Shown here one piece after another: positions 1-32,000 of a stretch of 32,000 bases of DNA. The notes beneath the pieces were generated by a model. That model saw only the letters and a list, made by a program, of their open reading frames with translations, did no database searches and was not told where the DNA came from. A program made the translations under genes and the position numbers. Position 1 is the first letter of the stretch. Each line of letters starts with the position of its first letter. This DNA is from Acaryochloris marina MBIC11017 (GTDB taxonomy: Bacteria; Cyanobacteriota; Cyanobacteriia; Thermosynechococcales; Thermosynechococcaceae): positions 300,001 through 332,000 of the forward strand of contig NC_009925.1 in the NCBI RefSeq assembly GCF_000018105.1, given 5' to 3'.

Positions 1-7
1 TGGGGGA

Positions 8-697
8 ATGAGGCGTAGCCTCAGAAAGGTCAAGGGAGCAAGAAAACAGTTAGATCGCCTCACTGAAGTGGCTACCGAGGATGGGTTACTCAGCCCGTAT
101 CTCATCAAACCGAGAGGTAAAACAAAGTGGCTTTCAGATCATTTGGGACCGCTGCGGCGATTTTTAAAGTCCCATGTGGGTCAACCCTGGGATGACGTTT
201 ACAGCAAACTCTGTCGACGGCTTAAAACCAACACCATGGCGGGACAACATGTACTAAGCCATGTATGGGACTTTGTTGAACTCCATGTTGAAATCATGGA
301 TGGTGTGCTGTACCACAAACCCTACTGGGGCTCTTTTCAGCCTTTAGACTATCGTTGTTATCGGGACAAATTCTATGTGCATCCTGAGACTAGAATTCTA
401 TGTGCAGTTGAAAAGAAACCTCGTAAGCGACAGCGACAAAGGCCGCCATCCGATAGGGTTGTTATCGATGCCTATCATGAATATCAGCAACTAAACGAGC
501 TTTGGTATCTGATTACCTATGAGGACTTTCCCCCTTTCCCTGTGATGACCGTGAGAGATGTGCTGCGGGGCGAAATCCCTCGGCAGACTCGATATGGCAA
601 TATCAATACCCGTTATGCAGTCAAGAAAAAACAGTGTAACAAGAAGGAGATCCGATTTATTTTAAGTCAGATTAAAGCAGTTAAACCTACCTCCTGA
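8..697 (+). CDS. hypothetical protein (no recognisable family); frame is open to the window edge, so the 5' end may be truncated
   Basis: 229-aa ORF with coding-like composition, same strand as and just upstream of nfi. I recognised no motifs. Confidence 0.45.
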   Translation: MRRSLRKVKGARKQLDRLTEVATEDGLLSPYLIKPRGKTKWLSDHLGPLRRFLKSHVGQPWDDVYSKLCRRLKTNTMAGQHVLSHVWDFVELHVEIMDGVLYHKPYWGSFQPLDYRCYRDKFYVHPETRILCAVEKKPRKRQRQRPPSDRVVIDAYHEYQQLNELWYLITYEDFPPFPVMTVRDVLRGEIPRQTRYGNINTRYAVKKKQCNKKEIRFILSQIKAVKPTS

Positions 698-735
698 GAG
701 GGGTTGAAAGTCCTAGCTCTCTGTAGGAGATTGTT

Positions 736-1416
736 ATGCCCCACAAACATCACTTTAACCAGATGAAAAATCCTGAATCGGCCTTTGCCCTTCAGGAAAA
801 ACTGCGGCACCAAGTCATCCGAGAGGACGATTTTGGTCCCCTTGAAACGGTGGCAGGAGTGGATGTTGGATTTGAGGATAAGGATCAAATTGCCTGTGCT
901 GTAGTTGCAGTACTGAGACTATCTGATCTCAAGGTGCAGGAATCTGTGGCGATTCGTCTTCCGGTTACCTTCCCCTATGTACCGGGATTGCTAGCATTCC
1001 GAGAGGTTCCTATCGTCATGGAAGCCTTGGCAAGTCTGAAAACTCGGCCTGGACTCCTAATCTGTGATGGCAATGGCACCATCCATCCTCGTCGGTGTGG
1101 ATTTGCTTGCCATTTAGGAATTGTTAGTGGACTGCCGTCTATCGGAGTAGCCAAAACTCCTTTCATTGGGGAATTTCAACCTCTAGCCGATGATCGTGGG
1201 GCATGGCAGCCGATCACAGATGGGGGAGAGGTTATTGGGGCAGCCCTGCGGACACAAACAAAGGTTAAACCTATCTTTGTGTCCATTGGCCATCGCATTA
1301 GTTTGCAAAGTGCTATTGATTTGGTGCTCCAATGCGCTCCCGCATATCGTTTACCTGAAACCACTCGCCAAGCCGATCAGTTATCCAAGGGCAATGCCCA
1401 ACCTGTCATCTTATAA
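736..1416 (+). CDS. nfi: endonuclease V (deoxyinosine/inosine 3' endonuclease)
   Basis: Typical EndoV motifs in the translation: GVDV, YVPGLLAFRE, CDGNG..HPRR.G.A.H.G, GVAK, PIFVS.GH, YRLPE.TR.AD. AGGAG lies 8 nt upstream of the ATG at 736. Confidence 0.85.
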   Translation: MPHKHHFNQMKNPESAFALQEKLRHQVIREDDFGPLETVAGVDVGFEDKDQIACAVVAVLRLSDLKVQESVAIRLPVTFPYVPGLLAFREVPIVMEALASLKTRPGLLICDGNGTIHPRRCGFACHLGIVSGLPSIGVAKTPFIGEFQPLADDRGAWQPITDGGEVIGAALRTQTKVKPIFVSIGHRISLQSAIDLVLQCAPAYRLPETTRQADQLSKGNAQPVIL

Positions 1417-1421
1417 ACAAT

Positions 1422-1541
1422 CCGCACCCCAACAAGAAAAGCTTACATACTTGGTTGAGTCCTTACTTTATAGGGAGGGCTGCAGGTTCAAATCCTGCTT
1501 TGCTTCGCGCAAAAATGCTTTTCATACTTGTGTGGATTTTT
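1422..1541 (+). ncRNA. candidate structured RNA 'unit A', tRNA-like / Y-RNA-like (YrlA-like?)
   Basis: Manual fold. Outer helix CCGCAC 1422-1427 / GTGTGG 1530-1535. Second 7-bp helix GAAAAGC 1436-1442 / GCTTTTC 1517-1523. Interior holds a canonical T-arm (GCAGG-TTCAAAT-CCTGC, 1482-1498), a 5-bp arm TCCTT/AGGGA (1460-1476) with a 7-nt loop, a GG-containing D-loop-like segment (1446-1455) and hairpin TTTGC/GCAAA (1499-1513). ATTTTT follows the outer helix. TATAAA (1412-1417) lies just upstream. Located directly 5' of a TROVE-like gene. Confidence 0.45.
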
Positions 1542-1603
1542 CAATTGGATATCGTGCTCTTCACCAGGTCGATGTCCTTCATTTTTTACTAATGGCAGTA
1601 TTG

Positions 1604-3201
<1,598 letters not shown>

Positions 3202-3212
3202 TTGATAGCTAG

Positions 3213-3248
3213 TTCAGAGAGCGATTGTTGATGTGATCGCTCTCTGAA
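3213..3248. terminator. 13-bp perfect hairpin between convergent genes (possible bidirectional terminator)
   Basis: TTCAGAGAGCGAT (3213-3225) pairs with ATCGCTCTCTGAA (3236-3248), with a 10-nt loop. It lies between the stop of 1774..3201 (+) and the stop of 3316..3885 (-). No clear U-tract. Confidence 0.4.
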
Positions 3249-3315
3249 TAACCTTATTAAGGGTTCGATCAAACTAAATAAGTCAAATATTGGCCATGTA
3301 TTCTAACGTCGGAAT

Positions 3316-3885
3316 TTACTCAACTGCCATTGAAAAACCTGGAAGAATATCCTCACCAGAAAGAGTAGTTGGCAGATCAAGCACCTCTACCTCCTGTCCA
3401 AACCGATAAATTTCAACCGTTTGATTTTGTGGATCAATGAGCCAACCTAGCCGAAGACCACTATCCAGATACTCCTGCATCTTGGCCTGCAGCAGCTTTA
3501 GCCTATCGCTCTCGGATCGCAACTCAATTACAAAATCTGGACATAAAGGTGGAAACTTCTTCTGTTGATCTTGGGTTAATGTCTCCCAGCGCTCTTGGAC
3601 AACCCATGCAGCATCGGGAGAACGGTCACCACCCTTCGGTAGCTTGAAAACGGTAGAAGAGCTAAATACTTCCCCTAACCTAGCTTGGTCATTCCATACA
3701 ACCAGCCTTGCAATGTGCCTTGCTTCGTCTCTACCCCTTTCACCACCAACAAGGGGCATAATGATCAGCTTTCCTTGTGGGCTCCGCTCCATCGCAATAT
3801 CTTTGTTTGCCATACATAGCTCATAGAACTGCTCATGGGTCAGGCTTGTCGCTATTGGCTCTAGGTTGAGAAGAATCGTAGTCAT
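3316..3885 (-). CDS. Uma2 family (DUF820) restriction-endonuclease-fold protein
   Basis: 189 aa. Typical Uma2 layout, with motifs resembling the family (GGERG..E, SPDAAWV, PDFVIE.RS.SD, EY...G...GWLIDP....VEIY). The family is heavily expanded in cyanobacteria. Confidence 0.75.
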   Translation of the reverse strand: MTTILLNLEPIATSLTHEQFYELCMANKDIAMERSPQGKLIIMPLVGGERGRDEARHIARLVVWNDQARLGEVFSSSTVFKLPKGGDRSPDAAWVVQERWETLTQDQQKKFPPLCPDFVIELRSESDRLKLLQAKMQEYLDSGLRLGWLIDPQNQTVEIYRFGQEVEVLDLPTTLSGEDILPGFSMAVE

Positions 3886-3969
3886 GGAGAGTCTCTCAGC
3901 ATTCGTCTTCTAGCTTCCATGTTGGCATTTATCCAAGGGCATCTCCATTCCATCTGCAGGAGCTTAGCA

Positions 3970-4815
3970 ATGGTCAATATCCATTCTTTACTAAATCACT
4001 TAACTATCCAGGAAGCAGAACTTCTCAACCAGCAGTTTCTAGCACCTTGTGTTCGCAATGGTCATATCCGCACCAAGCTTTCAAACTTGGTTTACACCTT
4101 CAGACCTATCCCCCATGATTTTCAAGGCTGGGGTATCTTTCAACCAGTGGATAGAACCCATGTAAGGGTCAATAGAATGGCAGATCTCCCCCAAATCGAA
4201 GCCTATCTGCACCCTTTACCGACCCTCCGGTTGATACTGGTCCGATTGCTGCAGGGCCAAACCTGGTTAGCTTTTCCCCTCAATGTCAGCGATATGACTC
4301 AACGATGGGGATGGGCCAAACCCGTTCCGATTCATCTGGTAACGGAAGGATCGGCATTTGATGTTGTGATCGCACGCCCAAACACCCAAACTTGGTGGTT
4401 TGACACCCTCGACCGTCGAGCCAACCCCCAACCCTCGGAGTTTCTCAGACAAGCCTTTCAGCAACATACACCCCCTGAGCAGCTCCGCTTCAAAGGCCTA
4501 ACGCCAGAAATGCGCATGGCCTATGAGCTAGCCACTCAGCCATTAGGTGAATTTTCTCAAGCCGAACGCGATCAAAGGCGACTAGCGAAAGCCCTCAAAG
4601 TGGGAGGAGGCACCCTCCAACACTTCTCTAATCAGGAGGAGTACTGGCGAGTGGAGTGGACAACGGCGGAGGGCCAACCACAGATCAGTGCGATCGCAAA
4701 ATCGGACCTCACCGTATTGAGTTCAGGTATTTGTCTCAGCGGACGCGATCTCGATTTTGATCTGGAATCTCTTGTCGGGGTGATTGAACAGGAGGAAGAA
4801 GATTGGTATGACTGA
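3970..4815 (+). CDS. hypothetical protein, translationally coupled to the downstream ThiF/E1-like gene
   Basis: ORF 3919..4815. The ATG at 3970 has AGGAG 8 nt upstream, so I prefer it. The stop TGA (4813-4815) overlaps the ATG at 4808 of the next gene (ATGACTGA). No family recognised. The C-terminal about 85 aa loosely resemble a UBC/E2 core (see findings). Confidence 0.5.
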   Translation: MVNIHSLLNHLTIQEAELLNQQFLAPCVRNGHIRTKLSNLVYTFRPIPHDFQGWGIFQPVDRTHVRVNRMADLPQIEAYLHPLPTLRLILVRLLQGQTWLAFPLNVSDMTQRWGWAKPVPIHLVTEGSAFDVVIARPNTQTWWFDTLDRRANPQPSEFLRQAFQQHTPPEQLRFKGLTPEMRMAYELATQPLGEFSQAERDQRRLAKALKVGGGTLQHFSNQEEYWRVEWTTAEGQPQISAIAKSDLTVLSSGICLSGRDLDFDLESLVGVIEQEEEDWYD

Positions 4816-5443
4816 ACAATTTTTTCATGAGCAGCTATATCGATCTACCCAACAGATGGCGATGCTCCGAGATTATCCGGTGACCGTATGTGGCGCAGGT
4901 GCACTAGGGGCCAACTTAGTGGAAACCCTGGCCCGCTCCGGCTACGGAAAACTTAAAGTGATTGACTGCGATCGCATCGAGACTCGCAACCTTTCTACCC
5001 AGCCCTACTATCGATCTGATGTCGGGGCCTATAAAGGCAAGATCCTAGCCAATATGCTGTATCGAGCTCTGGGAACTACGGTGGACGTGATTCCCAAGCA
5101 GCTCACCGCCGCCAATACCCAGTCACTATTACGGGGGAGTTCTTTGGTTATTGATACCTTCGATAACAGTGTTTCTCGCCAAGCGGTTAAAGACTATTGT
5201 TTAGAGCAGGATATTCCTTGCCTCCATGCTGGATTGGCTGCGGAGTATGCAGAAGTGGTTTGGGAGCCGGAGTATCAAGTGCCATCGGCAACCCATGATG
5301 ATATCTGCGACTATCCCCTAGCGCGGAATTTGGTGTTGTTGACCGTTGCGATCGCAAGTGAAACCATCACTCGATTCATCACGGAAGGTCGTCAACAAAG
5401 CTGTACGATTACCCTTCGAGACTTTGTGATTCACACCAGTTGA
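4808..5443 (+). CDS. ThiF/MoeB/HesA-family E1-like adenylyltransferase (minimal, about 211 aa)
   Basis: Rossmann nucleotide loop VCGAGALGANLVETLARSG, followed by the E1-type motif VIDCDRIETRNLSTQ. ATG at 4808 (MTEQFF...) with GGAGGA upstream. The track's 4784 start is a TTG. Confidence 0.7.
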   Translation: MTEQFFHEQLYRSTQQMAMLRDYPVTVCGAGALGANLVETLARSGYGKLKVIDCDRIETRNLSTQPYYRSDVGAYKGKILANMLYRALGTTVDVIPKQLTAANTQSLLRGSSLVIDTFDNSVSRQAVKDYCLEQDIPCLHAGLAAEYAEVVWEPEYQVPSATHDDICDYPLARNLVLLTVAIASETITRFITEGRQQSCTITLRDFVIHTS

Positions 5444-5580
5444 TAGTTGCAAAATCTCTGTCAGGGATTGTCATGACACAATTAGACTGAAAATCTTCTA
5501 GAAATTCTGAGTGCAATAGTGTAATCTCTTTTTCTGAACGCTTTGAACTCTCTTCATCAAGAACCCAAGTTAACGTTGCG

Positions 5581-6675
5581 ATGGGCTCGGCAATCACTAT
5601 GGACATCCAGCAATCATGGGGATATGGCGTTATTGAAGGCTTCTTTGGTAAGCCTTGGCCTTGGCAAGCCCGATTAGATTACGCCAGTTTTCTCAAACAA
5701 AATGGATATCAGTTCTATATCTATGCCCCTAAAGCCGATCCCTATTTACGGATTCGATGGCAGGACGTTTGGCCAGAGACCACCTATGCAGAACTGAAAC
5801 AGCTCGGGGAACGGTATCGCCAAGCGGGTATCGCCTGGGGAATTGGCATCAATTTGTATGAAATCTTCTTTAATTACGATCAGCAAACGATTGAGCAGCT
5901 AAATACCAAAATTCGATATCTCAATCAGCTTCAGCCGGATATTTTGGCGATTTTGTTTGATGATATGCGAGGAGATTGCGATCGCATTGCCCAGATTCAA
6001 GCTGAAATTACCCACCGAATTACTGAACTGAGTACAGCCAAGACCTTTATTATGTGTCCGACCTACTACAGCAGCAGTCGAATTCTGGATCAATTATTTG
6101 GAGAACGCCCCGACGACTACTTAGAAACCTTGGGGCAGTTAATCGATCCACAGTTGCATATTTTTTGGACAGGGCCAGAGATTTGCTCAAACAGCTATCC
6201 CCTGGAACACCTGCAAGAGGTCAGCCAAAAGCTGGGGCGAAAACCCTTTATCTGGGATAACTACCCGGTCAATGATAGTGCCAACATGTGTAACCATCTG
6301 CATCTCAGGGCTTTTGAAAATCGGCCCTTTCAAATGGCCGACTGGATTTCAGGACATGCAGTTAATCCTATGAATCAAGCCTACCTTTCTCAAATTCCGT
6401 TGCGAACTCTGCACTTAAGCTATCAACAACAAAACGATTATGATCCACCGCAAGCCATGCAGGAAGCCGCTACGTCCCTCTGTGGCCCTACACTGGCCAA
6501 GAGTCTGATAGATCATCTCAGTCTATTGCAAGACCAGGGTTTAGAGCAGATGGGGCCAACCCAAAAAGCAGAGTTAATGACCCAATACCAACCCATGGGC
6601 ACTAAATTCTCACAAGAAATTGTGGGGTGGTTACAAGGAGACTATCCCTTCTCCACAGACTGTCTCACGATGTGA
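5581..6675 (+). CDS. GH84-family beta-N-acetylglucosaminidase (O-GlcNAcase/NagJ-like)
   Basis: GVIEGFFGKPW, YIYAPKADPY, the catalytic-pair context ILFDDMRGD, FWTGPEICS and FIWDNYPVND all match conserved GH84 blocks. Confidence 0.75.
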   Translation: MGSAITMDIQQSWGYGVIEGFFGKPWPWQARLDYASFLKQNGYQFYIYAPKADPYLRIRWQDVWPETTYAELKQLGERYRQAGIAWGIGINLYEIFFNYDQQTIEQLNTKIRYLNQLQPDILAILFDDMRGDCDRIAQIQAEITHRITELSTAKTFIMCPTYYSSSRILDQLFGERPDDYLETLGQLIDPQLHIFWTGPEICSNSYPLEHLQEVSQKLGRKPFIWDNYPVNDSANMCNHLHLRAFENRPFQMADWISGHAVNPMNQAYLSQIPLRTLHLSYQQQNDYDPPQAMQEAATSLCGPTLAKSLIDHLSLLQDQGLEQMGPTQKAELMTQYQPMGTKFSQEIVGWLQGDYPFSTDCLTM

Positions 6676-6801
6676 TCATCAAACCTGAAGGTTTCCTCAA
6701 TCGAAGTCTATCGGTAATCGCTTTTTGCCCAAAGAATATAGACTACGCTCGTGAAAGTAGAGATTCTAGACCGCATTTTTTAACCCCTCACCCTGACACT
6801 A

Positions 6802-7761
6802 TCAGTAGAGCTGGGGAACGAAAAACTGTTCGTTAAGAGGTGGACGGACATAATCTGTCGGAGCTTTCTTTCGGGGTGGCAACTCCATCGGTTCGGGTGT
6901 CATATCTTCGTAAGGAATCTTACTCAAGAAATGGCTAATGCAGTTGAGACGAGCCCGCTTTTTGTCATCCGCTTCCACCGTGAACCAAGGAGCCTCAGGA
7001 ATATTCGTATGGGCGAACATATTGTCTTTGGCCTGGGAATATTCAGCCCAGCGATCGCGGGACTCTAGATCCATGGGACTCAGCTTCCAGCGGCGGGCTG
7101 GATCCGTCGTCCGAGTCTGAAAGCGCCGCTCTTGCTCCTCATCACTGACGGAAAACCAATACTTCAGCAGAATGATGCCGGAGCGAACCAGCATCTGTTC
7201 AAATTCAGGGCAAGTCTGCAGGAATTCCTCATACTGGTCGTCGGTGCAAAACCCCATTACATGTTCAACGCCAGCTCGGTTGTACCAGCTGCGATCAAAA
7301 CAAACAATCTCTCCGGCTGCTGGTAGGTGAGCCACATAGCGCTGAAAATACCATTCTGTCTTTTCGCGATCGCTGGGGGTTCCCAAGGCAACCACCCGAC
7401 AACCGCGAGGATTGAGGGGTTCGGTAATTCGCTTAATGGTGCCGCCCTTACCCGCCGCATCTCGACCTTCAAACACAATGACGATGCGAGTCCCCGTATT
7501 TTTAACCCAGTACTGCATTTTGACCAGTTCAAGCTGGAGACGGGCCAGTTCTTTTTCATACTTCTTTTTGGACAGTTTGGAACTGCCCTCTGATTCCGAG
7601 ATATGGTGAAAGATTTTGCGCTCCGAGGAGAGTTGACGGCTTGCTTTCTGCTTTTTACTCAGTTTATTTTTCTTCTTTATTTTGGGTGGCTTATCCTGTT
7701 GGACCTCAGCCTTTTCAGGTGGGGAATTAGGGGAAGCATTTTGCTTCTTTTTTGATGACAT
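6802..7761 (-). CDS. ppk2: polyphosphate kinase 2 with a Lys-rich N-terminal extension
   Basis: PPK2 Walker-A context VIVFEGRDAAGKGGTIKRI, plus FDRSWYNR and the RW..SP.D block. Confidence 0.85.
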   Translation of the reverse strand: MSSKKKQNASPNSPPEKAEVQQDKPPKIKKKNKLSKKQKASRQLSSERKIFHHISESEGSSKLSKKKYEKELARLQLELVKMQYWVKNTGTRIVIVFEGRDAAGKGGTIKRITEPLNPRGCRVVALGTPSDREKTEWYFQRYVAHLPAAGEIVCFDRSWYNRAGVEHVMGFCTDDQYEEFLQTCPEFEQMLVRSGIILLKYWFSVSDEEQERRFQTRTTDPARRWKLSPMDLESRDRWAEYSQAKDNMFAHTNIPEAPWFTVEADDKKRARLNCISHFLSKIPYEDMTPEPMELPPRKKAPTDYVRPPLNEQFFVPQLY

Positions 7762-7846
7762 TGCTCAAATCCTTCTAGGTTGGATAGCACCCAACATCTA
7801 TCCTAGCCTTAGCTCTTCAGTAGAGTGGCTTAAGTGCGCTCTGAAC

Positions 7847-7882
7847 AAGAAACTCACTTGAGATTCTTCAAGTGAGTTTCTT
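7847..7882 (-). terminator. 15-bp perfect hairpin downstream of glnN
   Basis: AAGAAACTCACTTGA (7847-7861) pairs with TCAAGTGAGTTTCTT (7868-7882), with a 6-nt loop, 21 nt after the glnN stop. Only a weak U-tract. Confidence 0.5.
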
Positions 7883-7902
7883 ATGGTTATTCGCCAGTGG
7901 GG

Positions 7903-10077
7903 TTACTTAATGAACAGCATTTCTTGATAGGTGGGCAAGGGCCAGAAACTATCCGCAATTTCACCTTCTAACGCATCTGCATAGGAACGAACCTCATCCA
8001 TGAGGGGACGAATGGTTTTGGCACAATACATCATCTGCTCTTCTGTCGAACTAAAGTCATGGGGTTCCATCGCTGCAGATAATTTGCTAGTGACGGCTGC
8101 CATCGAATTGGTAAGTTCTGCAATTGTCTTGGCACTGTCCTTATGACAATCGATGCCCAGATCCGACAGGCTGGAGATGGTTGAGGACAACTTGGATAAG
8201 TACTCAACCGCTGCTGGATAAATAATGGTTTTGGCCATATTCGTGACCAGCTTTGCTTCCACCTCAATGGAGAGAATGTATTGTTCAGCATAGACTTCAA
8301 AGCGGCTTTCCAACTCAACGGGGGTTAAGACACCCGTTTTTTGGAAGAGGTCTTCAATGAATTCTGCTTTGAGATAGGGTAAAGCATCGGCAGTGGTGGG
8401 TAAGTTGGCGAGTCCCCGCTCTTCAACGGCCATCTTGTGCCATTCGTCGGAATAGCCATTGCCGCCAAAGACGACTGAACCATGGGTTTCCATCACTTCT
8501 TTGAGTACAGTCAAAATGGCTGTATTCAGTTCGAGTCCCTTCGATAACTCACTTTCTAGGCGATTGCCGATCCATTCCAAGGAATCTGCCAGCATGGTAT
8601 TGAGGACAATCAAGGGACCGGAGACCGATTGGCTGGACCCTACCGCTCGAAATTCAAACCGATTGCCCGTAAAAGCGAAGGGAGAGGTCCGGTTCCGATC
8701 GCCTGCGTCTTTGGTCAGGGGAGGCAGGACGTCGATGCCTAAATCCATCACCCCTTTGTGCTTGGAATCCGTGACCGAGCCATTTTTGATTTGCTCAAAG
8801 ACTTCTTCGAGTTGGGTGCCCAAGTAAACGGACATGATTGCTGGGGGCGCTTCATTGGCACCGAGGCGATGGTCGTTGCTAGCGGTTGCGATCGCAGCTC
8901 GCATCAAAGGACCATATTTGTGCACACCCCGAATCACTGCCCCACAGAAGATCAAGAACTGAGCATTCTCATTGGGGGAATCGCCTGGATCTAGCAGGTT
9001 GCCTTGGGTGGCGTTGCCCACGGACCAGTTCACATGCTTACCCGACCCGTTAATCCCCGCAAAGGGCTTTTCGTGGAGCAAGCAAATAAACCCATGTTTT
9101 TTAGCCGTATGCTTAAGGACCGTCATAATCAACTGCTGATGGTCACTAGCCACATTGGCCGCTTCAAAGAAGGGGGCAATTTCAAATTGTCCCGGAGCCA
9201 CCTCGTTATGGCGGGTTTTGGCAGGAATGCCGAGTTTATAGAGGGTTTCCTCCACATCCTGCATAAACACCTGAACCCGTTCTGGAATGGCCCCAAAGTA
9301 ATGATCGTCAAATTCCTGGCCCTTGGCCGGAGCTTTGCCGAATAGGGTGCGCCCCGCTAGCATCAAATCGGGTCTCTGGCTGGCAAAGTTGGAATCGATT
9401 AGGAAATATTCTTGCTCAGCCCCACAGCTAGAGTTGACATGGGCAATCTCCGTATGGCCCAACAACTTCAGAACTTTGTTCGCAGCTTTATCCATGGCGG
9501 CGATGGAGCGCAACAAGGGGACTTTCTTATCTAACGCTTCCCCAGTCCAGGAAACAAATACGGTGGGAATACACAGGGTGGCTCCATTGTCCGTTTCCAT
9601 AATATAGGCGGGACTAGTGACATCCCAGCCCGTATAGCCCCGAGCTTCAAAGGTGTCCCGAATACCACCATTGGGGAAGGAAGACCCATCCGGTTCCCCC
9701 TGGACGAGCACCTTGCCAGAGAATTCTGAAATAACATTGCCATCCCCTTGAACGGAAATAAAGCCATCATGCTTTTCTGCCGTCAGGTTGGTCATGGGAT
9801 AAAACACATGGGCGTAGTAGAGAGCCCCTTTGGCAAGTGCCCAATCTCTCATGGCCGTCGCCACGGCATCCGCCACGGACGGGTCTAGCTTTTCCCCCGT
9901 GGTAATAGTCTTTTTAATCGATTTGAAGACGGCTTTCGGCAGGCTCGCCTGCATTTTACTTAAGTTAAAGACGTTCTCAGCCCAAATTTTCTCCAGGGAT
10001 TCAGGAGGCTTGGGTGGCATCAATTCCCGATTGGTAATTTGGTGAACAGCTAGGACTCGGGCTTCATTTCCACTCAT
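7903..10077 (-). CDS. glnN: glutamine synthetase type III
   Basis: 724 aa, the length and N-terminal/catalytic blocks typical of GSIII (GlnN) as known from cyanobacteria and Bacteroides. Confidence 0.9.
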
Positions 10078-10552
10078 GGTGATTCCTCAGGACTCGAACT
10101 TCCTGATGGTACGCAAATTTATTCCTTAAAATGGATAGAACGGATACCGAAATACAAACTGACCTGTATCTCACCTTCTATAGGGCAGATTAGACCAGTG
10201 AGTAAAAACCTTAAAACTCTTTGAGAGAAGGAATAATGGCGTTACTCAAATCAAAAAAATCCCCTGGTATTAATAGAAAAATAGCTTTAATAAAATTTAA
10301 CCTATCGTTCTCAACACGCTGAGTTTGTAAATTCAGCAACGCCATTCGAAGTTGGAGTAATCCAAGCCTAGACCTGAATTGCTTTCATTACTGACATGTA
10401 ATCCAGACCTCTGCTGTGTTCAAAACTACAGAACGCCAGGATCCATTTCGCTTTTCTATAAATAAATTTTTTTCCCAGTGCAGGGGAATTGCTAAACTGG
10501 ATCTTATTAGGAATCTCTCTCAACAAAATAATTCACTTTAAAATTGAACTTT

Positions 10553-11482
10553 ATGGATATCTCTGCTGCATTACCCACCTTTGTTATCACCCTCCGAGAA
10601 GGCGTTGAAGCAGCTCTAGTGGTGGGTATTGTTCTGGCTTGCTTGCAAAAATCGGGAAAAAGTTATCTCAATACCTGGGTTTACCTGGGAATTTTAGCGG
10701 GTTTAGTGGGGAGTGTACTTACGGGCTTTCTTTTGAACTGGACCCTTAACTGGGTAACCGTGAGTAACGCCACCTTTGAACCCATTATTGAGCCATTACT
10801 GAAAAGTGGCTTATGCCTAACGGCCATTGTCATGTTGAGCTGGATGCTGATCTGGATGACTCAGCAAGCGCGCTCCCTCAAGTCAGAAATCGAAGGCTCA
10901 TTGATTTCCGCGTTGCAAAAGAATGGCAAGTCTGCGGGATGGGGGGTGTTTATGCTGATTTTAATTGCGGTTCTTCGAGAGGGATTTGAAACCGTCCTGT
11001 TTATCTTTACCAATTTGCAGCAAGGAACTGCGGGTAGCGTGGGTGCGATCGCAGGTTTGATCGGAGCCACTGGCATTGGCTTTGGTCTGTTCAAATTCGG
11101 GGTCAGAATTAATATCCGCCGCTTTTTCCAGGTGATGGGGATCTTCTTGCTACTGATTGTCTCTGGGTTGGTCGTTTCCGTTTGCAAGAATCTGGATGCC
11201 GCCGCCTTTGCTTGGGAACAAATGGCCATTTCTCCCACAAATCTATGTTTTGCCCAGGATTCGTGCCTCCTGGGTCCCCAATTGTGGGATACAAGCAGGG
11301 TCCTGTCCGATCATCAATTTCCAGGGTTACTGTTTAAGGCCCTATTGGGTTACCGCGATCAGATTTACTTGGGGCAAGCCGTTGCCTATGGCACGTTCCT
11401 CTTCTCCGTCGGCACCCTGTACCTGAGGAGTCTACAACCTCAAGCGGTGGCTCCTACCCCTTCCAAAACCACTGCTTTATGA
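10553..11482 (+). CDS. FTR1-family high-affinity iron permease
   Basis: Two REXXE motifs (TLREGVEAAL and VLREGFETVL) in a multi-TM protein. ATG at 10553; the track start at 10544 is TTG. Confidence 0.8.
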   Translation: MDISAALPTFVITLREGVEAALVVGIVLACLQKSGKSYLNTWVYLGILAGLVGSVLTGFLLNWTLNWVTVSNATFEPIIEPLLKSGLCLTAIVMLSWMLIWMTQQARSLKSEIEGSLISALQKNGKSAGWGVFMLILIAVLREGFETVLFIFTNLQQGTAGSVGAIAGLIGATGIGFGLFKFGVRINIRRFFQVMGIFLLLIVSGLVVSVCKNLDAAAFAWEQMAISPTNLCFAQDSCLLGPQLWDTSRVLSDHQFPGLLFKALLGYRDQIYLGQAVAYGTFLFSVGTLYLRSLQPQAVAPTPSKTTAL

Positions 11483-12472
11483 AGCCTGACGAACGCTGGC
11501 GAAAGGAGTGTTATGGCACTTAGAGACTATTTCAAACGGCAAGGTTTGGCCAAAGCCAGATTCACTAATACTATGGACTTCGACATGTAAGTGGGGAGCC
11601 GAACTCCAACCCGAATTGCCGCTGTAGCCAATGAGGTCCCCCGTTCTCACCCAATCATTCAACTTGATTGGGATTTTCTTTTTAAAGTTCTGCTGCAAAT
11701 GAATGTAGGCTGAACGGACTCCATTACTATGTTCTAGCCAAATAAAGTTAAACTTCTCCGCATTTCTACGTCTTCCCCCTTTATCGGGATATTTATCTCG
11801 CAAGCCAATCACTCGCCCACCCTGCATGGCATAAACGGGCATGCCAATGGGTACACCAAAGTCATAGGCATATTTCATCCGGCCTTGATGAGTATTGCCT
11901 CGGGTTCCTTGACTGAGAAACCCTTTGCCTTGAAGGGGGTGACAATAGCCTTTCATGGCTGTACTAGGCAGATCCGTCAGGGGATGAGTTCCTCGACGAT
12001 TATCAAACCACTGCTTAACCCCTAACCGATTGAGAAGAAGACTGGGCATGCTAGTGGGGGGATCTGGGAAAGCCCCTCCTTCTGGCATGGATGGAGCGGG
12101 TCGAACTGACAATAGGGAGCAACCCGAGCCTAAACCACAAGCCAACGACAAACTCACTAAGGTGGCCGTTTGCTTCAGCCCCTTAGAAATTGGATTTCGA
12201 ATCGATTGCTTTTGGTGGGTTTTTATAGGAAAATCGCACAAATTCTGTCTATTACTCAATAATTTATAGAAATATTGATAACAATCAGCTTGAAATCCAT
12301 TTTTCTCTTTCTTTATACGAAAAAAATGATTTTCTGGGGAAATATAATCTGGATAACTCTTATTTCTAAGCTTATTTGAGTGAAGAATAATAGAATTGAA
12401 TATTGAGGTTAAAGAGGAAAATTCTCTTACCCAGCAAGGAATCTTCTCAACAGGCATATTACTTGAACACAC
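11477..12472 (-). CDS. M23-family peptidoglycan metalloendopeptidase; start uncertain
   Basis: The C-terminal half has M23 hallmarks (H.G.D, GYSGNSGWSSAPHLHVEVH). There is a hydrophobic or lipobox-like segment, LVSLSLACG. The first about 90 codons are very AT-rich and may not be coding, but the only in-frame ATGs are at the 5' end. Confidence 0.7.
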   Translation of the reverse strand: MCSSNMPVEKIPCWVREFSSLTSIFNSIILHSNKLRNKSYPDYISPENHFFRIKKEKNGFQADCYQYFYKLLSNRQNLCDFPIKTHQKQSIRNPISKGLKQTATLVSLSLACGLGSGCSLLSVRPAPSMPEGGAFPDPPTSMPSLLLNRLGVKQWFDNRRGTHPLTDLPSTAMKGYCHPLQGKGFLSQGTRGNTHQGRMKYAYDFGVPIGMPVYAMQGGRVIGLRDKYPDKGGRRRNAEKFNFIWLEHSNGVRSAYIHLQQNFKKKIPIKLNDWVRTGDLIGYSGNSGWSSAPHLHVEVHSISESGFGQTLPFEIVSKCHNTPFASVRQAS

Positions 12473-13422
12473 TTTTTAGGCTGACCAACTCTAAAATTGA
12501 TCAAGATAATAATGTAGTAGCATTGAATACATTCACGCGAATAAAATTTATTCTTTAAATATTGATTGATTGTTTTTATATTAGGAAATGTTAATCATAT
12601 TTTATTGTTTATAGCCTTGATTCAGGATAGCTATTACACCTTTATAGGAATAAAATAGATTTTGATTTTATCGGTAATTCCTTATTTGATAAGAGGTTGC
12701 TGGTGATTTTGTCCCTGCTCGATCCCTAGAGATTTGGAAAGATTCTGAAACGCATTATCCAGTTTGAGAATCTCTCTCTTAGAATCAAAGTCTGGGATAA
12801 GCAAGAAGCTGTATGGCTTACAGAAAAGGAGGTACAGCCAAGTTCTCCTTGCTTTAGAATTTTTTTTGACAGAGAAAACCTGTTTTGTCCTGAAAGATGA
12901 GAACAGTTTAAAAATCATTAATGCTCTTAAACCCTGCGAAATATAAATTTCTAAATTTGCGATTTTGATTTCAGGGGATTTCGTCTCTAAATACTATAAG
13001 CAAGGAAAAAATATGTCTGGTCCAATTAGACTCTGAGTGATGGCCGAAGAAGAGACTGAATTAGAGGCGAATACCGAAAGTCTCGCTACTCTTTATACTG
13101 GGTCTACTTTTCGCCAAGGCGGTTCCTGAGCTGCCAAGCAGCTATTGTCCATTACCCGAAAGTGAGTATCAGTTGATATTGTGGCGTTCAAGAAATCTGA
13201 TCAGGGTGTGTAAGCCTAACCCTTGTCGTTTTGTGAGTGCGGGAAGACTGAACAGTTGGGAGATAGGGATTTGGCTAGCTGAATGCGCTTAGAAAAGGAT
13301 CTTGGGGCCTTTTCTCATCAGAGGTGCTTTTTTGCAGATGTGGGCTGCTTGATATTGCTTGGGGGAGAAACCCGTTAAAAATATATGCGACATTAGAGAA
13401 CAGTTGGAAGTTCTGCTAGGTA

Positions 13423-15324
13423 ATGGGTAAAAACTGGGCAATTGCCATTGGGATTAACGATTATCAAAATATGCGTCCGCTGAAATTTGCCCGAAAAGAC
13501 GCGGAGGCGGTGTGCCAGTTTTTTCAGGAGTCCTTGCATTTCGATAAGGTAGATTTGTTTGCCAAAGGGGCAGAGCCTGTCCGCTATGAAGATGGTCCTC
13601 CCATTCAAGCTGACCCTACTGTCGGCAATTTAGATACGTTTTTTGATGTCCGGTTTGAACACCCATTTCTAGAGCCAGGAGATAACCTGTGGTTTTTCTT
13701 TGCTGGGCATGGCAAACGCCACAAGGGGCGAGATTATTTGATGCCGATTGATGGCAGCCCCCGTCGTGTTGAAAGGATGGGTATTGCCATTGATTATATT
13801 GCTGAGCGACTGCGACGTAGTGGGGCGGATAATGTGATTTTGATGATTGACGCCTGCCGAGGCGAGGATGATCGGGATGGGGGTGAAGGGGTGGGTCGGC
13901 AACAGCAGAAAGGGATTATTACTCTGTTTGCCTGTAGCCCCAATGAGCTGTCCTATGAAATTGAGGAGATAGAGCAAGGGGCGTTTACCCATACGCTGCT
14001 TGCCGGACTCCAGATCCAGGGGGCGGGTAATTGCGCGACGGTGGAACGTTTGAGCCAATACCTGAGGGCGCAGGTGCCCGAGGTTAACCGTCGGTATAAT
14101 AAACCTGCTCAGACGCCATATACTCGGATAGAACCTGAATCGAAGCTGCATTTTATTTTGCTGCCGGGGCAAGCCACGCTGCAAGATGTAGCCACAATGA
14201 AAATTGATGCCCTGGTAGCTGAGACGGAAAATGATTTGGATGGGGCTGAGCATCTGTGGACTCGGGTGTTAGCAGCTTCTCAGGCAGACTTTCAAGCGAT
14301 TAAGGGATTACAGCGAATTGCGGTCAAACGGGCAACGGGCCAGTCCCTTAGATCGACACCGACTCCAAGTCCAGAGACGCTAACCACTGGGGCTGATAAC
14401 TCTTCCCGAGAACCTGCGAGTAATCTTCCGCCAGAATCGAAGGACAACCTGGCTGACAACAAACCGTCTAAACCTCAACCCTCAAGGGTGACGTTTTCGG
14501 TGGTCAAGGTGAATGCCCAAGGCGAGGTGATTGAGCAGCAAGAGCAACAGACAGAACAAAGCTTGGTAATGTTGCCGGGAGAAGTCCCCCTATCTCTGGT
14601 TCACATTCCCCAGGGGAAGTTTTGGATGGGTGCCCAGAAGAATGAAATAGATGCTCAAGATACTGAATACCCTAGGCATCAGGTATCGGTGCCCTCTTTT
14701 TGGATGGGGCAATATCCGGTAACACAACGACAGTGGCAAGCGATTGCGGGGCTGAGCAAAGTCAAGGTGGATCTGGATCCAGACTGTTCCAATTTCAAAG
14801 GAGAGGCTTTACCTGTGGAGAAGGTGTCTTGGTATCAGGCCGTTGAATTTTGTGAGCGCCTATCACGACATTCCGGCCAAGACTATCGGTTACCGACTGA
14901 GGCAGAGTGGGAATATGCCTGTCGAGCGGGTACCGAAACCCCTTTTTATTGTGGGGAAACTATTACAACAGATCAAGCCAATTACTGTGGTGATGCCACC
15001 TATGGGAACGGTCCAAAAGGGCAGTATAGATCGAAAACCATAGCCGTCGGTTCATCTGCTGCCAATGCCTTTGGCTTATTTGCCATGCATGGCAATGTCT
15101 GGGAATGGTGTCTGGATCATTGGCATGAGGATTATACAAACGCTCCTACCGATGGGACTGCTTGGTTAAGTGAAAATGATAATCATTATCGTCTGCTGCG
15201 GGGCGGTTCCTGGGGCAACTCTCCGAGGAGCTGCCGCTCGGCCTCGCGCCTCAGGCTCAGGCCCGACTCCCAGAACGACTGCGTCGGTTTCCGTGTCGTG
15301 TGTGTTTCGGCGAGGGCCTTCTAG
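13423..15324 (+). CDS. DGR target protein: N-terminal caspase-like (C14) protease domain plus C-terminal FGE-sulfatase/C-type-lectin-fold domain carrying the variable repeat
   Basis: Caspase His/Cys dyad contexts FFFAGHGKRH and LMIDACRGE. The FGE-type domain has IPQGKFWMGA, YPRHQV, EKVSWYQAVEFC, RLPTEAEWEYACRAG, GNVWEWC and LLRGGSW. The last 43 codons overlap the VR. Confidence 0.9.
   Translation: MGKNWAIAIGINDYQNMRPLKFARKDAEAVCQFFQESLHFDKVDLFAKGAEPVRYEDGPPIQADPTVGNLDTFFDVRFEHPFLEPGDNLWFFFAGHGKRHKGRDYLMPIDGSPRRVERMGIAIDYIAERLRRSGADNVILMIDACRGEDDRDGGEGVGRQQQKGIITLFACSPNELSYEIEEIEQGAFTHTLLAGLQIQGAGNCATVERLSQYLRAQVPEVNRRYNKPAQTPYTRIEPESKLHFILLPGQATLQDVATMKIDALVAETENDLDGAEHLWTRVLAASQADFQAIKGLQRIAVKRATGQSLRSTPTPSPETLTTGADNSSREPASNLPPESKDNLADNKPSKPQPSRVTFSVVKVNAQGEVIEQQEQQTEQSLVMLPGEVPLSLVHIPQGKFWMGAQKNEIDAQDTEYPRHQVSVPSFWMGQYPVTQRQWQAIAGLSKVKVDLDPDCSNFKGEALPVEKVSWYQAVEFCERLSRHSGQDYRLPTEAEWEYACRAGTETPFYCGETITTDQANYCGDATYGNGPKGQYRSKTIAVGSSAANAFGLFAMHGNVWEWCLDHWHEDYTNAPTDGTAWLSENDNHYRLLRGGSWGNSPRSCRSASRLRLRPDSQNDCVGFRVVCVSARAF
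15194..15314 (+). repeat. DGR variable repeat (VR)
   Basis: 121 bp aligning without gaps to 17886-18006. 104/121 positions are identical, and all 17 differences fall at template adenines. Confidence 0.9.
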
Positions 15325-15395
15325 CCCTTTACCCTCTTTCCCTTTTGCCCTTTGATCGAATTATTTTTTAAATTATCCTAATAAATAAAATCTTT

Positions 15396-15734
15396 ATGGA
15401 AGATCTACCCGTTATTCAAAAGACATACGATTGTATTCGCTGGTATGTACCGATTCTGAGTAAATTGCCTCGCCATCATCGCTATACCTTGGGAGATCGT
15501 ATGATTTCTAGCTTATATGACCTCCTGGAAGGATTGATTACAGCCCGATATTCCCGCAATAAGCTGCCCCTGCTAGAAACCCTCAATAGCAAGCTAGATA
15601 TTCTGCGGTATCAAACCCGTCTGATGCAAGACTTTGAACTGATATCCGGCCAGCGGTATGAAAATGCCAGCCTCTTCCTCCACGAGATTGGTTTAGACCT
15701 GGGGGGCTGGATTAAGCAACAGCGGAGGCGGTAG
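15396..15734 (+). CDS. avd: four-helix-bundle protein (23S rRNA intervening-sequence protein family), the DGR accessory variability determinant
   Basis: 112 aa with the typical family pattern (W...L.K.P+..+YTLGDR......L.E.LI.A). It ends 4 nt before the RT start and lies between the VR gene and the RT. Confidence 0.8.
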   Translation: MEDLPVIQKTYDCIRWYVPILSKLPRHHRYTLGDRMISSLYDLLEGLITARYSRNKLPLLETLNSKLDILRYQTRLMQDFELISGQRYENASLFLHEIGLDLGGWIKQQRRR

Positions 15735-15936
15735 CACTATGCGGCGGGTCGGCAACTTGTGGCCCCAAATCATTGCCTTTCAGAATTTGATTCAAGCGGC
15801 GCGGCAGGCTCAAAAAGGCAAGCGATATCGAGCCAATGTTCTGCAATTCAACCATCACCTAGAAACTGAACTGTTCACGATTCAGTCTGAACTAGCCACG
15901 CAAACCTACACCCCAGGCCCCTATCGAACCTTTGAA

Positions 15937-15945
15937 ATCTTTGAG
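15937..15945 (+). repeat. left copy of the 9-bp target-site duplication ATCTTTGAG
   Basis: Identical 9-mer at 17005-17013, directly abutting both IS inverted repeats. Confidence 0.9.
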
Positions 15946-17004
15946 GGCGTTGTTGCATGAATAGGTGCTGCGGATTAGGCGCGGGCTAGAGTTTATGTAC
16001 CACCAAAAACCGCTAGCCCATGAGTTACCAAATCCGCAACTGGTCCGAGTATAACGCTGGTCTCAAACAGCGGGGAAGTGTGACCTTCTGGCTCGAACAA
16101 TCAGCTATCGTTCATTGGCTAGAAACCACACCGAGACAAAAGCGGGGAGCCTCTCTGACCTATAGCGATACAGCAATCTCCACCTTCGAGACCGTCAAAT
16201 GTATCTATGGTTTAGCAGGGCGTCAAACCGAAGGATTTCTAAATTCATTGTTTGAGTTGATGGGAATTGAGCTTCCCGTTTGTGACCACAGCACCGTCTC
16301 TCGGCGGAAAGGTCAGCTATCGATTTCATTGCCCGTTATACCTAAGCAAGGTGCCATTCACGTCGTTATCGATAGCACAGGGGTCAAAGTCTATGGTGAA
16401 GGAGAGTGGAAAACCAGGCAACATGGTGTGAGCAAACGTCGGACGTGGCGTAAACTTCACTTGAGTGTTGATGAGTCCACTGGAGAAATTCTCACGGGTG
16501 TCGTGACAACCAATGACGTTCAGGATGGTGAAGTGTTTGAAGATCTCCTTGAAGGCATCGACGATGAGATTGAACAGGTCTCTGCTGACGGAGCCTATGA
16601 CCAAAGTCATTGCTATGATGCCCTCATGGAGCGCAATGCCACAGCTGCAATTCCCCCAAGGAAGAATGCCAAAATTTGGCAACATGGAAACTGCAATGCT
16701 CCACCCCATCCACGAGATCAAAATCTCAGAGCCATCCGAAAACAGGGACGAAAGAGGTGGAAAAAACAAGCCCACTATCATCGGCGGTCTCTAGCTGAAA
16801 CGACGATGTTTCGCTTCAAAACTATCTTTGGGGGTCAGGTACGTTCCCGTAACTTTGATAATCAAGCCACAGAGTTACTCCTGCAGTGTGCGGCACTCAA
16901 TCGAATGATTCAGATCGCCAAACCCGAGACTGTTTGGGTTGAAGCTTAAGAATAACGAGGAGAGGCAATTCATCTAGCCTTTACGCGATTCATGCAACAA
17001 AGCC
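15946..17004 (+). mobile_element. IS5-family, IS903-group insertion sequence (1059 bp)
   Basis: Terminal inverted repeats are GGCGTTGTTGCATGAAT (15946-15962) and the reverse complement of 16988-17004, GGCTTTGTTGCATGAAT (16/17 identical). They resemble the IS903 GGCTTTGTTG... ends. A 9-bp TSD and a single 309-aa DDE transposase ORF are present. Confidence 0.9.
16020..16949 (+). CDS. IS5/IS903-group DDE transposase
   Basis: The N-terminus (NWSEYNAGLKQRGS.TFW) and the DDE blocks (VIDSTG.KV.GEGEW, SADGAYD, RSLAET.MFRFK) are typical of IS903-like transposases. The ORF is intact. Confidence 0.85.
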   Translation: MSYQIRNWSEYNAGLKQRGSVTFWLEQSAIVHWLETTPRQKRGASLTYSDTAISTFETVKCIYGLAGRQTEGFLNSLFELMGIELPVCDHSTVSRRKGQLSISLPVIPKQGAIHVVIDSTGVKVYGEGEWKTRQHGVSKRRTWRKLHLSVDESTGEILTGVVTTNDVQDGEVFEDLLEGIDDEIEQVSADGAYDQSHCYDALMERNATAAIPPRKNAKIWQHGNCNAPPHPRDQNLRAIRKQGRKRWKKQAHYHRRSLAETTMFRFKTIFGGQVRSRNFDNQATELLLQCAALNRMIQIAKPETVWVEA

Positions 17005-17013
17005 ATCTTTGAG
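17005..17013 (+). repeat. right copy of the 9-bp target-site duplication ATCTTTGAG
   Basis: See 15937-15945. Confidence 0.9.
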
Positions 17014-17885
17014 CCTAAATTGCGGTTGATATCGGCGGCCCCCTATCGGGACCGAGTCGTTCACCATGCCCTTTGCAATGTTATTATTCCGGTGTTTGAA
17101 CCGACGCTTATTAGCGATTCCTATGCCAATCGGTGGGGATATGGCACCCATCGAGCCGTGCAGCGGTTTACGCAGTTTGCTCGCTCCAGCCGATATGTAT
17201 TGCAGTGCGATATTCGCAAATATTTCCCCTCCATTGATCATGGCCTGCTGAAGGCTGGCCTACGCCGCAAAATCAAGTGTCCAAAAACCCTCTGGCTGAT
17301 TGACCAAATCATCGATCACAGCAATCCCCAAGCAACAGTCCTTGAATATTTCCCCGGTGATGATTTACTCACTCCCCTTGCCCATCGCCGAGGGCTACCT
17401 ATTGGCAACCTAACCAGTCAGTTTTTTGCCAATGTCTATCTGAATGGGTTCGATCACTTTGTCAAAGAGCAGTTGAAAACCAAAAAATACGTCAGATATG
17501 TGGATGACTTTGCCCTGTTCGATGACAGCCGTGAACAGTTAGTTCAAGCTCGCCAAGCTATCGAAGCCTATTTAAACCAACTCCGACTCAAAATTCATCC
17601 GATCAAAAGCCAAATCGTCGCCACCCACCATGGCGTCGCTTTTTTGGGATTTCGGATTTTCCCCGCTCATATTCGCGTCCAGAATGCCAATATCCGCAGG
17701 AGCCGTAAAAGATTACGAAAACTACAAAAAGCCTATGCACAAGGTGAAATTAGTGCCACGATGATCGATCAATCGATTCAAAGTTGGGTTGCCCACCTTA
17801 GCCATGCTGATACTTGGCAACTGCGACAACGGATATTTGCTGACCTTGTGTTTGCAAGGCAGTAGAGATGGGCTAGACACAACCG

Positions 17886-18006
17886 TGCTGCGGGGCGGTT
17901 CCTGGAACAACAATCCGAGGAACTGCCGCTCGGCCACGCGCAACAGGAACAAACCCGACAACCAGAACAACAACGTCGGTTTCCGTGTCGTGTGTGTTTC
18001 GGCGAG
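17886..18006 (+). repeat. DGR template repeat (TR)
   Basis: Starts 20 nt after the RT stop. In the target frame it reads [41 protein letters not shown], with many AAC/AAT codons. It is the adenine-bearing partner of the VR. Confidence 0.9.
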
Positions 18007-18109
18007 TACTCTCCGTACCAGAACTGAGTGATGGGAATCCCTCGGGCGTGTGCTAGAAGAGTCCAGGTCTAGTCCAGAGATGCGGGTAACGGCATCCAAA
18101 AATCAAACC

Positions 18110-18155
18110 GGGCTGAATAGCTTCGTAAGCCATATGCTGAGCAGTTATTCAGCCC
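18110..18155 (+). other. long hairpin about 100 nt downstream of the TR (possible DGR-RNA structural element or transcript end)
   Basis: GGGCTGAATA (18110-18119) pairs with TATTCAGCCC (18146-18155), extendable by 3 more pairs. No U-tract follows. Confidence 0.3.
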
Positions 18156-18183
18156 AAGCCAGACAACTTATGTGGGGAATTTT

Positions 18184-18573
18184 ATGTCAGACACAATTGA
18201 ACTTTGGGTGGTAGCGGAAGCCGAATCTGAAGTGGACGTGGACACTGGAAATCGTGGTGATGGAAGTCGTGACGCTGAATTCACCGGACCAAGTTTTGGT
18301 GAAAAGGTAGATCGGGCAACTCAGAAATTGATTTCCCTAACTCGCAAACGAGTACCTGTGGATGTAGCCATGCTCAAAAAACAAATGAATGGCATGATGC
18401 AAGTGGTGGATGAGCTATTTATCCAATCAGAAATTCAAACCAAAATGCAGCTGGATGAAGTAGAGCTAAAAGTTGAAATTAACGCAGAAGGTCAACTTAG
18501 TCTCGTAGGGAATGGCGGTAAGCTGGGGAATACAGGCGGAATCACCTTGAAATTTAGCCGTCCTAAGTCCTAG
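18184..18573 (+). CDS. small acidic protein resembling the Trypco1 ('trypsin co-occurring domain 1', CU044_2847-like) family
   Basis: 129 aa. The C-terminal pattern LDEVELKVEINAEGQLSLVGNGGKLGNTGGITLKFSR resembles the family's conserved (V/I)E(V/F)G.K..AE.G......G.......(V/L)...W tail as I remember it. ATG at 18184. Assignment is from memory only. Confidence 0.4.
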   Translation: MSDTIELWVVAEAESEVDVDTGNRGDGSRDAEFTGPSFGEKVDRATQKLISLTRKRVPVDVAMLKKQMNGMMQVVDELFIQSEIQTKMQLDEVELKVEINAEGQLSLVGNGGKLGNTGGITLKFSRPKS

Positions 18574-18750
18574 ATACGACCTAACACTAACCAATGGCAA
18601 CCCCCTGGGCGATCACCATGAGGATTACCCCTACGACCATTTCCAGTTTGTCAAACTAGGTGCGAAGTTACTTTTTAGTTATCCTGCAATTTTTATCAGT
18701 AGTTTAGTCGGCGGGTACAATCCTGCCTAAAACAATCTTTGGGACACTCA

Positions 18751-18790
18751 AAAGAAAAGCGATGGCCTTCGTTTTATCAAAAGCCATCGC
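18751..18790 (-). terminator. Rho-independent terminator of the 18828..19685 gene
   Basis: The stem is GCGATGGC (18759-18766) pairing with GCCATCGC (18783-18790). On the minus strand TTTTCTTT (plus-strand 18751-18758) follows, 38 nt after the stop. Confidence 0.65.
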
Positions 18791-18827
18791 CATCAGTCAA
18801 CGCCAACACAACCTGGAGAACCTCAAC

Positions 18828-19685
18828 CTAACGCCACATCTCGCGCCAAGCCCCCACAACATTAAAACCATTGCCTACGGGCTTAATTTTCAAAGAACCA
18901 TAGTTGAAATGGTTACAGACGGGTCCAAAAACACTGCCACAAATATCACTCGCTCCCGCTCCTTTTAGGGATCGAGTCCCCAAATGACTATAGGTTGATT
19001 GCCCCCATTGACCATTTCCAAACCAAGTTGTGAAGTAACGCTTGGGGGCGTAACTTCCCTGTGGACCAACCTTTAAGACACATCGTAGTCCTCTACCTTG
19101 GCGACCTTTTGGCGGCGCAATTAAATCTGCAACCCGATATTGATCAAAAAACTTACCGCAGGTGCGCGCCCGACGTAAGGGTTGATATTGAGTCGTTCGC
19201 ACCTGTATCCATTCTTCATTCCAGGCTCCAGTTACTTGGATTCGACTGGGAGAGATCATCCTGACCCGTAGGTTGCCGGGAAAATTATTCTTAAAATGTT
19301 CGCCATTACCATAGATGTCCGACGCATAGCCCCGCATTAAGCGACGATTTCCAAACGCATGGCCAACGTGACGATAGGATTTTCCATTCCAATTCCCTTC
19401 GCCATACCAAGCAATTTTGGGAAGTCGTCGAGATCCACGTCTGACGGTAGAGACCTTCACACAACGGATTCCTCGACCTCTCTGCCGATTTAAAGACCGG
19501 ACCACAAAGGTTTTGAGATGGCGACCGCAGGAAAATTTCTGGGTTTTGAGGGGGCGCTGGCTAAAGGTGCGCTGGTGAAGGGTTTGCGCATTGATAGCGG
19601 GTGCCATAGAAAGGGCCAAAACCCCACCTAAAGCGAGCGACTTCAGTTGATTAATCTTTGCAGACATGACCTGACTCCTGTACAT
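18828..19685 (-). CDS. secreted, very basic protein built from two tandem copies of a domain of about 115 aa; function unknown
   Basis: Signal peptide (…LALSMAPAINA/QT). The internal duplication is visible in CGRH..RGRGIRCV..WYGEGNWNGKSYRHVGH..GYASDIYGNG..VTGAWNEEW versus CGKF..GRGLRCV..WFGNGQWGQSTYSHLGT..AGASDICGSV..VVGAWREMW. Confidence 0.6.
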   Translation of the reverse strand: MYRSQVMSAKINQLKSLALGGVLALSMAPAINAQTLHQRTFSQRPLKTQKFSCGRHLKTFVVRSLNRQRGRGIRCVKVSTVRRGSRRLPKIAWYGEGNWNGKSYRHVGHAFGNRRLMRGYASDIYGNGEHFKNNFPGNLRVRMISPSRIQVTGAWNEEWIQVRTTQYQPLRRARTCGKFFDQYRVADLIAPPKGRQGRGLRCVLKVGPQGSYAPKRYFTTWFGNGQWGQSTYSHLGTRSLKGAGASDICGSVFGPVCNHFNYGSLKIKPVGNGFNVVGAWREMWR

Positions 19686-19791
19686 AGTGAAAGGGAAAAG
19701 CTCCCTACACTCGTCTATAGGTTGGAGTCCGATTGATTATGCAGTGATTAAAGCAAAAGACTTCGTTTTCTTCAGATCCTAATAGGCCAAA

Positions 19792-20367
19792 TTAAATGGC
19801 TGGCAGAGGTTCTGGCTGTTCTTGACCCGCCCCAAATCCTATCGCCCCACTCGAATAAGTCGTACCAAAATTCTGAACGAGTTGATTAACCTGACTCAAG
19901 GCTGACCGAAAATCGCGATCTTGCAGCGAAGACAGGGGATGAAGAAAGGTAGCAAAGACAATGCCATTACTGACTGCATACCGACCATCCAAAGCGGTGT
20001 GGAAATTGGCAAGCAGCATATTATCCCGCTGTTCTGGGGTGATCTCCGCTGCCTTTTTGATGGGAGCCAGAATTCGCATCCGATCATGCTGCGCACTAGT
20101 CAGTATGAGCATGGTTCGCCCGTCATACTTAAAGCTAATCTGCCCTTGCTCAACTTGAACATCGGAGGCTTCATCCCGCAGAATCGTTTCCAGCTGCTCA
20201 ATGGTGGTCGATCCTGCTGTGGGACTTTCGGATTGAATGGCTTTGGGAAGGAGCTGAGCCTGAACTGCATTGAGCTTTGTCTGCGGCAGGAGTTCGGTCT
20301 GAGCCCTCGCCCAAGTCAAGGAGGCGATCGCTCCCACAAACAGAACTAATAGAGACATCCTTTTCAT
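19792..20367 (-). CDS. exported hypothetical protein
   Basis: ORF 19792..20406. The Met at 20367 starts a typical signal peptide, MKRMSLLVLFVGAIASLTWARA. No family confidently recognised. Confidence 0.5.
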   Translation of the reverse strand: MKRMSLLVLFVGAIASLTWARAQTELLPQTKLNAVQAQLLPKAIQSESPTAGSTTIEQLETILRDEASDVQVEQGQISFKYDGRTMLILTSAQHDRMRILAPIKKAAEITPEQRDNMLLANFHTALDGRYAVSNGIVFATFLHPLSSLQDRDFRSALSQVNQLVQNFGTTYSSGAIGFGAGQEQPEPLPAI

Positions 20368-20490
20368 GACAGCACCCTGACCAGCTAACTGCTTTAGCAT
20401 AAACATCTAAAGTGAGAATTCCCTGAATCCAGCCTCAACGCAACGGGTGGGGCTTAGTCTTTGGATCCTGAGTCGTAAGCTAGCGGTCTA

Positions 20491-20751
20491 TCACCCCCCA
20501 CTCACAGGGGGAATTAACACCACTTCATCGCCAGGTTGTAAAGGCGTATCCCCAGAGACAAAGTCCAAATTGACGCCAAAATGGGTCACAGACTGTAAGG
20601 ACGCCAGTTCGGGATATTGCTCCCAAAAATATTGACCGACGTGGGCCACGATTGAGCCATCTGGAAATTCGAGTTCTAACTCTGGGGAACCCACTACCTC
20701 CTGATAAGCGGCAAACAGCTTGACGGTTACTTTAATGTTGGGAGCAGACAT
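20491..20751 (-). CDS. moaD: MoaD/ThiS-family ubiquitin-like sulfur-carrier protein (C-terminal GG)
   Basis: 86 aa, MSAPNIKVTVKLFAAY...LQPGDEVVLIPPVSGG-stop, with the classic MoaD C-terminus. The ATG lies 2 nt after the cysH stop (TAAGAATG). Confidence 0.7.
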   Translation of the reverse strand: MSAPNIKVTVKLFAAYQEVVGSPELELEFPDGSIVAHVGQYFWEQYPELASLQSVTHFGVNLDFVSGDTPLQPGDEVVLIPPVSGG

Positions 20752-20753
20752 TC

Positions 20754-21482
20754 TTAAGCATGCATTCCGCATTCTGTACGGGCTTTTCCTCGCCAACGAC
20801 CGGCCCGCTCTTCTTCACCAGGCTTCGTCATGGTGGTTAAAGGCTCATCGCCGATACTGGCATAACCCTGATCATAAAGGGGGTTATACAACACCTGATT
20901 GTTGACCAGATAGTTCCACACATCTTTGTAAGACCAGTTGGCTAGGGGATTCACTTTTAAGCGCCCGTCTCGATCGCATTCAAAAATCGGCATCTTTGCT
21001 CGGGTAGAAGACTGATCTCGTCGCCTGCCCGTAATCCAGGTGGCGACCTGAAGCTGTTCGAGTCCTCGCCGCAACGGTTCAACTTTGGTTAGTTGATGAA
21101 ATTGTTCTAAATCCGTTTCCCAGAGCTGCTCACCATAGTGTTGAGCAAATTCAGCACGGGACGTCACACCTTGGGGGCGAAAAATTTGCAAATCTACCCC
21201 GTAATGGGCCTGAGCGTCGTTGGCCAGTTTTAGGGTTTCTGGAAAATGGTGCAGGGTATCCAAAAACAAGACCGGAATGGAAGGATTGGGATTGAGGTCT
21301 TTGTAAAGCAGGTCCATAATCACCATGCCACTCGCCCCAAATGCGGTGCTCTGGATCAGCCCCTCAGGTAGATTCTCTAAACACCACGTCAAAATACTTT
21401 TGGGATGAGCCTTATCCAACTGCTGATTCAGCTGATCAATATCAACTGTCTGCTGCTTGGGGGTCTCGATGCATGGATCCAT
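20754..21482 (-). CDS. cysH: phosphoadenosine-phosphosulfate (PAPS/APS) reductase
   Basis: 242 aa with the PP-loop-type N-terminal region and the diagnostic C-terminal ECG(M/L)H motif (KARTECGMHA-stop). Confidence 0.85.
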   Translation of the reverse strand: MDPCIETPKQQTVDIDQLNQQLDKAHPKSILTWCLENLPEGLIQSTAFGASGMVIMDLLYKDLNPNPSIPVLFLDTLHHFPETLKLANDAQAHYGVDLQIFRPQGVTSRAEFAQHYGEQLWETDLEQFHQLTKVEPLRRGLEQLQVATWITGRRRDQSSTRAKMPIFECDRDGRLKVNPLANWSYKDVWNYLVNNQVLYNPLYDQGYASIGDEPLTTMTKPGEEERAGRWRGKARTECGMHA

Positions 21483-22098
21483 AGTGCCAATGCCAACCTA
21501 TTTCAAATTCGGTACGAACATTCTAACTGCTTATTCCCCGAATCTCCACCGGATAACCGTAGTATAAAGTTCGGTCCCGTTGAGTTGGACACAGCTTAGG
21601 GGGTTGGCGAAGGCCAATGGTGTAACCAATTTGACAGTTTTCTTAGCCAGAGTATGGTCACACACTCTTCTCTATCAGCAAATGCCTGCAATGCTGCAGG
21701 CATTTGCTCCCTTCCCGCCATAAGATTATGGAACAAGTGAAAATATAAAATTCAGGCTGTTTTGAACTTGTTCAGCCGATAGAAACTGGTTAGCAGCAAA
21801 GAACTCATGGAGCTGTTGTTTGATCTGTGTCAGGGTCGTTCCAAGAGGGAGATGGTGCAGACATCGTAAGCGTAGTAAGTGAATCACATATTCAACCAAG
21901 TTCAACTTGGGAGAGTAGGACGGCAAATATAAAAACTCAACTTGAATCGATTGGGTGAGCCCCATCTGCTCTAGATGGATAGCGAGTTGGGAGCGCATCT
22001 TGCCCTTATGGGTCGGATTGTTATCGAGAATAAGGCACAGTTGAGTGTAGCCCAGCTCAACGCTATCCAGACATAGGTCTGCAAAGTACTCAGAGATA

Positions 22099-23052
22099 TA
22101 GCAGTCGCCATATTGAGAAGGACTTAAACTAGAGAAGTATTTTATTCCTTCTCCTGTGTGATGCCCAAAATTTATAGTTACGACCTACGTTGCAAAGTGA
22201 TAGATGCGATTGAGCTAGATGGGATGCGCCCTTCTGAGGCTAGTGAGCTGTTCGATATCAGTCGTAACACCATTAACCAATGGCAACACCTCAAGGCGGA
22301 AACGGGTGATTTGCATCCCAAGCCAGTCCATCATCCTGGCCATAGCCATAAAATCACTGACTGGGACAAGTTTCGAGCGTTTGCCCACAAGCATCGTCAT
22401 AAAACCCAAGCTCAGATGGCTCAACTATGGGATGGAGAGATTAGTGATCGAACCATCTCAAGAGCCCTCCAGAAAATCGGATTTACTCGAAAAAAAAACA
22501 TATGGGTACCGAGAACGAGATAAGCACAAACGGGCAGCGTTCATCAAACGTCTGAGTACCGTGGACCCAGACGATATCGTCTATGCGGATGAGTCGGGCA
22601 TGGATCATCGAGACGAGTATGACTATGCTTATGGCCCCAAAGGTGAGCGGGTTTATGCTTTGAAGACTGGGCGTAGAAGCGGCCGAGTCAATATGATTGC
22701 GGCGTTGAGAGCAAAGCAGTTGATGGCACCGTTCACGATCGAAGGAGCTTGCAATCGGACTGTGTTTGAACTTTGGCTAGAGCGTTGCTTGATACCCGTG
22801 CTCAAGCCTGGGCAGAAGCTGGTGATAGATAATGCCACTTTTCACAAGGGAGGACAAATACAGGAATTAGTGGAAAAAGCAGGATGTGAGGTTTGGTATT
22901 TACCGCCTTATTCCCCTGACTTGAACAAGATTGAGCGGTCTTGGTCTTGGATTAAAAGTCGCATCCGTCACCAATTAGAACATTTTGGATCTCTCAGAGA
23001 AGCAATGGAACATGTTCTACATCTAGTGTCCTGAATAGAATGGCGACTGCTA
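22099..23052 (+). mobile_element. inner IS630-family element (954 bp, ISY100-like size) nested in the outer IS630 transposase gene
   Basis: The terminal inverted repeats are TAGCAGTCGCCAT (22099-22111) and ATGGCGACTGCTA (23040-23052). The TA duplication (22097-22098 and 23053-54) is typical of the IS630/Tc1-mariner family. Confidence 0.85.
22161..23034 (+). CDS. IS630-family transposase of the inner element; two frames joined at an A9 run (22500-22508)
   Basis: Frame 1 reads MPKIYSYDLR...IGFTRKK. Frame 2 continues with TYGYRERDKHKR...VYADESG...VIDNATFHKG...LPPYSPDLNKIE. Loss of one A, or slippage, gives a single ORF of about 289 aa. Confidence 0.75.
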
Positions 23053-23886
23053 TATCTTCTGTTTTAGCCTGTGGGCTCAGAGCGAAATACTCTTCGCCAC
23101 TGTGGGCATCGACGCACAGTAACCCATTGAGCTTGTTGCGAGCCCGCTCATTACTCTTGACCTGTGGACGAGTGTTGCGTTCTGCCCAGCCATAGAACAA
23201 CCTAGGACGCTCAGACACCGCAAATTCGTCAAAGAACAAGATGCGCTCATCCGATTGTCGTGATTGCAGTTTTTTTAACAGCCGCCACCCACTCTTTCTG
23301 GGCGTTCAGGTCAGCATTCGCATAGTCACGATGGGCGCGTTGGTAAGATAACCCCAACTCTGATAGCAATTCGTAGATACGCGAATCTTTCAGCTGCACC
23401 TCGAAACGCTGCTCAATCACAACGGCTAAAATTGCACCTGTCCACATATTGCGGTCAATACCATAGTCTGTCGGACGTTGCGTCAGAACCATCTCTTTGA
23501 GTTGTTGTTGTTCCTCTGGGCTCAACCGACTAGGTTTTTGATGTCGAATGGATTGGACCAAGCCCTGGAGTCCACCATCGAGATATTTGTCCATCCAACG
23601 CGTTAACGTATCATAGCTACACCCCACTTGTTCGCTCACTTGGGTACGACTGTGTCCTTCATTCAGCAATTTGATCGCGGTCAAGCGCTGTCGAATGTAG
23701 TGTTGTTGATTGCGGTAGTAGAATTTCTGCCACTCATCCGCATCAAAAGGCTTGTCCAGAAAGGCTTGTGTTCGATTCAATGTGACTATTTGCTCTTTTC
23801 CCCATTTTACAGCGGGAAGGGAGTAATCCTAACGGACTTGTCCCGATGCCCCTCAAAGCATCTCTGTTTTCTACAGAGTAGGCCCG

Positions 23887-25581
23887 CTAAAAGCGGAAAT
23901 ACCACTGACTATGCTGGACTTCAGACGTTTCGCCATAGCTACTGATGGATACCGACCGGAGTTTACTCAGGAGGGTTTGAGCATTACTTTCCAGCTTAGA
24001 AATAACGGGTAGATTCTTTTTCAGAATGGGCTTCATCACAGGCCAATCTATATATAAGAACCCTTGATTGGGCTGATCGAAGGGTGCGATCGCATCTTGA
24101 AACGACCGCTGATTAGTCAAGGCATCACTGCCAGCATCCAGGGCTAACCCTAGAGCCTCGGGTGAGCTGGCCAAGATCTTTTGGTTATCAATATTGGCGT
24201 AGGCCCCTGTCACTTCCGTCTTGAAGGTGAGGTTGCTACCGCGAGTATCATCGATTTCTTGAGAGACCAAACGGGTCCAGGCATAGACCTTGCGACCGGC
24301 TAGCTCAAACGGACTTGTGCCTAGATCCTGTTCCGTTGCTAGCTCATTTAAATGAGTCGCCAACTGCTTGTTTTTATCGCTATTGGTCTGCTCATAGGCA
24401 AAAAGCCAATCTGCTTCTGAATTCGCCTGAGCCGACAAGACAGGCGACAAGGAATCCGGCAACAGTGCCCAAGCATAGTCCCCATCGACCCAAGGGAAAA
24501 TTTTGCTGGTGAGGTTGAGGCCGTGGGTTTTCCCCCAAGTGCCGAGAGTTTGATTCACCCAAGATTTGAGATTGGGATAGCCTTGCAAATCCTGGTTGAT
24601 TTGAGACCATAGGGTGCCTAAATTCGATCCAGAGACCACAAACGGACTATTGCCGGGGAAATAACTAAGGGCCGCCATCGGCTCTTGCTGGGTTGTCTTA
24701 ACGGCGGGTAGGTCTCGTCCGGCCTTGGCAACCAAAGCGGTCTCAGCCAACAGCCCCTGCCGAGATTCACCAAAGGCAATCCCCAAGCTGCGATAGGTGG
24801 GTGGGGTGGTGGCCGCTTGACCAGAAATGGCCGGAAGCAGCTTTTCTAAATCCAGATAGGCCATCCCAGACTGTTGTTTTTGAGTCAGGGATGCGATCGC
24901 AGTTTTGTACTCGGACCGTTTCGCCAACTGCGTGGCCGGTTTTTTAGACGAATCAACCGCCTGCTCTAAAACCTGACGCTGATTGGCAATTAAGACAAAG
25001 CGATCATCCAACTTAGCGGTGGTCAAATATCGAACCGGCTTCAACAATCCTGGTAGACGAGCAGACGTAGCCACATTGGGCGACATATCCGCCGAAATCA
25101 GATCGACCCCAGCATACCGTTCAAAATTTATCGTCTGGCCGTCCGTGGCCTGCTGCTGCCAAATCCGCTCCAAGAAGGCATCTGCATCCCGATTATTTCG
25201 GGTTTTAACCGCCAGCAAATATCCAGGCTGCCCTTTCTCCAAACTGGTCAAGGCGAAGGTCATTTCGTCACTCACCCAGGGGCGAATATCCTTTTGATAA
25301 TCGATGCCCCCAGTGGCCAGCAAAGTCGCAGGTAAATCCGTTAGTTGGGAAGAGGCTCCTGCTGACTCATTTCCAGCCATCTTTAATGGGCTCCCCGTCA
25401 ACGAAACCATTAAAGACGTTGTATCAGGCATAAAATGGGCCGATTCAGGGCCTAACTCAGGCTCTGGCTGAGGCGGGGCCAATTCAGGTTCAGGCTCAAG
25501 GGCCCAGACGGGTCCGCTCCAAATCAGCAGGGCAAGAACACTGGCTAGTAACTGAAGAAAAACAGAACGAAGTTTTACCAT
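23887..25581 (-). CDS. secreted hypothetical protein (length and taxon fit the cyanobacterial DUF3352 family; not verified)
   Basis: 564 aa with signal peptide MVKLRSVFLQLLASVLALLIWSGPVWA. The family guess is from memory of typical length only. Confidence 0.55.
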   Translation of the reverse strand: MVKLRSVFLQLLASVLALLIWSGPVWALEPEPELAPPQPEPELGPESAHFMPDTTSLMVSLTGSPLKMAGNESAGASSQLTDLPATLLATGGIDYQKDIRPWVSDEMTFALTSLEKGQPGYLLAVKTRNNRDADAFLERIWQQQATDGQTINFERYAGVDLISADMSPNVATSARLPGLLKPVRYLTTAKLDDRFVLIANQRQVLEQAVDSSKKPATQLAKRSEYKTAIASLTQKQQSGMAYLDLEKLLPAISGQAATTPPTYRSLGIAFGESRQGLLAETALVAKAGRDLPAVKTTQQEPMAALSYFPGNSPFVVSGSNLGTLWSQINQDLQGYPNLKSWVNQTLGTWGKTHGLNLTSKIFPWVDGDYAWALLPDSLSPVLSAQANSEADWLFAYEQTNSDKNKQLATHLNELATEQDLGTSPFELAGRKVYAWTRLVSQEIDDTRGSNLTFKTEVTGAYANIDNQKILASSPEALGLALDAGSDALTNQRSFQDAIAPFDQPNQGFLYIDWPVMKPILKKNLPVISKLESNAQTLLSKLRSVSISSYGETSEVQHSQWYFRF

Positions 25582-25810
25582 AGAGTGCGAAAGTCAGGCT
25601 CATAAAGACCAGATATTGCAGTGGGGCTGAGAAAAACCCACAGAAGCTATTTGACCGTATCAGCCCCATTATTTCAGCAAACTGCACCTGAACAAGTTAA
25701 GCAATCTAAAATCTACAAGTCACGGCATCTATTCCCCATCAGGCCTTCTTGCCACGTTCCACCGAGGGGGCTTTAGCCAACCCGTTCCATCACGGCATCC
25801 GTGCCATCCC

Positions 25811-26032
25811 CTAACCCGCTGAGCGCTGAAACAGCGTATCTAAATAAACCCGAGCCGCACGACGATCCCCTTCGCCATTTTGCAATAGAAACAATGATAA
25901 AGCCGCTGAGAAGACTCGATCCTGGTCCCAATCAGGATGAGACTCTAAATATCCTTTGAGGGTAATATGCAGTTCCTCAGGAATTTCAGCAAGGATGCTA
26001 ATAGTTGCATTCATAGTTATCAATTTTGACAA
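25811..26032 (-). CDS. small conserved cyanobacterial protein (DUF2811-like)
   Basis: 73-aa ORF. The pattern SILAEIPEELH..L..YLE.HPDWDQDRV..AALSLFLLQNG resembles that family as I recall it. Confidence 0.45.
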   Translation of the reverse strand: MSKLITMNATISILAEIPEELHITLKGYLESHPDWDQDRVFSAALSLFLLQNGEGDRRAARVYLDTLFQRSAG

Positions 26033-26309
26033 TACAGTTCGAATTGATCATTATTTGCGTGCACGAACCCTGCCCCCCAATACTGAGAGCACTCAAATAA
26101 CTTAGGCCGATTTATTTTGCGCTATGTGGGGGTGGGGTTGTCAATGGTTAAGGGCCAGATAAATTCTTAAGAAAAAATGAAGTTGACAACGAGATATTAG
26201 GGGTTACAGAGCTTTTTCGTTACATAGATACATATTTTCCTGGGGAAATCTCATTCATATCTCAAAATCCCCAAAAGATTCTCAAGGGCTTTGAGTCTCA
26301 TCCATCTCC

Positions 26310-26383
26310 TGTGGAAAACATCGGAAAAACTGTGGAAAACTGTGGAAAAACTTGTGGAAAGCTTGGGGATAACCTGGGGAAAG
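26310..26383 (+). promoter_or_regulatory. phased array of cyanobacterial-type DnaA boxes (TGTGGAAAA = complement of TTTTCCACA)
   Basis: Perfect 9-mers sit at 26310, 26331 and 26341. There is an 8/9 match at 26353 (TGTGGAAAG) and 7/9 matches at 26364 (TGGGGATAA, 8/9 to the E. coli-type TGTGGATAA) and 26375 (TGGGGAAAG). A weak 6/9 match lies at 26320. All are on the same strand, with start-to-start spacing of 10-12 bp. The tract 26384-26430 immediately downstream is AT-rich. Confidence 0.6.
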
Positions 26384-26617
26384 ATAATTATTCGAGAAAA
26401 TTATATTTTTTTACTTTCAAGTCACCATTTGACGATTTTTCTGGCCATCATACAGACCCAAGCAACATTAGGATCTTTTAAGCAAGCTAAATAAGAAATA
26501 ATGTCTGGCCCTAGAAAAATCCTTGGGTAGGAATGGGATAATAAACACCAGCCTCTTCCGTTATCCAAGTTGCCCATTCCCCTGCAATCCATTCTTGAGA
26601 TTGCCCTGGATATTGTT

Positions 26618-27679
26618 ATGAACCCTCTGAAGCGTCCCCAGCAAAATAGAGATCTGGTCCTCCCAGGCATTATTGCAGTGGGGCTAGTCTGGTCCGTCGG
26701 CCTTTTGGGCTTTGGGGTTTGGCAAAACCTGCAAACCCCACAACTGCGAAGGGAACAGCCTAACAATCCCCCCGTCAAAGCCGTTTCGAAGAATTCAACC
26801 TTCGCTCAGGTGAATCCCGTTCCTTCAGGTCGATTTAGATACAGCGGTAGCCCTAACTGGTCCTCTATCCGGCTAGTCGTTGACTCAGCGGTGCAATCCG
26901 AAAGGCGAGAGTATCAACTGAGCTATGTGCAACCCAAGGATAAACCGGCCAATTCCACAACCGCTATAGACCTTCTAATCCAAGACCAATTGGATTTTGT
27001 TCAATCTGACCGTCCCCTCCGTCCCAATGAGATCAAGCAAGCCCAAACCAAAGGGTTAAAGCTCCAACAAATCCCCGTCGCCACAGACGGGATTGCCATC
27101 GCCGTACACCCCAGCCTGTCCATCCCGGGCCTGACCCTCCAAGAACTATCAGATATCTACCGAGGGAAGATCACCAACTGGCAGCAAGTGGGTGGTCCCA
27201 ACTTAGCCATTCAACCCTTTTCCCTCTCGGTCGGCTCAGTCGGAAGCGTGGATATCTTTCTAAATAAGGTGATGGAAGGCCAGTCATTTAGTCAAACCCT
27301 AGACTACTTCCCCAACCTGACAGCTGCCCTGAGAAAGTTAGCCCAGAACCCAGGCGGAATCCTCTTTGGTTCCTCGGCAGAGATCGTTCCCCAATGCACC
27401 GTCAAGCCGGTCCCCATTGGTAAAGACGCCCAGGAATGGGTTGCCCCTTATCAAGCCCCCTACGTCTTATCTGAAGATTGCCCAAACCAACGAAATCGAA
27501 TTAACAGCCCTGCCTTCTTAAACCAGCAATATCCCCTCACCCACCCCCTCTACGTCATCTATGCCAAAGGGGGTGAACCTGCAGGAGAAGCCTACACTCA
27601 ACTCTTGCTCAGCAACCAGGGCCAAGAATTATTGCTGAAAGCTGGCTTTGCTCAGCTCTCTGCCAACCCGCAGCAATAG
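26618..27679 (+). CDS. PstS-family (phosphate-binding-protein-like) periplasmic substrate-binding protein with an N-terminal membrane anchor
   Basis: Contains IPVATDGIAIAVHPS...GLTLQELSDIYRGKITNWQQVGGPN, typical of the PstS/PBP family. ATG at 26618; the track start at 26570 is TTG. Confidence 0.65.
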   Translation: MNPLKRPQQNRDLVLPGIIAVGLVWSVGLLGFGVWQNLQTPQLRREQPNNPPVKAVSKNSTFAQVNPVPSGRFRYSGSPNWSSIRLVVDSAVQSERREYQLSYVQPKDKPANSTTAIDLLIQDQLDFVQSDRPLRPNEIKQAQTKGLKLQQIPVATDGIAIAVHPSLSIPGLTLQELSDIYRGKITNWQQVGGPNLAIQPFSLSVGSVGSVDIFLNKVMEGQSFSQTLDYFPNLTAALRKLAQNPGGILFGSSAEIVPQCTVKPVPIGKDAQEWVAPYQAPYVLSEDCPNQRNRINSPAFLNQQYPLTHPLYVIYAKGGEPAGEAYTQLLLSNQGQELLLKAGFAQLSANPQQ

Positions 27680-27688
27680 GCATTAACC

Positions 27689-28786
27689 CTAGACTTTTTT
27701 GCTTCGCTGGTGTCGAACCGTTCGGAAGGTAATAATCGCAAAGGTAATAATCGTCAACGGAGCGATAAACGTACTGATAACGGTGGTCAATACGCTAATG
27801 CCCTCATGGTGCATGGTATCCAATACCAGATAGCTGTTATAGGCCATGTAATAGATCAAAAATAAGATTCCTTCCCACCGAGAAATCACATTGCCCGTGG
27901 CAAAAATGGGAAGACAGGCCACTGCTGCAGCAATCATAATGGGGATATCAAAGGAGCGAACCGTGTTGGTCACGGCGATACCACCTGGAGCAAGCATACT
28001 AGCCAATCCTAAGGCCGTTAAAATATTGAAAATATTACTGCCAATCACATTACCAACGGCAATATCTCGCTCTCCTCGAAAACTCGCCACAATGGACGTG
28101 GCTAACTCAGGCAAAGACGTCCCCACTGAAATAATGGTTAAACCAATAACGAGTTCAGAAATCCCGAATCTCTGAGCAATGCTAACTGAACCATTTACCA
28201 AGGAATTGGAGCCTGACACGAGTAAAATCGCGCCCACTACGACATACCCTAGATTGGCCAATAAGCTGGGTCCTGAGAACTGGATCGGCTTACCGTATTC
28301 ATTGGCATATTCCGCTTGAACTTCTTCGTTATGTTCTCGCCGACCTTGATAAATCAAAAAGAGGGTGTAGATAATCCCGCCTAGACATAAGATCACGCCA
28401 TCCGACCGCCCCAGGTTGCCATCCCAGCTAAAAAGCCACATCAAGCCGGAGACCCCAATCATAATGGGGACATCTAGACGGACCAACTGCTGGGCTACCA
28501 ATAGTGGGGTAATTAGAGATGAAAGACCTAGGATCAGCAGAATATTAAAGATATTACTGCCAATCACATTTCCCAAGGAGATGTCACCTTGGCCAATGAT
28601 GCTGGATTTGACACTAACGGCCATTTCAGGCGCGCTGGTGCCATAGGCCACAATAGTTAGGCCAATGATCAACGGAGACAGACCCACCATCGTTGCTAAG
28701 CGAGACGCACCTCGAACTAAGGCTTCCGCCCCAACAACTAACAGCACTAAACCGCCAACAATAGCAGCGATAGCCGTTACGATCAT
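27689..28786 (-). CDS. CaCA-family calcium/sodium (cation) antiporter, YrbG-like
   Basis: Two alpha-repeat signatures, GNVIGSNIFNIL, in a 365-aa polytopic membrane protein. Confidence 0.85.
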   Translation of the reverse strand: MIVTAIAAIVGGLVLLVVGAEALVRGASRLATMVGLSPLIIGLTIVAYGTSAPEMAVSVKSSIIGQGDISLGNVIGSNIFNILLILGLSSLITPLLVAQQLVRLDVPIMIGVSGLMWLFSWDGNLGRSDGVILCLGGIIYTLFLIYQGRREHNEEVQAEYANEYGKPIQFSGPSLLANLGYVVVGAILLVSGSNSLVNGSVSIAQRFGISELVIGLTIISVGTSLPELATSIVASFRGERDIAVGNVIGSNIFNILTALGLASMLAPGGIAVTNTVRSFDIPIMIAAAVACLPIFATGNVISRWEGILFLIYYMAYNSYLVLDTMHHEGISVLTTVISTFIAPLTIITFAIITFRTVRHQRSKKV

Positions 28787-29101
28787 GGTTGTTCCCTAGA
28801 TAAGATGGCAAAGTTGCACACATAATCGCGATTGTAGCGAAATCAGAATGCACGAGATAGCTGAGTCCCCTCTTCTCTAAGTCAATCAACCTTTCAAACA
28901 ACCCAAAACCTGTGCTGATGAAAAGACCTTTGGCATTTCAGATAGGATGGCTCAAACCTTCTACATTCTGCACTAAATATATCCATTGGCAAAAAAGTTT
29001 ATGCCACCCTGGAAAGTGAGCCAGATAAATATGTCAGAAAATAATAGTCCCTATGCTTGAATGGCCGCTCAACTGCTCAATTCACACGCTTTAGAGGACC
29101 A

Positions 29102-29899
29102 CTACTGCCACTCCAGAATCTGACTAATTTCCCGTCGAGACAAACGATGTTTAAGACGGTTAATGGGGTTACGTCCTCGATAGGATTGGACAAATTCTGC
29201 CTGGGGCTGTCCCTGTTTCGCAACCTTTAGAAAAGGGGGGGCGATACCCGGATCATAATCATTTGTGGACATGTACTCAATGACATAAGCCCAGCGGATG
29301 CCTTCTGTCGTGTTGGGAGTTGTTTTATGCAGAGTTAAAGATGAAAACAGGACGATATCTCCGACCTCTGCCGTAATAAAGGTGGGTGATTCAGGCTCCC
29401 CTTGATAAACCATATGGTCATTGATTTTTCGATGGGGCAGTAGCTGGTGATGGCTCCCAGGAACTAGCCAAAGACCACCATTTTCAATAGTCATCGAGGT
29501 AAGCGCTACCCAAAGTTGATAGTGGGTCTGCTTAAAGCCGTTATAGGCATTGTCTTGGTGCCAGGGGAAAGTTTTTGCGCCTGGCCCTTTGGCAACCGCT
29601 TGATCCCATCTCACCCAGAAGTCTGAACCGATAAATGGGTAGAGGAAATTGACAATTTTAGGCTGAGAAACAAATTTTTGAATCGATTCATTATGACGAT
29701 AGAGGTTGGCATAGAACCTCAGAGTGCCTTTGGTTAGACATTGATCTAAACATTGACGGCTCTGGGGAGATTCGATTTGCTCAATAAGGGTCGCCATCTC
29801 TTGGGGAGAGAAGAAATTCTTGATGACAACGTATCCCTGCTGCCTAAAGGTCTGTTGAAGGGACATGGAAGGAGTCGTTGGGGGTATCGCTAATTCCAT
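29102..29899 (-). CDS. phytanoyl-CoA dioxygenase (PhyH) family Fe(II)/2-oxoglutarate oxygenase
   Basis: Contains WHQDNAY (HxD), a distal H in LTLHKT, and typical length (265 aa). Confidence 0.7.
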   Translation of the reverse strand: MELAIPPTTPSMSLQQTFRQQGYVVIKNFFSPQEMATLIEQIESPQSRQCLDQCLTKGTLRFYANLYRHNESIQKFVSQPKIVNFLYPFIGSDFWVRWDQAVAKGPGAKTFPWHQDNAYNGFKQTHYQLWVALTSMTIENGGLWLVPGSHHQLLPHRKINDHMVYQGEPESPTFITAEVGDIVLFSSLTLHKTTPNTTEGIRWAYVIEYMSTNDYDPGIAPPFLKVAKQGQPQAEFVQSYRGRNPINRLKHRLSRREISQILEWQ

Positions 29900-30387
29900 A
29901 TGTTCAATCTGTAGTGAGACCAGTCTAGTCGGTGAAGTAGAACAATAGCCCCATCTCTATAAACTTCAAAGTCAGGTTGAAGCGACTATGGGTGGTGAGG
30001 CCTCTAATAATCATTCCCATCCCCGAGGGCTATCCTATCTCGCTTCATATCAAGATTTATGTTCTAAAGGCCAGAGATTAGCTAGATTGACATCAATAAT
30101 TGACCACCGAAAACGGACTAAGTTTAGAGACACTACAGCAATGGTTTTACAATTCAGATCAGATATTCCATTCTTTTGAGGCCTTCGATGCAATTTAATG
30201 AATAGCGAAAGAAAATACTAGGCTATTCTTAATTCCAAAAATCTATGCAATTGATACAAAGTATGCATACAAAGACTGTTTTCTTTTATTCTTTATTCAC
30301 AGTATTTTGTTAAATAGGATACAGTCGATTTTTAATAGACATGGTACGTTGAGGAGCAATCTAAGAATTTATATTTTCCATAATTCT

Positions 30388-30419
30388 AATCCCTCGGCGA
30401 AGTCGCTGAGGGATTTTTG
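30388..30419 (+). terminator. orphan Rho-independent-terminator-like hairpin plus T-tract on the plus strand
   Basis: AATCCCTC (30388-30395) pairs with GAGGGATT (30408-30415), followed by TTTGT. No convincing plus-strand CDS lies upstream in this AT-rich spacer. Confidence 0.35.
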
Positions 30420-30469
30420 TACTCTATTATTTTTGCTAATTTTTCAATATTTTTTAAGCCGAGAACACT

Positions 30470-31843
30470 TTAGGTTTGGCTTAGAGAAGATTGAAAGTTC
30501 TGTTGATTTTTCAAAATCTGTAAGGAAAGAGAAAGCGTCAGGGTAGCCATGTAAACCGTGAGGGAGGTCCACAGCAGATGATTACTTTGGTAATACCAAC
30601 CCGCGATCGCAATCGGTGCATAGCCAATTCCCAGCGCCGTCAACGCAGAATTTCGAAGAATAGCGCCCTCTTTGAGACCAATAAAATATCCTTCTAATAC
30701 GAAGGCTACCGCTGTTAAACTCAGTAGCGGTACCAACCAGATCACATAGGTATGGATGGAATAGCTGACTTCTGTATGGCTGGTCAATAGTCCAAACACC
30801 GTCACTGGAAACAGAACGGAAAGAACTGCAAAAGGCAGGGAGATTAGCAGTCCATGAACAATCGAGGTATAGAGAATTGGCATCATCAATTCTGACTCCC
30901 CTTTGCCCTTAAAGTTGCCAACGAGGGTCTGAGTCGTGAGCCCAACACCATTCACCGTGAACTGGCTTAAAAAGGCGATTTGGAGCATCAAACCATTTTC
31001 CGCCAGGATAGTTGTGCCCAAGGTGGTGCTCAAGTTGGTGAAAATGGCATAGGCCGAAATTAAGGCCACAAAGCGAATTAGGATATTCCCCTTGAGCAGC
31101 AGGGTGGATTTGAAGGCAGCGACATCCCAGACCTGTTTTAAGGCAGCAGGCACCCGAGCCCATTCGATGCTGGAGACCACTGCGACTAAAGCTACTCCCA
31201 GGGCTAAATATTGGCTAAGGGCTGTTGCGAGTCCTGCCCCCATGCTGTCCCAACCCCAGCGGTTAATCATCAAATAGTCCAGGAGGACATTGGAACCGTT
31301 ACCAACCAGTGAAATAATTAGGACAATCCGGTTCATTTCCCGCCCCAAGAACCAGCCAATCAGCACAAAGTTAAGCAATACGGCGGGGGCTCCCCAGATG
31401 CGGGCATTGAAGTAATCGAGCCCTGCGGCTTCAATTTCTGGAGAACCGGATAAGACCGCAAACCCCAGACGTTGCAAGGGATATTGCAGGATAAGGATGA
31501 GGATGGCTACTGCGATCGCAACCATGCTGCTGCGCAATCCAGCCAACAGAACCTCTTGATGGTTCTTCTCACCTTCCGCTTGGGCTGTAATAGCGTTGGT
31601 ACTATTTCTAAAGAACTTGAGGATGCGGTAGAGGTAATCGAAGAGAACGCTACCCAAGATCACCCCAGCTAGGTGGCGAATATCGTCGAGATGTCCCAGG
31701 AAGGCCGTATCAAACAAACCCGCCAGGGGCACCATCATATTCGATAGGGCACTCACAACCGCGAGCTGATAAAAGCGAGGGAGAAAACTTCTATAGTGAG
31801 CCGGGATTGATAAGCCCATACTTACCTTTTCTAGCATCCTCAA
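30470..31843 (-). CDS. MATE-family efflux transporter (DinF-like)
   Basis: 457 aa, about 12 predicted TM segments, and an N-terminal LFDTAFLGHL block typical of MATE proteins. Confidence 0.8.
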   Translation of the reverse strand: MRMLEKVSMGLSIPAHYRSFLPRFYQLAVVSALSNMMVPLAGLFDTAFLGHLDDIRHLAGVILGSVLFDYLYRILKFFRNSTNAITAQAEGEKNHQEVLLAGLRSSMVAIAVAILILILQYPLQRLGFAVLSGSPEIEAAGLDYFNARIWGAPAVLLNFVLIGWFLGREMNRIVLIISLVGNGSNVLLDYLMINRWGWDSMGAGLATALSQYLALGVALVAVVSSIEWARVPAALKQVWDVAAFKSTLLLKGNILIRFVALISAYAIFTNLSTTLGTTILAENGLMLQIAFLSQFTVNGVGLTTQTLVGNFKGKGESELMMPILYTSIVHGLLISLPFAVLSVLFPVTVFGLLTSHTEVSYSIHTYVIWLVPLLSLTAVAFVLEGYFIGLKEGAILRNSALTALGIGYAPIAIAGWYYQSNHLLWTSLTVYMATLTLSLSLQILKNQQNFQSSLSQT

Positions 31844-32000
31844 TATGGACCTCTATCTGCATCTCTAAAGAATATTCAACAGAGAAGGGAATCCCTACAT
31901 TGGCCAACCCAAAAGATAGAGTTTAGTTTAGTTAAATCACTCCAGACCGATCAAGAATTGGGCTTAAAATGACTACCCAATATTTTTCTAGGTTAGGTGC

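Follow-up and report, generated by a model that had tools for sequence, protein, structure and literature searches.

An IS5-family insertion splits the reverse transcriptase gene of a DGR in Acaryochloris marina MBIC11017

The chromosome of Acaryochloris marina MBIC11017 carries a diversity-generating retroelement (DGR) with a reverse transcriptase (RT) gene that the IS5-family element ISAcma6 interrupts after codon 69. The locus lies within a stretch of 32,000 nucleotides (positions 300,001 to 332,000 of the forward strand of NC_009925.1), here called the window, and coordinates are counted from its first letter. The reading favored here, which we hold with high confidence, is that of a chromosomal DGR with its RT broken recently by ISAcma6, a variable region that is now frozen, and a target that together with a neighboring Pepco gene most likely forms a defence module. 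An IS-disrupted DGR from this strain has been shown in one figure panel to illustrate DGR inactivation (DiGReF, Schillinger 2012, BMC Genomics 13:430, Fig. 4B). That locus has the same species, an intact repeat pair with A-mutations only and an RT ORF broken by an insertion element, and it is very probably the locus in the window. The novelty of the disabled state is therefore low. What goes beyond the 2012 work is the identity of the insertion (ISAcma6, IS903-like, duplicating the 9 bp of codons 67-69), the empty site in strain MBIC10699, the confinement of strain divergence to the variable region, the RNA elements, and the link to Pepco.

Repeats and genes of the retroelement

13423-15324, + strand: DGR target gene, 633 aa (Pfam, PDB matches, catalytic motifs)
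15194-15314, + strand: variable region (VR), target codons 591-631 (104/121 identity to the TR)
15396-15734, + strand: avd, DGR accessory protein, 112 aa (Pfam bAvd 4.6e-20; NCBIfam DivGenRetAVD)
15739-15945, + strand: RT fragment 1, codons 1-69 (ORF list, reconstruction, alignment to bRT 8ub7, residue mapping)
17014-17865, + strand: RT fragment 2, codons 70-352 plus stop (Pfam RVT_1 6.7e-24; in-frame reconstruction)
17886-18006, + strand: template repeat (TR; repeat finder and base-by-base comparison with the VR)

The sole long repeat found in the window by a repeat finder is the pair 15194-15314 and 17886-18006, which is 121 nt long, 86 % identical and ungapped, with homology that ends abruptly at both edges. 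Computed base by base, the comparison reproduces the 104 of 121 identities that the initial annotation had counted by hand, and the 17 mismatches fall at the very positions listed there, each at an A of the TR. No C, G or T template position is changed, whereas 17 of the 29 A's are (hypergeometric P = 2.3e-13 for 17 mismatches in a 121-nt TR with 29 A's), and this pattern favors a DGR. Two smaller counts needed correction: A-mutagenesis has rewritten ten target codons relative to the TR rather than eleven (the earlier list itself held ten), and the invariant 3' tail beyond the last mismatch, which the initial annotation put forward as a candidate IMH, measures 33 nt (17974-18006) rather than 34, the string written out for it having 32. 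Because VR and TR are the same across these final 33 nt, the locus, unlike the BPP-1 prototype, has no IMH/IMH* difference. The VR is free of non-adenine decay. All but one of the 29 A's of the TR lie inside the mutable zone, and they occupy codon positions 1 and 2 almost exclusively. The TR has ten AAY codons and a coding capacity of about 7e16 variants at the DNA level, or 6.6e15 at the protein level.

The proteins between the repeats are those expected from the initial annotation, in the gene order target-avd-RT-TR that it had described. The Avd-type protein, which is the same in the sibling strain described below, scores 135 bits against the curated DGR-Avd model DivGenRetAVD (cut-off 80). 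With the insertion removed, the RT is an in-frame protein of 352 aa, colinear end to end with the RTs of about 80 cyanobacterial loci at 65-72 % identity. Among solved structures, the Bordetella phage DGR RT 8ub7 comes closest to it (E=1.6e-53), compared with 4.7e-26 for the best group II intron RT and 3e-15 for the best retron RT, so that its affinity is to DGR RTs rather than to either of these classes. Fragment 1 encodes the N-terminal extension with K28, followed by half of the fingertips loop, the first, with F65; fragment 2 holds I75, the catalytic residues D135 and D233/D234 (YVDD), and IGNLTSQ (199-205), the form taken here by the predicted DGR-specific IGxxxSQ motif.

RNA elements and the tract behind the VR

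17869-17878, + strand: 5' arm of a 'cPRT Stop'-type upstream/downstream duplex (TGGGCTAGAC), pairing with 18067-18076
18007-18155, + strand: 3' part of the DGR RNA, structured and conserved, the counterpart of 'Sp' in BPP-1 (alignment of 35 loci, covariation)
18008-18013, + strand: template-side strand ACTCT-C, pairing with GAAGAGT at 18056-18062; putative template:primer duplex
18024-18045, + strand: 9-bp stem with GGGA (GNRA) tetraloop, Avd-binding type by analogy
18067-18076, + strand: 3' arm of the stop duplex
18079-18096, + strand: short stem-loop
18097-18108, + strand: A-rich run
18110-18155, + strand: long terminal stem with interior loops, bRT-binding type by analogy
15317-15353, + strand: pyrimidine-repeat tract over the target stop codon (CCTTCTAGCCCTTTACCCTCTTTCCCTTTTGCCCTTT), VR-associated across the clade

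The TR is embedded in RNA elements that are conserved among related loci. A duplex of the 'cPRT Stop' type, an element described in bioRxiv 10.1101/2023.10.23.563531, recurs in 32 of 35 loci as a perfect pairing of 9-11 bp in a constant position, and its arms show compensatory changes. RNAalifold, run on the alignment of 35 loci, gave double changes in 12 of 18 pairs. In a 40-pair structure model, 95.1 % of cells are paired as against 32-46 % in slid controls, and 29 of the pairs show compensatory changes; none of 500 shuffles reached the observed values. By analogy with BPP-1, the elements may serve the functions named in the list, the site of priming among them. Their order 3' of the TR is that of BPP-1: an Avd-binding stem-loop, a primer strand about 56 nt past the TR, the stop duplex, a stem-loop with an A-run, and then the long stem.

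On the target side, BPP-1 has a GC-rich hairpin past the VR, whereas here a pyrimidine-repeat tract stands in its place. In related loci such a tract stands behind 36 VRs that are avd-proximal and behind 36 others, and the mean pyrimidine content after VRs reaches 0.78-0.79, compared with 0.49 in the background. The window has no second tract of this kind; in 2.4 Mb of related loci there are 71, of which about 60 sit at VR 3' ends. The tract is a candidate for a target-side recognition element, and its occurrence behind every VR of the clade seems to be undescribed so far.

The ISAcma6 insertion and the sibling strain

15937-15945, no strand: left 9-bp target-site duplication ATCTTTGAG, RT codons I67-F68-E69
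15946-17004, + strand: ISAcma6, IS5 family, IS903-like, 1059 bp (inverted repeats, 9-bp duplication, identical copies)
16020-16949, + strand: ISAcma6 transposase, 309 aa, DDE (Pfam, NCBIfam IS5-family model)
17005-17013, no strand: right 9-bp target-site duplication ATCTTTGAG, a perfect copy of the left

The initial annotation described a complete DGR cassette. The DGR part of that description stands and the completeness does not: inside the very span that it covered (13423-18006), it overlooked a 1059-bp insertion sequence with a 309-aa transposase that splits the RT ORF and brings stop codons into the RT frame. The transposase matches DDE_Tnp_1_5 (6.8e-45) and DDE_Tnp_1 (1.9e-32) in Pfam and scores 330 bits against the NCBIfam IS5-family model (cut-off 140). 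The terminal inverted repeats, GGCGTTGTTGCATGAAT and GGCTTTGTTGCATGAAT, match at 16 of 17 positions; those of IS903 begin GGCTTTGTTG. ISAcma6 also resembles IS903/IS903B (IS5 family, IS903 group) in its length of about 1.06 kb, its single DDE transposase of about 307 aa with an N-terminal DDE_Tnp_1_5 domain, and its 9-bp duplication. The transposase is 43 % identical to that of IS903B over the full length, and ISAcma6 is a distinct element resident in Acaryochloris. Copies that are 100 % identical occupy other sites, each flanked by a different 9-bp duplication, and the name is taken from the RefSeq label on an identical copy.

An RT ORF of 281 aa, with a possible TTG start, keeps the catalytic motifs downstream of the insertion. 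The longest RT ORF on that side has no N-terminal extension, K28 or F65, the bRT counterparts of which touch Avd and template (bioRxiv 10.1101/2023.10.23.563531). As it stands, the element would be unable to make its own RT, and RT activity has presumably been lost.

The state before insertion is preserved in A. marina MBIC10699 (L088) and in contig L089, where the site is empty, the 9-mer ATCTTTGAG occurs once, and the RT of 352 aa is intact. MBIC10699 is about 98 % identical to the window strain, and both RT halves of the window are base-identical to its uninterrupted gene. The insertion is therefore judged to be recent, given also that the IS copy is identical to others, that the duplication is perfect, and that the VR has not decayed at non-adenine positions. 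Comparison of the VR between sibling strains, which the initial annotation had proposed, showed variation only at A-templated positions: there are 14 VR differences, all A-templated (P=1e-10), and the TR is unchanged. Outside the VR, a block of roughly 12 kb has only 2 differences, in the 10.6 kb around the VR, so that the element must have been active recently. In keeping with a frozen allele, three independent read sets carry the same VR as the window, as consensus assemblies in which minority variants would be hidden. Plasmid pREC1 of MBIC10699 bears a second DGR, consisting of an RT 64.5 % identical to the chromosomal one, an avd gene, and a TR that is 80 % identical to the chromosomal TR. 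Because neither chromosomal VR differs from the chromosomal TR at a non-A position, the plasmid TR was not the donor of either.

These data bear on three other readings of the locus. One holds that the cassette is complete and active, with the RT normally expressed and the VR still being rewritten in cis. TR, VR, avd, RNA elements and both RT halves are indeed intact and undecayed, but the in-frame stops of the insertion, the truncated downstream ORF and the uninterrupted gene of the sibling strain reject this reading at the level of sequence and make it extremely improbable. Diversification in trans of an element disabled in cis, by a second RT-Avd such as the pREC1 homologue, deserves somewhat more credit but is still quite unlikely. 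It draws on a same-clade RT and avd in the sibling strain, on the common ancestry of pREC1 with pREB2 of MBIC11017 (PMC9324425), and on the clade-wide conservation of the RNA elements around TRs. Against it, the BPP-1 RT-Avd needs many specific contacts with its own RNA (bioRxiv 10.1101/2023.10.23.563531) and 64.5 % identity is distant; moreover, the plasmid TR gave rise to neither VR, and a single VR allele appears in all three sets of consensus assemblies. An ordinary partial gene duplication, with the TR as a pseudogene copy of the target 3' end and no retroelement involved, would account for the 80-codon ORF (17789-18031) that runs over the TR and encodes an FGE-like peptide, as it would for the 75-aa FGE-like ORF annotated at the TR in the sibling. 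The adenine statistics reject it: the 29 A's of the TR account for every one of the 17 mismatches (P=2e-13) and for all 14 differences between the strains (P=1e-10). In addition, the TR is constant between strains and the VR is not, an avd gene, a DGR-type RT and conserved DGR RNA elements flank the two repeats, and 60 of 81 related loci show this layout; the probability left to simple duplication is negligible.

Target function and relation to known systems

18184-18573, + strand: Pepco-domain gene, 129 aa from ATG, with an alternative GTG start at 18172 (Pfam Pepco 1.7e-28)

The target protein joins a caspase-like Peptidase_C14 domain (aa 4-232, Pfam 1.8e-21), with the catalytic dyad intact at His96 (AGHG) and Cys145 (DACRG), through a linker to a C-terminal FGE-sulfatase/C-type-lectin (CLec) fold (aa 392-626, Pfam FGE-sulfatase 3.2e-54). 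PDB matches include PvdO (1.5e-32) and the Treponema DGR target TvpA (2y3c, 2.2e-24). The VR forms the 3' end of the CLec/FGE-fold domain, in agreement with the fold proposed for it in the initial annotation.

The locus resembles the prototype BPP-1 DGR (mtd-avd-TR-brt) in adenine-specific transfer from TR to VR, in a VR at the C-terminus of a CLec fold, in the presence of Avd, and in the conservation of bRT residues K29, F66, I76, D138 and D215/216. It differs in that the TR follows rather than precedes the RT, in being chromosomal rather than phage-borne, in its target, a cytoplasmic-type caspase fusion rather than a tail fibre, and in its disrupted RT. It also resembles the DGR clade of cyanobacteria and 'multicellular bacteria' (Kaur 2020 eLife; Vallota-Eastman 2020, PMC7517822; Dore 2024 PNAS), dozens of whose RTs are 65-72 % identical to this one with the same layout, and shares its 'strict architectural syntax' of an N-terminal effector-type domain, here the caspase, and a C-terminal FGE/CLec domain. 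Transposons are frequent in and around these conflict-system loci (same references), but here the transposon interrupts the RT itself; the host is unicellular, and a simple caspase-CLec and Pepco pair is found without the MoxR-vWA ternary components.

Of 81 related loci, 5 have this caspase-CLec target, and 4 of these contain Pepco, which is absent from the other 76 (P=3e-6); the placement of Pepco relative to the DGR varies, and the caspase gene is always close by. Experiments have shown Pepco to be a protease-activated pore-forming toxin, and FGE is among the sensors that its partner proteases can carry (PMC12642450). As in those modules, a small Pepco protein with a conserved C-terminal tail (GG[IM]T[LF]KFxR) lies beside a cysteine protease with an FGE sensor. 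The characterised module has a trypsin-like Avs4 protease that cleaves after isoleucine, whereas the present locus pairs a caspase homologue with a Pepco protein whose conserved tail residues, K123 and R126, are basic; DGRs are mentioned there for EACC1 partners, not for Pepco partners (PMC12642450). By analogy, Pepco would be the effector that belongs to the caspase-CLec target, forming pores once a protease has activated it. A disabled DGR whose orthocaspase target acts in regulation or signalling (homeostasis, differentiation), with Pepco adjacent only by chance, is a possible though somewhat doubtful alternative. Cyanobacterial DGR targets, including orthocaspase fusions, have been read as tuners of regulatory pathways (Vallota-Eastman 2020, PMC7517822), and Acaryochloris is unicellular while the conflict-system literature emphasises multicellular bacteria. 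Incidental adjacency fits poorly, however, with the distribution of Pepco and its constant proximity to the caspase gene, and with the activation of the toxin by proteases that can carry FGE sensors.

On the favored reading, transcription of the intact element would have yielded an RNA that ran from a short segment after the RT stop through the TR (121 nt) into a structured 3' part of about 150 nt. An RT-Avd complex would bind this RNA and self-prime from the GAAGAGT strand paired immediately 3' of the TR, copying the TR into cDNA with misincorporation opposite adenines. The cDNA would then replace the VR, which in the 633-aa orthocaspase codes for the final ~40 residues of the C-type-lectin-fold sensor domain. 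Most likely this protein is the sensor protease in a module of two genes, of the abortive-infection type, with recognition tuned by the DGR and with the adjacent Pepco as effector, a pore former that would be switched on by C-terminal cleavage. Transposition of ISAcma6 into RT codons 67-69, with its 9-bp duplication, has cut the catalytic core off from the N-terminal extension and from half of the fingertips loop.

With the RT broken by ISAcma6, the VR allele of MBIC11017 would be frozen. The restriction of Pepco to caspase-type targets, seen at four loci and viewed by analogy with the trypsin-type system of Streptomyces, suggests that caspase-CLec and Pepco form a sensor-protease/effector defence pair tuned by the DGR.

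Repeat pair, target gene and reverse transcriptase

A repeat finder returned a sole long repeat in the window, an ungapped 121-nt pair with 86 % identity whose homology breaks off sharply at both ends. The two copies are the VR and TR of a DGR with the order target-avd-RT-TR, laid out as follows.

Repeat and RT region, window coordinates (ORFs from the ORF table)
15194-15314: VR, codons 591-631 at the 3' end of the 633-aa target ORF, within its Pfam FGE-sulfatase domain (aa 392-626, 3.2e-54)
15739-15960: 73-aa ORF
15946-17004: ISAcma6 element, 1059 bp, 16/17 inverted repeats GGCGTTGTTGCATGAAT / GGCTTTGTTGCATGAAT, with the target duplication, a perfect 9-bp direct repeat ATCTTTGAG, at both ends
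16020-16949: 309-aa ORF
17020-17865: 281-aa ORF
17886-18006: TR

Base-by-base comparison gave 104/121 identities and placed the 17 mismatches at exactly the TR positions reported in the initial annotation. Each is an A in the TR and a G, T or C in the VR, with 0 differences at TR positions occupied by C, G or T; for a TR with 29 A's in 121 bases, the hypergeometric probability of 17/17 mismatches on A's is P=2.3e-13. The divergence is thus confined to TR adenines, where (almost) all TR/VR differences of a DGR are found. Two smaller counts had to be corrected: ten codons are rewritten rather than eleven, and the invariant 3' tail is 33 nt long (17974-18006) rather than 34. The TR adenines lie at codon positions 1, 2 and 3 in 15, 13 and 1 cases, respectively, and ten AAY codons give the TR the classic DGR design, with a coding capacity of ~7e16 DNA variants or 6.6e15 protein variants. 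VR and TR are the same over their last 33 nt, and so lack the difference between IMH and IMH* seen in BPP-1, the Bordetella phage prototype DGR. A differing IMH and a GC-rich hairpin are marks of the BPP-1 subtype, not of DGRs in general.

The target joins a Peptidase_C14 (caspase) domain at its N-terminus to a C-terminal domain of the FGE-sulfatase/C-type-lectin fold, and is a sequence homologue of the Treponema DGR target TvpA (2y3c). The VR therefore occupies the 3' end of a gene for a variation-tolerant fold (CLec/FGE). The caspase His/Cys dyad is intact, with His96 in AGHG and Cys145 in DACRG.

Between the repeats lies an Avd-type gene, as had been proposed (112 aa; 135 bits with the NCBIfam equivalog model DivGenRetAVD, whose cut-off is 80; also a Pfam bAvd match), together with an RT whose DGR-specific IGxxxSQ motif reads IGNLTSQ at residues 199-205. 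The cassette had been called complete, and this description fails: the 1059-bp ISAcma6 element interrupts the RT ORF after codon 69, and the intact version is found in a sibling strain. Removal of the element with one copy of the 9-mer restores an in-frame RT of 352 aa bearing IGNLTSQ and YVDD. Over residues 1-352, and so across the junction, the rebuilt protein aligns at 65-72 % identity with RTs that are unbroken in 80 cyanobacterial loci, and these 80 colinear homologues are flanked by TR/VR pairs.

Two other origins for the RT can be weighed, a group II intron and a retron. In a PDB sequence search the best match was 8ub7_A, a 328-aa chain labelled 'Reverse transcriptase' (E=1.6e-53), which can be equated with bRT, the BPP-1 enzyme, because its numbering fits the reported bRT functional residues K29, F66, I76, D138 and D215/216. 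The best group II intron RT in that search reached 4.7e-26, and retron RTs ~1e-15 to 3e-15. Curated models were missed widely, with 149 bits against a cut-off of 300 for the group II intron model TIGR04416 and 57 bits against 235 for the retron St85 model. Neither Rfam, run at gathering thresholds, nor a scan for tRNAs gave any match over the whole window, which by these scans lacks group II intron RNA, retron msr/msd RNA and every other known RNA family, as well as a tRNA integration site. By its sequence, then, the RT falls in the DGR clade, nearer to DGR RTs than to those of group II introns or retrons. Mismatches at non-A template positions, or an RT of retron or group II intron affinity, had been named as findings that would overturn the DGR assignment, and neither was encountered.

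The ISAcma6 insertion and the sibling strain

The element interrupting the RT gene, named ISAcma6 in RefSeq, encodes in its 309-aa ORF an IS5-family DDE transposase (330 bits with the NCBIfam model transpos_IS5_2, whose cut-off is 140; Pfam DDE_Tnp_1_5 and DDE_Tnp_1) that is 43 % identical to the IS903B transposase. The empty site, with the flanks abutting and the 9-mer single, is present in the corresponding locus of Acaryochloris marina MBIC10699 (L088) and in a 1.65-kb contig (L089). Transposase, inverted repeats, 9-bp duplication and empty site together make this an insertion of the IS5 family (IS903 group). Copies of the 1059-bp element that are 100 % identical occur elsewhere in the MBIC10699 chromosome and plasmids, each with other 9-bp duplications, and ISAcma6 is therefore an active, multi-copy element.

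The insertion, at RT codons 67-69, leaves the N-terminal extension, K28 and F65 on one side, and I75 with the catalytic aspartates on the other; in bRT, the N-terminal extension contacts Avd (bioRxiv 10.1101/2023.10.23.563531). It is very likely, judging from this disruption, that RT function has been lost, and the window contains no intact, expressible RT gene of the kind that a complete or active cassette needs. Both halves of the RT gene are base-identical to the intact sibling gene, and neither strain's VR shows any non-A change relative to the TR, arguing that the insertion is recent. An IS-disrupted DGR of A. marina MBIC11017 was described previously (Schillinger et al. 2012, DiGReF, BMC Genomics 13:430, Fig. 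4B), and the same authors reasoned that such inactivations must be recent, since the VR/TR pairs carry A-mutations only. The DiGReF example is the locus analyzed here or its equivalent.

The MBIC10699 locus (AP026075.1) was found through its identical Avd protein, and its RT is an intact 352-aa gene. Exact look-ups of the 633-aa target and of the 73-aa ORF at the insertion junction gave no record. The strain belongs to Acaryochloris marina and shows 98.0 % ANI to the type strain MBIC11017 (PMC9324425). The left flank of the window is ~96-97 % identical to L088, while a block of roughly 12 kb (~11856-23795) shows, with the VR set aside, only 2 differences over 10.6 kb. Within the 121-bp VR there are 14 differences between the strains, a 600-fold excess over the surrounding block. 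Comparison of sibling strains had been suggested as a check on adenine-specific variation, and the result bears the prediction out: 14/14 of these differences have an A as their template (P=1e-10), and the two strains share one TR sequence. This divergence, restricted to the VR and templated by A's of identical TRs, argues that the DGR has been active since the last common ancestor of the block. The window's exact VR allele recurs in three independent read-set assemblies, a comparison of consensus contigs that would hide minor variants; a single allele in the three read sets is consistent with a frozen VR.

Several other features of these assemblies may be recorded. Flanking DNA on either side of the block is 1.3-3.7 % divergent, as the genome-wide 98 % ANI would predict. 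The near identity of the block itself suggests that the segment with the DGR was recently exchanged, by recombination or transfer, between lineages of one reef area. Two independent short-read contigs (L096 and L097, from SRR29694091 and SRR29694080) both end at 14930/14931, inside the target gene and ~260 nt before the VR, and three other contigs continue past this break to the VR end; the break may stem from sequence repeated in a paralogous FGE-domain gene at another genomic site. At 22158-23034 an IS630-family (DDE_3) transposase appears split into overlapping ORFs, with the same arrangement in the sibling (L088 15263-16571), suggesting a frameshift or a programmed frameshift.

On its plasmid pREC1, MBIC10699 carries a further DGR belonging to this clade (L100; AP026076.1 49375-62430, with the DGR at 55321-56759), which has a MoxR ATPase, a serine protease and three FGE-family targets as neighbours. 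Its TR and 3' RNA (L100 3750-3497, minus strand) are inverted and cut off from avd-RT by an IS200/IS605 tnpA/tnpB insertion, making this another transposon-rearranged DGR in A. marina. A counterpart in the window's strain, if there is one, might conceivably act in trans. The plasmid TR was considered as a donor of the chromosomal VR and rejected, because neither VR differs from the chromosomal TR at non-A positions. In many relatives (L001, L017, L026, L033, L035, L037, L039, L045, L053, L074-L077 and others) a second VR, in a short CLec-only target, lies ~1 kb downstream of the TR, and some have a third VR upstream. In the window, the downstream second-VR position is occupied by a Pepco-domain gene.

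Structured RNA and a pyrimidine tract

The ~150 nt 3' of the TR are strongly conserved across the DGR clade. A 40-pair structure fits the alignment of 35 loci with 95.1 % of cells paired, as against 32-46 % when the partners are slid, and 29 pairs show double compensatory changes; 0/500 shuffles reached the observed values. The RNAalifold structure is likewise backed by covariation. The elements, in order, are these.

RNA elements flanking the TR, window coordinates
18008-13 with 18056-62: putative template:primer duplex, ACTCT-C with GAAGAGT; priming nucleotide predicted near 18061-18062
18024-45: 9-bp stem with a GGGA tetraloop at 18033-18036, of Avd-binding type by analogy
18067-76 with 17869-78: stop duplex, pairing with TGGGCTAGAC just upstream of the TR; 32/35 loci, with compensatory changes
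18079-18108: short stem-loop followed by an A-run
18110-55: long interrupted stem, of bRT-binding type by analogy

The stop duplex was found by a position-specific search across loci, after whole-region RNAduplex had given only global pairing. The BPP-1 RNA comprises an Avd-binding stem-loop, a template:primer duplex, a cPRT Stop duplex with a stem-loop and adenosines, and a bRT-binding stem, and its authors reported the same elements to be conserved in Cyanobacteriota DGRs (bioRxiv 10.1101/2023.10.23.563531). The elements in the window are like those of BPP-1 in content and order. Because they match that description, the RNA represents known biology, here placed in the window, and by analogy its elements would carry the BPP-1 functional roles. 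As far as covariation among sequences can indicate, all elements of a TR-flanking structured DGR RNA are present in the expected order. At 18125-18143, in the terminal hairpin (columns 267-300 of the 35-locus alignment), a conserved GGUA…GAA inside the long stem resembles, by eye, a bulged-G (sarcin-ricin/loop E-like) motif.

The VR has a flanking element of another kind.

15317-15353: pyrimidine-repeat tract starting at the target stop codon, with units GCCCTTT/CCCTCTT

Such a tract follows ~70 VRs in the related cyanobacterial loci (L001-L080) and is also present in the pREC1 region (L100, around 7110-7150, minus strand). In this clade practically all genes with a VR have one from the stop codon onward, second, remote and inverted VRs among them, and no tract follows the TRs. 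Pyrimidines make up 0.78-0.79 of the tract, as against 0.49 in the background, CCCTTT is enriched 71-fold, and ~60/71 strict tracts in 2.4 Mb sit at VR ends. A search of the literature found no description of a VR-flanking pyrimidine tract. A BPP-1-style GC-rich hairpin was sought as the target signal and set aside, the window having only a weak 5-bp stem (AGGGC/GCCCT) and the related loci no consistent hairpin. One tentative and rather doubtful proposal is that the tract is a previously undescribed target-site recognition element replacing the GC-rich hairpin/cruciform of BPP-1. The purine-rich primer strand (GAAGAG), still joined to the cDNA 5' end, might dock on it; alternatively, the tract might form a non-B DNA structure that marks the cDNA integration site. 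If functional, it would be relevant to the way in which the cDNA locates and replaces its target, the most poorly understood part of DGR action.

A proposed caspase-Pepco module and significance of the strain pair

The gene downstream of the DGR RNA (18184..18573) encodes a Pepco pore-former domain (Pfam Pepco, 1.7e-28). Pepco homologues occur in 4/81 related loci, exactly those with a caspase-domain DGR target (P=3e-6; the sequence of a fifth caspase locus is too short for a call), and their place relative to the DGR differs between loci while always being close to the caspase gene. With its Pepco gene beside a cysteine protease that retains its catalytic residues, the window contains a candidate Pepco-protease module. 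The Pepco C-terminal tail is conserved as GG[IM]T[LF]KFxR. By analogy with another system in which the mechanism is known, the pore would be activated by proteolytic removal of this tail, whose basic residues K123 and R126 would suit an orthocaspase. FGE sensors are possible on Pepco partner proteases (PMC12642450). The role of the orthocaspase may instead be purely regulatory (PMC7517822). The most likely interpretation, again drawn by analogy, is that caspase target and Pepco protein form a sensor-protease/pore-effector defence pair whose sensor would be tuned by the DGR. Beyond the Pepco gene are two ORFs (18828-19685 and 19792-20406, minus strand; 285 and 204 aa) that are conserved in the sibling strain; neither has a Pfam or NCBIfam match.

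The literature already covers DGR targets of the caspase-CLec type, transposons active near DGRs, and the RNA elements (Kaur 2020 eLife; Vallota-Eastman 2020, PMC7517822; bioRxiv 10.1101/2023.10.23.563531). The main finding is real yet already known, and brings no new biology; DGRs of such layout are common in cyanobacteria. What the locus does offer is a clean natural experiment, in which two strains at 98 % ANI share a near-identical 12-kb block with one RT intact and the other killed by an IS, and with 14 A-templated VR differences between them. The pair could serve for estimating how fast a DGR turns over in a cyanobacterium, for asking whether a frozen sensor allele costs fitness, and for probing the proposed connection of DGR-diversified caspase sensors with Pepco pore-forming effectors.

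Follow-up and report, generated by a model that had tools for sequence, protein, structure and literature searches.

Midway through the window analyzed here, which is the whole 32,000-nucleotide stretch of the Acaryochloris marina MBIC11017 chromosome (NC_009925.1:300001-332000), lies what its sequence features support as a diversity-generating retroelement (DGR). The locus is chromosomal, runs in the order target gene with its variable repeat (VR), avd, reverse transcriptase (RT), and template repeat (TR), and is complete except for the RT, which is broken. Positions are counted from the first nucleotide of the window.

13423..15324, plus strand: DGR target gene, 633 aa, with an N-terminal caspase-like Peptidase_C14 domain and a C-terminal FGE-sulfatase/CLec-type domain
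15194..15314, plus strand: VR, 121 nt, in the last 43 target codons, at the C terminus of the FGE/CLec-type domain
15313..15328, plus strand: weak 5-bp hairpin, AGGGC-N6-GCCCT, directly 3' of the VR, with none after the TR
15396..15734, plus strand: avd accessory gene, 112 aa (NCBIfam NF033474 DivGenRetAVD, Pfam bAvd)
15739..15945, plus strand: RT 5' fragment, codons 1-69; the ORF extends to 15960, gaining GVVA and a stop from the insertion sequence (IS)
15937-15945, plus strand: left target-site duplication, ATCTTTGAG, RT codons 67-69; single copy in strain MBIC10699
15946..17004, plus strand: ISAcma6 (IS5 family, IS903 group), 1059 bp, with left inverted repeat (IRL) 15946-15962 and right inverted repeat (IRR) 16988-17004
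16020..16949, plus strand: ISAcma6 transposase gene, 309 aa, intact, co-oriented with the RT; ABW25403.1
17005-17013, plus strand: right target-site duplication, ATCTTTGAG
17014..17865, plus strand: RT 3' fragment, codons 70-352 plus stop, with the whole RVT_1 domain, IGNLTSQ, and YVDD
17886..18006, plus strand: TR, 121 nt, 29 adenines, just downstream of the RT
18172..18573, plus strand: Pepco-domain gene (Pfam PF24393, 1.7e-28), following the TR

A retroelement complete except for its reverse transcriptase

Several features together support the assignment of this locus to the DGRs: an Avd protein, an RT with IGNLTSQ and YVDD motifs and homology to the Bordetella phage DGR RT (8ub7), TR/VR mismatches restricted to adenines, and a VR placed at the C terminus of an FGE/CLec-type domain. 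Avd matched NF033474 at 1e-39 (135 bits, against a cutoff of 80) and Pfam bAvd (PF22296) at 4.6e-20. The two ends of the target protein matched Pfam PF00656 (1.8e-21) and PF03781 (3.2e-54, residues 392-626 of 633), and orthologues of this gene occupy the equivalent position in MBIC10699, in CCMEE 5410, and in a Moss Beach strain. The 90% cluster of the target protein has 2 members, and cluster look-ups with partial target proteins from Logan contigs gave no matches. Caspase (orthocaspase)-domain variable proteins are already on record among cyanobacterial DGR targets (Vallota-Eastman et al. 2020, PMC7517822).

The VR and TR of MBIC11017 differ at 17 positions, and every one of these mismatches falls on a TR adenine, mostly at codon positions 1 and 2, an outcome with a chance probability of 2e-13 given 29 adenines in 121 nt (hypergeometric). 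The original prediction had spoken of changes at 17 of 28 variable-region adenines; the 17 changes stand, while the number of adenines in the TR is 29. At their 3' ends the two repeats share an identical, adenine-poor stretch of about 33 nt. The hairpin that directly follows the VR is a possible target-recognition hairpin, and its stem is kept in all four strains compared; its predicted DNA fold (-4.3 kcal/mol, z = -1.19) is not significant by itself. The window holds no second VR, second TR, or second ISAcma6, no RNA families at the Rfam gathering threshold, and no tRNAs, and promoter and terminator scans across it stayed at chance level.

In the case of the RT, the 1059-bp IS splits the gene, and neither fragment forms an intact RT ORF. 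With the RT start at 15739, the duplicated 9 bp coincide exactly with codons 67-69 (I-F-E), the position originally predicted for the insertion. The 5' fragment reads through into the element as a 73-aa RT-IS fusion ORF, and the 3' fragment is deposited in GenBank as ABW25404.1, a 281-aa "conserved hypothetical protein" that starts at TTG 17020 and is 100% identical to the sequence here. When the IS and one copy of the duplication were removed in silico, an open 352-aa RT ORF resulted that carries LPIGNLTSQ (motif 4, [LIV]GxxxSQ) and the catalytic YVDD. The restored protein matched Pfam RVT_1 over residues 71-284 (4.3e-24), and among solved structures its best homologue is 8ub7, the DGR RT of a Bordetella phage (E = 1.6e-53). 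Its first 69 residues align with this protein from residue 3 onward, with the 5' fragment corresponding to bRT residues 4-70, and the insertion point falls within a conserved F..EPK.RLISA block. A scan of the restored RT against genome contigs returned relatives that were at most 72% identical.

The DGR of Bordetella phage BPP-1 (bRT-Avd, 8ub7) is one of the closest known counterparts, sharing near-full-length RT homology, an Avd protein, adenine-specific transfer from TR to VR, and a C-terminal VR in a CLec fold. Unlike the BPP-1 system, the MBIC11017 DGR is chromosomal, has the order target-avd-RT-TR with the TR downstream of the RT, and has a broken RT. The targets differ as well, being a tail-fiber receptor-binding protein in BPP-1 and an intracellular-type caspase fusion in MBIC11017.

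The insertion element and its relatives

The element within the RT has 17-bp terminal inverted repeats, GGCGTTGTTGCATGAAT and GGCTTTGTTGCATGAAT, that match at 16 of 17 positions, and the inverted-repeat motif has two sites in the 32-kb window, both at the element ends. The flanking 9-mer ATCTTTGAG likewise occurs just twice when both strands of the window are counted, and the calculated chance that a given 9-mer would repeat exactly at the opposite inverted-repeat boundary is about 4^-9. Recomputing each part of the description that had been offered for this element, its length of 1059 bp, its 16/17 repeats, its intact 309-aa transposase, and its perfect 9-bp duplication, gave the same values throughout. 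The transposase scored 330 bits (cutoff, 140; E = 1.1e-98) against the NCBIfam IS5-family model NF033579, matched Pfam DDE_Tnp_1_5 (PF13737) and DDE_Tnp_1 (PF01609), and is named by NCBI an "IS5-like element ISAcma6 family transposase."

Placement in the IS903 group, as originally proposed, agrees with a comparison to IS903B, for which the reference was read from plasmid NZ_CP091684.1 (1057 bp, inverted repeats GGYTTTGTTGAATAAATC). The annotated IS903B transposases are 43% identical to that of ISAcma6 over 98% of the length, the inverted repeats agree at 15 of 17 positions (GGCTTTGTTGCATGAAT of ISAcma6 against GGCTTTGTTGAATAAAT of IS903B), and the two elements are of nearly the same size (1057 and 1059 bp), with one transposase ORF each and 9-bp target duplications. 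Inverted repeats of approximately 17 to 18 bp that start with GG(C/T)TTTGTTG, a length near 1.05 kb, and a single ORF characterize the group and are all found in ISAcma6. ISAcma6 differs from IS903B in its cyanobacterial host, in being a distinct named IS, and in a protein divergence of 57%.

ISAcma6 is a known, named, multicopy element. The sequence of ABW25403.1 recurs in MBIC11017 as ABW27872.1, ABW28845.1, and ABW31058.1, giving at least three further identical copies of the transposase in this genome, and two ISAcma6 copies in MBIC10699 (L002 and L003) equal the window copy at 1059 of 1059 positions. Those two copies carry 9-bp duplications of their own, GATTGCATC and ATGTGGAAT, so that duplications of this length mark three ISAcma6 copies when the one in the window is included; a further copy (L001) is without a duplication. 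Identical copies with their own 9-bp duplications at other sites fit an element that is currently mobile.

That the RT of MBIC11017 is split by an IS has been known since 2012, and the general phenomenon is known as well. The DiGReF survey (Schillinger et al. 2012, BMC Genomics 13:430, PMC3521204) presented the same RT from the same genome in its Fig. 4B and Additional file 2, described the locus as "RT-ORF split by IS4 element," and concluded from VR/TR pairs with adenine mutations only that inactivation of this kind "must have happened very recently." The element is called IS4 in that account, following old GenBank annotation, and is assigned here to ISAcma6 of the IS903 group in the IS5 family. 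The earlier account was also made without a sister strain for comparison. Added to it below are the site in its empty state, a restored gene identical to its counterpart, and 14 VR changes that separate the two strains. More broadly, Dore et al. (PNAS 2024; bioRxiv 10.1101/2023.09.22.558884) described how IS elements shape and degrade DGR loci. What the present analysis adds is the empty-site comparison with MBIC10699, a second knockout in CCMEE 5410, and the recognition of a caspase-FGE target beside a Pepco gene.

An empty site and a rewritten variable repeat in related strains

The exact Avd sequence of the window is shared with A. marina MBIC10699 (AP026075.1), where an uninterrupted 352-aa RT follows, so that a related genome with an uninterrupted RT, the comparison suggested in the original prediction, exists, and it holds a single ATCTTTGAG. 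When the MBIC10699 locus was aligned to the window, the two aligned pieces overlapped by exactly the 9-bp duplication, the arrangement of an empty site. The MBIC11017 RT gene excised in silico equals the MBIC10699 gene at 1059 of 1059 nt, which bears out the claim that the two fragments are open and in frame once the element is removed and amounts to zero RT sequence decay since the insertion. The comparison places the arrival of ISAcma6 in the MBIC11017 lineage after its split from MBIC10699. Together, the empty site in the sister, a restored RT identical to the sister's, and an IS 100% identical to its other copies support a recent insertion, as had been predicted from the perfect duplication and the undecayed flanks.

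It could be argued that the IS within the RT is an assembly artifact of a repeat-rich genome. ISAcma6 is multicopy and collapses into a 1059-bp contig in short-read assemblies, and no contig across either IS junction was recovered by exact look-up with the 73-aa fusion ORF or the 281-aa RT fragment. A misjoin, however, would not produce a perfect duplication that abuts both inverted repeats and matches the single-copy site of the sister. The deposited annotation also agrees, with ABW25403.1 and ABW25404.1 adjacent, and the split was noted independently in 2012. We reject the artifact, to which we assign a negligible probability, on the ground that the duplication is the single-copy sequence of the sister's empty site.

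The same pair of strains bears on when the DGR last worked. Across window positions 11856-22802, MBIC11017 and MBIC10699 differ by one 1-bp indel (12860), one SNP (21197), and 14 substitutions, and the substitutions are all confined to 15215-15281 in the VR, each at a TR adenine. The TR is identical in the two strains. Fourteen differences in the 121 nt of the VR against 2 in approximately 9.9 kb of flanking sequence is a highly uneven distribution (Fisher's exact p = 8e-26). Genome-wide, the average nucleotide identity of the two strains is 98.0 (PMC9324425), and the 2 flank differences therefore place the locus in an unusually young shared segment. A VR rewritten while its flanks stayed almost unchanged, with the changes confined to TR adenines, indicates that one lineage or both must have undergone mutagenic homing very recently. 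The earlier statement that homing had once been active, originally drawn from VR against TR, thus gains the 14 differences from the sister as evidence.

Adenine-confined TR/VR differences recur in the three related strains, with one non-adenine mismatch in the VR of CCMEE 5410 as the sole case among the four. In all four, non-adenine variants in a strain's own TR are copied into its own VR, and this mirroring is the expected signature of one-way transfer from TR to VR.

Whether this transfer continues in MBIC11017 depends on what the RT fragments can do. One reading is that the DGR is still active, with the 281-aa fragment working alone or with the 73-aa fragment, or with another RT acting in trans. 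The C-terminal fragment keeps the entire RVT_1 domain, IGNLTSQ, and YVDD, and with them every catalytic motif; the TR, avd, VR, and target are intact; and the transposase gene is co-oriented with the RT, making read-through into the RT fragment and TR possible and a start at TTG 17020 conceivable. Set against this, the 69 lost residues show conservation with the Bordetella bRT starting at residue 3, the break interrupts a conserved block, no Shine-Dalgarno-like sequence is visible upstream of TTG 17020, and DiGReF lists just one RT for the organism (PMC3521204). The VR is also unchanged in independent runs: contigs of SRR29694083, SRR29694078, and SRR29694082 match the window at 100% identity for as much as 14.8 kb, cross the whole VR, and end at 15311-15314, at the sequence shared with the TR. 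We regard continued activity as highly improbable, and the constancy of the VR in these SRR29694xxx runs offers weak support for a frozen VR. Because the conserved N terminus is lost, no ribosome-binding site is visible ahead of TTG 17020, and DiGReF has one RT for the organism, we infer that both RT fragments are inactive. Inactive fragments would mean that TR-derived cDNA is no longer made, and the MBIC11017 VR allele is presumably fixed, changing by ordinary mutation only.

A broken RT is not confined to MBIC11017. In CCMEE 5410 (AFEJ02000002.1), a 1145-bp element interrupts the orthologous gene after codon 218; it has perfect 20-bp inverted repeats, GGGAGCATGTCACCTTTGCA, a 9-bp duplication, GATCACTTT, and a frameshifted ISKra4-family transposase on the opposite strand. 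Excising this element yields a 352-aa RT ORF with 92.6% identity to the protein of MBIC11017. Logan contigs encode the RT-IS fusion product of CCMEE 5410, including a contig seen in at least 20 samples, and thereby support the junction independently. Judged from these two genomes, the chromosomal DGR RT of Acaryochloris has been knocked out on at least two independent occasions, and in both the gene is undamaged apart from the IS. In the Moss Beach strain the RT is intact. In a single Logan contig, from SRR17348481, sequence upstream of the target gene runs directly into RT codon ~135, and that lineage may have had the target, avd, and the 5' part of the RT deleted.

A probable accident rather than a switch

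Taken together, these data very probably reflect a chromosomal DGR whose RT was knocked out by ISAcma6, a plain loss of function in an IS-rich genome rather than a regulatory device. An ISAcma6 copy inserted in RT codons 67-69, producing its usual 9-bp duplication, and the insertion separated the conserved N-terminal 69 residues from the catalytic domains; in the sequence of events that we propose, loss of the RT would then have ended the supply of TR-derived cDNA, leaving the MBIC11017 VR allele fixed.

The original prediction went further and saw a possible case of an IS controlling DGR activity, an on/off snapshot of a hypermutation system. For such a reversible switch, ISAcma6 would have to excise precisely often enough to toggle the population between diversifying and frozen states. 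Since the 9-bp duplication is perfect and the RT has not decayed, an exact excision would give a working gene, and single aggregates of Thiohalocapsa PB-PSB1 contain both intact and transposon-interrupted RT alleles of one DGR (bioRxiv 10.1101/2023.09.22.558884). The Acaryochloris data point the other way. No IS-free allele with MBIC11017-type flanks was found, the intact alleles on record being those of MBIC10699 and of run DRR374621, and the VR was identical in several independent runs. Two general properties of such elements also count against a switch: DDE cut-and-paste elements of the IS903 type are not known to reseal the donor site, and precise excision is a rare, host-mediated event. 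Finally, an unrelated element struck a different codon of the same gene in CCMEE 5410, a pattern that resembles random damage. We consider a reversible switch very unlikely, and the proposal that the IS controls DGR activity is unsupported; an ordinary insertional knockout is what remains.

The Thiohalocapsa PB-PSB1 system (DGR3) is a close parallel, since it too is a chromosomal DGR with a transposon-interrupted RT and putative conflict-system sensors as targets (bioRxiv 10.1101/2023.09.22.558884). There, HiFi reads place both alleles in one natural population, whereas in Acaryochloris the two states lie in separate cultured strains.

Another possibility is that recurrent inactivation reflects selection to silence the diversifier rather than chance in IS-rich genomes. 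The DGR target would here be the sensor of a caspase-Pepco suicide module, so that further diversification could yield self-reactive variants; populations would then alternate, lineage by lineage, between a diversifying and a frozen state. We did not adopt this explanation, which we judge unlikely, because CCMEE 5410 is an extreme outlier in IS load and a second chance hit is plausible there. Few known genomes carry as heavy an IS load as those of A. marina, with approximately 10% of CCMEE 5410 genes encoding transposases and about half as many IS elements in MBIC11017 (PMC8763236). By a rough estimate, several hundred recent insertions in an 8-Mb genome give a probability of a few per cent for a hit in a given 1-kb nonessential gene. 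Chance, together with weak selection on the RT, could account for the recurrent hits. Unrelated elements, different codons, and a heavy IS load thus argue for plain accident and not regulation.

In protease-Pepco modules, Pepco is a proteolytically activated pore-forming effector whose partners include FGE-type sensors (PMC12642450, bioRxiv 10.1101/2025.11.14.688446). The Acaryochloris locus resembles these defense modules in that a caspase-type protease with an FGE-type sensor adjoins a small Pepco gene, which holds the equivalent position in all four Acaryochloris loci. From this gene neighborhood, Pepco is the probable effector partner, and a putative substrate, of the caspase-FGE target. 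By analogy with work on other protease-Pepco systems, the trait that has been frozen in MBIC11017 is probably the specificity of a sensor controlling a cell-death effector.

As a discovery, the insertion itself matters little, having been figured in 2012 and with IS damage to DGR loci already described. Its value lies in the natural control pair that it creates, in which the RT is broken and the VR presumably fixed in MBIC11017, and the RT is intact and the VR different in MBIC10699. At the locus the pair is near-isogenic, with the same TR and avd and 2 differences in approximately 9.9 kb outside the VR. Such a pair could be used to study homing rates and the role of a DGR-diversified caspase-FGE sensor, together with Pepco, in a cultivable cyanobacterium.

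Divergence between the sister strains around the DGR locus

Divergence between MBIC11017 and its sister strain MBIC10699 is a mosaic, with window positions 9465-11855 unlike 11856-22802. The first stretch, which spans the 5' end of the GS-III gene, FTR1 and the M23 peptidase, carries 72 differences in 2.4 kb (~3%), spaced mostly in multiples of three. Past a sharp boundary near 11855, divergence falls to ~0.02% across the next 11 kb; genome-wide ANI between the strains is 98.0. This boundary resembles a recombination breakpoint, with the DGR locus on the recently shared side.

The variable repeats of the two strains (window 15194-15314; positions 5799-5919 of the MBIC10699 DGR locus) are both substituted at 10 TR-adenine sites, and at seven of these they carry the same base, compared with a chance expectation of about one-third. 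Such sharing suggests either common ancestry, with the repeats since rewritten only in part, or that particular residues have been selected for.

The 950 bp upstream of the target gene (12473-13422) hold no convincing open reading frame and contain the sole indel between the strains in this segment, at 12860. GC content is 35% at 12001-13000, compared with 48% across the whole window.

Interruption and possible partial deletion of the reverse transcriptase in other Acaryochloris

In Acaryochloris sp. CCMEE 5410, a different element has independently interrupted the orthologous DGR reverse transcriptase after codon 218:

L093 6655-7799 (L093 = AFEJ02000002.1:253522-266205, the CCMEE 5410 DGR locus), 1145-bp RT-splitting element

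This element has perfect 20-bp inverted repeats and a 9-bp duplication, GATCACTTT, and carries a frameshifted ISKra4-family transposase. Its excision regains a 352-amino-acid RT reading frame. The CCMEE 5410 RT-IS fusion product was also found on Logan contigs, one of which occurs in at least 20 samples.

In another Acaryochloris lineage, Logan contig 1665 of SRR17348481 (L108, 1-1021) fuses the sequence just upstream of the target gene to approximately codon 135 of the RT, with microhomology of only 2 to 4 bp at the junction. Because the target-upstream region is joined directly to the RT in this single contig, the sequence would imply a deletion of ~2.8 kb, in which the target gene, avd and the 5' part of the RT would have been lost.

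Other insertion sequences and ISAcma6 copies

A second insertion sequence lies within the window, and a further ISAcma6 copy was located in MBIC10699:

Window 22094-23057, 964-bp element carrying IS630-family ORFs between perfect 18-bp terminal inverted repeats
Window 22158-22523, HTH ORF of this element, IS630-family
Window 22219-23034, DDE_3 ORF of this element, IS630-family
L001 2927-3985, ISAcma6 copy (L001, MBIC10699 chromosome region 3101244-3108173)

The HTH and DDE_3 ORFs are probably linked by a frameshift. The 964-bp element is also present in MBIC10699, where gene calls include an additional DDE_3 fragment equivalent to window ~21.7-22.0 kb. The ISAcma6 copy in L001, 99.6% identical to that in the window, lacks a target-site duplication and is flanked by fragments of a Tn3 transposase and an NB-ARC gene, an arrangement suggesting that IS copies have rearranged with one another or that this copy inserted into another mobile element.

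The template repeat and its downstream neighbor

Two features overlap or directly follow the TR:

Window 17789-18031, 80-amino-acid ORF overlapping the TR
Window 18172-18573, Pepco-domain protein (PF24393, 1.7e-28)

In related genomes, the overlapping ORF is called as a 75-amino-acid gene with a weak FGE-sulfatase match. Since the TR copies the C-terminal coding sequence of the target, this ORF is most likely an annotation artefact. The Pepco-domain gene, directly 3' of the TR, is kept in all four Acaryochloris loci. Its product and the caspase-FGE target form a protease-Pepco pair, a type recently shown to be a proteolytically activated pore-forming effector.
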